In this document: positions 1-64,000 of the stretch, piece by piece | Layout of the letters: each line of letters begins with the position of its first letter | Position numbering within the stretch: the stretch's first letter is position 1 | Translations under genes and position numbers: made by a program | The notes under the pieces: generated by a model | Database searches by the model: none | What the model was told of the DNA's origin: nothing | Seen by the model: only the letters and a program-made list of their open reading frames with translations | Assembly (NCBI GenBank): GCA_963675595.2 | Contig: CAXXLZ010000002.1 | Span: 2,400,001 to 2,464,000 of the forward strand | Length of the DNA: 64,000 nucleotides | DNA from: Thermodesulfobacteriota bacterium | Lineage (GTDB): Bacteria; Desulfobacterota; Desulfarculia; JACQYL01 | Direction: 5' to 3'

Positions 1-253
1 ACCGCAGAACAATATCTATGCCTTTTCTCCGTATGAACAAGTTCGCCGGAGAATGGCGCTGCTCTGGGGGGTCACTCCCATGGAGGCACCCGTCTTCGAA
101 AGTTCGGAAGCCTGTATTCAGTGGATGAACGACCATGCGCTGAAAACCGGCCTCGCCCGATCCGGCGACGTAGTGGCCGTCACCGTCGGCTCTCCCATCC
201 CGGATAAGACCCAGACCAATCTACTGAAGCTGCACGTGATTTCAGAAAATTAA
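1..253 (+). CDS. pyk: Pyruvate kinase, C-terminal fragment (5' end outside window)
   Basis: Frame is open from nt 2: PQNNIYAFSPYEQVRRRMALLWGVTP...GDVVAVTVGSP...TNLLKLH, typical of the PK C-terminal alpha/beta domain. Confidence 0.85.
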   Translation, partial: PQNNIYAFSPYEQVRRRMALLWGVTPMEAPVFESSEACIQWMNDHALKTGLARSGDVVAVTVGSPIPDKTQTNLLKLHVISEN

Positions 254-268
254 AAGGAGTTCCCGAAC

Positions 269-2140
269 ATGTCCCTGTCCAACGAGGCTCAACAACGGCT
301 CGATACGCTGTTGCGGCGTATCCGGGCCGAAAAGAAATCATACGCTCCGGGAACCGAAACCACGGAACATCTATCCGACGTCCTGGAACTTCCGGAGATG
401 AAGTCGTTCTCTTCAAGGGATGAGGCCGGAAGCCAATTGGCGTCCATATTCAAGTCCTACGATATTCGAGGCGTGGTGATTTCCTACCTCGACTCGAAAA
501 CGGGCGGCACCATCCAAGCCAACCTCACACCGGCCTTGGCCGAACGGATCGGCAGGGCCTTGGCCGGCGTGGTTTTTCATGACCTGCCCGGTTCCGTCAA
601 AGGACTCGCTCCCGGCGACTGCTTCGTCATCGGAATGGATAACGGGAACACTTCTCCGGTTATTCTGGAAGGACTGGCCTCCGGCCTGACCCGAGGAGGA
701 GTCAACGTCTTTCTGCTGGGTGAAGGGTGTACGGGAGAGATTTACAGCACCATTCAGCGTCTCAAGGCCCAAGGTGGAATCATGATCACCCGTTCTCACG
801 TTGAGAAAGAATACAACGGCATGAAGATCGTCTTGGGAAAGGAGGCACTGCACAGCAAGTTCATCGATCAAATCCGGGATGCGGTCCTGCTGGGCGAAGC
901 CGTCCGCGTGGAACCGCCCGCATCCGGGATCGAGAACAACGACCGGCTGACGCGCAGTATTTACAAAAGCTCTCTCATCGAAGAGTTCAAACCCCTGCTT
1001 GCCGAAGGACGGGCTCCCGTTGCACTGAATTTCGGCGGTGGAACCGCCAGGCTTTACGAAGACACTTTCCGGGAGATATTGGGTGAACGGCTGACGCACA
1101 CTTTCCGATCGGACAACGATCCCGAAGCCCTGGCCGGACTTCCCGATCCAACGCAACCGAGATATCTTTCGGATCAGATCGCCTGGTCGCAGGCACACCC
1201 CCATGTGACGCTGTTCAGCTTCGATCTGGATGCGGATCGCGTTTCGGCCATGGTGGGAGGAAACCTCTTCCTCGGTGATATGATGGCCTTTCCTCTGGCC
1301 GCGCATAAGCTCCAGGTGGACGTTCCCCGTCTGTCCGCGAGGCTTGCGGAATTGGGAAAAACCTTCGACCGTTCCGAGGTGGAACGTATCGCGGGTACCG
1401 TGCTGGCGGATCCTCGTTGCACCAAACAGCTCAGCCAGCTGGTGCAACGCCTCGGGGGACAAGCGGTTCAACATCGCATCGGACATTCCCACATCAAGGC
1501 CACCATGAATCGGCTCATGGGAACCCTGGCGGAAGTCACGGGCTATTCCGATCCGGCGGCTTTGGTTGCGCAAACCGGCTATGTTATGTGGCAGGCCGAA
1601 TACTCACTGCATTTTTTCGGTACCGACGATCACGGTGTTCCCTCGGACGACGCTCTCCGTTTTACACTGAAGTTCATCTCCGTGATGGATCATTTCGAAA
1701 AGGTCTGGTCCGAACCCAATCTCACCATCGACCGTTTCATCGGACGACTCGAAGAGCAAGGCATGTTCGGGAGTTTCTTTCAAGCCCCCGAAATCCGCAC
1801 GGTATACGACAATGAGGACAAGGCCCGGGTGGTGGCCGATGTGGAAAAAGCCTTTCAGAAATTGTCCGCGGACAACGACTGGCAATTGGCGGGCATGGAT
1901 ACCTTGGGAGACGGATTTCGAGTGGACATGCCGGACGGCTTCATTCTTTTCCGATATTCCAACACCTCCCCAAAACTCACCATGCGCATCGAGGCGGGAA
2001 ACCGGGAACGATGGCGGCACTATTTCGAGCTGTTGTTCAGTCACTATAACCGTTTGAGGAAGCCCGAATACACATTGGACATGAACGAGAACTCCTTTCT
2101 TAAAGACCGTTTCGGCATTGAGAATCCCGACGGGATATAG
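269..2140 (+). CDS. Divergent phosphomannomutase/phosphoglucomutase-family protein
   Basis: IFKSYDIRG, ITRSH (phosphoserine loop), YNGMK, FDLDADR (metal loop), RYSNTSP. Confidence 0.8.
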   Translation: MSLSNEAQQRLDTLLRRIRAEKKSYAPGTETTEHLSDVLELPEMKSFSSRDEAGSQLASIFKSYDIRGVVISYLDSKTGGTIQANLTPALAERIGRALAGVVFHDLPGSVKGLAPGDCFVIGMDNGNTSPVILEGLASGLTRGGVNVFLLGEGCTGEIYSTIQRLKAQGGIMITRSHVEKEYNGMKIVLGKEALHSKFIDQIRDAVLLGEAVRVEPPASGIENNDRLTRSIYKSSLIEEFKPLLAEGRAPVALNFGGGTARLYEDTFREILGERLTHTFRSDNDPEALAGLPDPTQPRYLSDQIAWSQAHPHVTLFSFDLDADRVSAMVGGNLFLGDMMAFPLAAHKLQVDVPRLSARLAELGKTFDRSEVERIAGTVLADPRCTKQLSQLVQRLGGQAVQHRIGHSHIKATMNRLMGTLAEVTGYSDPAALVAQTGYVMWQAEYSLHFFGTDDHGVPSDDALRFTLKFISVMDHFEKVWSEPNLTIDRFIGRLEEQGMFGSFFQAPEIRTVYDNEDKARVVADVEKAFQKLSADNDWQLAGMDTLGDGFRVDMPDGFILFRYSNTSPKLTMRIEAGNRERWRHYFELLFSHYNRLRKPEYTLDMNENSFLKDRFGIENPDGI

Positions 2141-2214
2141 ACACGACGGTCCGACCGTCGCGCCGCAAGGTCCGGCCCGACGGTCATGACGCCTTATTTC
2201 CGTCTCACCGGCTT

Positions 2215-3789
2215 ATGAACACACCCCTCCCCATACAGGAAGCCTTGAAAGACCCGCGATGTTATCCTCACCGACCGGATCGTGTGGATTTTGTGGAAAC
2301 GCACATCTCTTGGGTCTTCCTGGCAGGCGATCTCGTATATAAAGTCAAAAAACCTTTGGATTTCGGCTTCCTGGATTTTACCACTCTCGAAAAGCGCAGG
2401 CACTTCTGCGAGGAAGAGGTTCGGCTCAACCGTCGACTGGCCCCGGAGTACTATTTGGGCACGGTTCCGATCGTTCGAAAAGGCGAGGATTTCGTCGTGG
2501 AAGGAAGCGGGCCGGCCGAGGAGTTCGCGGTGAAAATGTTGCGAATGCCTCAAGAAAGAATGATGGACCGAATCCTGGACCGAGGGGAAGCAATCGACGA
2601 ATCGGCGATCATTCGCATTGCCTCCCTGTTGGCTGAATTCTACGAGAATGCGGAAACGGGAGGAAGAGTAGATCGATACGGCGAAATCGACGTGATCCGG
2701 TACAATACGGATGAAGATTTCAAACAGATGAAAGACTATATCGGAGTGGCCCTGTCTCAGAAGAGATTCGATACCATCCGGGAATACACAAATTCATTCT
2801 ACGAGAATCGGGAACTCTTTCAGTCTCGAATCCTCAACGGGCGAATCCGAGAATGCCACGGCGACCTCCATTCCGGAAACATCTGTCTTGCCGACGAAGT
2901 GGTGATTTTCGACTGCATCGAGTTCAATCCCAGGTTTCGATGCTCGGACACGGCGGCGGACGTGGCTTTCCTGGCCATGGATCTGGATTTCAGAAATCGT
3001 GCTGATCTTTCCAATCTTTTCGTAAGAACCTTCAGCGAACGCTCCGGCGACTCCCAATGCCTCGAATTGATGAATTTCTACAAATGCTACCGTGCCTGCG
3101 TCCGAGGCAAGGTGCTCTCTTTCGAGTTCGACCAACCCGAGGCCTCCGTCGATTGGAGGCGTCAAGGTCTAGAGACGGGTAAACGCTATTTCGCTCTGGC
3201 GGAACGCTACACCGGCTGTGGGCGCCGTCCCAAGCTGCTCGTGGTGTTCGGACTCATGGGAACCGGCAAAACGACCCTTGCGGAGGCCATGGCCAAGGTT
3301 TGTGACGCTCCGGTCATCCAGTCGGACCTGGTACGGAAGTATCTGTCCGGCGTCGCCCCTACGGAACGACGTTTGGAATCCTTTGGCAAAGGAATATACT
3401 CTTCCGAAACAACGGGGGAAACCTATCGCAGGATGCTCATGGACGCCGAAAAGTTTCTGGCCCAGGGCCAGGACGTCATCCTGGACGCCTCATTCTCCAA
3501 ACGAGAACATCGGGGTTGGGTCCTGGAGACGGCACGTCGCCTTGATGCCGAACCTTGCTTCATCCAGTGCGTGTGCGGCGAAGGGACCGTGAGGGAAAGG
3601 CTGGCCCGCAGAGCGGAAGCTCCTCTCACCGTGTCCGACGGACGCTGGGAGCTATTTCATTCTCAAAAAGCACGGTTCGAGCCTCCGGATGAAATCGATC
3701 CGAAGCGCCTTTTCCGTGTGGACAGCGAAGAACCCGTAGACCGACTGCTGAACACTCTCCGCACAATTTTCGAAAACGAGGGTCAATGA
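2215..3789 (+). CDS. Aminoglycoside-phosphotransferase-like kinase fused to AAA_33 P-loop kinase (Rv2004c-like)
   Basis: ETHISWVFL, ECHGDLH, FDCIEFN; C-terminal GLMGTGKTT P-loop, SDLVRK, LDASF. Confidence 0.88.
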   Translation: MNTPLPIQEALKDPRCYPHRPDRVDFVETHISWVFLAGDLVYKVKKPLDFGFLDFTTLEKRRHFCEEEVRLNRRLAPEYYLGTVPIVRKGEDFVVEGSGPAEEFAVKMLRMPQERMMDRILDRGEAIDESAIIRIASLLAEFYENAETGGRVDRYGEIDVIRYNTDEDFKQMKDYIGVALSQKRFDTIREYTNSFYENRELFQSRILNGRIRECHGDLHSGNICLADEVVIFDCIEFNPRFRCSDTAADVAFLAMDLDFRNRADLSNLFVRTFSERSGDSQCLELMNFYKCYRACVRGKVLSFEFDQPEASVDWRRQGLETGKRYFALAERYTGCGRRPKLLVVFGLMGTGKTTLAEAMAKVCDAPVIQSDLVRKYLSGVAPTERRLESFGKGIYSSETTGETYRRMLMDAEKFLAQGQDVILDASFSKREHRGWVLETARRLDAEPCFIQCVCGEGTVRERLARRAEAPLTVSDGRWELFHSQKARFEPPDEIDPKRLFRVDSEEPVDRLLNTLRTIFENEGQ

Positions 3790-3820
3790 AATTCTTAACG
3801 GACTGGGGAGATTCAAGCAC

Positions 3821-5548
3821 ATGAAGATGCATACCAGGATTTCGGAGATGCAGGAGGCTTTGGCCGTAGCTCGGGGAGACAAGCCGGCGGACCTAGTGGT
3901 CCGGGGAGGCGCGACCGCCGATGTCTTCTCCGGACGTTTCGAAAAGAACGACATCGCGATCCATGGAAACAAAATCGTGGGAAGCGGCGCCTATACCGGG
4001 AATACGATCGTGGATGCCTCGGGCAAGTACGTTCTCCCCGGGTTCATTGAAGGCCATATCCATCTTGAGAGCACGCTTCTTGCTCCTCCGGAGACCGCCC
4101 GTTGCATGGTCCCTCGGGGCACCACGTGCGTGGTGGCGGACCCCCACGAGATCACCAATGTCTTAGGCTCGGAAGGCGTTGAATACATGTTGGAGTCGAC
4201 CCGAGACCTGCCCATGGACTTCTTCTTCATGCTCCCTTCCTGCGTGCCCGCCACCCATCTGGAAACCGCCGGGGACGTGTTCGGAGTGGAAGACCTGTTG
4301 CGTCTCAAAGACCGCCCGAGAATTCTGGGGCTTGCCGAAATGATGAATTTTCCGGGCACGGTGTACGGCATGGAAGCCGTCGTTGAGAAGCTCCTCGCCT
4401 TCGGCGACGGTGTGAGAGACGGGCACGCCCCTCTCCTTCGCGGAGCCGGTCTCAATGCGTATCTATATGCCGGTCCCGGCTCCGATCATGAGTGTACCGA
4501 GATTGAAGAGGCTGCGGAGAAGTTGTCCAAAGGCATGATGGTGATGATCCGGCAGGGAACCCAGGCTGCGGACCTCGAGACCCTGCTGCCTCTGGTGACG
4601 CCTTTGAACTGTCGCCGAACCATGCTGGTCACCGACGACCGGGACCCGCAGGAACTTCTCGAGTTGGGTCATTTGGACCACAATCTGCGTCTGGCCGTGG
4701 CCCAAGGTCTGGACCCCATCATCGCAATCCGCATGGTGACTCTCAACCCGGCGGAATACTTTCGTCTGTATGGGAGAGGCGCCCTGGCACCAGGATATAC
4801 GGCCGACGTGGTCATCGTGGACGATCTCAAGACCTTTCGAGTGGACACCGTGATTCAAAGAGGGCGTGTGACCGTGTCCAATGGGATGCCGATTCATGAC
4901 TTTCCCCAACCTCTCGCCGGGAAGGCGCTACGGACAATGCACTTGGGAGAACTGCCGTCGGATGCTTTCCGGATTCCCGCGACGGGAAGTTCCGCACGTG
5001 TGATCCGGGTAATGGAGGGAAGCATCCTGACCCGAGCGGAAAGCCGATCCGTTAAGATTCAGGACGGCCTGGCGGTATCCGACCCGGAACAGGACGTGAT
5101 CAAACTGGTCGTGCTGGAGCGGCACCATGCTTCCGGACGCATAGGCAAGGGGCTGGTTTCAGGTCTTGGGTTGAAGGCGGGAGCCATCGCCTCCACCGTG
5201 GCTCATGACTCTCACAACATCGTGGCGGCGGGCGTGGAGGACGAAGCCGTCATGCGGGCGGTTCGAGAGGTGGAACGCATGGGGGGCGGGCTGGCCGCGG
5301 CTTCGGCCGATCGGGTCCTGGCGACGCTCCCCCTGCCCGTGGCCGGCCTGATGTCGGTGGAACCGGTCCGCGAAGTGATCGGACGAAAAACCCGCCTACG
5401 CGAGATTTGCGCCGACCTGGGCTCCGGTCTGAAAGACCCCTTTATGGCCCTGTCCTTTCTGGCTCTCCCGGTAATTCCCGAACTCAAACTCACCGACAGG
5501 GGTCTGGTGGACGTGGGGAAATTCGACTTCGTCCCCCTGTTCTTATAG
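3821..5548 (+). CDS. ade: Adenine deaminase
   Basis: PGFIEGHIHLES, DPHEI, LAEMMN, DGHAP, DHEC, VTDD, AHDSHN, LALPVIP. Confidence 0.95.
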   Translation: MKMHTRISEMQEALAVARGDKPADLVVRGGATADVFSGRFEKNDIAIHGNKIVGSGAYTGNTIVDASGKYVLPGFIEGHIHLESTLLAPPETARCMVPRGTTCVVADPHEITNVLGSEGVEYMLESTRDLPMDFFFMLPSCVPATHLETAGDVFGVEDLLRLKDRPRILGLAEMMNFPGTVYGMEAVVEKLLAFGDGVRDGHAPLLRGAGLNAYLYAGPGSDHECTEIEEAAEKLSKGMMVMIRQGTQAADLETLLPLVTPLNCRRTMLVTDDRDPQELLELGHLDHNLRLAVAQGLDPIIAIRMVTLNPAEYFRLYGRGALAPGYTADVVIVDDLKTFRVDTVIQRGRVTVSNGMPIHDFPQPLAGKALRTMHLGELPSDAFRIPATGSSARVIRVMEGSILTRAESRSVKIQDGLAVSDPEQDVIKLVVLERHHASGRIGKGLVSGLGLKAGAIASTVAHDSHNIVAAGVEDEAVMRAVREVERMGGGLAAASADRVLATLPLPVAGLMSVEPVREVIGRKTRLREICADLGSGLKDPFMALSFLALPVIPELKLTDRGLVDVGKFDFVPLFL

Positions 5549-5566
5549 AGGGAAGCCGTCACTCCA

Positions 5567-5606
5567 AAACAAAACGAGCGGGACATCGGACGGATGTCTC
5601 GCTCGT
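5567..5606 (-). terminator. Probable intrinsic terminator between convergent ade and foldase genes
   Basis: 14-bp stem ACGAGCGGGACATC/GATGTCTCGCTCGT (one imperfect pair), followed on the minus strand by TTTGTTTT. Confidence 0.55.
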
Positions 5607-5639
5607 CGTTCTCATGCTCCGGCGGCGACCGCCGACGGA

Positions 5640-6617
5640 TCAGATGAAAATTTGCACGTCGGCCTTGTCCATCAAATTCTTCATGAAGTTCTTTTGAGCG
5701 TCTTCCAGCATGACCTGCTTAATGGCGATTTCAATGCCCTTCTTGGCCTTTTCATAGGGAATCACATTTTCAGGAACCACCTGATCCGCTTTGATAATGT
5801 GATATCCGTACCGGGTCTTCACGACACCGCTCACCTCGCCCTCCTTTAAGGAAAACGCTGCCTCTTCAAATTCCGGCGGCATGCTTCCCGGAGTCAAAGA
5901 GCCGATCAGACCTCCTTTAAGTCGGCTGGGATCAGTGGAATACTCTTCCGCCACTTTGGCAAAGTCCGCGCCCGCCTTGATCTTCGCGAGAGCTTCCTCA
6001 GCCTTCTCCTTGGCCGCTTGGTGAACGGCTTCCGAAGAGTTTTGAGGTACTTCAATCACGATATGCCGGACCACGACGGTCTTGGGTTTAAAGAATCGTT
6101 CCACGTTCTCTTTGTAGAAATCGTGCAGTTCTTTTTCCGTTAGCACAAATTCCTTTTCCGCAAGCCGACCGACCAGCTTCTGAGCGGCGATGAAATCCCA
6201 TACCTGCGTCCTGAACATGTCCATGGGAATCATGGCTTCCTTCAGGTTTTCTTCGAATTTCTTCTTTCCTCCCTGTGAAACCATGAGACGACCGACCTCT
6301 CGGTCCACCTCCTCGGGTGTAATCTCGATCATGTATTTCCTGGTTTCCTGCTGAAGCAGGAGGTGCTGGATTTCCTGCATCAAAGCGACCCTGGTTACCT
6401 CCTCAAAAGCCTTTTTTCCCGAGTCGGTCCCTTTATCCTCGTGCCATTTCCTGAGCAGGATATTGATAGGCTTCTCAAGTTGCGAGGCGAGCACGGGTTC
6501 GCCGTTGACCGTTGCCACGACTTCCGGCAACGATTTGATGTCGGCGGCTTGAACCGAACCGGCCGCCCATAGGAAGATGCCCAGAAGGGCCATCACGGAT
6601 AGGAACTTGTTAAGCAT
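5640..6617 (-). CDS. PpiC/parvulin-type peptidyl-prolyl isomerase (SurA/PrsA-like foldase), exported
   Basis: Signal peptide; VATVNGE; VRHIVI, DFAKVAEEYSTD, GGLIG, FEEAAFSL, KTRYGYHIIK. Confidence 0.9.
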   Translation of the reverse strand: MLNKFLSVMALLGIFLWAAGSVQAADIKSLPEVVATVNGEPVLASQLEKPINILLRKWHEDKGTDSGKKAFEEVTRVALMQEIQHLLLQQETRKYMIEITPEEVDREVGRLMVSQGGKKKFEENLKEAMIPMDMFRTQVWDFIAAQKLVGRLAEKEFVLTEKELHDFYKENVERFFKPKTVVVRHIVIEVPQNSSEAVHQAAKEKAEEALAKIKAGADFAKVAEEYSTDPSRLKGGLIGSLTPGSMPPEFEEAAFSLKEGEVSGVVKTRYGYHIIKADQVVPENVIPYEKAKKGIEIAIKQVMLEDAQKNFMKNLMDKADVQIFI

Positions 6618-6785
6618 TGGTGGTACCCCTTGATGGTGGTCGTATTCGCGGGAGCACGGCGCATGGAGCCCCCGCCGGTTTGACGAATATCCGTGAAACG
6701 GGTTCCCGGAAATTCGGCGTATCTTAGGAAAAGGCCCGGAGTGCTGTCAAGGCATGGTCGTTGTGACGCTTTTCACGTTTTTCCA

Positions 6786-6815
6786 TTGACGCCTTCAGAA
6801 GTCGTTTGATACATT
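6786..6815 (+). promoter_or_regulatory. Candidate sigma-70 promoter of folD
   Basis: TTGACG-18nt-TACATT with an extended -10 TG. Confidence 0.45.
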
Positions 6816-6898
6816 GGCATCTTCGTTGACTCCACTAAAACCAGCGCATCAAGAGATTGCGCAACCGAGACTATACTCCACGATGAAAGGAGAAAGGG

Positions 6899-7780
6899 AT
6901 GGCCGCTAAGGTGATTAAGGGCGCCGAGGTCGCCAAGCAGATCCGAGAGGAACTCAAGGCGGAAGTCGCCGAGATGAAAGAAAAACATGGTATCGTTCCC
7001 GGACTGGTAACGATACTCGTGGGTGAAAATCCGGCGTCTCAAAGTTACGTGCGGGCCAAGTCCGCTACCGCCAAGGAACTCGGTTTCCATTCCGTCCAGG
7101 AAAACCGACCCGCCGACATTTCGGAAGAGGACCTGCTGGCACTCATCGACCAGTTCAACAAGGACCCGGAGACTCACGGGATCCTCGTGCAACTGCCTCT
7201 CCCCAAGCACATCAATGAAACCCGCGTCCTCTACGCCATTGATCCCGACAAAGACGTGGACGGATTCCATCCCGTAAACGTCGGCAAACTGATGATCGGT
7301 ACCTCCGAATTCCTTCCCTGCACGCCCGCCGGCATCCAGGAACTGCTGGTGCGTTGCGGCGCCCCGCTTGAGGGTGCGGAAGTGGTCGTGGTGGGCCGCT
7401 CCAACATCGTGGGCAAGCCCATCGCCGTTATGCTGATGCAGAAGGGTGCCAACGCCAACTCTACCGTGACCGTGGTTCACACCCGAACCAAAGACGTGGC
7501 GTTCCACACCAAACGTGCGGACATCCTGATCGCCGCGGTCGGCGTCACCGAATACGTCAAAGGCGACATGATCAAGGAAGGCGCCTATGTGATCGACGTG
7601 GGCGTCAACGAAGTGGGTCGCACGGCGGAAGGGAAACGCATCCTCAAGGGTGACGTGGAATACGAAGCCTGCGCCGAAAAAGCGGCGGCGATTACACCGG
7701 TGCCCGGCGGCGTCGGCCCCATGACCATCACCATGCTCATGAAGAACACGGTGAAGGCCGCCAAAATGCGCATTAAATAG
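6899..7780 (+). CDS. folD: Methylene-THF dehydrogenase/cyclohydrolase
   Basis: GILVQLPLP, KDVDGFHPVN, PCTPAG, VGRSNIVGKP, TPVPGGVGPMT. Confidence 0.97.
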   Translation: MAAKVIKGAEVAKQIREELKAEVAEMKEKHGIVPGLVTILVGENPASQSYVRAKSATAKELGFHSVQENRPADISEEDLLALIDQFNKDPETHGILVQLPLPKHINETRVLYAIDPDKDVDGFHPVNVGKLMIGTSEFLPCTPAGIQELLVRCGAPLEGAEVVVVGRSNIVGKPIAVMLMQKGANANSTVTVVHTRTKDVAFHTKRADILIAAVGVTEYVKGDMIKEGAYVIDVGVNEVGRTAEGKRILKGDVEYEACAEKAAAITPVPGGVGPMTITMLMKNTVKAAKMRIK

Positions 7781-7835
7781 GCGCAGCAGAAATTCGCGAG
7801 TCCGGAAGGAAACGCCTTACGGACCCCCACGAAAA

Positions 7836-7864
7836 CCGCCTGGATCTGGTGTAGACCGGGACGG
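7836..7864 (+). ncRNA. pan RNA motif-like cis-regulatory hairpin
   Basis: CCG-CCUGG-(A)-UCU-GGUGU-AGA-CCGGG-(A)-CGG: a stem with two bulged A residues directly upstream of panB, as described for the pan motif. Confidence 0.7.
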
Positions 7865-7897
7865 GAAAGTGATGGGACATGATATCATTTTTTTCTT

Positions 7898-7932
7898 AAG
7901 CCCTCTTGACGAGCTCAGGGGGGCTTTTTTTT
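7898..7932 (+). terminator. Intrinsic terminator/attenuator just upstream of panB
   Basis: AAGCCCTCTTGA-cgagc-TCAGGGGGGCTT with a run of 8 T. Confidence 0.85.
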
Positions 7933-7945
7933 CCGGAGCGAGGCA

Positions 7946-8785
7946 ATGAGCGAAAAAAGAAGCAAGGTGACCATACCGTACCTGCTGGAACGGAAGCGCA
8001 GCGGAAGCAAAATCAGTATGTTGACGGCCTACGACTTTTCCATGGCGTCCATCATGGACGAGGCCGGCGTCGACATGGTCCTGGTGGGAGACAGCCTGGG
8101 AATGGTCGTCCTGGGATATGAATCCACCGTACCGGTGACCATGGACGAAATGCTTCATCACTGCAAAGCGGTGCGCAGAGGCATCAAGCATGCTTTCCTG
8201 GTGGGAGACATGCCCTTCATGTCCTACCAAATTTCAAAGGAGGAGGCCTTGCACAACGCGGGCCGTTTCATCAAGGAAGCCGGCTGCGACGCCGTGAAGA
8301 TCGAAGGCGGAGTGGAAATCGCGGACACGGCGGCCTTCCTGGTGAAAATGGGGGTACCCGTAGTGGGTCATATTGGTCTCACTCCCCAGACCGCCACTTC
8401 CCTGGGTGGTTTCAAAGTACAGGGCAAGGACATCGAATCGGCCAGAAAGCTTCTCGAATCGGCCAGAGCCTTGGACGGAGCCGGAATCTGTTCACTGGTC
8501 ATCGAATGCGTCCCCGACAAGGTGGCTGAAAAGATCACCGAGTCCATCAGTGCGCCGACCATCGGAATCGGCGCGGGTTCGGGATGTGACGGGCAAGTGC
8601 TGGTCTCCAACGACCTGTTGGGTCTTTTCCGGAAATTCACGCCCAAGTTCGTCAAGAAATACGCCGACCTGTTTCCACTCATCGACGAAGCCGTCAAGAA
8701 CTACATCAAGGAAGTGTCCGAAGGTACGTTTCCCGGAGAAGAGCATACCTTCGTCATGAAGGAAGACCTGAGCGACTTATCCTGA
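7946..8785 (+). CDS. panB: 3-methyl-2-oxobutanoate hydroxymethyltransferase
   Basis: MLTAYD, LVGDSLGM, DMPFMSY, AVKIEGG, GHIGLTPQ, IGIGAG. Confidence 0.97.
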   Translation: MSEKRSKVTIPYLLERKRSGSKISMLTAYDFSMASIMDEAGVDMVLVGDSLGMVVLGYESTVPVTMDEMLHHCKAVRRGIKHAFLVGDMPFMSYQISKEEALHNAGRFIKEAGCDAVKIEGGVEIADTAAFLVKMGVPVVGHIGLTPQTATSLGGFKVQGKDIESARKLLESARALDGAGICSLVIECVPDKVAEKITESISAPTIGIGAGSGCDGQVLVSNDLLGLFRKFTPKFVKKYADLFPLIDEAVKNYIKEVSEGTFPGEEHTFVMKEDLSDLS

Positions 8786-8879
8786 CGTTTGGACACCTAC
8801 GGAGGAAGACCCGCTTAGGGCGCGTTTTCCTCCATTCTTTCGGGACGGATTGATTAAGACTTTACAGGGAGGCGTTTCC

Positions 8880-9815
8880 TTGAAATTCTGCGTCGTGGGT
8901 CCGGGAGCCATGGGCTGCCTGTTTGCGGCCTACTTTCAGCAAGCCGGATTTGATGTGGCACTCCTGGACCATCGCCCCGACCGGGCGGCTCTCATAGCGT
9001 CCAGCGGTATCGTGGTGGAAGGCGTACGGGGTCGGCATGAAGTTCCCGTGCGCGTCATCTCCGACCCGACGGAAGCGGATCGACCCGATGCGGTTTTGGT
9101 CTGCGTCAAGTCATACGACACGTTTGAGGCCGGGAAGACTCTTCGGCAAATCATCGACGACGACACCCCCGTGATCACCGTGCAAAACGGCCTCGGGAAC
9201 GTGGACGCCCTATTACAGTCGCTTGGGGGCAAAGGACGGATTGTCGCCGGGATCACTTCCCAGGGAGCGACCGTGCTGGGGCCCGGGCATGTGCGTCACG
9301 CCGGAGAAGGGGATACGTTCCTCGGCGCGGCGTCTGCGGATTCGGGCGATTCGCTGGATAAGCTTCTAAGCTGTTTCGACAAAGCGGGTTTTCCCGCAAG
9401 CGCGGTGGAAAACATCCAAGATTTGATCTGGAGCAAGCTCATCGTCAACGTGGGTATCAACGCGCTCACGGCCCTCACACGCCTGAAAAACGGGGAAATT
9501 GCACACCACGACGGGACTCTGGCTCTAATGGATCACGCGGTCCGAGAAGCGGTAGCCCTCACCGAGGCTCTGGGCATCCGTCTGGTTTATTCCGATCCCT
9601 TGGGGCAGGTGAAAAAAGTGGCCGAACTCACCTCTGGAAACGTCTCGTCCATGCTTCAGGACGTACTGAGGAACAAACGAACTGAAATCGACTTCATCAA
9701 CGGAGCCATCGTCCGGCAAGGCGAGGCTTTAGGCATTCCCACACCGGTCAACGAGTTTCTGACCCATTTGGTGCGCACCATGCAAGAAACCTACGACCTG
9801 CAGGTAACCATTTGA
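8880..9815 (+). CDS. panE: 2-dehydropantoate 2-reductase
   Basis: GPGAMG Rossmann motif, CVKSYD, QNGLGN, WSKLIVN, SSMLQD, TEIDFING; TTG start at 8880 after GGAGG. Confidence 0.92.
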   Translation: MKFCVVGPGAMGCLFAAYFQQAGFDVALLDHRPDRAALIASSGIVVEGVRGRHEVPVRVISDPTEADRPDAVLVCVKSYDTFEAGKTLRQIIDDDTPVITVQNGLGNVDALLQSLGGKGRIVAGITSQGATVLGPGHVRHAGEGDTFLGAASADSGDSLDKLLSCFDKAGFPASAVENIQDLIWSKLIVNVGINALTALTRLKNGEIAHHDGTLALMDHAVREAVALTEALGIRLVYSDPLGQVKKVAELTSGNVSSMLQDVLRNKRTEIDFINGAIVRQGEALGIPTPVNEFLTHLVRTMQETYDLQVTI

Positions 9816-9972
9816 AATTGTGGGAAAGCTTCGAATCGACAAACCTTGAGGCTTAAGTTGGGAACCGTAGGGTCACATCCGGGTGTGCTGCGGTACGGCC
9901 GGGTTCATTAGTGTTTCATCGTTATCCGCATTGAAGCCCGATGCCACCCGAAACCGGGAGAGGAGCAGGTTG

Positions 9973-10980
9973 ATGAGCATCCTTCGTTTCCTTTCGGCGT
10001 TCTTCATGACGTGCTGTTTCTTGTTCTCCGCCGGCGCGGTCGCCGCAGCCGATGAGGATTTTCCCTTCGAGCCTTTCTCCCATAGAAACCAAGGCGTCCC
10101 CGCCATGCTCTTTTTGCCTTTCGAGCCGGCTCCGGCCCGGACTCTGCAAAAAGGCGCCCTGCAGACTCGACTGGACGTCCACTATTCCAACATCTCCACC
10201 CAGGAATCCAACGCCAACGGGTCTCTTGATTTCGACATCGAGTTCATGGAGTCCACCTTGCGGGCCGATTACGGGATAACGGACAGGTTTCAGCTCGGCA
10301 TCAGCATTCCCTATCGATATTACTGGGGGGGATTCCTCGACGGGTTCATCGAAGGCTTCCACGACTTCTTCGGCTTTCCCGACGGCGGTCGAGAAAGCAT
10401 CCCCAATGATCTGACGCACATCGATTGGCAATATCGCGGTTCCACGATCTCCGCGATCTCCTCTTCAAGCCACGGGCTTGGAGACATCTCGCTCATCGGG
10501 AAATATGCGCTTCTGCTGGAAGGACGCTACGCCCCGGCGGTAAGCGCCATAGCGCACGTGCGATTTCCCACCGGGGACGAGGATGAAATGCTCGGAGCGG
10601 GAAGAATCGGTTACGGTGGAGGACTGGCCGCGGACAAGCGATTCGGACGTTTCGTACTGAATGCCAATCTCCAATATTTCGTGCTCGACCAACCCGACTC
10701 TTTCGGCGAACTCGAAGTAAAGAATTCCCTGGCCTACTCCTTTATGACGGGCTATCGCCTGATCGGCGGGTTCATCCCCATGATACAGGTCAACGGCGCA
10801 ACTCCCCTTTTCGAGGACACGGGTCTCGGGCCGTTGGACAAGAATCTGCTCGAATTGATCGTGGGGTTTCAGCTCAATTTCACGGAAGCGACCCGCTTCC
10901 AGTTCGGTTTCGTGGAGGACCCCATCAGCGGTACCAGCCCGGATTTCTCAGTATTTTTCGGTTTGATCCAGGCGTTCTAG
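9973..10980 (+). CDS. Outer-membrane beta-barrel protein, DUF3187-like
   Basis: Signal peptide; GGFLDGFIEGFHDFFGFP motif; FPTGDE; C-terminal Phe. Confidence 0.7.
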   Translation: MSILRFLSAFFMTCCFLFSAGAVAAADEDFPFEPFSHRNQGVPAMLFLPFEPAPARTLQKGALQTRLDVHYSNISTQESNANGSLDFDIEFMESTLRADYGITDRFQLGISIPYRYYWGGFLDGFIEGFHDFFGFPDGGRESIPNDLTHIDWQYRGSTISAISSSSHGLGDISLIGKYALLLEGRYAPAVSAIAHVRFPTGDEDEMLGAGRIGYGGGLAADKRFGRFVLNANLQYFVLDQPDSFGELEVKNSLAYSFMTGYRLIGGFIPMIQVNGATPLFEDTGLGPLDKNLLELIVGFQLNFTEATRFQFGFVEDPISGTSPDFSVFFGLIQAF

Positions 10981-11147
10981 CCGGCTCCTGATAAACGAGT
11001 ACGGGAGGACGTTCGCGGTGTGCATTTTCGTGGGGGTCCGAACGGGCCTCCACGGAATCGGAGGCCGCCCATGCGCCGGCCACAAGAAGCGCGGCCGCAC
11101 CCGGGAAGTATCCCCTTGCGAACCGTATGGGAACCTCTCCTGACAGC

Positions 11148-11289
11148 CCGTTGAAAAAAGCCGGTTGCCACAGGTTGATGAAAAACGATGACATGCAAGG
11201 CGCGCAAATCTCGAGGAATGAGACGTACATAGAGTACATCGCAGTGACGAGGGATGGAGCCCAACGCCGCAGATCGCGTTTTTCAACGG
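11148..11289. repeat. ~140-bp interspersed element with terminal inverted repeats (MITE/REP-like), copy 1
   Basis: CCGTTGAAAAA ... TTTTTCAACGG termini; diverged inverted copy at 41821-41958. Confidence 0.75.
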
Positions 11290-11318
11290 CCCGCTGACGG
11301 TCAACGTCTCAGCCGGCC

Positions 11319-12227
11319 TCAGGACGCCTTCCCTCCCGCCAACACCTCCAGAGCCCTGAACAGCGACTGAGTGCCCATGGAACCGTACCCGAGCGCCCTG
11401 GCCCCCAGGTAAAGCTGACGGCAGAGGGCGAGGCCGGGCAGAGGAAGGTTCATTTGTTCCGCTTCCTTGAGGACGATTCCCATGTCTTTGAGGAAATGCT
11501 CGATCACAAAGCCCGGATTCATGTCGCCCTTGGCGATCCTGGGTCCATAATTGGATAGAGCCCAGTTGGCCGCCGCTCCGGACCCCACGACTTCGATTAC
11601 CTCGTTGATATTCAGGCCGGCCTTGACGGCATAGAGAAGACATTCCACCATACCGATCATGGCGCCTGCGACCATGATCTGATTCGAGGCTTTGGTATGC
11701 TGGCCGCTTCCGGCCTTTCCCATAAGTCGAATGCTTTTTCCCATGGTCTGGAACAATGGGAGCACGAATTCGAAGGGTTCCGGGTCTCCTCCGACCATAA
11801 TGGAAAGGGTTCCAGCCCTAGCCCCCACGTCTCCACCGGAAACGGGAGCGTCCAGCACCCGGATTCCCTTCTCGCCGCCCTCACGATGGATTTCAACCGC
11901 CAACGAAGGTTCGCTGGTGGTCATGTCCACGAAGACGCCGCCCTTCCCAAGACCGTTTATGGCCCCCCGATCGCCGAGAGCCACTTCCCTAACATCCTCG
12001 GGCAATCCCACGATGGCGAACACCACGTCGGACTCTCGGGCGACTTCCAGCGGAGAGTCCGCCCAGCGCGCGCCTTTGTCCAACAAAGATTGAGCTCGCG
12101 ACCGCGTGCGGTTAAAGACCGTGGTTGGATAGCCTGCGTCGAGCACGTGCCCGCACATGGAAAGTCCCATGATGCCCGTACCGATCCAACCCACTCGGGT
12201 CTTCTCCGGAGTAACTGCTGCCGTCAT
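11319..12227 (-). CDS. 3-hydroxyisobutyrate/tartronate-semialdehyde reductase family NAD(P)-dependent oxidoreductase
   Basis: GWIGTGIMG, LDAPVSGGDVGA, GSGQHTK, HFLKDM; start at 12227 after GGAGG. Confidence 0.9.
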   Translation of the reverse strand: MTAAVTPEKTRVGWIGTGIMGLSMCGHVLDAGYPTTVFNRTRSRAQSLLDKGARWADSPLEVARESDVVFAIVGLPEDVREVALGDRGAINGLGKGGVFVDMTTSEPSLAVEIHREGGEKGIRVLDAPVSGGDVGARAGTLSIMVGGDPEPFEFVLPLFQTMGKSIRLMGKAGSGQHTKASNQIMVAGAMIGMVECLLYAVKAGLNINEVIEVVGSGAAANWALSNYGPRIAKGDMNPGFVIEHFLKDMGIVLKEAEQMNLPLPGLALCRQLYLGARALGYGSMGTQSLFRALEVLAGGKAS

Positions 12228-12372
12228 TGTGCCTCCTGCTGGTTGTTGAACTCGAAATAAATGCCTCGCGGCACATGGCCTGAAATGAAGAGCCGCCGGG
12301 TTCAACGATTTGACTTGGCGGGACGTTAGGTGATTTCGAAACGGACCGCCGGAGCGCCGTCTCGAGGAAACG

Positions 12373-12663
12373 TCAAGATCCGCCCGCCGAAGTCCTCTTT
12401 GTCAGCATCGTGGCCTGCTTATCACGCCGATCGTCCACTTTCAGTTGAAGCGAGATGCGTTGCGCCCCTTCTTCCGCGTGAGCCCCGTGTATCTTCTTCA
12501 CGAGAGCGAACAACGAATCCAGGTCCGGTACTTCCACACAGGTCCCCATGGCACCGATCTCATAAGGATAGCCGGATTCCTTGATCACGGCCACGCCCTT
12601 TCTCACGAAGCGCCCCAAACTGGTTCCCTCCCCGATGGGGAAAACCGAAATTTCCGCGATCAT
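12373..12663 (-). CDS. MTH1187/YkoF-like thiamine-binding protein
   Basis: MIAEISVFPIG, GAMGTCVE, LKVDDRRDK. Confidence 0.85.
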   Translation of the reverse strand: MIAEISVFPIGEGTSLGRFVRKGVAVIKESGYPYEIGAMGTCVEVPDLDSLFALVKKIHGAHAEEGAQRISLQLKVDDRRDKQATMLTKRTSAGGS

Positions 12664-12698
12664 GTTCTCCTCCTTTTCAACGTATCCCGAAAACGGGA

Positions 12699-13895
12699 TC
12701 ACAGTTTGATCTTACGGGTCACCCGGAACAGTAAGATGATCGTCAGGATGATGCCCAGGGATACTCCCGTCATGGCGATGAACACGGCGGACAACGACCA
12801 CCCTTCCTGCACCCAAGCGGCGAACTTGACCGCCAGGGACCCAACCCCGAAGGTCAACACGAATTTGGTTCCATAGGCGCTGTGCCGAAGCTTTTCCGGG
12901 GTCAGCTTGGCCACCAGCGTATTCTCGATGGGCTGCATGCCCAACAAAAACAGCATATACCCCATGGTCGCCAGAAGCAACGGAACGTCCGCCGTCCAGG
13001 CCATGGTGAACACCATGGGCAAGGCCAAGCCGTGAAAAATGAGATACCCCCATCTGGGTTCGTGCTTTTCGGCAAACCGCCCCCCGAGATACTGGCCGAG
13101 CATCCCGATAACGAACACCAAAGAGGTCAACGCGGTGGCGGCTACGTTCCTGGACGTGGGAAACCAGCGAACCTCGCTCATGGCGTCGAAAATTGCCTGA
13201 CTGTTCAATTCGAAGTAGGAAGGAAGCACCACCGTTGCGCTTCTGTACGCGATACCCCCGAGCATCATGACGATGCAGAGCACCATGAAACCCTTGGCCA
13301 ACGTCCCCACGGGGTGGTTGTCGGTGCGCTCCTTCTTTTCGGGCTCCGCAGTGGGCATGAACAACATCAAAGCCGCTCCCACGAGATTCAACACGCCCAG
13401 AAAGAGATAGGCCCCTTTACACCCGTACGCGTGATTGATCACGCCCGTGAGAATGGGGGCCACGGCGAGACCCGCGTTTCCCGCGATGCCGTTGTACCCC
13501 ATCGCCATGCTCATGCGTGTCATTCCGCGGGAAATCAGGCCTAATCCGGCGGGGTGATAGATCCCTGAGAACAAGCCGATACCCGCCAGGCAAACGGCGA
13601 AGATACCGGGCGAATCCAGAAAGGACGACGCCGCCAGCCCGCAGGCTCCGGCTCCGGCGTAGAAGACCAGAAGCAGAGGCTTGGCTCCGATCGCGTCGCT
13701 CGCCAGGCCCCACGGCAAGGCCGTCAATCCGAACAGCATGTACATCCAGAACGAAAGTGCCAAGACTTCACCGATGGGCATGCCGTACTGATCGGCCAGG
13801 GGCAATACCAGTGCCGGGAAGACCAGCATGTTGAAATGACTCATAAAATGACCAAAAGAGGTCACAGCCAGAATATTTCGCTCGTTTTTGCTCAT
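12699..13895 (-). CDS. MFS transporter
   Basis: About 12 hydrophobic segments; GHFMSH, WGLASDAIG, GIYHPAG; likely start MSKNERN. Confidence 0.88.
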   Translation of the reverse strand: MSKNERNILAVTSFGHFMSHFNMLVFPALVLPLADQYGMPIGEVLALSFWMYMLFGLTALPWGLASDAIGAKPLLLVFYAGAGACGLAASSFLDSPGIFAVCLAGIGLFSGIYHPAGLGLISRGMTRMSMAMGYNGIAGNAGLAVAPILTGVINHAYGCKGAYLFLGVLNLVGAALMLFMPTAEPEKKERTDNHPVGTLAKGFMVLCIVMMLGGIAYRSATVVLPSYFELNSQAIFDAMSEVRWFPTSRNVAATALTSLVFVIGMLGQYLGGRFAEKHEPRWGYLIFHGLALPMVFTMAWTADVPLLLATMGYMLFLLGMQPIENTLVAKLTPEKLRHSAYGTKFVLTFGVGSLAVKFAAWVQEGWSLSAVFIAMTGVSLGIILTIILLFRVTRKIKL

Positions 13896-14235
13896 ATTGA
13901 CTCCTATGCGACTTCGAGACGACGCTGCAAAGCAGACATGTATTAATGGCAAGGCGTCCGCTTGTCCAGTACTATCTCGAAGACTCGTCCGGACCCGCAA
14001 AGCCCGAGTCGGGAAACTTGGACGATCGAGGCTCGGAGGTCGGCATGCAAGGCCCCGTCGACCGCCTTGGGCATGGAGGGACCGAAGCGGCCTCTTCGCC
14101 GTGGGCGAAACCGCCCGGACTCTTCCCAATGTCCCGGAAGATGGTTATGCTATGCAATGTTTGCACGTGAATTCGCCGTAGATCCAACCGGACCGTTCAG
14201 CAAGCCGGGACCCATACCCGGCATGGGAGACTTGA

Positions 14236-14751
14236 ATGATTTCAGAAAAGGATGAAGTGCTTCAAGGGCTGAAGACTGCAATGGAAGCTGAACTGGCGGG
14301 TAATGCGTTTTACTCCAACGCCGCCGCCGCCACTTCCGACACCAAAGGCAAGGAAACCTTTTCCCGTCTGGCCAAGGAAGAGATGGGTCATTTCAACTAC
14401 CTCAGGCATCAGTATCGATCCGTGCTCAAAACCGGGGATTACGACTTCTCAGAAGAATTTGTTCGCAGCGGGGACGCTCACTCCGCCGGCCCCGTGTTCA
14501 GCCCGGAGCTGAAGGATCGGGTCAAGGACGCGCACTTCGAGATCAGCGCCCTGACCATCGGCATGAAACTGGAAATGGACGCGATCCGCTTCTATGGATC
14601 CCTGGCCGAGAAAGCCGAAAACGAAAAGGCCAAGCAATTCTATAAGGAGTTGGTGGAGTGGGAAAAAGTCCACTATGATTCTTTTTCTCAGGAGCTCGAA
14701 ATGCTCAAAGAAGCGTATTGGCAGGCGAACCAATTCGTGCCTCTGGTCTAA
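14236..14751 (+). CDS. Rubrerythrin/ferritin-like protein
   Basis: Two E..FY....EExxH/ExxH helix pairs (EEMGH, WEKVH). Confidence 0.85.
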   Translation: MISEKDEVLQGLKTAMEAELAGNAFYSNAAAATSDTKGKETFSRLAKEEMGHFNYLRHQYRSVLKTGDYDFSEEFVRSGDAHSAGPVFSPELKDRVKDAHFEISALTIGMKLEMDAIRFYGSLAEKAENEKAKQFYKELVEWEKVHYDSFSQELEMLKEAYWQANQFVPLV

Positions 14752-14893
14752 ACCCCCATTCCGACCACTACTTCCCGGAGGGATGATACGGCCATGGGTT
14801 CCGAGAGATCACTTCCCCGGAACCGATCGTTTCCGCAGGCGTTTCTTCACGGAACCCATGGCCGTCCCCTCCAAATCATTACCCGACTTCGAG

Positions 14894-15886
14894 TCAAACG
14901 CGCCCCAAACAATCCGGATCGATGTGGCGCAAGTGGGCGGTTCCCGCCATAATCATGATCCGACGAAGCTCGGACGTAATGCTTTCCACCACCCCGCGCA
15001 CGCCGTCGGAGCCGTCGGCGGCCAGCCCATACAGAATGGGGCGCCCTAGTCCCACCAAAACGGCCCCGTGGGCCAGCCCTTTGAACACGTCGCTCCCCCT
15101 TCGAAATCCTCCGTCCATGAAAACGGGAACCTTCGCATCCAGCACGTTGCGGATTTCCTCGATAACCTGTAGCGGATGGGGCAGATAATCCAACGTGTGC
15201 GCGCCGTGGTTGGAAACCATAACGGCATCGGCACCCGCTTCCGCAGATCGTTTCGCGTCGTGAGCGCTCAAGACGCCTTTAAACACCAGAGGCCGATCGA
15301 CCCGTTTTCGGATTTCAGCCAACTCCGTCATGGAAAAGGGGGCGCAGTTCTTGGCCACCTGTCGGTCTCCGATTTTGGTTCCCTGACCCGCGTCGATCTC
15401 GACCCCGACCCAGGTCACCCCGGCTTCCTGGATCCGGTTCAGCTCTTCATGCACTTTGTCTCGATCTTCATACGGTTTGACATTCTGGATCACCGGAACC
15501 CCCAAGGCAACGAGTTCCTTCAAATTTTCCGGCACCGGAGTCCCGGTCCAGACAAGTGACCCCACCGACTTCAGCCCTTCCGCCACCAGTCGAAGACCAT
15601 CTTCCCGAATTGCGGGAATCGGCATGGTCATGGCGCTCATGATCACCGGAGTGCTCAACTGCACCCCCAGCACCGTGACGTCGGTAAAGGCTTCTTTGGG
15701 GGCGTCGACGGCGCGCTGTCTGATAAAAAAGCGGTCCAGAGCTTCCCGGTCGTTACGGAACACCCAGCCCGTTTCCACGGCGCCCAGGGTAAACCCGATC
15801 TTTCGGCCGAGAAGTTCCTCCTCTCCCCTCGCGTAGATCTCGGTCAATTCCACAAAAAGCTCCTTCTCCGGTCGGTTATTATTCAT
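14894..15886 (-). CDS. FMN-dependent alpha-hydroxy-acid oxidase/dehydrogenase family protein
   Basis: LVFKGVLS, VSNHGAH, DGGFRRGSDVFK, GLGRP. Confidence 0.85.
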   Translation of the reverse strand: MNNNRPEKELFVELTEIYARGEEELLGRKIGFTLGAVETGWVFRNDREALDRFFIRQRAVDAPKEAFTDVTVLGVQLSTPVIMSAMTMPIPAIREDGLRLVAEGLKSVGSLVWTGTPVPENLKELVALGVPVIQNVKPYEDRDKVHEELNRIQEAGVTWVGVEIDAGQGTKIGDRQVAKNCAPFSMTELAEIRKRVDRPLVFKGVLSAHDAKRSAEAGADAVMVSNHGAHTLDYLPHPLQVIEEIRNVLDAKVPVFMDGGFRRGSDVFKGLAHGAVLVGLGRPILYGLAADGSDGVRGVVESITSELRRIMIMAGTAHLRHIDPDCLGRV

Positions 15887-15913
15887 GATTGGGTACTATT
15901 GTCTTCTCTTTCT

Positions 15914-15943
15914 TTGACGAAAACCTACTCTAATCTATACAAT
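15914..15943 (+). promoter_or_regulatory. Candidate sigma-70 promoter of the PilZ gene
   Basis: TTGACG-18nt-TACAAT. Confidence 0.5.
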
Positions 15944-16090
15944 AGGATCAATTCAAAGTCCCTCCTCCCGATCCTTCCGAGGCGGGACGCAATCATCGGC
16001 ATAAAGTTTGCCCTCAAACGCCAACGGTCATGCCGTTCACCAAAGGGCTGAAGCAGACCTCTCAGGTGCACAGGTAAAGGAGATACTGCA

Positions 16091-16720
16091 ATGGCGGACG
16101 CGTCCCAGCGAGGCTACAAACGAATGGACGACTACCTGTCCTTCACGTATCGCATGATTTCCGATCATGATTTTGAGGTGCTGAAAGGCAAATATCTTGC
16201 GGGTACGCTGGAAGAAGAGCAGACCGCCGATACCCAGTCCGCGCTTTACGAACTTGAGACGGCCTCCGATGATCAACCGGTTCTCAAAGTGCTCCAGCCG
16301 CTCCTCCAGGGCCTTTTCCAGAAGATGTCCATGCTCGACCGAAAAATGGACACCATCATCGCCCTGCTTCGAGGGGACAAAAATGCCGAGGCCATGGTAC
16401 ACCAGCCTCGAGAAATCAACATTTCCGGCAGCGGTTGCATGTTCAAAACGGAAAAGGCGCCCGAGGAAGGAACATTCGTCGAGATTCGAATTTTTCTATC
16501 GGACGGCGGCCGGACCGTCGTTCCGGCCCTCGGCAAGGTGGCCTATGTTAAAGGTGACGAACAAGGTTCCTACTCGGTCGGGGTTCACTTCGAAGCCATC
16601 AGCTACAAAAGCAGAGAACGGCTGATCCAATACATCTTCAAATCCGAAAGAGCCCTTCTGCGGGCACAAAAAGAAGGGGACACGGTGGATCAACTCCGTT
16701 CGTTGAGGCCCATGAAATAG
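16091..16720 (+). CDS. PilZ-domain (c-di-GMP receptor) protein
   Basis: N-terminal RGYKR (RxxxR), NISGSG, C-terminal GVHF...RERLIQYIF. Confidence 0.82.
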   Translation: MADASQRGYKRMDDYLSFTYRMISDHDFEVLKGKYLAGTLEEEQTADTQSALYELETASDDQPVLKVLQPLLQGLFQKMSMLDRKMDTIIALLRGDKNAEAMVHQPREINISGSGCMFKTEKAPEEGTFVEIRIFLSDGGRTVVPALGKVAYVKGDEQGSYSVGVHFEAISYKSRERLIQYIFKSERALLRAQKEGDTVDQLRSLRPMK

Positions 16721-16844
16721 CAGCCGTCGGCAGGGCGGCGTCGACGGGCGGATAAGAGCTACGAGCAAACCCGCATGCATCTCCCGGCCGAGGGATTCCT
16801 TGTCGCCGCGAACCCGGCGGAACCCAAGTCTTCCCCATCGGACA

Positions 16845-18239
16845 TCACGTCGGCTCGGAAAATTGGTCGATCAACCGGAGAAGTTCATCGGTTTTCGATT
16901 CCATGAGCGATCGGTTTTCTCTGCTTTCCACGTTCAGGCGCAGCAACGGTTCGGTATTCGATTTTCTCAGATTAAATCGCCATTGATCCTGAAAGGCCAA
17001 AGAAACGCCATCGGTGTGATCCTCTTCCGTCGCACGGGAGGCGTAGCGGGCGAGCACCCGATCCATGATTCCATCCGGATCAACCACACGTCGGTTGATT
17101 TCGCCGCTGCAAGGGTACTTCGCCATGCGCTCGCCCACCAATTCGGCCAAGGTGCGACCGGTGCTGGAAACCGCCTGCGCCGTCAGGAGCCAGGGAATCA
17201 TGCCGGAATCGCAATAGAAGAAATCCTTGAAATAATGATGCGCCGACATTTCTCCCCCGTATAAGCCGTCAACCTCCCGAAGCAGGGCCTTCATGAACGC
17301 ATGACCCGTACGTCCCATCACCGGGATCCCTCCCAGGTTTCGTACGATTTCCACCGTGTTCCAATACAAGCGGGTATCGTGCAGGATGCGGCTCTTTGGG
17401 CGGCCTTCGAGAAGCCGTTCCGCCAGGAGTCCCACCACGTAGTACCCTTCCACATAGCGGCCGGATTCATCAAAAAAGAAGCAGCGATCGAAATCTCCGT
17501 CCCAAGCCACGCCCATGCCCGCACTGTGCCGCCGAACCGCGTTGGAGGTTGCTTCCCGGTTTTCCGGAAGAAGGGGATTGGGCACCCCGTTGGGAAACCG
17601 ACCATCGGGCTCCATGAACAACCGTACGAGATTGAAAGGAAGACGCTCCCCCAACTGATCCACGATCGGCCCGGCGCATCCGTTGCCCGCGTTCGCCACC
17701 AAAGTCATGGGCTCGAGTTCGTCCGGATCGATGAATCCCAGGACCGTCCGGACGTATTCCGTCAGAACGGATTCCTCTCTGCAAACGCCCGCCGGTCCCA
17801 CCGCAGGAAAATTCCTGGTCCGAACCCGCCGCTCAAGGGCCGGCAGGTCCCGATCCCCATTCATGGGTACGGCGCCTCCTCGAACCATTTTGATTCCGTT
17901 TTCGTCTCGGGGGTTGTGACTGGCGGTGATCATCACTCCGCCGCCCATGCCCGGTCGGGCGGCTGCGAAATAGACCATCTCCGTGCCGCACAGGCCGATG
18001 TCCAGGGCGTCCGCACCGCCCTCGTTGAGTCCGTGGATCAGGGCCCGCTGAAGATCGGGGCTGCTCAACCGAACGTCCCTGCCCACGGCCACGGGCCCGC
18101 CGGGTCGGACCTCGGCCACATAGGCTCTGCCGATGAAGTAGGCCAGTTCCTCGTTGATTTCATCGGGGACCTTGCCGCGCACGTCGTATGCTTTGAAATA
18201 GGGCAGACGTTCTTCCTTCGGAGTCGATTCGCGTTGCAC
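16845..18239 (-). CDS. manB: Phosphomannomutase
   Basis: FKAYDVRG, ITASHNP, WDGDFDRCFF, GGEMSAHHYF, RKSNTEPLLRLNVE. Confidence 0.92.
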   Translation of the reverse strand: MQRESTPKEERLPYFKAYDVRGKVPDEINEELAYFIGRAYVAEVRPGGPVAVGRDVRLSSPDLQRALIHGLNEGGADALDIGLCGTEMVYFAAARPGMGGGVMITASHNPRDENGIKMVRGGAVPMNGDRDLPALERRVRTRNFPAVGPAGVCREESVLTEYVRTVLGFIDPDELEPMTLVANAGNGCAGPIVDQLGERLPFNLVRLFMEPDGRFPNGVPNPLLPENREATSNAVRRHSAGMGVAWDGDFDRCFFFDESGRYVEGYYVVGLLAERLLEGRPKSRILHDTRLYWNTVEIVRNLGGIPVMGRTGHAFMKALLREVDGLYGGEMSAHHYFKDFFYCDSGMIPWLLTAQAVSSTGRTLAELVGERMAKYPCSGEINRRVVDPDGIMDRVLARYASRATEEDHTDGVSLAFQDQWRFNLRKSNTEPLLRLNVESRENRSLMESKTDELLRLIDQFSEPT

Positions 18240-18422
18240 GCCTTCGCCTTTTCCGTTACATGTTCAATAATCGAGAGTTCACGTGGCGACCTAAAGAAAA
18301 GCGGGCATGAGTCGTTTCCATCCCACGGTTTCAGGAAGTTTAGCATGGGGATACCTTTCGCGCCATCCCTTGGCACCTTCCCGACGGCTGGAAACATTGT
18401 TCCGACTTTTTCATGAAAAAAG

Positions 18423-18451
18423 TTGACTTCCAATCGAGAGTTCATTATAAA
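18423..18451 (+). promoter_or_regulatory. Candidate sigma-70 promoter of the rplU operon
   Basis: TTGACT-17nt-TATAAA. Confidence 0.5.
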
Positions 18452-18484
18452 TCTCTTTTCTTACATTCCGAGGAGGTTCCCGAG

Positions 18485-18799
18485 ATGTACGCAGTCATTC
18501 AAACCGGCGGAAAGCAATATAAGGTCTCTCCCGGGGACATTTTGCGCGTTGAAAAGCTCGAAGGAGATGTGGGCACGGACGTGGATCTCGGTCCCGCCCT
18601 TCTCCTGGCCGAAGAAGAAGATATCAAAATCGGCCGACCCACCCTGGATAACGTCTCCGTTACGGGCCGAATCGTAGAGCAGGATCGGGCGAAAAAAATC
18701 ATCGTTTTCAAGGCGAAACGTAGAAAAGGGTATCGCAAGAAACGCGGACACCGCCAGCATTACACCGCCCTTAGAATTACAGAGATCAAGGAGAACTAG
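18485..18799 (+). CDS. rplU: 50S ribosomal protein L21
   Basis: [14 protein letters not shown]...GHRQHYT; GGAGG RBS. Confidence 0.98.
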
Positions 18800-18801
18800 C
18801 C

Positions 18802-19059
18802 ATGGCACACAAAAAGGCGGGTGGAAGCTCGAGGAACGGTCGCGACAGCCACGGCCAGAGGCGTGGTGTTAAACGTTTCGGTGGACAAGCGGTTCGAGCC
18901 GGCAACATTCTGGTCCGGCAGTGCGGCACCAAGTTCCATCCCGGAACCAACGTGGGCCTGGGAAAAGATTATACTCTGTTCTCTCTGATCGACGGTGTCG
19001 TCAAGTTTGAACGTTACGATCGAACCCGCCAGAAGGTGAGTGTTTATCCCGTTCAGTGA
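18802..19059 (+). CDS. rpmA: 50S ribosomal protein L27
   Basis: [16 protein letters not shown]. Confidence 0.99.
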
Positions 19060-19234
19060 GAGACTGGGACCGCCCGCCATCGGTGGACTCCGGCGGCGGG
19101 CGTATCGCCTCGGAACACCGCCCGCGCTCCTTCCGCAGAACCGTATCCCACTTAAGAACCCTTTGTCCGAACCTCTGAGCGGATCGCCGATTATATGTGT
19201 TCTCCCGACGCGACGGAGACTGTTTTCGGAGTAA

Positions 19235-20278
<1,044 letters not shown>

Positions 20279-20291
20279 GGAGTCGCCTTCC

Positions 20292-21470
20292 TTGCAAGCA
20301 ATCGAACTTGAAACGCAGCGGGAACAACGCACCGCAATCATGCGTAACGTCCGCCGAATCGTGGTCAAGATCGGAAGCGCCGTGGTGGCCACGGACGATG
20401 GCCTGGATACGAATTCCATCGCCCGTTTGGCAAACCAGGTGGCCGCTCTGAGGGAAAGGGGCGTCGAAGTGATCATGGTCTCTTCAGGCGCCATCGCCGC
20501 CGGCTCGCAAAAAGTGGGTCGGTGTCACCAACTTCGGTCCATTCCTGAAAAGCAGGCCGCAGCAGCGGTGGGTCAACCCAAACTCTTTCAGGCATGGGAA
20601 GACGTCTTCTCCACACACGGTCTCATCATCGGACAGATATTGCTCACCCGAGACGATCTGTCCAACCGCAGACGTTACCTCAATTCCAGAAACACGCTTT
20701 TCACACTGCTGCACTGGGGCATCATTCCCATCATCAACGAAAACGATACGGTCATGGTCGAGGAGATCAAGTTCGGAGACAACGACAACCTATCCTGCAT
20801 GATCGTCAGCCTCATTGAAGCCGGAGCGTATATCAATCTCAGCCAAGTGGACGGGCTGTACAATAAAGATCCCAGAACGCACGCGGATGCTCGGTATCTG
20901 CACGTCGTCCCGCGCGTTACCAAAAAAGTCATGGACATGGCTTCCAAGGATCCCGGAGCATTCGGCCGCGGCGGAATGCGGTCCAAATTGACCGCGGCCA
21001 AGAAGGTGGCCATGGTCGGTGTTCCCACGGTGATCGCGGACGGAAAGAGGGAAAACGTCCTTCTGGACATCATGGACGGTGAGGAAGTGGGTACGCTGTT
21101 TCTGCCCGAAGAAACCAGATTGGACAACCGCAAGTACTGGATCGCCTTCACCACCAAGGCCGAGGGCAGCCTTCTCATCGACGACGGCGCCTGTTGGGCT
21201 TTGACCGAGCGAGGGAAAAGCCTTCTGCCGTCCGGAATCCGGGACGTGCAGGGCAACTTCGGCATTGGGGCCAAAGTCCGGCTGGTGGGCCCCGAAAACC
21301 AGGAAATCGGCGTCGGTCTGGTCAACTATCCCGCGGACGAGATTAGGAAAATCAAGGGTTGCAAAACCGGCCGGATTCAGGAAGAATTGGGCTACAAATT
21401 CTATGATGAAGTCATTCATCGGGACAATATGGTCATTTCCAAGGAAGCGTGCGCCGTTACCATGGAATGA
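20292..21470 (+). CDS. proB: Glutamate 5-kinase with PUA domain
   Basis: VVKIGS, VSSGAI, INEND, FGDND, GGMRSK, C-terminal IHRDN. Confidence 0.96.
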
Positions 21471-22744
21471 TCCGGGAGTGTGGGCGAGTGGAAACGAAAC
21501 GCATGATAGCTGAGATGACGACCGAGGCGCGGCGTGCCGCCCGGTTGCTCTCCCGTTCCGGGAGCACGTCCAAGAACGACGCGCTTTTTGCCGTGGCCGA
21601 CGGTCTGGAAACCCGCTCAAGCGAGATCAAGACCGAAAATCAAAAGGACGTGGAGGCCGCCCGGGAAAAAGGTATGAAGGCCGCTTTCATCGACCGCCTG
21701 ACCCTCACCGACAAGATCATCGGTGAAATGGCTCAAGGGTTGAGGGAAGTGGCGGCGTTGCCGGACCCCGTGGGCGAAATCACCCGCATGTGGACGCGTC
21801 CCAACGGCCTTCGTGTGGGCCGCATGCGCATTCCGTTGGGCGTGATCGGTTTCATCTATGAGTCTCGTCCCAACGTCACCGTGGACGCCGCAGGCCTATG
21901 CCTGAAATCCGGAAACGCCATCATTCTCAAAGGCGGATCCGAGGCCATGCACTCCAACGTGGTGCTCGCGAAGATTCTCCAAGAAAGCATTCGCTCCGCC
22001 GGCCTTCCCGGAGGCGCGGTGCAATTGATTACTTCGAGAGACCACCAAGCAGTTTGGGAGTTGGTCCAAAGGGACGACGCCGTAGACCTCCTCATCCCTC
22101 GAGGGGGAGAGCAGCTGATTCGCCAGGTTGTCCAGGAATCCCGCATTCCCGTGTTGAGACACGAAAAGGGGGTCTGCCACGTTTATGTGGACTCCGGGGC
22201 GGACCTGAACATGGCCGTTGAAATCGCCTACAACTCCAAGGTGCAACGGCCCGGCGTCTGCAACGCCATGGAAACCCTCTTGGTGGACGCCGCCGTGGCC
22301 GACGCGTTTCTGCCTCCCATGGTGGAGCGCTTCAAGCAAGCCGGAGTAACGCTCAAAGGCTGCCCTGATACCCGCAGGCGATATCCGGATATGGCCGAAG
22401 CCGTAGAAGAAGATTGGACAACGGAATATGAAGACCTGATCTTGTCCGTCCGCATCGTACAAGGTTTGGACGAGGCCATGGATCATATCGCTCAGTTCGG
22501 CTCGAGACACACCGAGGCCATTGTCACCGAGAACTATGAACGGGCCATGCGCTTCGTCCGAGAAACGGATTCATCCTTGGTGCTCGTAAATGCGTCAACG
22601 CGCTTCAACGATGGGTTCCAACTCGGGCTCGGAGCCGAGATCGGTATCAGCACCGTGAAACTGCACGCATTCGGCCCCATGGGGCTCGAGGAATTGACCA
22701 CCACGAAATTCATCGCTTTCGGCAACGGTCAACTTAGAAGCTAG
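21467..22744 (+). CDS. proA: Gamma-glutamyl phosphate reductase (start approximate)
   Basis: [43 protein letters not shown]. Confidence 0.96.
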
Positions 22745-22774
22745 TCCACTTAGGGAAACCAAGGGATTCTCGTT

Positions 22775-23419
22775 ACGCGGATCGGAGTTTTCGGAGGCAC
22801 GTTCGACCCACCGCATTATGGCCATCTTCGCTTGGCGGAGGAGGTGAGGGAGCTGCTTGGCCTGGATCGCGTCATCTTTATGGTCGCGGCGGTTCCTCCA
22901 CATAAGTTTGGAATGAACACGGACTTCAGTCTGCGGTTCCGACTGACCTCTTTGGCGGTGGAAGGGCATCCCGGTTTCGTCTGCTCGGATCTAGAGTCGA
23001 CGCTCCCCGGCAAGTCCTACTCCGTTCAAACCCTGGATCGACTTCACCGGGAATACCCTACGGGTGAAGCTCGTCTTTTTTTTGTCGTCGGAGCCGACTC
23101 CTTTCTCGAACTCAGGACCTGGAAAGCCTATGACGAGCTTCCCGAGCTCGCCTCACTGGTCGTGGTGCGAAGGCCGGGCTTTTCGCCCGAGCGTGTGGAA
23201 ACGTTCTTAAAGGAAACCTTTCCAGGGTACGTGGAGACCGAGGGAACATTCGAATATCGACATCCGTCCCTCCAGCCGATGTATCTCCCGCCCTCCACTC
23301 GACTGGACATCTCCTCCACCTTGATCCGAAACCTGGTTTGTCAGGGCAAGAGCATCCGCTATCTGCTCCCGGAAGCCGTCCGAAAAACCATAGAAGACAG
23401 GGGGTTATATCTCCAGTGA
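22775..23419 (+). CDS. nadD: Nicotinate-nucleotide adenylyltransferase; start codon apparently non-canonical
   Basis: In-frame (T)RIGVFGGTFDPPHYGHL upstream of the called TTG at 22832; PPHK, GADSF, ISST; proA-nadD-rsfS synteny. Confidence 0.9.
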   Translation, partial: TRIGVFGGTFDPPHYGHLRLAEEVRELLGLDRVIFMVAAVPPHKFGMNTDFSLRFRLTSLAVEGHPGFVCSDLESTLPGKSYSVQTLDRLHREYPTGEARLFFVVGADSFLELRTWKAYDELPELASLVVVRRPGFSPERVETFLKETFPGYVETEGTFEYRHPSLQPMYLPPSTRLDISSTLIRNLVCQGKSIRYLLPEAVRKTIEDRGLYLQ

Positions 23420-23766
23420 CCGTCGATTCTCTTGTAAAGGCCCGTGAGGCGGCTCAAATCATGTTAAACAAGAAGGCGGAAGACCTGTCTATCTTGGATG
23501 TGAGGAAGCTCGCCTCTTTCACGGACTTCTTCATCATTTGTTCGGCCCGCTCCTCCCGTCAGGTACAGGCCGTTGCCGAGGAAACCGTCGAGAAGCTCAA
23601 AGAACTCGGTTTCCGGCCCTTGGGTAGGGAAGGTCTGAAGGATAGCGAGTGGGTACTTCTGGATTACGGAGACGTGATCATTCACATCTTCCTGTCTCCC
23701 GCCAGAGAATTTTACGATCTCGAAGGCTTCTGGTCCGAGGCCGAACGAATCCCGGCCACCGCTTGA
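23416..23766 (+). CDS. rsfS: Ribosome silencing factor
   Basis: KKAED, DFFIICS, WVLLDYGDVIIHIF, REFYDLE; GTG start overlaps the nadD stop. Confidence 0.95.
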   Translation: MTVDSLVKAREAAQIMLNKKAEDLSILDVRKLASFTDFFIICSARSSRQVQAVAEETVEKLKELGFRPLGREGLKDSEWVLLDYGDVIIHIFLSPAREFYDLEGFWSEAERIPATA

Positions 23767-23987
23767 CCCAAGAAGCACTCGAGGTGTGGGACCGGATCCG
23801 GTGTGTAGGTCCTCCGGATGTATGGACGCGGACCAAAGGCGACCCCGTCCGGAAATCCCGGTTCAGTCGGACCACAGGGATTTCCGCCCGGCGAGGGTCC
23901 CCGAAGACGACACTTCTCCGTTGAGCAAAAAGAAAAGGCTCGCGGTCCGGATCCCGCACCCGCTCCCAGGCTGAAAGGAAGGCACTG

Positions 23988-25490
23988 ATGAATCGCAAAA
24001 CCAACCCCCGAAGAGGCTCAACGGCCGTGGGGGTGCTTCTGCTCTTCTTCGTGCTTGGGATCATCTTTCCCTCACCTTCTTCCGCTTTGATGACGCCCAA
24101 GGAAGAGGCCGACATGGGGAAGGAGGTACTCCAGCAAATCAAACGCTCTTTCCCACTGGTGAAAGACGAATCGATCGAGGAATACATCAACAAGGTCGGA
24201 CATGAAATCGTAGAGCACGTGGGACATACGGACTTCCCCTACGAATTCTTCGTGGTGGACAACGGAGGTCTCAACGCTTTCGCCGTGCCGGGGGGCTATA
24301 TTTTCATATACCGGGGACTCATCGACATCATGTCCGGTGAAAGCGAGTTGGCCTCCGTGCTGAGCCACGAAATCGGACACGTCCAAGCAAGGCACATCGC
24401 TCGGCGCATGGAGCAATCCATGCCGTTGAACATCGCCACCATGGCGGCCGCTATTGCGGCCGTTTTGGCCGGAGGCGGCAAAGCAGCCACCGCCATCATC
24501 GCCGGAGCTACGGCGGCCAACGCCAGTTTCCAGTTGGCCTACAGCCGTCAGAACGAGGAAGAGGCGGACCGCCTCGGCATGAAATACCTGGAAGCCTCGG
24601 ACTACGACGTCCGTGCGTTTCCAATCGTGTTCAGAAAGATGGTCGAAAGCAAGTTTCTGAACTCCGATGCGGTTCCCACGTATCTCTCGACACACCCGGG
24701 TTTGAACGACCGAATCGTGTACATGGAAAACATGATCAACGCGGGCCAATATCCGGTCGATGAAGCCAAGGAAGACAAAACGAAAGAACGCTTCCTGGAA
24801 GCCAAGGTCAGGCTGATTGCTCTCTACGACCAACCGGAAGCCGGTACCTCCAAGTTGGAGGACATTGCAAAAGCCCAAGGCGGATCCCTTCCTCACTTCG
24901 GCATGGGTCTCCTTTTGGAGAGAGCCCGTCGAAACCATGAGGCCATGCAGGAATATTACAAGGCCATAAAATTGGACCCGGACAAACCCGAATATCTGAC
25001 CCAACTAGGCTCCGCCTGTTATTCCACGGGTAATTGCACGCAAGCTGCCGGCTACCTGGATCGAGCATTAAAGCTCGACCCCGACAATCCTCGTGCTTTA
25101 CTCTACATGGCCAGGGTGCGGCTGGAAGATCGACGCTACAAGGACGCTCAGAAACTTCTGGAGAAACTGAAACACATCGACCGCGACGACCTGGAAGTCT
25201 ACCAATACCTCGGGCTGGCCTATGGTCGCGACGGCCAACTGAGCCTGGCTCATGAGTATTACGCGGTGTATTTCGAACGTTCCGGCGATTTGAGAAACGC
25301 CCGGTACCACTACGATAAGGCTCTGGAATATGCTCAGGACGGCACTCGCAGGCAAGCTCTCAAAGATCGCATCCGTGAGCTGGAAAACCCGAAAAAGAAG
25401 AAGGAAGAGCCGCCTGTTGCTTTGGGACCTTCAGAGTCAGAGGGCGTTGGCAAGCTCGGCGGCCTGAGAGGCTTCCTCTTCGCCCAATAG
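23988..25490 (+). CDS. M48 family metalloprotease with TPR repeats (BepA/YfgC-like)
   Basis: NAFAVPGG, HEIGH zinc motif, YSRQNEEEAD, LSTHP, C-terminal TPRs. Confidence 0.9.
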   Translation: MNRKTNPRRGSTAVGVLLLFFVLGIIFPSPSSALMTPKEEADMGKEVLQQIKRSFPLVKDESIEEYINKVGHEIVEHVGHTDFPYEFFVVDNGGLNAFAVPGGYIFIYRGLIDIMSGESELASVLSHEIGHVQARHIARRMEQSMPLNIATMAAAIAAVLAGGGKAATAIIAGATAANASFQLAYSRQNEEEADRLGMKYLEASDYDVRAFPIVFRKMVESKFLNSDAVPTYLSTHPGLNDRIVYMENMINAGQYPVDEAKEDKTKERFLEAKVRLIALYDQPEAGTSKLEDIAKAQGGSLPHFGMGLLLERARRNHEAMQEYYKAIKLDPDKPEYLTQLGSACYSTGNCTQAAGYLDRALKLDPDNPRALLYMARVRLEDRRYKDAQKLLEKLKHIDRDDLEVYQYLGLAYGRDGQLSLAHEYYAVYFERSGDLRNARYHYDKALEYAQDGTRRQALKDRIRELENPKKKKEEPPVALGPSESEGVGKLGGLRGFLFAQ

Positions 25491-28400
25491 CCCTGCCGCC
25501 TCCGCCAATCGCCGGTAAAGAGGTTGAGCCTGCAAGTAGGCATGAGGCAGCTGGAGAGCGCGCAGCATCAACCGCATTTCCAATCGCAGATCTCCGGTTT
25601 CCCCGGCCGCACGTGCGGCCAAAGCAAAGGCTTCGAAGCTTCGAGGGTTGGTTCCGAGCATGCTTTCCACATAACGCATGGCTTCCTCGTACCAACCTTT
25701 ACCCACCAAGTATTTCACCGCCGAGACGTTGAAAGCCGCATCCTCCGGATCGTCCGACAGGACGGACTCTAAGACTTCCACGGCGCCTTCCTTGTCCCCC
25801 AGCGCCCACCGATAGTCCGCTCGTCCCAAGACCAATCGTTTCTCCAGGGGATGAGACGCCTGCAGCTCAGTGAAAACCGCTTCTCCGAGCTGAGAATCAT
25901 GATGATATCGAGCCGCACCCGCGAGAGCTCGTATGAGCGGCAAGGAATCCGGATGCACCGCGAGTCCCGCTTTCAAGACCTGCAGAGCTTTCTCCTCCCG
26001 GTCCTGAGCCAAAAGCAGTCTTACCGATTGGAGATATACATCGGAAAGCAGCCGGGGACGCAGCGCAACGGCTCGATCCAAGGCATGGGAGGCCTCTTCG
26101 ATGAGGCCGCGACAATCCGGCCCCATCAGGTCCCAATCATAGGACAAGCGAACTTCTCCCTCGACGTCGCCTTCAAGCGGATTTGCCGCCGCGTGACCAC
26201 AGGAGGCTCGAAACTTGTTTAGGAGCGCTTCCGCCTTGATTCGATAAGCCTTGATTTCTTGACTGTTGAGCTTCAGGACATGATCCGCCGCCCGGATCAC
26301 TTCCTCCGGTGCGGCTCCCGACTTAAACAGAAAAGCGACATGCTCGGTTTCCAGATAGGGGAAGACCGGAAAAAGCTTTCTTGTCGTTTGGAGCCAAAGC
26401 ATTGCCGACCGCGTCGCGCGAGCGCCCTCCTCTATGGTTTTCGCGCGAGAGATACGCCGATCGAAGAAGCCATAGAAATAGAAGGCGCGAACCGGATCAT
26501 AGGGTTCCAGTGCTCGGGCACGCCGCAGGGCCTCCAACGAGGCGTTCTCCAGTTGCTCCGGCCCCTCTTCAAAGTCCTCTCGAGAATCGCCGTTCAGATT
26601 CTCCACCGCATCCCAGTACACCAGGGAAAGTTGCGTCTGAGATTGGGCGAAACCGGGGGCTAGTCGCACCTGCTCTTCGAACAACGAACAGGCCGTGCGC
26701 CACACGATTCGCCGCACGCGCGGCTCCGGATGATCCTGCGGCAGGAAAATGCCTCGCCTCCAGGCGGAGCCCGCGGCTCCCAGCATATCCGCGCGGGCGG
26801 GCTGAATACACCAGAACCAGGAGCACACCCCGAAAAAGACCACGCCCAGTCCGAATCCCACTCGCGAAAGCGTCCCCGCGCAACCTGCGAAACCACGTTG
26901 GTTCCCTCGGGACAACGACCAAGCCGCCGCAAGAAGACAGAGGATCACCCAAGCCGCATAGACCACTACGGAAAGGCTCCCCAATCGGGACATTCGGAGA
27001 ATTCCCCTTGCCGATTCCTCTGCACCGGAGCCCGTGAGCGACACCGTAAGGCTTCCCAGGAGAACATGGTGCGCGCCTTTAAGCAGGCAGAACGCCAGAA
27101 ATCCGAGAACTGCGGTCGACAACACCCCACGCAGAGCGCGGACGATCCATGCCGAAGAATTCGTCCCGCCTTTCCCGCTTTCCAGGGAAGCGGCGAAGCC
27201 GCCCCAAAGGACCGGCAACAAGAGCAGTCCGACATAGAACAGGACCGTCTTGGCTCTCATAGGAAAATGACCCGGAGCGAGAAAAGGCTTCAACGCATAC
27301 CCGAGGGAACTTCCCTCGTGAGGATACGCGTACACCAGTTGAGCCGCCTCCGGCAGCAGTTTCAAGCCCGGCACCGCTTGAACGAAGGAGAAAGTCATCG
27401 TGCCGCAGGCCAGAGCCAGGAGAATCCCGAAGACCGTCGCTCTGGAAGCATCCTCGTTTGTCGAGACGGACTGCGCAAGGCCTCCGGCCGAACTCTGCTC
27501 CCGGCCTTGCACTTCTCCGACCAACGAGCCGGATGCGACCGAAGACGACTCATCAGCTTGCCTCAGTCCGACTCCTCGCACGGCCACGGCCGCCAAAGCG
27601 CCCGCAAAGACCCAGAACAACGTGCGGGACGCCATGACTTCCAGACTCACCGCGGTCTCGGCCCAGTGAACGGCCAGAGATACCAGCAGCCCCACCAGTG
27701 GAAACCACACGCCGTGAACCGTACTTGATTTGAGCCTCCTCACCGGGGCGAACAAGACAAAGGCTGCGAGGCCGGCCAAAAAGCCCACATGAATGCCCAC
27801 ACCGATGAAAGGAAGGCCGAAAAGCACGATGGCTCCGCCCGCTCCGGTGCCGGCCCCCCCCCAAAGGGACACGACCAATCGACGACGCCTTGTTCGATCC
27901 ATGCGAAAGCCCAGCGAGGCTAGGCCGTAGGTTAGGATGCGCTGAAAAAGCAGCAGAAACACCGCGATTCCCGCAATCCCCGTGGACAGCATCAGGTCCA
28001 GACCAAGATTGTGCGCTCGATCCGCGCTTTCCGTGGGGGCATGGTGCGGCGCCATGGATGAGGGGTAATGGGCGCGAAACACCGCGGCCCCCTGCTCCCG
28101 GCCGAACCCGATGAGAAAGCGAATGGAATGCAGAGAATCCTCCACCGGTTCGGTTTCCGGATCGACTGGAACGGCCCTCATGGGAGGGTCGGAAAAAATG
28201 CCGTTGACATAGGCTTCCCAGTAATCGATCCGCTCTCTGACCGTTCCCGCACGCAAAGCTGTTTGCTGAGCGGTTTCCGCGGCATCGGAGAACAGCTCCG
28301 GGACCTCCCGGAAGTCCACCGTGCGGCTCCGAAGCCCGAAACCCAGAGCGAACAGAAGGATGAGGGCAACGGTGAACATCCACGCGGGCAAGGCCGACGA

Positions 28401-29399
28401 CACGGCTCTCGACCTTATGGTTCCCAGGAAGAATAGTACGGCCGACAAGCAGCCGAGCACCGGGAAGAGCCACCACGGGGCGTGAGGGCCCCCCGGCAGG
28501 AATCCCGTGGCGACGACCGGAGCGAGGCCTCCCGCGATTCCGGAGCCCATCAGGCAGATCACCGCCCGAATGCGCCCGCCTTGGACTACCGAATCCTTCC
28601 AGTGCCGACGGAATCGCCAGAGGATCATACCCGTGAGCACCAGCCCGAAAGCCAAAGCCAGGAAGGGGCCTCGGCTTTGGGTGAACCAGAGAACCAGAAG
28701 CTGCAGCAGAGCCGCCGACCCGTAAAGCATTGCCCGCCAGAGGACCAGACCCTCGTGCGCTCCGCTTTCCTTCGGCACACTCAGGTTCCGAAGAAACTCG
28801 GCCAAGGTGGGAAAAAACACCATGATCAGATACGCGCCCAGAAAGATGGGATTCCCCAAAGTGGACGCAATGCGATCCCGAGTCGGCTCACTCCAAGAAA
28901 GGGGGTCGATGCCGAAATACTGAGAAAGGCCGTACAGGCAAACGGGGATGCTGGTCCAGACGGTTGCCTGGAGCAGGAGTCGAAACGCCTTTGCGCTTCG
29001 CAGAAACAGCCAAACCGACAGGAACAGGACAAGAGAGGCCAGTAATGTGGCGAGTCCTCCAAACCGGAAGACCTCTCCCCGGAGAGCCACGCCGGGGCTC
29101 AGGGAAAAGAGCGTGGAGAGCACATTGACGGCAATAAACGCCGCCAGGGCGCGAGCCAAGGGAGACCCGAAGAAGGACCGTAGGGTTCGCCGAGAAAGCG
29201 GGACCATGAGAATGAGTGCGATCACCGATACGAGAGCGATCATTCTCAGAAGAATGCCTTTGTGGTACTCGAACACGCTCAGCGATTGGAGATTCATATG
29301 TAAAGGAACGACGACCGACGCGCAGAGCCAACAACATTCGGGCAATGCGGAAACGTAACGTTTAAGTCGTGAGATCGTGAATCGAGAAGGCACGTTCAA
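25437..29399 (-). CDS. Large O-antigen-ligase/O-oligosaccharyltransferase-family (Wzy_C) membrane protein with C-terminal TPRs
   Basis: RIASTLGNPIFLGAYL, TQSRGPFLAL, LIGFGRE, DRAHNLGLD; many TM segments; helical TPR-like tail. Confidence 0.8.
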   Translation of the reverse strand: MNVPSRFTISRLKRYVSALPECCWLCASVVVPLHMNLQSLSVFEYHKGILLRMIALVSVIALILMVPLSRRTLRSFFGSPLARALAAFIAVNVLSTLFSLSPGVALRGEVFRFGGLATLLASLVLFLSVWLFLRSAKAFRLLLQATVWTSIPVCLYGLSQYFGIDPLSWSEPTRDRIASTLGNPIFLGAYLIMVFFPTLAEFLRNLSVPKESGAHEGLVLWRAMLYGSAALLQLLVLWFTQSRGPFLALAFGLVLTGMILWRFRRHWKDSVVQGGRIRAVICLMGSGIAGGLAPVVATGFLPGGPHAPWWLFPVLGCLSAVLFFLGTIRSRAVSSALPAWMFTVALILLFALGFGLRSRTVDFREVPELFSDAAETAQQTALRAGTVRERIDYWEAYVNGIFSDPPMRAVPVDPETEPVEDSLHSIRFLIGFGREQGAAVFRAHYPSSMAPHHAPTESADRAHNLGLDLMLSTGIAGIAVFLLLFQRILTYGLASLGFRMDRTRRRRLVVSLWGGAGTGAGGAIVLFGLPFIGVGIHVGFLAGLAAFVLFAPVRRLKSSTVHGVWFPLVGLLVSLAVHWAETAVSLEVMASRTLFWVFAGALAAVAVRGVGLRQADESSSVASGSLVGEVQGREQSSAGGLAQSVSTNEDASRATVFGILLALACGTMTFSFVQAVPGLKLLPEAAQLVYAYPHEGSSLGYALKPFLAPGHFPMRAKTVLFYVGLLLLPVLWGGFAASLESGKGGTNSSAWIVRALRGVLSTAVLGFLAFCLLKGAHHVLLGSLTVSLTGSGAEESARGILRMSRLGSLSVVVYAAWVILCLLAAAWSLSRGNQRGFAGCAGTLSRVGFGLGVVFFGVCSWFWCIQPARADMLGAAGSAWRRGIFLPQDHPEPRVRRIVWRTACSLFEEQVRLAPGFAQSQTQLSLVYWDAVENLNGDSREDFEEGPEQLENASLEALRRARALEPYDPVRAFYFYGFFDRRISRAKTIEEGARATRSAMLWLQTTRKLFPVFPYLETEHVAFLFKSGAAPEEVIRAADHVLKLNSQEIKAYRIKAEALLNKFRASCGHAAANPLEGDVEGEVRLSYDWDLMGPDCRGLIEEASHALDRAVALRPRLLSDVYLQSVRLLLAQDREEKALQVLKAGLAVHPDSLPLIRALAGAARYHHDSQLGEAVFTELQASHPLEKRLVLGRADYRWALGDKEGAVEVLESVLSDDPEDAAFNVSAVKYLVGKGWYEEAMRYVESMLGTNPRSFEAFALAARAAGETGDLRLEMRLMLRALQLPHAYLQAQPLYRRLAEAAGLLGEEEASQAAELANAL

Positions 29400-29586
29400 A
29401 CTCTACTTATCTTTGCAGTGATTAAGCGGCATATGGATCGCTTCTTCTATGTGGAGGATTCTCATTCCAATATCATATCTTCTGGGTTCAGTAATCAACA
29501 TGTTGATTTTTCCACTCGATAAACACCAAGGCGAACCGGCGCATTCAAAGATTGGAGGACGGTTTGTTTCCGAACAACATTAAGAC

Positions 29587-29615
29587 TTGACCCTGTTTGT
29601 TGGATAGCGGATAAT
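29587..29615 (+). promoter_or_regulatory. Candidate sigma-70 promoter of the IPTL-CTERM genes
   Basis: TTGACC-17nt-GATAAT in the AT-rich divergent intergenic region. Confidence 0.4.
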
Positions 29616-29762
29616 TTTTAAGGGAATAGGCTGGGGATATTTTAGTCGCTCGCAGAGGAAAACAGGTCTCGCATTGATGATCGCCGTGCACACCCATACC
29701 GGCGGGGGCTTGGTTCGTCGGCTCAGCCTCCTCCATGCAAACGGCTTGACCAAGGAGCCCCC

Positions 29763-31055
29763 ATGCGAATTAGAGCAATGATCCTCCTGGCCGTGTTTGC
29801 GGCCCTTGTCGCGGTCGGCACGTCGGTCTTCGCCCAGCCGCCCTGGACCAAAACGATTTACGTGGACGGCGTGGGTTCCTCATGGCCTTCCAATTCGACG
29901 ATTTCCGGAACCGCTGGAACGGTTTTTTCCGTGGTGGACGAAATCAACCCTAATTCGATCCTGACGGAAACATGGGAACCGGGCTCACTGGACATGAGCT
30001 ACCGGACTTATGGGACGGCGCTTTCGACTACCGACGGCGACGGCACGGTGGTGATGACCAGTTCCTCCTACTCCGGCAAGATGGTGAAGACCTACACCCT
30101 CCTCCCCGGCTGCTGGACTCGAACCACGGTAGGAGAATATGTCTTTTCCTTGTATCTCAGGAGCAGACCCATCACGGTGACGCTCCAGCACGAAGGCCCC
30201 ATTTGGACCAAAACCGTCGACGGCGTTTCCTGGACTTCGGGATTGAGCCGGGAGAAGGAAACCGCCGATACCGTGCCGGTATCCGACGTGCTGAATCGAT
30301 GCGGCATCCTGACGGAAACCTGGAACCCGGACCGCCTGTCCATAGACTACGATCTGGTGAACGCCAACGTCGTTGATAACTCTTCCGGGCAATTCGTCAT
30401 CAGCACTACCGGGGTGCCCGCCTACGTAACCAAGACCTACACTCTGCTGCCCTGTGATTGGGAATCGGTGGCGGTCAATGAGCAGTTCCAGTATTTCAAC
30501 GGTTCCTCCTACACCACCGAGACTCGTCCTTTCACCCTGACCAAGGACCCTCCCGTGCTCGCCATTGCGGGTCAGGTTGAAACCCAGAAGGTGCTGCCCG
30601 GGTCGTTGGCCACCTTTTCCCTCACCTGCGGCAACACCGGAGGCTTCGACAACGCCGTCTCCGTGATCAGCTACTTCCCGGCCGAGGCTCCCTACGTTTC
30701 CGCGATCCCCTCGCCCACCATCGTCACGGGTACCGAGGCGGTGGAATGGCAATTTCCCAATGGCCTGAGCGCGGGCGATCCCTGCGGATTCCAGGTGACC
30801 GTTCAAATACTTCCGAACACCCAAATCGGGACGCCCATCGTCATTTCCAACGTAATCGTGGGGCATACCCGAGCCGTGGCCGACGTGTATCCCGATCCGG
30901 GTGACCCTCAGGACGACCCTTTTGTTTTCATCGCCGTCGGGGAGCCGGATCCTCCGGCGACGGTCTCCACCCTGACGGAATGGGGACTGTTGCTCTTCGC
31001 ACTCCTGCTTGCCGCCGGCTCAGTCCTGGTCCTGCGCAGACACCATAAGGTGTGA
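29763..31055 (+). CDS. Secreted Thr/Ser-rich surface protein with two internal repeats, a DUF11-like domain and an IPTL-CTERM-like sorting tail (paralogue 1)
   Basis: Signal peptide; C-terminal VSTLTEWGLLLFALLLAAGSVLVLRRHHK; ATFSLTCGNTG DUF11-like segment. Confidence 0.8.
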   Translation: MRIRAMILLAVFAALVAVGTSVFAQPPWTKTIYVDGVGSSWPSNSTISGTAGTVFSVVDEINPNSILTETWEPGSLDMSYRTYGTALSTTDGDGTVVMTSSSYSGKMVKTYTLLPGCWTRTTVGEYVFSLYLRSRPITVTLQHEGPIWTKTVDGVSWTSGLSREKETADTVPVSDVLNRCGILTETWNPDRLSIDYDLVNANVVDNSSGQFVISTTGVPAYVTKTYTLLPCDWESVAVNEQFQYFNGSSYTTETRPFTLTKDPPVLAIAGQVETQKVLPGSLATFSLTCGNTGGFDNAVSVISYFPAEAPYVSAIPSPTIVTGTEAVEWQFPNGLSAGDPCGFQVTVQILPNTQIGTPIVISNVIVGHTRAVADVYPDPGDPQDDPFVFIAVGEPDPPATVSTLTEWGLLLFALLLAAGSVLVLRRHHKV

Positions 31056-32578
31056 CGAAAACTTTTTCGAGCCTTCCAAGAAAGGCATTTTAAATTCCCT
31101 GTTCTTGGAACTATGCCCATGGGGGTTTCCTCCTCCACCGAAAGTCGTGGCGCGCGGCCGACGATCCTGTTGCGCCCGAACATAGAAACGACCAAGGAGC
31201 TCTTATGAGAATGCTTGCCGTAATTCTCGCCGTTGCGATTCTGTTTCCGGCCGCCTTTCCTGTTTTCGTACAAGCCTGGGACAAGACCATTTATGAGGAA
31301 GGACTTGAAGGGTCCTCCTCCAGCACCTGGTCACCGGGCATCACCGTGTCGCGGCCCGCGGGCGCCATTTTCACCGTGGTCGACGTAATCCCTCCGGAAA
31401 CCATCCTCACGGAAACCTGGTCACCGGGTCTCTTATCTTTGGAATACTCAACCGACGGATACGACATGCAAGCTTCGGACGTCGACGGCCTCATGGTCAT
31501 GACCAACTTTGAAGAGGAGGGCCCCGCTATGGCCGTCAAGACCTATACCCTCCTTGCCGGCTGTTGGACCCAAACAACCGTTGGAGAGTATCTGAATTCC
31601 GCCTATTTCGGTGGCCAGACTCACTCCTTGCCCTCCAAATCCCTCGGCAATTTCCAGTTGAGAAGGCTCAACGGCATTGGTATCCACAGGCCCATCACGG
31701 TGACGCAGCAGCCCGACGGGCCCGTTTGGACCAAGACCGTCGACGGTGTTTCCTGGACTTCGGGATTGAGCCGGGAGAAAGAAACCGCCGATACCGTACC
31801 CGTGTCGGATATCCTGAATCAATGCGGCATCCTGACGGAAACCTGGAACCCGGAACGGCTGTCCATGGATTACGCCCTGGTGAACGCCAATGTCATCGAA
31901 AACTCCTCGGGGCGATTCGTCATCAGCAGCACCGGAGCGCCCGCTTACGTGACCAAGACCTACACCATGCTGCCCTGTGATTGGGAATCCGTCACGGTCA
32001 ACGAGCAGTTCCAGTATTTCAACGGTTCCTCCTACACCACGGAGACCCGTCCTTTCACCCTGACCAAGGACCCGCCCGTGCTCGCCATTGCGGGTCAGGC
32101 TGAAACCCAAAAGGTGCTCCCCGGGTCGTTGGCCACCTTTTCCCTCACCTGCGGCAACACCGGAGGTTTCGACAACGCCGTCTCCGTAATCAGCTACTTT
32201 CCGGCGGAAGCTCCTTACGTTTCCGCGGTCCCCACGCCCACCATCGTCACGGGTACCGACGCGGTGGAATGGCAATTCCCCAATGGATTGAGCGTGGGCG
32301 ACCCCTGCGGATTCGAGGTGACCGTTCAAATACTTCCGAACACTCAAGTCGGCACGCCCATCGTCATTTCCAACGTAATTGTCGGACATACCCGAGCCGT
32401 GGCCGACATTTACCCGGATCCGGGAGATCCCCAGGAAGACCCTTATGTCTTCATTACCGGCGAGGAGCCGGATCCTCCGGCTACGGTCTCCACCTTGACG
32501 GAATGGGGACTGTTGCTTTTCGCACTCCTGCTTGCCGTCGGCTCAGTCCTGGTCCTACGCAGGCACCACAAGGCCTGA
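30168..32578 (+). repeat. Tandem duplication: 30168-31055 vs 31691-32578
   Basis: 888-bp colinear near-identical segments at a constant 1523-nt offset. Confidence 0.95.
31205..32578 (+). CDS. IPTL-CTERM-like surface protein (paralogue 2)
   Basis: Same architecture; C-terminal VSTLTEWGLLLFALLLAVGSVLVLRRHHK. Confidence 0.8.
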   Translation: MRMLAVILAVAILFPAAFPVFVQAWDKTIYEEGLEGSSSSTWSPGITVSRPAGAIFTVVDVIPPETILTETWSPGLLSLEYSTDGYDMQASDVDGLMVMTNFEEEGPAMAVKTYTLLAGCWTQTTVGEYLNSAYFGGQTHSLPSKSLGNFQLRRLNGIGIHRPITVTQQPDGPVWTKTVDGVSWTSGLSREKETADTVPVSDILNQCGILTETWNPERLSMDYALVNANVIENSSGRFVISSTGAPAYVTKTYTMLPCDWESVTVNEQFQYFNGSSYTTETRPFTLTKDPPVLAIAGQAETQKVLPGSLATFSLTCGNTGGFDNAVSVISYFPAEAPYVSAVPTPTIVTGTDAVEWQFPNGLSVGDPCGFEVTVQILPNTQVGTPIVISNVIVGHTRAVADIYPDPGDPQEDPYVFITGEEPDPPATVSTLTEWGLLLFALLLAVGSVLVLRRHHKA

Positions 32579-32602
32579 TCGGATTTCGCGGCCGAGCTGA
32601 AT

Positions 32603-32631
32603 CTCAAAGGGGGCCCCGGGCCCCCTTTGAG
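32603..32631. terminator. Perfect hairpin between convergent genes (possible bidirectional terminator)
   Basis: CTCAAAGGGGGCC-ccg-GGCCCCCTTTGAG. Confidence 0.6.
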
Positions 32632-32639
32632 TGGAACGA

Positions 32640-33557
32640 TCAGCCCTCCCCAGGCACCCTGCAACTTCGAATCCAGCGTCTCATGGAACCCTCCACACTC
32701 AAGGCCAGGGCTTTCAGACCGAAGCCCACACAGGCCGGATTCGTCCGGAGAGCCGACCATAGATAAGGTACCGCCTCCCTCCTGCCTCCCATCGGTTTTT
32801 TCATGAAAAGCAGAAATGCATACAGCAGAAGCTCCGCCCGGAACAACGACGGCAGGCCGGGAAAGGCGGGATCCTTCATCAGGATCAGCAAAGCCTGACG
32901 CAGCCCGGTGCCGATCTTATCCGAAAAGCTGGTGGCGCTGACGTTATGCGTCCGATAGTATACCAGGGGCTCATCGATGTAAGCCGCTTTGAACCAGCGA
33001 CTCAGCCGAATGTGATACAGCCAGTCCTCCGCCCCTTGTCTGAGGGTTTCATCGAAATAGCCCACCTCCTCCACGCAGGACTTTCGAATCATCACCGTGC
33101 TGGGAACCGGGTTCCAGTCGAGGGGTTTCAAACGAAAATCGCCCGGAGTTCTCGGACGACGTCGAAAGCGCGGGCGTCGGCGCAACCTTCCGGGGCCCGT
33201 CAGCAGCATCACCTCCGAGCACACCAGCCCTACTTCGGGGTGGCGATCCAGATAAGCCGCCTGAATGCTTATACGGCTGGGAACGGAAACGTCGTCCGCA
33301 TCCAAAAAAGCAATGTACTCCCCTCGAGCCATCCTCATCCCGATATTTCTTGCCGCAGATGCTCCGCGGTTTTCCTGCTCCACATACACAATTCGGTCAC
33401 CGTAAGCCGCAGCCGTTTCCGCCGTTTGGTCCACGGACCCGTCATTGACTACGATCACCTCCCTCGTGGGTCGCGATTCGGCGAGAACTCCGTCGATGGC
33501 TTCCTTCAAATACTCCCCCTGATTGTAGCAGGGAATGATGACTGAGACTTTGATCAT
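32640..33557 (-). CDS. Glycosyltransferase family 2
   Basis: VSVIIPCYN, VNDGSVD, ARNIG, FLDADD, EDW. Confidence 0.93.
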   Translation of the reverse strand: MIKVSVIIPCYNQGEYLKEAIDGVLAESRPTREVIVVNDGSVDQTAETAAAYGDRIVYVEQENRGASAARNIGMRMARGEYIAFLDADDVSVPSRISIQAAYLDRHPEVGLVCSEVMLLTGPGRLRRRPRFRRRPRTPGDFRLKPLDWNPVPSTVMIRKSCVEEVGYFDETLRQGAEDWLYHIRLSRWFKAAYIDEPLVYYRTHNVSATSFSDKIGTGLRQALLILMKDPAFPGLPSLFRAELLLYAFLLFMKKPMGGRREAVPYLWSALRTNPACVGFGLKALALSVEGSMRRWIRSCRVPGEG

Positions 33558-33664
33558 GTGAGTATCCCAATGATCTGAAATTTCTCGCCGGGCATGTCGT
33601 GGTCATTCCCATCCGGACGCGTCGGATGGCCGGAGCGATGTTTTCCGAACCCCTCCGACCATCT

Positions 33665-35158
33665 TCATTTTTCAACCCCCCGAAGCAGTTGAACAAGTCG
33701 GGCTGCCCGCTTGGTCAGCCATTTTGGACGGAACAACAGGATCGTCCCATAGAAGAACAGTCCGGTCATGGCCGGCTTCAAAAACAACCTCAAGGCCGCG
33801 TCCCAGTGGGCCACGGGAGTGAGAACGGAAACTCCGTGTACCACGGGGACGGTGGCCAGGGCCGCCCAGAAAGCCGGGAACACGGTTTCCCTAAATCGGG
33901 GCGATACGTAGCGCCGGACGGCCAGAAACAACAGGAACAGACCAAAAGCAAACGCGGTTCCCACCCCGATGCACGTGCCCGCAGAGCCCAAAAGCAGGGT
34001 GAGCGGCGTGCCGCACAACATGAGGACTCCGGCTTGAAGCCAGAAGATTCGAGCGCTTTTTCGGGGTTCCCCCAGGGCGTTAAGCAGTTCACCGCCGATG
34101 TCCGTCAGGGGACTGACCAGGGAGACCACCACCAGAAAACGGACGAAGACCACGCTTGGAAGCCAAGTTTCCCCGTAAAGTACTTCAACGAGTTCCGGCG
34201 CGGCCAGGAAAATACCCAGTGCCAACGGCAACCCGAAAGCCGAAGTGATCCACAGTACCAGCCCGGCAAAGGCGTCCAGTTCTTCTCTCTTCTCGGCCAA
34301 CCGGGCGAACGTAAAAAAGAATATCCGGTTGGAGGCTCCGGCGACGAGAATGTTGGGCCAGAACGCGATACGGTAGGCCCGATCGTAAAACCCCAGGGCG
34401 GCGGCCCCGACAAAAGTGCCCACCAGGAAGTCGTCGAAATGGCCGAGGAGGCTGCGAGCCAACCCGGCCAAGCCGACCAAGCCGCCGAATCGAATGAGGC
34501 CGACCGCGATTCTCTTGTCGAAGCTCCACTTGAATCGGAAGATCCCGGGCATTCCTTTGAGGAGCGACCACCACATACCTGCGGACACCAAGACCATGTT
34601 GCACGCGAACTGGACCGCCAGGGTCCAGTATCCCCATCCATGGTAAGCCAAGTAGAAAGCGGGGAGGTAGGATAAAGGAAATGCCGCGAGCCGGATCAGC
34701 CCTGTTCTCGAAAACTGCAGGTCTCGATCCAACAGAGCCGCCGGACCCGTCCCCAGAGAACCCACCAGACCCGCGGCGGCCAGGGCCAACAGCACATGAG
34801 CCACTCCCACGGGATAGCCCAAGCGCGGCAATATGGGCCAGGCGCACAGAGCGAGTGCCAAACCGAGCAGGCCGGCCGCCAGGTCGAGGGACAGACGGGT
34901 CCCCACGAGCTCACCCGTAATCTCGCCCTGGCGTGTGAGGGCCTGGTCAATGCCGAGTCGCGCCTGAATGTTCATGATGGAAAAGAAGAAAAGCCCCAGG
35001 GCGAACACCCCATACTCGTCCGGACGGATGAAGCGGATCAGAAACAGATTGGACAGGAACCCGAAAAAAATATTGAAATACGAAGCGCCGACGAAGATCA
35101 AGCCGCCTCGGGCGACCTTGACGGCCAATGAAGGTCCGTCTGAAGGAATGGGTTTCAT
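33665..35158 (-). CDS. Wzx-type oligosaccharide flippase
   Basis: Multi-TM; PDEYGVFA, GWGYWTL, LGFYDRAY, YGETW. Confidence 0.88.
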   Translation of the reverse strand: MKPIPSDGPSLAVKVARGGLIFVGASYFNIFFGFLSNLFLIRFIRPDEYGVFALGLFFFSIMNIQARLGIDQALTRQGEITGELVGTRLSLDLAAGLLGLALALCAWPILPRLGYPVGVAHVLLALAAAGLVGSLGTGPAALLDRDLQFSRTGLIRLAAFPLSYLPAFYLAYHGWGYWTLAVQFACNMVLVSAGMWWSLLKGMPGIFRFKWSFDKRIAVGLIRFGGLVGLAGLARSLLGHFDDFLVGTFVGAAALGFYDRAYRIAFWPNILVAGASNRIFFFTFARLAEKREELDAFAGLVLWITSAFGLPLALGIFLAAPELVEVLYGETWLPSVVFVRFLVVVSLVSPLTDIGGELLNALGEPRKSARIFWLQAGVLMLCGTPLTLLLGSAGTCIGVGTAFAFGLFLLFLAVRRYVSPRFRETVFPAFWAALATVPVVHGVSVLTPVAHWDAALRLFLKPAMTGLFFYGTILLFRPKWLTKRAARLVQLLRGVEK

Positions 35159-35462
35159 GAATGGTATGGGCTCCGGTTCCCGATTCAAGCATCGTTCGGA
35201 AGCTTCCCGCGTCGGAACCGGTAACCCCTCCGCCACGGCAAACAGTATCCATCACAGTAACGCGCCCCCGCCTGACTGCATGCTTCATGCGCCGAAGAGC
35301 GCCTCCGACCTTTTTCCGACAGCGATTGGCTCACCGCCGTATCGTCTCTCCTTGTTCCGGAACCCGGGTTTGGAACGTCCGTGTTGAGTGGTGACAAGAT
35401 TCGGCGGCGTTCGGGTGATTATTTCATCCGCTTGGGAAGGCGGCAAGCGCCGAAACAAGACA

Positions 35463-37019
35463 TTAGTGCACGCTTGGTGCGTCTACAGGCTTTTTCGGTC
35501 GTTTAAGCAGGAGAGCCAGAGGAAGCAGCCCTATCGTCACCCAAGACAGAAGCCGGAACGTGTCATTGAAAGCCAACATGTTGGCCTGCCTGACGATTTC
35601 CCGATAGATCGCTGCATGCACAAGCTCATCGGAAGTCCACGTATAATGAGTCTCCAGCCACTGCCGGATTTGATCGAAATGTTGTTGATAATTTGGGTTG
35701 AAGGGCGTCGCCCGCTCCACCAGGAAGTTCTGATGCTCCTGGGCCTTTCTGGCCAAGAACGTTGCACTCACGGCAACACCCACGCTGCCTCCGAGGTTGC
35801 GCAGGAGGTTGAACATGCCGGACGCGTTGCCCGTCTTCTCTTTAGGGATGGTTACAAAGGTCGCGGTTGCCAGGGGGACGAAGAAGAGTCCGATGCCGAA
35901 CCCCATGATGACCCGCGGCAAAATGATGGCGGGAAAATTCGCCTGCAGGTTGAAATCCGACATGAGCCACATGGAATAAGCGGAGATGCACAGCCCCATG
36001 GCAAGCAGATTTCTGGGATTTATCCCCTTTTGCATCAGAAATCCCGCCATCGGCATGATCACAAAGGCGGCCACCCCCCCAGGACCAAGGACCAAGCCCG
36101 CCAACAGAGCCGTGTAGTTCATCAGGTTCTGCACATATAGAGGCAGGAGGACAAGACTTCCGAATAGGGCCATAAATCCCGCGAACATGATGATGCATCC
36201 GCCGCTGAAACTTCGATCTCGAAAGACCTTCAGGTCCACCACGGGGTGCGGGGCCCTCAGCTCGACCAACACAAAGGCGATGAGAGCCGTTATCGAAATC
36301 AGACTCAGGTAGACGATGAACCTCGAATCGAACCAATCCTCCCTCTGACCTTTGTCCAGCACGATCTGAAGGCATCCTAGCCCAATGCATAGGAAAAACA
36401 GACCCCAACGGTCGATTTGTTGCACTTTTTTACGAATGTACGGTGGATCATGTATCAGGGCCCCGATCAGGAGAATCGCAATCACGCCCGCAGGCAGGTT
36501 AATGTAAAAAATCCATCTCCAGCTCCATTGGTCCGTGAGCCATCCTCCAAAAACCGGGCCCAGGATGGGCGCCAGGACAATGCCCATTCCAAAGAAAGCC
36601 ATGGCCATGCCTCTTTGCTCCTTTGGAAAAGACTCGAAGAGAATGGCTTGTGACAAAGGCTGCAGACCTCCTCCGCCCACGCCCTGGAGCACCCTGAAAA
36701 GCACCAGAGCGGCGAGGGAAGGAGCCAATCCGCAAGCAAGGGAACTCGCCGTGAAAATGAAAAGCGAAATCAGGAGATATCGCTTTCTGCCCAGCAGGCC
36801 CGCCAGCCACCCGCTTATGGGTATCACCACCGCATTGGAAACAAGATAGGACGTCAGCACCCAGGTTACTTCATCCAGTCCGGCGTTGAGACTTCCCTGG
36901 ATGTGTGGAAGGGACACGTTGACCACGCTGGTGTCCATAATCTCGATAAAGGTGGGAAACATCACCGTCATGGCGACAACCCACTTGTTGACGTGAGGTA
37001 TTTCGGAATGTCCGTCCAT
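35463..37019 (-). CDS. emrB: DHA2/EmrB-type MFS efflux permease
   Basis: DTSVVNVSLPHI, WVLTSYL, FRVLQGVGGG, GPVFGGWLTD, WIFYINLP. Confidence 0.9.
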   Translation of the reverse strand: MDGHSEIPHVNKWVVAMTVMFPTFIEIMDTSVVNVSLPHIQGSLNAGLDEVTWVLTSYLVSNAVVIPISGWLAGLLGRKRYLLISLFIFTASSLACGLAPSLAALVLFRVLQGVGGGGLQPLSQAILFESFPKEQRGMAMAFFGMGIVLAPILGPVFGGWLTDQWSWRWIFYINLPAGVIAILLIGALIHDPPYIRKKVQQIDRWGLFFLCIGLGCLQIVLDKGQREDWFDSRFIVYLSLISITALIAFVLVELRAPHPVVDLKVFRDRSFSGGCIIMFAGFMALFGSLVLLPLYVQNLMNYTALLAGLVLGPGGVAAFVIMPMAGFLMQKGINPRNLLAMGLCISAYSMWLMSDFNLQANFPAIILPRVIMGFGIGLFFVPLATATFVTIPKEKTGNASGMFNLLRNLGGSVGVAVSATFLARKAQEHQNFLVERATPFNPNYQQHFDQIRQWLETHYTWTSDELVHAAIYREIVRQANMLAFNDTFRLLSWVTIGLLPLALLLKRPKKPVDAPSVH

Positions 37020-37074
37020 GAATTACGACTCCGGAGACGCCGCCGCCTCGGATGGGTTCAGGGGGTCACCGTAA

Positions 37075-38307
37075 CTATTTCGGCCGAACATCCACGGCGA
37101 CCGTCAGCGACAGCCCGACTCTGAGCGCATGGTCCTTCGGCAAGGGACGATCGAACTCTATTTTGACCGGGACGCGCTGGACGACCTTGATCCAATTCCC
37201 GGTGGCGTTCTCCGGAGGGAGAAGGGAAAAAGCAGCGCCCGTCCCGGCTCTGATTCCGGCCACTCGACCCGAGTACGTGAAATCCGGGTACATATCCGCT
37301 GTGATTTTCACCGGCTGACCCACTCGTACGTGCTCCAGTTGCGTCTCCTTGAAATTGGCTTCCACATACACGGCATGCAGGGGAACCACGGCCATGACCG
37401 GCTGACCGACGACCAAACGGTCCCCGACCTGAACGCTCTTTCGGGCGACATGCCCTTTGATCGGTGCCTTGATCGTACAATATTTCAAATTCAGGAGGGC
37501 CTGCTCCAATTGAGCGCGAGTCTCGTCTCTCCGGGCCTTCAAAGAATCCAGTTTATGACGCTCGACCTCCGCCTTTTTTAGATTGCCTTGAGCGATCTTC
37601 AGCTGGGCTTGCGCACTCTCCACCCCGGCTTCGACCACATTGAGAGCGGACGTGCCGACGTCAATGCCGGCATCCAATGCCTTCACCTCCGCCTCGGCCG
37701 TCTTCAACCTGGCCCGAGCGCTGTCCAGGGCATTTTCGGATACGCTTCCTTTCCGGAACAAAGCCTCGAATCGCTTGAACTCCTTCTCGGCGTAGTTGAG
37801 CTCTGCAAGTGCGGCCTGACGTTTCTTGCCAAGCTCTTCTATCCGGTGGCGTTGGGCCTTCACCTGATCTCTCGTTTCCTGCAAGGCCGCTTGATCCAGC
37901 TCCACCTCTCCACTCGTGCTGCTTTCGGTGACCAAAACAGCGGCCTCTTCACCCCTGATTTCCGACTCCAGCCTTTCCAGAGACGCTCGAGCCGCATCCA
38001 CCGCCACCTGGTAGTCCGTCGGATCCAACTCCAACAAGATATCGCCTTTTTCGACCGCCTGATCGCTCTCCACCAGAACCATTGCCACCGTTCCGGATAC
38101 CCGCCCGGTAATCCGGGCACTGTCGGCCTTGACATAGGCGTCGTCGGTTTCCACCCATCCCCGCACAAAAAACCACCAGTATCCCAGCACGAGCGCAGAG
38201 ACGAGTAAAACACCAATAATGATGATACGGTGATTTTGTCTGATAACGTCGGGAAGCTTACGCTTTTCGTCGGGAACACCCTCTTGCGTCGTCGCTTTCT
38301 CTTCCAT
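37075..38307 (-). CDS. emrA: EmrA/HlyD-type membrane fusion protein
   Basis: ETDDAYV, ANFKETQL, LLPPENATGNWIKVVQRVPV. Confidence 0.9.
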   Translation of the reverse strand: MEEKATTQEGVPDEKRKLPDVIRQNHRIIIIGVLLVSALVLGYWWFFVRGWVETDDAYVKADSARITGRVSGTVAMVLVESDQAVEKGDILLELDPTDYQVAVDAARASLERLESEIRGEEAAVLVTESSTSGEVELDQAALQETRDQVKAQRHRIEELGKKRQAALAELNYAEKEFKRFEALFRKGSVSENALDSARARLKTAEAEVKALDAGIDVGTSALNVVEAGVESAQAQLKIAQGNLKKAEVERHKLDSLKARRDETRAQLEQALLNLKYCTIKAPIKGHVARKSVQVGDRLVVGQPVMAVVPLHAVYVEANFKETQLEHVRVGQPVKITADMYPDFTYSGRVAGIRAGTGAAFSLLPPENATGNWIKVVQRVPVKIEFDRPLPKDHALRVGLSLTVAVDVRPK

Positions 38308-38781
38308 TCCAAAACACCCTAAGAACGTGAACCGGCCACGCCATGCCGTTCAACATGAATACTTTCACGATTGATCCGCTTCTCAGTCCGGCCTCCAAAC
38401 GTTCAAGACTACCGCCATGCTTGGCTCATTGTCCATCCGTGTTCACGCATACCGGCAAATCATCTTCGTCGACGAGCTTCAAGCACGACGGATTCCCTGA
38501 GCGTCGCAGCCATAGAGCACAATTCCTCAATTCGGTCGACCAAGCCATACAAGTTCGCAAACGCCGAATCTTTAATTCATTCTCGAAAAAATCACAAGGA
38601 CTGTGACCGTTGAGGCCCACGGAGCAATGACACAACGTTTTGTCCGCCCACGCCCGTCTGATATAATCAAAAGCAGCCGGTCGGATTCGGCGGTACACCG
38701 ACCCGGACCGCGCCCCCCGGCCCCGGAGAAGCATTGGGAATATTCAACAACCACGACGGACACGCTTCGTTGCTCCCCGAT

Positions 38782-39621
38782 ATGAGAACCATCGCGGGGT
38801 TGTTGTTCCTCGCCCTCATCCTATTGGGTCCCAACGGTCGCACCGAGGATTTCACCGTCTCGAGTTTCCCTCTTTCCGAGTCCGTGAGCCCCCACAAACC
38901 GCACCCGCACTTTCGGCGTCCTTCACCCGGCACTTCCTGGCAGATTCAGTTAAGCGGAGAGATCGACACCTCCTTCGATGTCCAGGTGTACGACATCGAT
39001 CTGTTTGACGCGCCTCAAACGGTCATTGACGCATTGCACCACAAAGGACGAATGGTCGTTTGCTACTTCAGCGCGGGTAGTTGGGAGGATTGGCGGCCGG
39101 ACGCCGATGAGTTCCCGGAATCGGTCAAGGGTCACGATCTGACCGGTTGGCCGGGAGAAAAATGGCTGGATATCCGGCGGCGGGACGTGCTCGGACCCAT
39201 CATGCGGGCGCGCTTGGACCTGGCCGAACGGAAGCGGTGCGACGGCGTGGACCCCGACAACGTCGATGGATACGCCAACAACACGGGTTTTGCCCTGACG
39301 GCCGAGGATCAAATCGACTTCAACCGCTGGATTGCGGATGAAGCGCACGCCAGGCATCTTTCCGTGGGCCTCAAGAATGATCTCGATCAGGTGAAGGTCT
39401 TGGAGCCCTATTTCGATTGGGCGCTGAACGAGCAGTGTTTCGAATATGAGGAATGCGACGCCCTTGTTCCCTTCGTCCAAAACAGGAAAGCGGTATTGGC
39501 CGTTGAATATGACGGGAACCCGGAAGATTTTTGCGCCGAAGCCTTTGCCATGGGCTTCGACCGGCTCCAAAAACATTGGGACTTGGATGCGTGGCGCATG
39601 GATTGTCGCGACTATCGGTAA
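38782..39621 (+). CDS. GH114 endo-alpha-1,4-polygalactosaminidase family protein, exported
   Basis: WQIQL, DIDLFD, CYFSAGSWEDWRPD, DGVDPDNVDGY, GLKND, NEQC, VEY. Confidence 0.9.
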   Translation: MRTIAGLLFLALILLGPNGRTEDFTVSSFPLSESVSPHKPHPHFRRPSPGTSWQIQLSGEIDTSFDVQVYDIDLFDAPQTVIDALHHKGRMVVCYFSAGSWEDWRPDADEFPESVKGHDLTGWPGEKWLDIRRRDVLGPIMRARLDLAERKRCDGVDPDNVDGYANNTGFALTAEDQIDFNRWIADEAHARHLSVGLKNDLDQVKVLEPYFDWALNEQCFEYEECDALVPFVQNRKAVLAVEYDGNPEDFCAEAFAMGFDRLQKHWDLDAWRMDCRDYR

Positions 39622-40025
39622 CCACCGGACGGGATCCTCCCATCCACGGGAGTTCTTCAGACAACGGAGAAAAAGATTCGGAAACCTTCACGGAGGAGGA
39701 CTTTCGGAAAAGGCCTCACCGCCTTCGGCGGAGAGGCTGAGTTTCCTCACTAATTCCCAACGTTCCTTACATGTGCTGAATCGGCTGAGATGCTCTCCAA
39801 GTCCGGCTTCGTCCCAAAGGGGACAACGTACGGATCAGGAGGCCTTGGGGAACGACGTTCCCCAGGGGGGGACCAATATGAAAATTCCCGCCGTGAACGA
39901 TGACGACAATCCAGCGGACCGTCGCGGTTTCCCGCATATCGGTCCGTTGCGTAAGGGCGCGGTTTCCCGGGAGAGGACCGTGCCCGCCGACAAATCCGCC
40001 CGGCAGGTCCGTCACACGGCTGCCG

Positions 40026-41600
40026 TCACATGGGATAATCCGGATCGACCACGGGCGCGATGGACTCGAAAAAGTCGCATTCCTTATCCGCAAGTCCTTG
40101 GATCAGGTCGTAGTCTCCAGGGCCGTTGATCCTGAGAATCAACTCTTGACCAACCTCATAATTGGGCCAGTCGGGTACTCCTTCGGCCGCAGGAACCCCC
40201 GTATAGGCAAAGGACGTCCACAATTCCATGAGCTTGCTGGAGAGCAGCGTGTCCTCAGGGCCGTACCCCTCATTCGGGTCCAGATTCCCAAATACGTACG
40301 CCAGTTCCGAACCATGGAAGCAGCCCAGGTAAAAACCGGCTTCCGTGGGGGGAACGTGCCTATAGTAGTAACGATACACGGGCACGGAACCCGAGGCTCC
40401 CCGCGCCGTGCGCCGCACCGGCTCCTGAAATCCGGCCGATCCTTGAACAACCGCCGCCTGGTAAACCGCTTCGTCGTCGTTGGAGGCGGGGTACCGCTCC
40501 CACACCAGTCCCGCATTCTCCCCGAAATATGCTTCCAAGGCCTGTTCGTAGTCGGTCAGGGTTTCGATACCCAACTCATAGATGAACAATGTACCTTCAT
40601 CCATGACGGACCCGATCATCATGGGAGCATGGGCGGGTTCGGAAACAGTACGCCCGGGGTCGTCGCTCAAAATGATGCCGTCCATGACCGGCCCGAAAGG
40701 CAATTGATTCGCCTTGGCGATTCGGATGATTTCATCGGCGGGAATTGCCGTCATGTCATCGACGTCGGCCGCTCCCAGAGCTTCCTGAAGCAGGCGGCCA
40801 TAGCCGGCGGCCTCTTCCCAGGATCCGGTCAGATTCAAGACATATTTCGTGGAGGCCACGGTTCCGCTCTGGGCGATGGCACGATGGAACAACCCCTCGG
40901 CCGGCTCGGCGTTTTGGAGCAAGGTCACGCTGCACGCGCCTGAGGATTCCCCAAAAATGGTCACATTGTCGGGGTTGCCCCCGAAAGAAGCAATATTGCC
41001 CCGCACCCACCGCAACGCCGCAATGATGTCGAAAAGGCCGTAATTGCCCGCTTGTCCCCGACGATCGTACAACTCTTCATGAACCAGGAACCCCAGAGGT
41101 CCCAACCGATGGTTGACGCTCACCACCACGACCCCTTTCGCGGCCAGGGCGGCTCCGTTATATAGGCTTTGAGAAGCCGACCCGCCCATATACCCGCCTC
41201 CGTGAATCCAGAACATGACCGGCAAGGAACCCGTTTTCGACGCCTCCGGGGTCCAGATGTTCAGGTACAGACAATCTTCGTCGCATTCCGTCAAGCCGTA
41301 GAGTTCGTCCCCTGTGAGGTCCTGGGGGCAGGCCGGGCTCAGGTGATCGGCTTTGAAGACGCCTTCCCAAGGAGTCTCTTCCACGGGCAGCCGCCAGCGA
41401 AGGTCTCCCACTGGAGGCGCCGCGTAGGGAATGCCCAAGAAGGCTTGAACACCGTTATCCTCAATGCCGGATACTCGCCCGGATCGTGTCTGCACTACGG
41501 ATGCGGCTCCGTCATCCACCGAGTTCCCGCAACCGATCAACCCGAGAAACAAGACCAGGATCAATATGCCCACAAGACAATTCGCTTTTCCGGAAATCAT
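40026..41600 (-). CDS. Type-B carboxylesterase, probable lipoprotein
   Basis: Lipobox LIGC; FLGIPYAAPPVG, EDCLYLN, WIHGGG, FGESSG, FHGSEL. Confidence 0.92.
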   Translation of the reverse strand: MISGKANCLVGILILVLFLGLIGCGNSVDDGAASVVQTRSGRVSGIEDNGVQAFLGIPYAAPPVGDLRWRLPVEETPWEGVFKADHLSPACPQDLTGDELYGLTECDEDCLYLNIWTPEASKTGSLPVMFWIHGGGYMGGSASQSLYNGAALAAKGVVVVSVNHRLGPLGFLVHEELYDRRGQAGNYGLFDIIAALRWVRGNIASFGGNPDNVTIFGESSGACSVTLLQNAEPAEGLFHRAIAQSGTVASTKYVLNLTGSWEEAAGYGRLLQEALGAADVDDMTAIPADEIIRIAKANQLPFGPVMDGIILSDDPGRTVSEPAHAPMMIGSVMDEGTLFIYELGIETLTDYEQALEAYFGENAGLVWERYPASNDDEAVYQAAVVQGSAGFQEPVRRTARGASGSVPVYRYYYRHVPPTEAGFYLGCFHGSELAYVFGNLDPNEGYGPEDTLLSSKLMELWTSFAYTGVPAAEGVPDWPNYEVGQELILRINGPGDYDLIQGLADKECDFFESIAPVVDPDYPM

Positions 41601-41820
41601 GGCAGCCCTTTCGTTGCACCGGCGAGATCGGCTCGCCGAGATTTCGAACCCACGTTATCGAATACCTCCACCACGAGTCTTACGCAAACATGGAATGAAC
41701 AGAGCATCGAATTTGCCGTAGGCATGGACCGGAATCGCACAATCATGAGGATTCGGTCGGACGAGCAAAACACCGCGCTTCCTAACCGATCCGGAAGACC
41801 TTCCGTCTTACCGGAGCGGC

Positions 41821-41958
41821 AAAAGCGCAACTTGTGACGTTGCGCTTCATCTTGCGTCGCTGTGGCGTGCTTCCAGGTTTGCCTTGTACTCCTCGGGATT
41901 CCCGCGCCCTGGATATCATCGGCTTTCATCAGTCCGCCGCAATCGGACTTTTTCAACG
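41821..41958. repeat. Degenerate second copy (inverted) of the ~140-bp element at 11148-11289
   Basis: Aligns by eye end to end with the reverse complement of copy 1, including the terminal TTTTTCAACG. Confidence 0.7.
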
Positions 41959-41963
41959 AACGA

Positions 41964-42788
41964 TTATCGTTCTCCCTTTCGTATGGATAGAAGGGCGTCC
42001 CGGAATCGGCGTGTCACCCACTGCTTGCCGTCGCGATGGAAAATGCGCTCCGCCGTTTCTAGATGCTCCCTCAGGAGATCGACCTGTTCCTCGGTAAAAC
42101 CCTGCGCGTACCGAAACATTTTCAACTGAAGTTCCAGAGGCAACTCGAAATCGCGCGTGAAGACTTCGAGCTCCGCAGGCATGTCCAGTTCATTCAGCAC
42201 CCCCAGCAAGGTAGCCAATTCCGGCATGGATCCGCCTTCCCCTCGGATCTCGCGCATGGGCTTCTGAAGATCATGACTTTCCAGATGAACCAGGAACAAA
42301 CCGTCCCGGGCCACCTCGTACATCTTACGGAGCGAAGATGAAATATCCTCCATGAACAGACAATAGCTCGCGATCACCACGTCATGAAGACCGATATCAC
42401 GGACGTGGATTTCCTCCCACGTCTTCGGGATCATGGTGACGTTGTCGATGCCTTTGTTTCGGACAACAGTGGTGAGCCGTGCGATCTGTGCCGACGAGGG
42501 CTCCAGCGCCGTGACCCATCGACACTTCTGCGCGAGAGGAATCGATATGCACCCGCTTCCCGCTCCGATGTCCAGCACCGTCGTTTCGGGCCCGATCCCG
42601 GCGAGGATGGGTTCAAACAGCGCCCCCGGGTAGTTTACGTATTTCTCGTATTCCTCCCACAGATCAAATCCGTCCCAAAACGCCTTGGAACCGGGATCGC
42701 GCCTCTCTCCCGCTTGCCGGCGCCATGTTCGAATTCCCTCATCCCAGACCCGGGTGAAACTCGTCGCTTCTCCTGAATTCGCGTTCAA
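41964..42788 (-). CDS. Class I SAM-dependent methyltransferase
   Basis: VLDIGAGSG, ALEPS, DVVIAS. Confidence 0.88.
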   Translation of the reverse strand: MNANSGEATSFTRVWDEGIRTWRRQAGERRDPGSKAFWDGFDLWEEYEKYVNYPGALFEPILAGIGPETTVLDIGAGSGCISIPLAQKCRWVTALEPSSAQIARLTTVVRNKGIDNVTMIPKTWEEIHVRDIGLHDVVIASYCLFMEDISSSLRKMYEVARDGLFLVHLESHDLQKPMREIRGEGGSMPELATLLGVLNELDMPAELEVFTRDFELPLELQLKMFRYAQGFTEEQVDLLREHLETAERIFHRDGKQWVTRRFRDALLSIRKGER

Positions 42789-43492
42789 CCGGAAACCTCC
42801 CTTTCCATGGAAAACTCCCTCAAGATGCCGTCTTCAAGCGCTAGCGCTCGATCGCTGAACAGCCGAACCAGTCGATGGTCGTGACTCACGAAAATATAGC
42901 TGATACCCGTTGCCCGCTGAATTTCCTTCAACAGATGCAAAATCCTGGCTTGTGTGACGGTGTCGAGCATACTGGTGGGTTCGTCCAGAATCAAGAGCCG
43001 CGGCTTGGAAGCCAGAGCCCGTCCGATGGCCAGTCGCTGGAGCTCTCCGCCGCTCAGGCAGTCCGGTCGGCGCTCCAGCACATCGATCCCCAGCTCCACC
43101 TGGGCCGGCATTTGTTCCAAAAATTCCTCGGACACCGGAATCCCGTGCAGGCGAAAAGGTTCGAGGAGGCTTCGCCTCATCTTCCACCGTGGATTGAAAG
43201 CCGTTTCAGGATGTTGCCAAACGATCTGGATACGACTTCGTAGAGGCTTCCAAGCCTTGCGGTTGCCGCTTCGAATGCTCACCCCCTGAAAGACGATCTC
43301 CCCGGCATCGAAATCCATGAGCCCGCACAGGATAAGCGCCAGGGTGGTCTTGCCCCGGCCGCTGGACCCCACTATGCCCACGGTCTCGCCCCGCGCCACG
43401 GACAAGTCCGCTCCCTTCAAGACAGGTAAGGCTCGCCTTTTCCACCAATTCACGGAGAACGATTTGTGTAGGTTACGAGCTTGTAGAACCAT
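42785..43492 (-). CDS. Dpp/Nik-type ABC transporter ATPase
   Basis: GSSGRGKTT, LSGGELQR, ILDEPTSMLD. Confidence 0.9.
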   Translation of the reverse strand: MVLQARNLHKSFSVNWWKRRALPVLKGADLSVARGETVGIVGSSGRGKTTLALILCGLMDFDAGEIVFQGVSIRSGNRKAWKPLRSRIQIVWQHPETAFNPRWKMRRSLLEPFRLHGIPVSEEFLEQMPAQVELGIDVLERRPDCLSGGELQRLAIGRALASKPRLLILDEPTSMLDTVTQARILHLLKEIQRATGISYIFVSHDHRLVRLFSDRALALEDGILREFSMEREVSG

Positions 43493-45281
43493 ACCGCCAA
43501 CACCGAATGAGACGTCCGGAACGTTCCACCAGGGGCGGCACGGACGAACAAAGAGAAAACGCCTCGTCGCACCACGGGAGGAACGGACAGGCAGCCCCAT
43601 GGTTCTCCTCTTCGAAGGAACGCATTCGCATCGGAACCTTGAGCCCCCGTTCGGGCTGAGCCTCCAGCAGCGCCTTGGAATAGGGATGCAACGGACCCGC
43701 GAAGAACGTTTCTTTGGGAGCCGACTCCACAATTCTCGACGCATACAGGACCGCCACATGATCCGCGAACCGCTCGGCGAATTCGAGATCGTGGGTCACC
43801 AACAGTATGGTCTGAGTGTCCAACCGCGCCAGGCTGCGAAAAACCTCCTCTCTGCCGGCCGGGTCCAGCCCTTTGGTGGGTTCATCGACCAGAAAGAAGC
43901 CGGACCCGCAAGCCAGGGCCGTCCCCAGCAAAGCACGCTGCATCATCCCTCCGCTATATCGATGAGGATAATCCTTCGCTCGTTTTTCCGGGTTTTCGAT
44001 ACCCATGGCTCGGAGCAATGAAACGGCTTCGTCGAACGCCTCCCTTCGGCCCATGCCTCGATGGATCCTTGCCGACTCGGCGATCTGAAAGCCCACGGAA
44101 AGCATGGGGTTCATCGCGTTGCCCGCTCCCTGAGGAACATAGGCGAGCTCTCTGCCTCTCAACCTCGCCATTTCCTTCTCGGAGAGGCCGAATAGATTGG
44201 TCCCTCGATAATAGACCCTTCCGTGAAAGGAAGCGTTTTCGGGCAGCAGCCTCAACAAGGCCATGAGCAGAACACTCTTCCCGCTTCCAGTATGGCCCAC
44301 CAAGGCCAACCGGCCACCCTCCGGCAATCGGAAGTCGACGTCGGCCAGCGCATGATGGTTCCCGCCTTCTGCGTCCGAGAAATCCACCGTGACGTGTTCG
44401 ACGGACAGGAACTCTCTCTGTGGCGCGGAAACGGATTCCGGAGAAGGCAAAGGAGTCCTTCCATGCTGCGCAGTCGGAGCGGAACGGATGTCCGTCACAC
44501 TCTGTCCCACGAACAGCACCGCGGAAACGGATACTGAAATGCAGACCACCGGAGGCAGATACCACCAATAGGCTCCATTTACCAAGGCCCCGCCCGTGAA
44601 GGCCTCATGAATCATGGTTCCCCAGCTCATCGCGGCGGGATCCGTCAATCCCAGAAAGCTCACTCCCGCCTCGGCCGTCATGGCCGCCGCTGCGGTCAGC
44701 ATGGCTTTGGCGAGGACCACTTCGGAAATATTGGGAAGAATGTGACGTATCATGGTGTACAAAGGCCCCGCTCCGAGAGCCCTCGCCGCCCGAACGAAAC
44801 CGGTTTCGCGCATTGAGAGCGTCACGGATCGAACAATACGGGCGGTGCTCGCCCACGACGTGGCCGCCAGAACCACGATGATGCCCACCGGCCCCGGATT
44901 CAGGTATGCCGCCAACAAGAACAGCAGAGGCAGCCTGGGAAGCACGAGAAACAGATCGGTCAGTCGCATCAGGGCCTCATCGACGGCCCCTCTTCGGTAT
45001 CCCGCCGCCAGGCCCACCAACGTACCCAAACAAGTCGCCGAGAAGGCCGCACCCAGGCCCACGGTCAATGAAGTGCGGGCGGAGAAGATCAGAACGCTCA
45101 GAATATCCCGTCCGATGGAGTCGGTCCCCAACGGATGGCTCAAGACGGGCTTTCCATAAGGATCATGGAGCGCATCCCGATCATAGGGCGCGAAGAACCC
45201 GGGCAGGAGGGCCGTCAAGAAGAGAACGGCCAACAAAGCGGACGCTGCTTTCGTCGTTTTCCGATCAGATGAACGTAACAC
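43473..45281 (-). CDS. Fused DppC-type permease plus DppD-type ATPase
   Basis: HPLGTDSIGRD, ARALGA permease part; GHTGSGKS, YSGGMMQR, DEPT and a Cys-rich C-terminus. Confidence 0.88.
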   Translation of the reverse strand: MLRSSDRKTTKAASALLAVLFLTALLPGFFAPYDRDALHDPYGKPVLSHPLGTDSIGRDILSVLIFSARTSLTVGLGAAFSATCLGTLVGLAAGYRRGAVDEALMRLTDLFLVLPRLPLLFLLAAYLNPGPVGIIVVLAATSWASTARIVRSVTLSMRETGFVRAARALGAGPLYTMIRHILPNISEVVLAKAMLTAAAAMTAEAGVSFLGLTDPAAMSWGTMIHEAFTGGALVNGAYWWYLPPVVCISVSVSAVLFVGQSVTDIRSAPTAQHGRTPLPSPESVSAPQREFLSVEHVTVDFSDAEGGNHHALADVDFRLPEGGRLALVGHTGSGKSVLLMALLRLLPENASFHGRVYYRGTNLFGLSEKEMARLRGRELAYVPQGAGNAMNPMLSVGFQIAESARIHRGMGRREAFDEAVSLLRAMGIENPEKRAKDYPHRYSGGMMQRALLGTALACGSGFFLVDEPTKGLDPAGREEVFRSLARLDTQTILLVTHDLEFAERFADHVAVLYASRIVESAPKETFFAGPLHPYSKALLEAQPERGLKVPMRMRSFEEENHGAACPFLPWCDEAFSLCSSVPPLVERSGRLIRCWRYGSTSS

Positions 45282-46257
45282 CGTCCCTTACCCGGGGGTC
45301 TACGAGTGAATAGAGAACATCGGCGGCGGCGTTCACCGGAACCACGCACAAGGAAGCCATGACCAGGCATCCCGACAGCAGAGGATAATCCCGCAGCCGT
45401 ACGGCTTCATAGATGAGAGACCCCATTCCCTGCCATGAAAACACCACTTCCACCAGCAGCGTCCCGCTGAAAATCGCTCCGAACTGCATGGCGAAAGCGG
45501 TGATGAACGGAAGCGACGCGTTGATGAGTACATGCCGGAACAGGATGTACCGATCGGTGAAACCTCGAGCCTTGAGATTGGACACAAAGTTTTCGGCGCA
45601 AACCAAGCGCACCGAATTGCGCATGATCATGTAATGGTAGGCGGCGGCATGAAGAGCGACCACGGAGAGCGGCAGGATCCCGTGCTGCAGAAGGCCCCAT
45701 ACACCGCCGTCCCCACTTCGGGCCCCACCGGTCATTCCCCGAAGAGGCGCCATGTCGGCGTAAAAGGCGAAAAAAAGAAGAAACAGAAATGCCAGGCAGT
45801 ACACGGGTATGGAGTAGACGGCCATAAGAACCGGAGTCAACACCCGGTCGAACCGGGTTCCTCCACGCATGCCCGAAAGAGCCCCCAGCAGGCCCCCCAC
45901 GGGACCGGAGACGCAAAGGGCGGGCAACAGAAGCAGCAGCGTCCATTTGAGCCTGTAAAGGATCACGTCAAGCACGGGTCGATTATACTGGTACGACCAG
46001 CCCAGGTCTCCCACGGCCAGATTTCGGAGATAACCGACATACTGCGCCAAGGTGGAATCATCCAGACCGTATTTAGCTCTGAGCTCCTCCAGTTGCTGAG
46101 GGTTTCGCGCCCGGATCCGTCCGTAGTTGTCCTCTCCCAACAGGTGAATCAGAGGGTCTCCGGGCATCGAATGAACGAGAAAGAAGTTCAATGTGATAAT
46201 GCAAAGTATCGCCGGAAGGTATCGGGAAACCTTGCCCCAGGGAAACGACGACGGCAT
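45265..46257 (-). CDS. DppB/NikB-type ABC permease
   Basis: MPGDP, GDLGWS, VEVVFSWQGMG, RDYPLL, DPRVR. Confidence 0.9.
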   Translation of the reverse strand: MPSSFPWGKVSRYLPAILCIITLNFFLVHSMPGDPLIHLLGEDNYGRIRARNPQQLEELRAKYGLDDSTLAQYVGYLRNLAVGDLGWSYQYNRPVLDVILYRLKWTLLLLLPALCVSGPVGGLLGALSGMRGGTRFDRVLTPVLMAVYSIPVYCLAFLFLLFFAFYADMAPLRGMTGGARSGDGGVWGLLQHGILPLSVVALHAAAYHYMIMRNSVRLVCAENFVSNLKARGFTDRYILFRHVLINASLPFITAFAMQFGAIFSGTLLVEVVFSWQGMGSLIYEAVRLRDYPLLSGCLVMASLCVVPVNAAADVLYSLVDPRVRDGVTFI

Positions 46258-47940
46258 CTATTTTTCGTCCTTTGTTCCCGAACCCGTCCGTCTGAGGGTC
46301 TTCCAGGAAAAGGTGTTGGCCAAGCCGCCCTCCAGATGATTCATCTGGAACCCTTGCCATCCGGCCGAATAGGGGAAAAAGCTCTTCCCCCAACAGAGAG
46401 CCGTGGCGGGAAGTTTCCGAGCGTACCAGGCCTGAAGTTCCCCATACAGGTCCTTCCGTAAATCGGGGCGAGTTTCCGCCAATACGGCGTCACACAGTTT
46501 GAACAACTCGGGGTCATGAAGCCTGCAGATATTGAGACTGCCTTTTTCTCTCGAATCGAAATATCCGGTTCCGTACCCGGCGTGCATCATCATACCCCAA
46601 GGTGTGGTCCTGAAAAGCACCAGATCATAGCGCCCTCCTTCAAGGAAGGCCTGCCACGCGGCAAGGTCCACACATTGGACGTTCAGGCGTATGCCGACCT
46701 GTCCAAAATCGTGGGCGAGCAGCTTCACAAGTCGGCTGTCCCCCCACAAATCCGATCGAGCCAGCAGAGTCAGAGAGACCGCTTCACCGTGAGAGTCCTC
46801 GATATAGCCGTCCCCGTCCCGATCCTCCAAACCTTCTTCAGTCAACATTCGCCTGCTCTCCTCCACATCCCGCTCCCACGAAGGAAAACGGACGTGGGAG
46901 GCCAGTGACGGCGGAATCAGACCGGGACCGGGTACGGTGCCCTTGCCGTCCATCAAGCATTGGTTCACTCGTCCGTAGTCCACGGCAAGCGCCAGAGCCT
47001 TGCGGACTAAGAAACGTCGGAGAAGAGGCCGCTCGAAATTGAAGCCCAGGAGGGCCGGTATGCCCAGGGAATCCGCTTCGACGAAATTGATTCCCGGGCG
47101 GTCCCTCAAGGATTGCATATGAGGAGCTGGAATGCCCGAGGCATAATTATAGAGCACGTCGACTCCGCCTTTTTTCAAGGCCAAAGCCAACACGTCCATC
47201 GTGCCGAACAGATGGAATTCCACCACATCCACTCGGGGCGTACCTCCGTGATATTGTCGATTGCCTCGGAAGCGGATCGTGCCGGAAGTGGGCTCAAACT
47301 CCTCTAATACGTACGGGCCGCTGCCCACGGCCATGTCTTTGGCCGGCTCTTTGTAAGGATCGCCGATCTTCTCCCAGATGTGGCGCGGGAGAATGCGGAT
47401 CACGAAACCCGCGTTGACGGGGAAGAGACTGCAGGGACGTTTCAAATGGAAAATCACCTCACGATCCACAAGGTCGATGCGATCGATGAGGTCCACGATC
47501 CACTGCGAAGGCAAATTGTACGCTGCGATATACTCAAAGGTGAATCGAACGTCGTCGGGCGTGACCGGCAGACCGTCATGCCACTTCGCACCGTCGGCAA
47601 GTCGGAAGGTCCAGACCAGACCTGCGGCATCGGAGCCGAACTCGGATGCCAGACAAGGCACGGGCTGCAACTCAGAGTCGAATCGAACCAGCGACTCATG
47701 GGTCATGAGCATGGCCAAAAGACTATAATAGTAGTCCGTGACCGGGTTCGGTTGTTTGATGTGCATGGTGGTTCCGACGCGGAACGGATGGTCCGCGTCG
47801 GCCGTTTCGCCCGCGCCTTCACGGGTGCAGGCCATGGCGCAAATAAACGACAAGAGGCATCCCACGGCGAGGATCGTGGGCAGGATCCGGGCGGAAACAA
47901 TGGCCCGGCGCGAGATTCCATGGACAGCCGGTTTCAACAT
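46258..47940 (-). CDS. Family-5 ABC substrate-binding protein
   Basis: WHDGLPVTPDDVRFT, VGSGPY, VRKALALAVD; possible lipobox. Confidence 0.9.
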   Translation of the reverse strand: MLKPAVHGISRRAIVSARILPTILAVGCLLSFICAMACTREGAGETADADHPFRVGTTMHIKQPNPVTDYYYSLLAMLMTHESLVRFDSELQPVPCLASEFGSDAAGLVWTFRLADGAKWHDGLPVTPDDVRFTFEYIAAYNLPSQWIVDLIDRIDLVDREVIFHLKRPCSLFPVNAGFVIRILPRHIWEKIGDPYKEPAKDMAVGSGPYVLEEFEPTSGTIRFRGNRQYHGGTPRVDVVEFHLFGTMDVLALALKKGGVDVLYNYASGIPAPHMQSLRDRPGINFVEADSLGIPALLGFNFERPLLRRFLVRKALALAVDYGRVNQCLMDGKGTVPGPGLIPPSLASHVRFPSWERDVEESRRMLTEEGLEDRDGDGYIEDSHGEAVSLTLLARSDLWGDSRLVKLLAHDFGQVGIRLNVQCVDLAAWQAFLEGGRYDLVLFRTTPWGMMMHAGYGTGYFDSREKGSLNICRLHDPELFKLCDAVLAETRPDLRKDLYGELQAWYARKLPATALCWGKSFFPYSAGWQGFQMNHLEGGLANTFSWKTLRRTGSGTKDEK

Positions 47941-48099
47941 GACACCGATTCTTGAAAACCTGCGTCCGACAAAATACAGCCGGCGGGCGCAGAGAAGGAG
48001 TCCGCGAGTGTCCCTCTACGTGACACACTCCTCGACGAGGGACGGGGGAAGGCCGCCTTCGGCGGGCTTCCCCCCCCAAAAAAAGATCTCGTGAAAACG

Positions 48100-48134
48100 G
48101 TGTTCGGCGCCGCGGCCAACGCGGCGCCGAACAC
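48100..48134 (-). terminator. 15-bp perfect hairpin just after the TonB receptor stop
   Basis: GTGTTCGGCGCCGCG-gccaa-CGCGGCGCCGAACAC; followed by CGTTTT on the minus strand. Confidence 0.55.
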
Positions 48135-48152
48135 ACGGTACGCTGAAAAGCA

Positions 48153-50162
48153 TCAGAACTTGATACTGATTTCACCGAAGAAGACCCGACCGGGGTCCTC
48201 ATAAATATAGAAGGTTCGGTATGTCTCCTCGAACAGGTTATCCACGCTGAAGGACGCGTCGATCCGTTGGATGGGACCCCAGTTGACCAGGAAATGCTTG
48301 GTTGCCTTCAAGTCCACTACGAAGGAGGACTTCATGAAGCGCTCCTCGCCGGAACCAGTATACTCGAGATTGTCTTCGTTGGTCTGCTGTCTGCTCAGAT
48401 ATCTGCCGAACGCACTTACGGTGAAGTTTTCGGGCCAGGCATAGGTGACGCCCAGATTGGCTTTGTGCTTCGGGCAGAAAGGCAGTTCGTTGCCTTCTTG
48501 GGACGGGTCCGCTTCGTTCTCGTCAATTTCAACGGGATTATAAGTATAATTGGCGTTGATGGTCCAATTCTCCGTCATACGCAAAAGGAAATCCAACTCC
48601 ACTCCGTAGGATTGGGTGCGTCCGATGTTGTTGTTCATCCAGATGTTGTCCGGGCTGAACCACGAAATGATCTTGTCTTCCGTGAAACTGTAAAAGCCCA
48701 CCGCTCGAGTTCGGAGCATGTCTCCAACAAACCAACGCTCCAAACCCAGCTCCCAGGAATGCGTCTTTTCCGGCTTCAGATCCGGGTTGGGCACTCTTGG
48801 GTTGCCGCCCGAGGTGCGGTCGTCATAGAGCTGTTCGGGAGTAGGCGCGATGAAGCCCATGGCGTAGTTCGCCCATATGGACGTCGCGTCGTTGAAGGAA
48901 TACTTGACGCCCACCTTGGGGCTCCAATTTTCGTCCGTCCGGTTGTCCGGATGTGTGTCCTCGAAATTATAGAACGTGTTGTCGTAGTTCTTCCACTGGT
49001 CGAATCGAACACCGGCGGTGAAGGTCAAATCATCGAGAGGCTTCCACACATCCTGCAGATACCCCGCCAGGGTTCGTATTTTGTACTTGTTGGTTCCGAT
49101 GGCGGAACCCTCCGCATCCTTGAACTCCTGCTCGCTGTCCTGATGGTTCATAAAGAACCCCGCGGTCGCCGTGTTTCCCCATCCCACGTCGGCCGTGACC
49201 TGAAGCTCCAGCGGAATCTCGCTATAATCCGTATAACGTTTCTGCCGGAGTTCGTAATTGGTGCCTCCTTTATCATACCAGTGTATCAGATCATCATAAC
49301 GATAGCCCACATACCCCTTGAACAAAACACGGTCGCCGAGGGGCTGATCGAGGGTCAGGGTGGTCAGGTATCGGTCCCAGTCGCCTCTCACGTTCGGACG
49401 ACCACGGGTGTAGTAGTCATGGAAGTAATTGAACAGAAGCGATACCTTGCCCTCGGTGGGAAGATCGTAGGATCCCGTGATGGAAGCGCCGTCCTTCTCG
49501 TATGAGCAATCCTGAATCATGGTGATGCTCTCGTTCACGTGGTTTTCCACGATGTTCGTGCCGTCGGATTTCTCTTTGTAAGCCGCCGCGGCATAATGAA
49601 AATTACCGGCGCTCCCGCTTGCCGCGCCGTTACCTCGCACGGTGTTGAAGCTTCCATATCCGCCCGTGGCGGTGGCTTCGAATTTTTCTCCGCCTTCCTT
49701 GGTGATGATGTTCACCACGCCGCCGATGGCGTTGGCGCCGTAAAGAGCCGAAGCGGGACCGCGCAAGATCTCTACCCGTTCAATATTGTCCACGGGAATG
49801 GCCTGGGATATCTCCCAGTTGGTGGGAACGCCGTTGACCAGGACCACGGTTCCGTCGCTCGTTCCTCCTCGAATGTTGAGATAGGCCGGAAAAGGCGCGT
49901 AGGCTCTTCGTAGGGTGATGCCGGCCACGGAGCGCAGGGCGTCCGCCACATCGTTGTTGGGAAAGTTCTGTGCCTCAAGGTCTTCCCTCTTGATCACAGT
50001 AACGGAGGCGGGGACTTCTTTGGTGGAAGTCTCATACTTGGTTGCGGTAACGAAGACTTCATCCAGTCGATGCGCGGTTTGGGGTTGGTCTTCCGCAAAA
50101 GCGGCAGCCGAAAACGCCGCTACGACGGCAGTCAGGAAAACGATCAGCTTGACGGTTCTCAT
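48153..50162 (-). CDS. TonB-dependent outer-membrane receptor
   Basis: Signal peptide, DEVFVTA TonB box, ERVEILRGPASALYGANAIGGVVNIITK plug, NPDLKPE, C-terminal Phe. Confidence 0.95.
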   Translation of the reverse strand: MRTVKLIVFLTAVVAAFSAAAFAEDQPQTAHRLDEVFVTATKYETSTKEVPASVTVIKREDLEAQNFPNNDVADALRSVAGITLRRAYAPFPAYLNIRGGTSDGTVVLVNGVPTNWEISQAIPVDNIERVEILRGPASALYGANAIGGVVNIITKEGGEKFEATATGGYGSFNTVRGNGAASGSAGNFHYAAAAYKEKSDGTNIVENHVNESITMIQDCSYEKDGASITGSYDLPTEGKVSLLFNYFHDYYTRGRPNVRGDWDRYLTTLTLDQPLGDRVLFKGYVGYRYDDLIHWYDKGGTNYELRQKRYTDYSEIPLELQVTADVGWGNTATAGFFMNHQDSEQEFKDAEGSAIGTNKYKIRTLAGYLQDVWKPLDDLTFTAGVRFDQWKNYDNTFYNFEDTHPDNRTDENWSPKVGVKYSFNDATSIWANYAMGFIAPTPEQLYDDRTSGGNPRVPNPDLKPEKTHSWELGLERWFVGDMLRTRAVGFYSFTEDKIISWFSPDNIWMNNNIGRTQSYGVELDFLLRMTENWTINANYTYNPVEIDENEADPSQEGNELPFCPKHKANLGVTYAWPENFTVSAFGRYLSRQQTNEDNLEYTGSGEERFMKSSFVVDLKATKHFLVNWGPIQRIDASFSVDNLFEETYRTFYIYEDPGRVFFGEISIKF

Positions 50163-50212
50163 TTCTCTCCTCTCTTCTCCGTTTCAAGCGAATCCGCCGC
50201 AGCCCGGGTTTC

Positions 50213-50269
50213 AAAAAAAATAGGCCGCGAAGCGGCTCCCTATATGGAAGCGACGACCTTCGTGGCCTG
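50213..50269 (-). terminator. Intrinsic terminator about 50 nt upstream of the TonB receptor start
   Basis: Minus strand AGGCCACGAAG...CTTCGCGGCCTA followed by 8 T. Confidence 0.75.
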
Positions 50270-50624
50270 TGTCGATACGCTATGAATGGCTCGCGAAAAA
50301 TCGCGAGCGCCGCATGGTGCTGAAATTCACAAACTCCGGCCTTCAAGGGCCGAAAACTCGTTTCAACGATACGTGCGGCTTCTGCCGCAAGCAGAGGCCA
50401 TCTTGTGTAGTCCCGGGCGGGGACTTTGTCAAGACCTTTCGCCGTTGCCGTTGAAGAGCGGTCAAGAACGAAGCAAAAAGCCGCAAATCTCATCTATACG
50501 ATTGGACGACAATAATTACTTGGCTTTCCGTCGAGTACCCACCAAAAACATGGGGGAAATCCGATCGAAACGAGATTTCCCCCAAGCATCAAACAAAGAG
50601 ACGCGAAAAGAACGCGTATCAAGG

Positions 50625-51521
50625 TCAGAATTTCAGTTTCTGCGGGGCAAGCGGCTTGCCCTGCCACCAATCGGGATCGTGGGGCGGCACAAGCTGGGCC
50701 CCCAACACGGTCATGGCTTTAAAATGGTGAATGCTGATCATCGCCTCCGGAATATCATACGCCAATCCCGGGGGTATGTCGGCGAACATGTTTTCGAGCG
50801 TATAGCACGCATCCTGCGCCAAGATCAGATTCTGTCCGCCGCTTGTCCTGACCAGAACCGACTGATGGCCCGGCGTATGACCGGGTGTGGGCAGCACGAT
50901 GACGCTCTGGTCTCCGAACACATCGAGCATGCCGTCCAGTGTCCGTATGTTGCACTGCCCCATTTTGTCGAAATCGGCGGGAATATACGCGGTTCTCTTG
51001 CCGGAAGCCACTTGTTCCTTGATATGATCCAGTTCCGCCTTCTGGAAATAGATGGGTATGTCGCTTCCCGCCAAATCTTCCAGAGCGCCGCAATGATCCA
51101 AATGACCGTGGCTCATGATGACCGCCGATAAATTCTGCGGCTTGAGCCCCAGTTTCTTGAGCTGAATTTGGAACTCCTCGTACGGCTGCATGACGGGCAT
51201 GTAGGCGTTACACACGGCCTCACCCCAGTATTTGATGGGATCGACCGCCACTGCGGCGTTATTTCCGCTGTCATAGGCCACCCAGGAGGAACCGTGCCGA
51301 ATCACGTAGAAAGGAACGGGGATATCGAAAGGCACTCCGACGCGGGTATCCTTCAGAATATACTGCGTCTGGGTCTTCAATATCCCGCATCGGAAAGCAT
51401 AGACATCCACCCCCGTCGTGGGCTCCATGGCATACGTATTCAAGACTTTGCACTGGGAGGCCCCTAAAGCGGCCGCTGCGGTACCGCCCAGCTTCAATAG
51501 ATCTCTTCTTGACAAATCCAT
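50625..51521 (-). CDS. N-acyl-homoserine-lactonase-family metallo-beta-lactamase-fold hydrolase with Tat signal
   Basis: SRRDLLK twin-arginine; PVPFYVIRH, SHGHLDHCG, DVFGD, TPGHTPGHQS, QDACY, PHD. Confidence 0.87.
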   Translation of the reverse strand: MDLSRRDLLKLGGTAAAALGASQCKVLNTYAMEPTTGVDVYAFRCGILKTQTQYILKDTRVGVPFDIPVPFYVIRHGSSWVAYDSGNNAAVAVDPIKYWGEAVCNAYMPVMQPYEEFQIQLKKLGLKPQNLSAVIMSHGHLDHCGALEDLAGSDIPIYFQKAELDHIKEQVASGKRTAYIPADFDKMGQCNIRTLDGMLDVFGDQSVIVLPTPGHTPGHQSVLVRTSGGQNLILAQDACYTLENMFADIPPGLAYDIPEAMISIHHFKAMTVLGAQLVPPHDPDWWQGKPLAPQKLKF

Positions 51522-51882
51522 CTCGCACCTCCTTCTGGTCTAAGGGATTTCAGACGAAGACAGTGAACGGAATTGTCTCGACACTCACCTCCTTTCCCGA
51601 CTTTTCGCAACGTCGTATGGGGATACTGAATCCTCATCAACCGGCGGATCGCCTCCCTCTTTACCGTCGACGAATCTTTCCGAAAAGCCCATCCGTCACG
51701 GAGAACCCGGATAAGGAGGGACACGGCCGCCGGTCGTGTCGGCATGGAACGACACTCTGCATCGAGCCGCAGTGCGGAACCCGGCGGATTACCGGGTTCC
51801 CCTTTGCTCATAAATGGAAACCGGTTAAAGGTACGTCATGGAGATACCGCCGAGCGGAACCGCCCGTCCAAAGCAACCAACG

Positions 51883-51898
51883 TGCAACGGATGTGCCG
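51883..51898 (-). promoter_or_regulatory. Candidate sigma-54 (-24/-12) promoter
   Basis: Minus strand CGGCACATCCGTTGCA: GG-N10-GC, matching YGGCAC-N5-TTGCW. Confidence 0.6.
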
Positions 51899-52828
51899 GC
51901 AGGCGCAAACAGACTCTATCTACCTGAATTTACAGGAAACGTTCAAAGAGAGATCGTGAAGATGTGAGAACCGATCCTGCGATTTCGCAAGGGCAAGAGC
52001 AACCAAAAACAGTGCCGTAAGGGCGGAAACCGCCGGATTATAAACACTTGGGAAATTCATGCATTGCCGCACGATATTGCATTTCCGCAATACACGACGG
52101 CTCGGCAATGCGCTGGACACCGCTCCCCACTTTGAACCCGGGGCAGGCGGCGGGACCATCCCCCCGCCAAACGGACCCCCGAAATCTTGTTTAAGATTTC
52201 CCTTCTGTTATAATATGTATTCTTTCGTTTCGTCTGGAAGCGACGACTTCAAGGCTCGGCAGACAGGCGCTTCCATCCGAGTCTTTCCGAACGAAAAAAA
52301 CGATCGGAGTCCATGTCGGCTTGGCCGCGCTTTGAATCGTCGCCCGTTTGAATCTCTCACCATGCAGGATGACGGATGACTCGAAGCCCTGCGTTTTTTG
52401 GGGTCCCACACTGCGTCCCGAATCAACGTCGCGCCGCACCCTCACTGCTGTTTCCTACGCCTCCCGTGCCGTTCCAGTCCCCTTCGACCGGATTCTCCAC
52501 ATGCATGAAATAAACGGATCGCCCATAAACGCTCACTCCGCAGCTTATGAACCGCAAGCATTGTTTCCGCCGTTGAACCGATACCAGGCGCCGATTAGGC
52601 ACGTTTAACCATCACCGAAAGAGGGGTCTCCTTGTACACGGCTTTCCAAGGGACGCACGGTCCCGATTTTGGAATGCCCGGTCGGGTGTATAGACTCTTC
52701 CACCGGAAAAGAGATGGGGATACGGCCCGTGAACGCGAATCGACTCTCTCCGAGACGAATTGTCGGCATTCAATGTATTGACTCTTGAACTCAAGTCCAT
52801 CACTTCGTTGTTCAATGTTGAGGCTTTC

Positions 52829-55800
52829 ATGCAATACGAATTCAAAGAACTGGTCGACGTCGCCAAATTGCAGGAATTGACGGACGAGCTCTACGAGGCG
52901 GCCTCCATACCGTCCGCCATCATCACCATGGATGGGGAAATCCTCACCGGATCGGGATGGCAGGAAATCTGTACGGAATTTCACAGAAGACACCCACTGA
53001 TTGAACGCGAATGCGTCAAGAGCGACACAATGATCAGGATGCGATTGGACCGGGGCGATCCTTTCGTCATCTATCAATGCCCGCACGGACTGGTGGACGC
53101 ATCGTCTCCCATCCTCATCGCCGGAAAGCATGTGGCTAACGTGTTTTCGGGACAAGTCTTTCTGTCCCCACCGGATGAAAGCACCGAGGAATTCTTCAGG
53201 CAACAGGCGCATAAGTTTGGTTTCGACGAAGTCGCTTACATGAAGGCGTTCAGGCAGATCCCGGTATTGACTGAGGCCAAGTTTCGATCCGGAATTTCCT
53301 TCCTCGCCAAGCTGGCTCAGATTATCGCGGAGATGGGATTCACGCGGCTCAAGGAGCTGGAGGCCACGGCCGGGCTTCGAGAGAGCGAAACGAAGTTTCG
53401 CAGTCTGTTTGAAAATATCAATGCCGCCGTGGCCCTACATGAAATCATTGCCGACGAAGCCGGTCGGCCGGTCGATTTTGTCCTTCTGGACGTCAATCCA
53501 AAATACGAAGAAATGATTCAATTAGGTGCCTCAAAGATCGTGGGAAGACGGGCAATGGAAGTCATGCCCAACCTCGCGGCCAAATGGCTGGAGCCTTTCG
53601 GGCAAGTGGCCGAAACCGGAATCCCCATCACCATCACCGATCATTCCGGTCCCCCGGACAGGTACTGGGAACTGAAGGCTTTTTCACCGGAAAAGGGACG
53701 TGTTGCCGCAGCAATCACGGACGTCACCGATCAGAAGCTGGTGGAAGCGTCGTTGCGCGAAAGCGAGACCCGCTACCGTCTGTTGTTCGACAACGCGGAT
53801 GCCCTCGTTTCCGTTTACGATCGCAACGGTATCTGCCTGTTGATGAACCGCAAGATCGCCGGTTTGTTCGGCGGAGAGCCTGCGGAGTTCCTTGGAAAGT
53901 CATTCGCGGAACTACATCCTGAAGAGGGAGACGAGTATGTAAGACGCGTTCGCGATGTCATTGAGAACGAATCCTCTGCGGAGTACGAAGATGAGGTCGC
54001 TTTTCCCCAAGGTTCCCGTTGGCTGTTTTCCAAGGTGCACCCCGTGGAGGACGCATCGGGGCATGTTTACGCCGCTCAGATCATTTCCCAAGATATCACC
54101 ATGCGTAAACGCGCGGAAGAAGAGCTCCGGAAGAGCCGTGAACGATTCGAACTCGCCATGAAATTCTCGCATGACGGTCTGTTCGATTGGGACTTCGAAA
54201 CCAACCGCGTTTACTTCTCTCCCGGCTGGAAAAAGATGCTCGGCTATGAAGAACATGAGATCGAAAATGAACTCGCCGAATGGGAACGACTCACCAAACC
54301 GGAAGACGTGCGGGATTCCTGGAGAATGCTTCAGCAAGTGATCGACGGGAAGCGGGGCCGCTTCGAAAAAGAGTTTCAAATGCGGCACAAGGACGGGCAT
54401 TGGGTGGATGTTCTTTCTCGAGCGAACGTGGTCTTCGATGAGACGGGCAAAGCGGTTCGGGCCGTCGGCACTCACGTGGATATCACGGAGCGAAAAAGGA
54501 CGGAAAAAGCTCTGGAATGGAGCGCCCGTCGAAACGAACTCCTTTCCGAGACGGCGGCCCGCCTGCTCCGGGGAGGCTCCCCTCAAGACGTGGTGGAAGA
54601 CCTCTGCCGGGAAGTCATGGACTTTCTCGACTGTCAGACTTTCTTCAACTTCCTGGCGGACCAAAGGACCGGAGGATTGCGCCTCAACGCTTATGCCGGT
54701 ATCCCCGAACAAGAGGCACGAGAGATCCACCTACTGAATTACGGTGAGGCGGTTTGCGGGTGCGTCGGTCAAGACCGTAGACGTTTGGTTTTCGAAGACG
54801 TGTCCAATTCCACCGATTGCAGACTGGACTTGGTCAAGGCCTACGGCATTCAAGCCTACTGCTGCCACCCGCTCATCATCGAGGACCGGCTCATCGGCAC
54901 CCTGTCCTTCGGCACCCACACACGCTCGCGCTTCGACTCCCAGGATTTGGAGGTCATGGAGGCGGTTTCGCACCTCGTAGCCATTGCCATGAGCCGTATT
55001 GAAACAGAGGAAGCGCTGCGAGAACGGGAAGAAAAATATCGTGGTATCTTCGATGACTCCATTACAGCCGTCTATCTATTCGACGACCGGAAACGTTTTG
55101 TCGATTCCAACAAAGCCGGTATCGATCTGCTGGGCTACTCAAAAGAAGAGTTGCTTCGCATGAGCATTCCCGACGTGGACGCCGATCCCGCTGCGGTCCT
55201 CCCGGCTCACCGGCAACTTCTAAAAGGGGATCGGCTCATCAACTACGAACATAGGCTGAAACGCAAGGACGGCGAAATCGTCACGGTTCTGAACAACTCC
55301 ATACCCATTACCGACGCCGAAGGTCATGTGGTGGGAATGCAGAGCACGCTCATCGATATCACGGAACGCAAGCGGGTGGAAAAAGAACGGGAAAGGATTC
55401 AATTGCAGCTTTCCAACGCCATGGACATGGCCAAACTGGGCCACTGGGAATACGACATTGAAAAGGACTCTTTTGTCTTCAATGATCATTTTTACAAATT
55501 ATTCGGCACCACGGCCGAGGAAATGGGCGGTTACATCATGACTTCTCAGGAGTATGCCCGTCGCTTCGTCCATCCCGACGACAGGGCCGTGGTCGCGGAG
55601 GAAACCCGAAAAGCCGTGGAGACTAAAGACCCTCGATTCAGCAGGCAGTTGGAACATCGGATGCTGTACACGGATGGAAGGGTCGGCCATATCGCGGTTC
55701 GTTTCTTCATCGTCAAAGACGTGGAGGGCAGAACCGTGAAGACCTACGGAGTGAACCAAGACATCACGGAGCAGAAAAGGAATGAGGAAAGGATCGCCCA

Positions 55801-56983
55801 GTTACAGAAGATGGAATCCATCGGTCGATTGGCCGGTGGGGTGGCCCACGACTTCAACAACATGCTGGGCGTGATCTTGGGTCACACAGAGCTGGCCCTC
55901 GATCGAACGGACCCACACCAGCCGGTCTCCTCGGACCTTCGCGAAATCCTGAGAGCCGCCCGGCGTTCCGCGGACCTCACTCGTCAACTTCTGGCGTTTG
56001 CCCGCAAACAAACCATCAGCCCGGAGGTGCTGGACCTGAACGCCACGGTGGAAGGAATGCTCAAAATGCTGAGGCGCCTCATCGGCGAAGACATCGAACT
56101 GACATGGCGGCCCGGACGGATTCTGTGGCGCGTGAAAATGGACCCCACGCAAGTGGATCAGATATTGGCCAACCTGTGCGTCAACGCTCGGGATGCCGTG
56201 CAAGGGCACGGCAAGATCACCATCGAGACCGCGAATACAAGCTTTGACGAAGCCGATTGCACGGACCGTCCAAAGTGTATGCCCGGGGATTTCGTGCTAT
56301 TGACCGTGAGCGACAACGGGTGCGGCATGGACAAAAGGACCATGGCTCATCTGTTCGAACCGTTCTTCACCACCAAAGAACTGGGAAGAGGTACGGGGCT
56401 GGGGCTCGCCACCATTTACGGCATCGTCAACCAGAACAACGGGTTCATCGACGTGAACAGCGAGCCCGGCAAAGGGAGCAGATTCAATATCTATCTACCG
56501 AAACACCACATCGAACCGGAGAGCGCACACGAAATGAACCCCGCAGCACCATCGACGGAAAGGGGGCACGAAACCGTTCTGTTGGTGGAGGACGAAGAAG
56601 CCATGCTCAAAATGGCCAAGGCCATGCTGGAAAGGCTGGGTTACAGAGTCCTGGCCGCGCAAACTCCGAAGGAAGCCTTGCGCCTGGCGAGCAACTACAC
56701 GGGAGAACTACATTTACTCATGACCGACGTGGTCATGCCGGGCATGAACGGCCGTCAATTGGCGGACCGCCTGCTCGCCGATCATCCCAATCTAAAGGTC
56801 CTGTACGCCTCCGGCTACACGGCGGACGTCATCGCGCATCACGGTGTGTTGAACGAGCGTGTGCACTTCATTCAAAAGCCTTTCACGTTGAAGGACGTGG
56901 CGGAAAAAGTGAAGGAAGCCTTGGGAAGAGCGAAAGAGGACCGCCCGATCGGCGCAGCAAATGAGGCCGTTCCCCGCGATTGA
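52829..56983 (+). CDS. Cytoplasmic hybrid histidine kinase: PocR-PAS(n)-GAF-PAS(n)-HisKA-HATPase-REC
   Basis: N-terminal LQELTD...WQEICTEFHR...YQCPHGL (PocR); AGGVAHDFNNML, DNGCGM, FFTTK, GTGLGL, LVEDE, TDVVMP. Confidence 0.9.
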   Translation: MQYEFKELVDVAKLQELTDELYEAASIPSAIITMDGEILTGSGWQEICTEFHRRHPLIERECVKSDTMIRMRLDRGDPFVIYQCPHGLVDASSPILIAGKHVANVFSGQVFLSPPDESTEEFFRQQAHKFGFDEVAYMKAFRQIPVLTEAKFRSGISFLAKLAQIIAEMGFTRLKELEATAGLRESETKFRSLFENINAAVALHEIIADEAGRPVDFVLLDVNPKYEEMIQLGASKIVGRRAMEVMPNLAAKWLEPFGQVAETGIPITITDHSGPPDRYWELKAFSPEKGRVAAAITDVTDQKLVEASLRESETRYRLLFDNADALVSVYDRNGICLLMNRKIAGLFGGEPAEFLGKSFAELHPEEGDEYVRRVRDVIENESSAEYEDEVAFPQGSRWLFSKVHPVEDASGHVYAAQIISQDITMRKRAEEELRKSRERFELAMKFSHDGLFDWDFETNRVYFSPGWKKMLGYEEHEIENELAEWERLTKPEDVRDSWRMLQQVIDGKRGRFEKEFQMRHKDGHWVDVLSRANVVFDETGKAVRAVGTHVDITERKRTEKALEWSARRNELLSETAARLLRGGSPQDVVEDLCREVMDFLDCQTFFNFLADQRTGGLRLNAYAGIPEQEAREIHLLNYGEAVCGCVGQDRRRLVFEDVSNSTDCRLDLVKAYGIQAYCCHPLIIEDRLIGTLSFGTHTRSRFDSQDLEVMEAVSHLVAIAMSRIETEEALREREEKYRGIFDDSITAVYLFDDRKRFVDSNKAGIDLLGYSKEELLRMSIPDVDADPAAVLPAHRQLLKGDRLINYEHRLKRKDGEIVTVLNNSIPITDAEGHVVGMQSTLIDITERKRVEKERERIQLQLSNAMDMAKLGHWEYDIEKDSFVFNDHFYKLFGTTAEEMGGYIMTSQEYARRFVHPDDRAVVAEETRKAVETKDPRFSRQLEHRMLYTDGRVGHIAVRFFIVKDVEGRTVKTYGVNQDITEQKRNEERIAQLQKMESIGRLAGGVAHDFNNMLGVILGHTELALDRTDPHQPVSSDLREILRAARRSADLTRQLLAFARKQTISPEVLDLNATVEGMLKMLRRLIGEDIELTWRPGRILWRVKMDPTQVDQILANLCVNARDAVQGHGKITIETANTSFDEADCTDRPKCMPGDFVLLTVSDNGCGMDKRTMAHLFEPFFTTKELGRGTGLGLATIYGIVNQNNGFIDVNSEPGKGSRFNIYLPKHHIEPESAHEMNPAAPSTERGHETVLLVEDEEAMLKMAKAMLERLGYRVLAAQTPKEALRLASNYTGELHLLMTDVVMPGMNGRQLADRLLADHPNLKVLYASGYTADVIAHHGVLNERVHFIQKPFTLKDVAEKVKEALGRAKEDRPIGAANEAVPRD

Positions 56984-57023
56984 GCAACAATTGGGAAGAA
57001 CGGACTTCCACCAGGGAGCACCT

Positions 57024-57803
57024 ATGAGAAATCAATGCCGTTTTCTCCGCTTCCAATGCACCGCAGGAAGAATCAAGAGGCTATTATGTCGTTTCAGTTT
57101 CCTTCTCTTGGGCCTAGCGACGCTTTCGTCCCTTAATGCGGCCGAGGGGAACGACAACACGAAAATCATTTCCGGAATCTTGGACGATCAGCCGCACGCC
57201 ATGGCGGAAGAGGTACTACGTGTCGCTTATGGGCGCATGGGATACAAGGTGAAGTTCGAACTCTTTCCGGGGATACGATCCTTGGAATTGGCCAACAAAG
57301 GCGAAACGGATGGGGACATTGCGCGCATCTCCGGAACTCAGAAAGAATTCCCCAATCTTCGCCCCCTGGCAACGCCCGTCATCCACATTCAGGGAGTCGC
57401 TTTCACCAAATCCGTCACCAGGAAGATCAAAATCTGGGGCGACCTAGAGGGCCTTCGGATCGGAGTAATTCGCGGCATACGTTACTCCACTATCGGGACC
57501 GAAGGCTTGAACCGATACTTCGCCGAAGATACGACCCACTTGTTCAGGCTGCTGGCGGATGATCGAATTCAGATAGCCGTTGCGGTGTTGGATGCCGGCA
57601 GAATAGAACTGCATAAGAACTTTAAAGACAGCGGAATTCATGTCGTCGGCAGCCCTCTTTACGAAGCGCCGCTGTTTCACTTCGTTCACAAGAAGAACGA
57701 GTATTTGATCGGCGATCTAAACCGAATTTTGCAGGATATGGCGGCCCATCGAGAGATTGATCGAATTCTAAATGCTGCAATGATCCGATTAATGAATAAA
57801 TGA
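57024..57803 (+). CDS. Periplasmic substrate-binding protein (family 3-like)
   Basis: Signal-like N-terminus; RSLELANKGETDGDIAR, DLEGLRIGVIRG, LFHFVHKKN. Confidence 0.75.
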   Translation: MRNQCRFLRFQCTAGRIKRLLCRFSFLLLGLATLSSLNAAEGNDNTKIISGILDDQPHAMAEEVLRVAYGRMGYKVKFELFPGIRSLELANKGETDGDIARISGTQKEFPNLRPLATPVIHIQGVAFTKSVTRKIKIWGDLEGLRIGVIRGIRYSTIGTEGLNRYFAEDTTHLFRLLADDRIQIAVAVLDAGRIELHKNFKDSGIHVVGSPLYEAPLFHFVHKKNEYLIGDLNRILQDMAAHREIDRILNAAMIRLMNK

Positions 57804-57828
57804 TCATTCTTGGGAAATATAGGACGCT

Positions 57829-60141
57829 ATGAAACCAGGAAAACGAAAAGCTACCTTTAAAAGCATACGGAAGCGCTTCATTCTCGGACTCGCTGTTGTT
57901 GTCGGCAGCATTCTGGTCGTTTTTTCAGGTATAGCCATCATATATAACACTCAATCTCTTGAAGAAAGGCTTCGCTCTCGCCTAAACACTTTGATAAACC
58001 TATCAGTTACAGGACTTTCAAGCGCCTTATGGCAATATAACTACGACTATGTGGAGGACTATATAGATTCTCTGTTTTCATACGGAGATGTTGTATTCGT
58101 TACCGTCGTTACTGATAATAACAAAACAATAACAAAAACACACAACGGCATCCAAAACCAGGACCTTGAACCCGTCACGTCGGATTCCCAACTGATGTGG
58201 AGGGAGGCGGATATTCGATACAATGACGTGGTCATCGGCCATATAAAGATCGCCTTGTCCCGCCGGCGGATCGACACATTGATTGTTGAAAACAGCGTTC
58301 TGGCCATTATGCTCCTGTTCCTGTTGCTGTCCGGAATCTTATTGACGGTATTCGGACTTTCCAAGAAATACATATTCGAACCTTTGGAGCTTTTGGAGCA
58401 TTTTGCCCATTCCATTTCGGAAGGCCGGCTCGACTCTCAACTTGAAATAGACACCAAAGACGAAATGGGACGATTGGCGCATTCCTTCAACCAAATGGCG
58501 ACGAGATTGAAATCCATTATGGCCTCTCGTGATGAATTGGAGGAAGAAATCACCGAGCGCAAACGCGCCGAGGAAGCGCTCAGGAACAGCGAGCAGCTTT
58601 TAAACGAGATGGGACGTATGGCCAAGATCGGTGGATGGGAACATGATCTCATCACGAGACAGGCCTCATGGACCAAGGAAATTTACCGTATCGTGGAGAT
58701 CGAATCCGATCCGATTCCCGGGCCGGATGAGCATCTGGCATACTATCCCCCCGAGGACCGCCGACTGCTGGAGACAGCTTACCTTCGAGCCATACAAACC
58801 GGAGAAAAGTTTGATCTTGAGCTGCGGTGCACGACCATCAAAGGGCGGCCCCTTTGGGTCCGGGCCAAAGGCCGCCCCGAGTTTGAGAACGGCGTTTGCG
58901 TCAAAATGCGGGGTACGTTCCAGGATATTACAGAACGGAAGAAGACGGAGACGGAAAAAGAGCAGCTTCAATCACAGCTTGCTCAGGCTCGAAAGATGGA
59001 GGCCATTGGGACCCTCGCAGGCGGCATCGCTCATGACTTCAACAACATTTTATCGGCCATCCTGGGCTACACCGAACTCGCTCTTACCGATATTCCCGAC
59101 GGCGTCGAAGCCAAGGAGTGCCTGGAGCAGGTGCTGAAATCGGCGGTTCGAGCCAAAAACCTGGTACGACAAATTCTGAGTTTCAGCAGGCCCGGGACGC
59201 AGGAAAGAAAGCCCATAGCATTGGGCCCGATCATCGAAGAAACCATCAAGCTGCTGAGAGCGACTCTCCCGGCAACCATTGAAATCGTGCCGGACATGAA
59301 GTCGGAGGTCGGCACGGTCTTGGCCGACCCCACCCAGATTCATCAGTTGCTCATCAACCTGTGTACCAATGCCGCGCATGCCATGCGTGAGCGGGGCGGG
59401 ATTCTCACCGTCGGGCTCGAAACCGTCGTTCCGGACAAGACGGTCCTTGCCGCACAAGCGGAACTGAAGCCTGAGCCGTATGAAAGAATGACGGTCACCG
59501 ACACCGGAGAAGGCATGGATCCCGCGACTCTCGAACGAATTTTCGAACCCTTCTTCACCACCAAGGAGGTGGGCCAGGGCACGGGCATGGGACTCGCCAT
59601 GGTTCACGGGATCGTGAAAGCCCATGGGGGAGCCGTGGAGGTTCGCAGTGAACCGGGCAAGGGGTCGACGTTTCAGATTTACCTACCGCTTACGGAGGCC
59701 CATGCCGAGGAGGCCGAATCCGCCCAACCGGCACCGTCTCCCGTTGGGGTCGAGCACATCCTTCTTGTGGACGATGAAGAGTCCGTGATGCACATCGAAA
59801 AAAGAATGCTTGAACGCCTCGGATACAAGGTGACCGCCGATACTTCCAGCACTCGGGCATTGGAGGTCTTCAAGTCCGGACCCAACGACTTCGACCTGGT
59901 ACTCACCGATCAAACCATGCCCCAAATGACGGGATTGGACTTGGCCCAAAGACTGTTCGACATTCGCTCGGACATCCCCGTGATCATCTGCACCGGGTAC
60001 AGCACGGAGATATCGCCTGAGAGCATCGGGGAAACCGGGATCAAACGGGTCCTCATGAAGCCCCTGGCGATTCGGGAGGTGGCCGAGGCCGTCAGGCGGG
60101 TGCTGGACAACCATAACAGCCGGCAGGCTGTGTCAACCTGA
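57829..60141 (+). CDS. Membrane hybrid histidine kinase: TM-sensor-TM-HAMP-PAS-HisKA-HATPase-REC
   Basis: DEMGRLAHSFNQM (HAMP), AGGIAHDFNN, DTGEGM, GTGMGL, LVDDE, TDQTMP. Confidence 0.92.
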   Translation: MKPGKRKATFKSIRKRFILGLAVVVGSILVVFSGIAIIYNTQSLEERLRSRLNTLINLSVTGLSSALWQYNYDYVEDYIDSLFSYGDVVFVTVVTDNNKTITKTHNGIQNQDLEPVTSDSQLMWREADIRYNDVVIGHIKIALSRRRIDTLIVENSVLAIMLLFLLLSGILLTVFGLSKKYIFEPLELLEHFAHSISEGRLDSQLEIDTKDEMGRLAHSFNQMATRLKSIMASRDELEEEITERKRAEEALRNSEQLLNEMGRMAKIGGWEHDLITRQASWTKEIYRIVEIESDPIPGPDEHLAYYPPEDRRLLETAYLRAIQTGEKFDLELRCTTIKGRPLWVRAKGRPEFENGVCVKMRGTFQDITERKKTETEKEQLQSQLAQARKMEAIGTLAGGIAHDFNNILSAILGYTELALTDIPDGVEAKECLEQVLKSAVRAKNLVRQILSFSRPGTQERKPIALGPIIEETIKLLRATLPATIEIVPDMKSEVGTVLADPTQIHQLLINLCTNAAHAMRERGGILTVGLETVVPDKTVLAAQAELKPEPYERMTVTDTGEGMDPATLERIFEPFFTTKEVGQGTGMGLAMVHGIVKAHGGAVEVRSEPGKGSTFQIYLPLTEAHAEEAESAQPAPSPVGVEHILLVDDEESVMHIEKRMLERLGYKVTADTSSTRALEVFKSGPNDFDLVLTDQTMPQMTGLDLAQRLFDIRSDIPVIICTGYSTEISPESIGETGIKRVLMKPLAIREVAEAVRRVLDNHNSRQAVST

Positions 60142-60230
60142 CTTCTTCAACGGCCGGATAGAAAAATCGTATGCCTTTGCGGGGTCGTCGGAACCCTTCC
60201 AACCGACCGATCCGAAACAGGGATGCGCAC

Positions 60231-60923
60231 ATGTACGATAACGCCTACATGGTCGGGGTCGTTTATCTCTTCGTACTACTGCTTTTCCCGTCTCTGCTCC
60301 ATAAGAATAGGAGCTTCATGATCTGGTCGGGCTTGATCTGGGCGCCCGCCGCTCCCATTCTCGAATATTGGCACCATCAAGACTATTGGAGTCCAGTCTA
60401 CCTGCTGCCCGTTCAAATAGGCGCGTGGCGCTTCGGAGTCGAGGATTACCTGTTTGGCCTCGTATTCGCGGGAATATGCTCCGGCTTGTTCAACCGGTTC
60501 GCCGACGGGCTCGGCCCGAAGACGGGAGGAAAATTCCGGCCCTCCGGTTTGGTCGTTCTATTGGTCTTTTCCGTTGTGGGAGGGCCGATGGGCATGTTCA
60601 TCCTGAGCACGCTTCTGGGAATCAATTCCATCTACGCGATTGGGGTCATGGAACTTTCCCTGGCGGTCATTATTTGTTTCAGACGCCCCGACTGGATCAC
60701 CGCCGCCCTCCGAACGGCGGTTCTGATCGGAGTCGGTTTTTGGGCTTCCTATTACCTATTCTATCTCAAGCTTTTTCCCGGCATCATCCATCAATGGTGG
60801 CACAAGGACATTCTCGCGGGGGCCTCTCTCGTCGGAATCCCTTGGGAAGAAGTCATGTGGGCCATGATGTCCGGCTTGTGCATCGGACCGGTATCGCGTT
60901 TTTTCCTGATAACGGACCGCTGA
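60231..60923 (+). CDS. Lycopene-cyclase-domain-like membrane protein
   Basis: About 7 TM; duplicated motif DYWSP...GVEDYLF and WW...GIPWEEVMW. Confidence 0.6.
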   Translation: MYDNAYMVGVVYLFVLLLFPSLLHKNRSFMIWSGLIWAPAAPILEYWHHQDYWSPVYLLPVQIGAWRFGVEDYLFGLVFAGICSGLFNRFADGLGPKTGGKFRPSGLVVLLVFSVVGGPMGMFILSTLLGINSIYAIGVMELSLAVIICFRRPDWITAALRTAVLIGVGFWASYYLFYLKLFPGIIHQWWHKDILAGASLVGIPWEEVMWAMMSGLCIGPVSRFFLITDR

Positions 60924-61524
60924 AACCGCAAACCGCGTCCTGGGATTCGTGAAAGGACCGAGCGGCCCCTCCTTGGTTCAGGGTTGTTCGGTCGATTGGG
61001 CCTCCGCTGTAGACGACATCGGTAGTCCTACGATCGACGGACCACCCCGGCGAAGCCCTGAAACTCCTCCCTTTCCTTTCTCTTTTTTCCATGTTGGCGC
61101 CCCTGTTGTTTTGCTTTCCATTTCTGATATAATTGAATCCACTGATAAGCGCCTCCGGCTTCCGCAGTTTCCAATTTCATTCCCGAGAATACGGTCCGGC
61201 CGTTTCTCCCAAATGCTTCCAGATTCGAATCCGGCTGTATATCGGACGCGGGTACCGACGTTCTCCTTTCCTCACACGGTTTTACGGTCTTCCACTCGAG
61301 CGGCTTCGGCTCATCGCACGAATATTAGGCAATGTCTCCGGATGAGAAGCACTGTTTCCATCTCTTCAGGCGCATCTCCCAATTGAGCCCCTGAACGAGG
61401 CGGTCCATATTCGTTGCCGTGCGTGTCGATGCCCATCAGGCCGATCCCGGTCCGAGAGCGCTTTTCATTTTCCGAGACAGGTAAGCGTTTTCTCTTTTCC
61501 TTTAATAAGGAAATCGGACCTGCC

Positions 61525-62556
61525 ATGCCCCGGAAGAATCCGGAAATCTCCAAGGAACAGATCCTACTCAGTTGGGCCATTCTTGCGGTCCTGGCGGGGA
61601 TCGCCGTGGGAGTCTACTTGGAGCAGTTTCGCCTGAATCCGGCCGTCATGGCCTTTCGTGCGCCCACTTCGATGCAACGTCCATCCGAGTCCTTAGGCGG
61701 AACCTCATCCACGGAAACCTTGTTCCCTACGCCGCCGGGCATGGTCCCATTCTCGCCCGTGGAAGTTTTCAATCCGGACACCCTCTCCGACAAGATCGAT
61801 GGAAAAGCGGACTTCTATTTGTCGGCGGGATTCCGCGCGCTGGAAAGCCAACGAATCAAGCGGGAAGACGGTTCCGGTTCCTGGATGGAGATTTCCATCT
61901 ACGACATGGGAAGCGAAGCCAACGCCTATGCCGTGTACAGCGCCCAGAAGCGTGAAGACGCCGAACCCGCCGAGGTGGCCCCTTTCTCTTATGGGACAAA
62001 GAATGCACTCTTTTTCGTTCACGGCCCTTATTACGTGGAAGTGATCTCTTCGGAGCCCGGAGAGAAAGCCTTCCATGCCATGACCACCCTGGCGCGGAGC
62101 TATATGGAAAACACGCGCGCGGAAGCTGAAGCCATCCCGGAAATCGCACTTTTTCCACCCGAAAACCGGACCGAAGGCGATATTGTGTTGCTTACGGCCG
62201 ACGTCTTCGGCTGTGAATGCCTGGATCAGGTATTCACAGCGGATTACCGTTCAGGAGACCTCCAAGCCACCGCTTTTCTGTCCCGCCGTGATTCTCAAGG
62301 GGAAGCTCGGCGGCTCGCCCTCGAGTTTCATGATTTTCTCACCGCATATGGAGGAAAGGACGTGGCCTATACGGGACCGTTGCCCGAGGCGAAAATGGTG
62401 GAGCTGTTCGGCGCCTACGAACTGATTTTTGTTCGGGGTCCGTTCCTCGCCGGAGTCCATGAAGCGACCGGCCGAGGAATCGCCCAAGACCTGGCAGGGG
62501 CCTTGGATCAAAGGCTTTCGGAGTTTGTCGGTGGAAACCGATCCGACCCGCAATGA
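61525..62556 (+). CDS. Membrane-anchored periplasmic protein, DUF6599-like
   Basis: N-terminal TM; LSDKIDGKADFY, IYDMG, AYAVYS. Confidence 0.65.
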   Translation: MPRKNPEISKEQILLSWAILAVLAGIAVGVYLEQFRLNPAVMAFRAPTSMQRPSESLGGTSSTETLFPTPPGMVPFSPVEVFNPDTLSDKIDGKADFYLSAGFRALESQRIKREDGSGSWMEISIYDMGSEANAYAVYSAQKREDAEPAEVAPFSYGTKNALFFVHGPYYVEVISSEPGEKAFHAMTTLARSYMENTRAEAEAIPEIALFPPENRTEGDIVLLTADVFGCECLDQVFTADYRSGDLQATAFLSRRDSQGEARRLALEFHDFLTAYGGKDVAYTGPLPEAKMVELFGAYELIFVRGPFLAGVHEATGRGIAQDLAGALDQRLSEFVGGNRSDPQ

Positions 62557-63526
62557 AATGGACAGGAGGAAGTTCCTGGCTCGTTCCACCAAGGCGGGCT
62601 TGTGCATCGCAGCGGCCTGCGCTCTGGGTTACGGGTTTCACGACCCAGTGGGACCCGTGAAATCACCCGACGGCAGCGGCTCCCTCCAATTACCCGATTA
62701 CTCCACCAATCGCGCGGAGGCCGGTTTCTGCGTCGTAAGAGGAAACGACAGGACCCAAACCGTGCGACTGGCTTTGAAAGCCCTGGGAGGCATGGAGACC
62801 TTCGTCAAACCGGGCGACCGGGTCCTTTTGAAAGTGAACGCGGCCTTCGCAACGCCCCCGATCCTGTCCGCCACCACCCATCCGGACCTGGTGGCGGAAA
62901 CCGCCCGCCTCTGTTTTCAAGCGGGAGCCTCTTCCGTGGTTGTGGCCGACAATCCCATCAACGACCCCGCCCTGTGCTTTGCATTAACGGGAATCGCCGG
63001 GGCGGCGGAGTCTGTTGGAGCCCGGATGCTCCCACCCAAAGATCAATATTTTCAAGCCGCAACGGTTCCCGGAGGCCGTCTCATTGTGGATTGGCCCGTT
63101 TTCTACGAGCCGCTCAAAAATATCGACAAGGTGATCGGCCTTGCACCCGTCAAGGATCATCATCGAAGTGGGGCGTCCATGACCATGAAGAACTGGTACG
63201 GCCTGCTGGGAGGCAGGCGTAACGTCTTTCATCAGGATATCCACAACATCATCAAAGAATTGGCCATGATGATAAAACCCACGTTGGTGCTGCTGGACGG
63301 AACGACCACCATGATGACCAACGGTCCCACCGGAGGGTCCCTGTCGGACCTCAACCCAACGGACACCATGATTGCGAGCACGGATCAGTTAGCGGCCGAC
63401 GCCTTCGGAGCGACCCTTCTCGGAAAGACCTGGAAGGACTTTCCTTTCATTGCAAAAGCCCGGGACGCCGGCGTGGGAACGGTGGATTATCAACGTTTGA
63501 AACCGGGAATCATCTCTCCGGACTAG
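62531..63526 (+). CDS. DUF362 domain protein with Tat signal (start 62531 GTG or 62558 ATG)
   Basis: DRRKFL; LGGMETFVKPGDRVLLKVN, THPDLV, KDH, TMKNWYG, FHQ. Confidence 0.85.
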   Translation: METDPTRNEMDRRKFLARSTKAGLCIAAACALGYGFHDPVGPVKSPDGSGSLQLPDYSTNRAEAGFCVVRGNDRTQTVRLALKALGGMETFVKPGDRVLLKVNAAFATPPILSATTHPDLVAETARLCFQAGASSVVVADNPINDPALCFALTGIAGAAESVGARMLPPKDQYFQAATVPGGRLIVDWPVFYEPLKNIDKVIGLAPVKDHHRSGASMTMKNWYGLLGGRRNVFHQDIHNIIKELAMMIKPTLVLLDGTTTMMTNGPTGGSLSDLNPTDTMIASTDQLAADAFGATLLGKTWKDFPFIAKARDAGVGTVDYQRLKPGIISPD

Positions 63527-63571
63527 TTCGAATTTAGAATTCGGCATGTTTCCGAATCACGCGGGAAGACT

Positions 63572-64000
63572 ATGAGAATCGTACTCGCCCGACGCATCAG
63601 CCAGTGTTTCTTTCTCGCACTTTTCTTGTGGTTCTGTCTGGTCGCCGTCTTGGGGGAGCATTGGTGGGAGCTGCGGGGCTGGCCGGTAAACTGGTTCCTG
63701 GAGCTCGACCCGCTGGTGGGCGCGGCCACCCTGCTGACTACTCACACCCTGTATTCCGGCCTCATTTGGGGAGTCGTGACCGTGGTGCTCACCGTACTAT
63801 TGGGAAGGTTCTTCTGCGGTTGGCTCTGTCCCTTCGGCACGATGCATCAGTTTATCGCTTACTTGGGTTTTCGTAAGAAATCCAGCGCGGAGAAAGCCGA
63901 AGTCAATCGTCCCCGCGATGCCATGTCTCTGAAGTACTGGATCCTGATTGCGCTGCTGACCTCCGCCGGTGCTCACCTGCTTTTCCACCCGACTCCTTTA
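63572..64000 (+). CDS. 4Fe-4S binding membrane protein (NapH/MauN-like), 3' end outside window
   Basis: MRIVLARRISQ...FLELDPL...GRFFCGWLCPFGT (missed by the ORF track because it runs off the window). Confidence 0.85.
   Translation, partial: MRIVLARRISQCFFLALFLWFCLVAVLGEHWWELRGWPVNWFLELDPLVGAATLLTTHTLYSGLIWGVVTVVLTVLLGRFFCGWLCPFGTMHQFIAYLGFRKKSSAEKAEVNRPRDAMSLKYWILIALLTSAGAHLLFHPTPL

Follow-up and report, generated by a model that had tools for sequence, protein, structure and literature searches.

The predicted S-layer O-oligosaccharyltransferases WsfB of Paenibacillus alvei and WsaB/WsaA of Geobacillus stearothermophilus are described in PMC2943079, and WsfB joins a Wzy_C domain to TPRs (portion of that text considered here). 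The ligase that we describe resembles these enzymes: C-terminal TPRs follow a Wzy_C domain, and the locus, which serves glycan synthesis, includes an initiating transferase. In P. alvei, transcription of the transferase is separate from that of the main operon, much like the split reported below, whereas the exporter in G. stearothermophilus is Wzm/Wzt in place of the Wzx found here, where the initiator is of the WecA type (same portion of PMC2943079). The present ligase also differs from WsfB in its 1320 aa and about 18–20 membrane helices.

PglL/PilO enzymes, as presented in the sections of PMC3643930 on which we draw, offer another comparison. In both families conserved Arg, Arg and His residues occur in the same order, the spacing of PglL P313/G316/G318 is matched by P-x-x-G-x-G in the ligase family consensus, there is a second His/Glu pair, and the gene lies beside a possible target; pglL genes adjoin their targets in 21 of 31 cases. 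PglL residues G316, G318, H400 and E404 may correspond to G431/G433 and H578/E581 of the ligase, judged by order and spacing, not by alignment. However, the His-Glu spacing in the ligase is 3 and not 4, a Phe occupies the Pro position, and the gene has no pilin neighbour. No PglL-specific Pfam model (PglL_A / Wzy_C_2) was matched by any of 61 ligase family members at E<=0.01, which does not favor protein transfer.

WaaL (7tpg) shares with the ligase the Wzy_C domain and the fold; unlike WaaL, the ligase lies outside the LPS core locus, its family is found mostly in LPS-free Chloroflexota, and it carries a long C-terminal extension of membrane helices and TPRs. The putative exosortase A-associated ligase TIGR03097 is a parallel in concept, as a Wzy_C enzyme that would act on the cargo of an exosortase, but none of the 61 family members matched that model, which separates the ligase from the XrtA-associated family; the host's TIGR03097-like gene lies elsewhere, near XrtA on C3. 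Exosortase H (XrtH) pairs with IPTL-CTERM proteins, and the neighbouring XrtH and IPTL genes of the ligase genome G066, and likewise of locus L002, fit this pairing. The host resembles the XrtH/IPTL-CTERM system (TIGR04177, TIGR04174, PF18203) in tail architecture and in having two XrtH-like enzymes and 18 IPTL-like proteins. It differs in that tails and enzymes score around or under the cut-offs, VST replaces IPT, and the protein bodies come from a YLP-box family. The search for xrtH elsewhere in the genome, which the earlier note had proposed, found two XrtH-like genes, both under the TIGR04177 cut-off of 86 (76.6 and 66.6 bits). For an IPTL-CTERM S-layer protein encoded beside glycosyltransferase genes, the available part of PMC8671808 gives no glycans, with the C-terminal tail not covered, a precedent that runs counter to the explanation preferred below.

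Layout of the locus and a distant GT4-WecA block

Table 1. Features of the cluster, in positions of the window, and of the distant block, in contig positions.
Feature	Position	Strand	Remarks
Wzy_C/TPR ligase	25437-29399	-	1320 aa; WaaL-fold domain ~aa 20-610, more membrane helices, TPRs ~aa 1100-1300
Ligase/sp1 divergent intergenic region	29400..29762	.	sigma-70-like site 29587-29615(+) facing sp1
sp1	29763-31055	+	430 aa; signal peptide, 2 WK domains, DUF11-like domain, Pro/Asp linker, IPTL-like tail
sp1 IPTL-CTERM-like sorting tail	30969..31055	+	
sp2, tandem paralogue of sp1	31205-32578	+	457 aa
sp2 IPTL-CTERM-like sorting tail	32492..32578	+	
Perfect 13-bp hairpin between converging sp2 and GT2	32603..32631	.	
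GT2 glycosyltransferase	32640-33557	-	
Wzx-type flippase	33665-35158	-	497 aa
GT4a, GT4b, long WecA block	G000:C2:2483531-2488566	same strand as cluster	48 kb away

The window, by which we mean the whole stretch of 64,000 nucleotides analysed, contains a five-gene cluster flanked on both sides by housekeeping and transport genes (bepA-like protease, EmrB-type MFS, HlyD). Every ORF given for these genes by the earlier note was present; its gene order stood as regards the orientation of sp1/sp2 opposite to the ligase, but is better described with the minus strand carrying wzx, GT2 and the ligase, and with the sp pair between the latter two. Sigma-70-like sites in the ligase/sp1 intergenic region were no more frequent than chance would give (2 against an expected 2.3), scanning the same region for sigma-54 patterns returned no site, and promoter and terminator scans were likewise at chance level. 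The hairpin between sp2 and GT2 (minus-strand z -2.8, plus-strand z -1.2) is possibly a two-way terminator. Fragmentary contigs of a strain about 1–2% different, from a second study, span the greater part of the region, and this speaks against an assembly artefact.

A description of the cluster as a compact build-flip-transfer module was not supported, since it contains no initiating transferase; the nearest PF00953 gene is the WecA gene that lies with two GT4 genes 48 kb off, and no PF02397 gene was found within 500 kb of the cluster. The host GT4b is 50–57% identical to its best matches in Chloroflexota ligase loci, compared with 39% for the best of 40 relatives, and GT4b lies on the same strand, <=2.5 kb upstream of the ligase, in 22 of 23 loci. 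Together with the missing initiator, these two observations point to a Chloroflexota-type pathway that is divided in two here, in a host that makes LPS. In 39 of 59 informative loci WecA stands directly 3' of the ligase, and in L034 and L093 GT2s, the same Wzx type, GT4b, the ligase and a long WecA form a single cluster. The host Wzx is 39% and 37% identical to the flippases adjoining this ligase family in those two Chloroflexota loci, and had no match in the 40 relatives at E<=1e-10. Among the sequences compared, the best matches of the GT2 also came from Chloroflexota ligase loci (44%, 38% and 37%, compared with 33% for the best host paralogue). Two IS110 copies lie between the operon halves, and no DNA similarity was detected between the GT4-WecA gap and the ligase flanks. 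The tree of WecA gave no resolved position for the host protein; a long WecA also occurs in 15 of the 40 relatives, which is less expected of a foreign operon.

Fold, residues and distribution of the ligase

The database gene call for the ligase is 34 aa shorter than the 1320-aa start, and the longer start is supported by E21 and L25, which are invariant across the family. Its Wzy_C domain (PF04932) is interrupted by insertions, scoring 18.8 bits as a single match and 42.2 bits summed, the latter above the cut-off of 31.7, and 58 of the 61 family members matched PF04932 at E<=0.01. The family-invariant residues R243, R390, G431, G433, H463, H578 and E581 are kept. A search with the structural model (pLDDT 81) found WaaL 7tpg as the closest solved structure (Z 20.3, 367 residues aligned, rmsd 4.5), with the next row at Z 11.9 and SEDS polymerases next in line, while a PDB sequence search with the ligase profile returned nothing. 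The model thus shows a WaaL fold, whose conserved periplasmic Arg/His are represented by the family-invariant R243, R390 and H463, and hydropathy suggests that the TPR domain would be periplasmic. Protein transferases, lipid ligases and polymerases are not told apart by sequence.

The family had 559 matches in species genomes, and 75 of the best 80 were titled Chloroflexota or a subgroup of it; five loci came from Caldilineaceae. Searches of the 40 relatives returned TPR matches only, and the ligase profile found nothing in four genomes of the same order; counts for the same phylum cover four ligase genomes, besides which there were eight weaker matches (E 1e-21 to 1e-30, shorter frames). PF11846 gave only marginal matches across 201 genomes of the phylum and none in the host. 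In tree 1 (47 of 67 rows, 40 of them drawn at random and the rest chosen) the ligase grouped with the Chloroflexota-type family and not with four Wzy_C proteins of the host, at weak support of 83. In tree 2 (32 rows) it was not nested among Chloroflexota and joined the same-phylum ligases G484/G176 on long branches, a placement that counts against the explanation preferred below but may be a long-branch artefact; in either tree, at most one row was more diverged than the ligase. Taken as a whole, the gene comparisons make it likely that the cluster was transferred, in the direction from a Chloroflexota-type source to the host.

The surface proteins sp1 and sp2

The two surface proteins are 72.5% identical (90% over the C-terminal 285 aa, 55% in the first domain), and the loop at aa 125-161 of sp2 differs between strains. 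Each has two hydrophobic segments, one per end, corresponding to a signal peptide and a motif-TM-basic tail. Both tails read VSTLTEWG-TM-basic, and their scores straddle the TIGR04174 cut-off of 20.5 bits, with 15.9 (sp1) and 16.5 (sp2) for the whole proteins and 21.0 (sp1) and 20.1 (sp2) in a six-frame search, so that they are IPTL-like, as had been claimed, at borderline strength. The description of the proteins as Thr/Ser-rich holds only modestly: T+S amounts to 22% in sp1 and 20% in sp2, above the family mean of 15.2 +/- 3.0% and within the range of 13–25% seen in the 18 IPTL-like proteins of the genome. T+S falls to 3% (sp1) and 7% (sp2) in the 30 residues before the tail; a Thr/Ser-rich linker is thus absent there, a point against the preferred explanation.

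The WK domains of sp1 are two uncharacterised beta-sandwich domains (aa 28-140 and 148-261). With sp1 alone as query, no relatives were found in the genome collection; a profile search gave 293 matches at E<=0.001, the best 150 of which were analysed. A fold search with a WK+DUF11 model gave nothing more specific than tandem Ig-like folds, with TM no higher than 0.48. A YLP-type tail was present in 58 of 107 WK-domain proteins and an IPTL tail in none of the 107, so that the family normally bears the YLP-box (NF050076/NF053834). The proteins sp1 and sp2 use this Chloroflexota module but end in an IPTL-like tail, which would have taken the place of the YLP-box and could be processed by the XrtH-like enzymes of the host. 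WK-domain proteins occurred in 5 of 79 ligase genomes, all five from Chloroflexota, and in none of 60 relatives. Contrary to what the preferred explanation would favor, the WK gene was off the sampled ligase contig in all five genomes holding both, and the ligase was absent from 54 WK loci, most of them short. A link between the WK family and glycosylation genes was also considered, as 6 of the 54 loci held a GT, epimerase or WecA (in L147, WecA is 1.3 kb away); these were not counted as support because most loci are short and there is no background count.

Proposed pathway and competing explanations

The explanation that we prefer, with middling confidence, is that the cluster is half of a foreign Chloroflexota-type glycan-transfer operon, with its other half 48 kb away, and that it glycosylates exported proteins. 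WecA would load the first sugar onto undecaprenyl phosphate, the two GT4s and the GT2 would extend it by a few sugars, and Wzx would flip the short glycan. The WaaL-fold enzyme would then transfer it in the periplasm, the likeliest acceptors being Ser/Thr residues of exported proteins that are docked on its TPR domain. The Chloroflexota, in which the ligase family is mainly found, lack LPS genes according to the available part of bioRxiv 10.1101/2025.08.19.671072, and LpxC was found in none of five Chloroflexota-type ligase genomes. Because a WaaL-fold enzyme from LPS-free bacteria is at issue, the acceptor is probably a protein and O-glycosylation the likeliest job. The beta-sandwich proteins sp1 and sp2, of a Chloroflexota family, would probably have been acquired together with the cluster, their usual YLP-box tail being swapped for an IPTL-like one; that they are themselves among the clients of the ligase is plausible, if somewhat doubtful.

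The model of the earlier note amounts to a self-contained, recurring module reserved for IPTL-CTERM proteins, with sp1 and sp2 as its sole targets. The sp pair does lie within the cluster, at 1.8 and 3.2 kb from the midpoint of the ligase gene, and the other 16 IPTL-like genes are at least 71 kb from any of five Wzy_C genes; the sp pair and the glycan genes alike are foreign and share one Chloroflexota type, the sp proteins exceed their family in T+S, and genes for O-transferases often lie beside their targets, as in the pglL count above (PMC3643930, in part). However, an IPTL-like tail or sp1/sp2 relative was found in none of 80 ligase loci, 29 of 30 ligase genomes had no IPTL protein, and three close relatives (G001, G003, G004) have IPTL proteins and no ligase; this lack of linkage is an outcome that the earlier note had named as refuting, and dedication to IPTL-CTERM is therefore not supported. 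The four same-phylum genomes with the ligase had neither XrtH nor an over-cut-off IPTL protein, and their ligase loci showed no recurrent linkage. The single one of the 30 ligase genomes with both XrtH and an IPTL gene (G066) has that gene about 13 kb from the ligase, adjoining XrtH and separated from the ligase by seven other genes. A module without an initiating enzyme would moreover not be self-contained. As a recurring system the dedicated module is refuted in the genomes sampled, and overall we rate it very improbable; the ligase family has no genomic link to any exosortase, and the link to IPTL is a trait of this one lineage.

WecA, glycosyltransferases, Wzx and Wzy_C together also make up the standard Wzx/Wzy layout, and the pathway might instead build a surface polysaccharide or glycolipid, with the Wzy_C protein as a polymerase or as a ligase whose acceptor is not a protein (in Chloroflexota a lipid or wall polymer; here possibly lipid A-core, as a second WaaL) and sp1/sp2 as unrelated inserts. 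WaaL and then SEDS polymerases are the nearest structures, no fixed client gene accompanies the ligase across the 80 loci (a YLP-tailed protein is present in just 6), and the host makes LPS, as its LpxC attests. Nevertheless, we consider this somewhat unlikely: in single-protein queries Wzz-like genes were limited to one of the 80 loci, with none in the host, the bacteria that mainly carry the ligase lack LPS genes in the preprint part cited above, and a protein acceptor would go well with the conserved TPR domain (PMC2943079, in part). In addition, a separate host Wzy_C gene sits among waaA, lpxK and heptosyltransferase genes, so the ligase is not the core-linked one. The split operon, the IS110 copies between its halves and the divergence of the ligase in both trees could also describe a relic of rearrangement that has lost most or all of its activity, carrying sp1/sp2 as unglycosylated adhesin-like passengers. 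This is improbable, given that all eight ORFs (the cluster plus GT4a, GT4b and WecA) are intact, family-invariant residues are kept, GC3 resembles that of housekeeping genes (0.66–0.74 vs 0.64–0.72) and related strains retain the region.

With an IPTL-dedicated system absent as a class, what is left is a conserved operon for glycan transfer of the Wzy_C/TPR kind; it is common in Chloroflexota, and our literature search found no functional account of it. Chloroflexota envelopes are multilayered and unexplained, and TMTC enzymes glycosylate folded cadherin domains. Going beyond the preferred explanation, and with rather low likelihood, the WecA-GT4-Wzx-Wzy_C/TPR operon of hundreds of Chloroflexota genomes might be the phylum's undescribed general protein O-glycosylation system, and the ligase the missing enzyme for O-glycans on surface filaments. 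The host would have imported pathway and client, re-addressing the latter from YLP-box to IPTL/exosortase, and the TPR domain would bind clients by their folded beta-sandwich domains, with Ser/Thr glycosylated there and not in flexible linkers, as in the TMTC/cadherin case. Probable O-glycans on Thr of a Caldilineae archaellin are described in the part of PMC12488501 considered here. Naming a candidate transferase makes O-glycosylation in Chloroflexota testable in cultured Caldilineae, and the present genome is a natural transplant of the operon into an LPS producer. The swap from YLP-box to IPTL-like tail in sp1/sp2 also supports the view of the YLP-box as a sorting signal.

Composition of the cluster and a second gene block

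All five open reading frames that the earlier note had described were recovered at their positions (Table). The wzx, GT2 and ligase genes share the minus strand, and the pair of surface protein genes, sp1 and sp2, breaks in with the opposite orientation. The description of these genes as a compact build-flip-transfer module was not supported, because the initiating transferase is missing from the window cluster: WecA and two GT4 genes are located 48 kb beyond wzx, on the same strand. The long WecA consists of PF00953 and a CoA-binding-like domain, and also occurs in 15 of 40 relatives. GT4b shares 50–57% identity with its best matches in ligase loci, compared to 39% for the best match among 40 relatives, and in 22 of 23 loci a GT4b-type gene is located upstream of the ligase at a distance of at most 2.5 kb. 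The window Wzx had no match at E≤1e-10 in 40 relatives, and of its seven homologs that carry an organism name, six are from Anaerolineae or Chloroflexi. Because GT4b and Wzx resemble genes of ligase loci, two such loci (L034 and L093) unite GT2s, window-type Wzx, GT4b, ligase and long WecA in one cluster, and two IS110 copies intervene between the ligase half and the GT4-WecA half, we read the cluster and the distant block as what would have been one imported operon, since split.

The host genome (G000) contains eight IS110-family transposases that are 99.7–100% identical, at sites including C2:2474261 and C2:2480024, indicating a recent expansion. A secreted-looking glycoside hydrolase gene lies 3.5 kb from wzx, past an EmrAB-type pump.

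Features of the window and of the host genome (G000; C1 and C2, contigs; L, locus extracts)
Feature	Position	Strand	Description
Ligase	window 25437–29399	−	Wzy_C domain and C-terminal TPRs
sp1	window 29763–31055	+	Signal peptide, two WK (uncharacterized beta-sandwich) domains, DUF11-like domain, IPTL-like tail
sp2	window 31205–32578	+	As sp1
sp2 loop	window 31577–31687		aa 125–161
Hairpin	between sp2 and GT2		13 bp
GT2	window 32640–33557	−	
wzx	window 33665–35158	−	
Hydrolase	window 38734–39621	+	GH114
GT4a, GT4b, 633-aa WecA	G000:C2:2483531–2488566 (L123:1531–6566)	−	Outside the window
Host Wzy_C 1			Among waaA, lpxK, lipid A acyltransferase and heptosyltransferase genes
Host Wzy_C 2			Near XrtA; resembles TIGR03097
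Host Wzy_C 3			In XrtD cluster
Host Wzy_C 4			In GT cluster
Wzy_C-GT4 fusion	L116:8491–10905 (G000:C2:4030491–4032905)		804 aa, within LPS core locus
Second Wzx locus	L121 (G000:C1:1256001–1274000)		Wzx, GT2s, several GT-C-looking membrane proteins
Type VI secretion-like cluster	L118 (G000:C2:962001–980000)		
IPTL-CTERM tail	G000:C2:2981510–2981590		Above cut-off, open frame of just 66 aa
IS110 copy	G000:C2:2980288–2981454		Beside the 66-aa frame

The ligase family and its linkage to IPTL-CTERM genes

The Wzy_C domain of the ligase is interrupted by insertions, and passes the Pfam cut-off only as a summed score. A structural model limited to the membrane domain (pLDDT 81) matched WaaL (PDB 7tpg) in a fold search with a Z of 20.3 over 367 residues, and SEDS proteins scored far below (Z 10–12). 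The family-invariant residues R243, R390, G431, G433, H463, H578 and E581 are all retained in the window ligase, which sits on a long tree branch. One Anaerolineae genome carries a tandem pair of domains from this family (L108:10007 and L108:13123).

A profile scan of species genomes identified 559 ligase relatives. Among the loci of the best 80 of these matches (79 genomes, 1.2 Mb), 75 carried a Chloroflexota or subgroup title, WecA directly followed the ligase in 39 of 59 informative loci, and genes for GT4 (48), epimerase (33) and UDP-glucose dehydrogenase (14) were common. The earlier note had proposed a system dedicated to IPTL-CTERM proteins, and linkage to such genes was sought in the ligase homologs. 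Neither an IPTL-like tail nor a WK protein occurred in these best 80 loci, and IPTL and exosortase H (XrtH) were both above cut-offs in one of 30 ligase genomes (assemblies with unreported completeness). The top BLAST match of all 80 loci comes from that genome, G066; its XrtH-IPTL pair is approximately 13 kb from the ligase, the IPTL gene adjoining XrtH and being set apart from the ligase by seven other genes. Within the host phylum, four of 400 genomes contained a long ligase (eight more had weaker matches), and these four, which include the nearest full-length relatives (G484 and G176), had no XrtH or over-cut-off IPTL, and the 20 kb surrounding their ligases lacked an IPTL tail. Conversely, three genomes (G001, G003 and G004) encode IPTL proteins without the ligase. 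Since these counts of loci and genomes reveal homologous ligases unlinked to IPTL-CTERM genes, an outcome that the earlier note had named as refuting its proposal, a dedicated IPTL-CTERM glycosylation system is very improbable. One solitary family ligase of the same phylum (L212, G187:C4) converges on two secreted proteins without IPTL tails, of 1753 aa (TSP3/PPC/BACON domains) and 492 aa (beta-helix/PKD domains).

The host genome (6.8 Mb, 98% complete) encodes LpxC, one XrtA, one XrtD and 18 IPTL-like proteins, the last identified by our own tail profile and inspection. The search for xrtH elsewhere in this genome yielded two XrtH-like genes, both under the cut-off. Four Wzy_C genes above cut-off are present besides the window ligase, so that the WaaL and exosortase-ligase roles have other candidates; the 804-aa Wzy_C-GT4 fusion is likely the host WaaL. 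A further Wzy_C match, in L118, was weak (E 0.03) and looks spurious. The L121 Wzx is the sole host paralog of the window Wzx (24%). In each of three loci (L001, L002 and L112), the gene downstream of the XrtH-like gene overlaps it and encodes an unannotated membrane protein of approximately 230 aa, which in L002 ends with a SEC-C motif. The 66-aa IPTL frame, next to an IS110 copy, is probably an interrupted IPTL gene.

Origin and features of the surface proteins

The two surface proteins are 72.5% identical, and their tails score near the TIGR04174 cut-off. The WK domain was present in 107 proteins from a set comprising the best 150 of 293 profile matches and the protein P0019; 58 of these have a YLP-type tail by our own pattern, the others being partial or differently tailed, and none of the 107 has an IPTL tail. 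NCBIfam YLP-box models matched four of ten WK-family tails tested. Five of 79 ligase genomes encode the domain, every one Chloroflexota and none with the WK gene on the ligase contig sampled; the domain was absent from 60 relatives, and the ligase from all 54 WK loci. Because of this distribution and the usual YLP-type tail, sp1 and sp2 combine Chloroflexota-type bodies with a host-type tail, and tail exchange among sorting systems is already known (PMC3237569). The position of a foreign gene within a foreign cluster of the same origin suggests that they arrived jointly.

WK domains occur with at least five tail types, including IF-x-D-x-FE (L194) and a PEP-CTERM-like tail (P0065). The WK proteins at L180:2211–5291 and in L191 end in a VPGF-TM-basic tail, which we take to resemble archaeal PGF-CTERM. 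The aa 125–161 loop of sp2 is mostly missing from sp1. Sixteen differences separate sp2 from a database variant (P0018), of which 14 fall within this loop; a second strain has a compensated 1-bp shift at 31605–31620. This loop is possibly a variable surface tip.

Proposed pathway and acceptor

Based on known family functions, a lipid-linked glycan would be initiated by WecA, extended by GT4a, GT4b and GT2, flipped by Wzx, and transferred by the ligase to a presumed acceptor. Several observations argue for a protein acceptor, which we consider somewhat the better supported possibility. The main holders of the ligase family are without LPS genes in our analysis, as also reported in bioRxiv 10.1101/2025.08.19.671072, and a single-query search found Wzz in one of the best 80 ligase loci. 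Like the window ligase, the predicted S-layer transferase WsfB combines Wzy_C with TPRs (PMC2943079), and the family's P-x-x-G-x-G motif and second His/Glu are PglL-like, by order only (PMC3643930). One Caldilineae archaellin has probable O-glycans at Thr66 and Thr145 (PMC12488501). Counted against a protein acceptor, none of 61 ligase family members matched the PglL model, and there is no fixed client gene beside the ligase in the 80 loci. In addition, no glycans were seen on an IPTL-CTERM S-layer protein encoded beside glycosyltransferase genes, the lone IPTL-CTERM protein for which we located a study, the C-terminal tail being uncovered in that analysis (PMC8671808).

That sp1 and sp2 themselves are clients is a more doubtful proposition. 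Their combined Thr and Ser content (22% in sp1 and 20% in sp2) exceeds the family mean of 15.2 ± 3.0%, yet is ordinary among IPTL proteins of the host. In other sorting systems, Thr/Ser-rich regions before the tail have been taken as a hint of O-glycosylation (bioRxiv 10.1101/2023.06.07.544157); unlike these, the linker of sp1 and sp2 is Pro/Asp-rich, with just 3–7% Thr and Ser.

In the main texts of mostly open-access literature, we located no description of this operon or of a glycosylation system for IPTL cargo. One paper naming IPTL-CTERM was located in this mostly open-access literature, and the accessible part of PMC13319060 does not mention glycosylation. We regard the pathway as a variation on the Wzy_C/TPR layout already known from O-glycosylation, and its main value is as a pointer towards an uncharacterized Chloroflexota pathway. 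A eukaryotic parallel is found in the TMTC enzymes, membrane transferases with TPRs that act on cadherins (PMC7001481).
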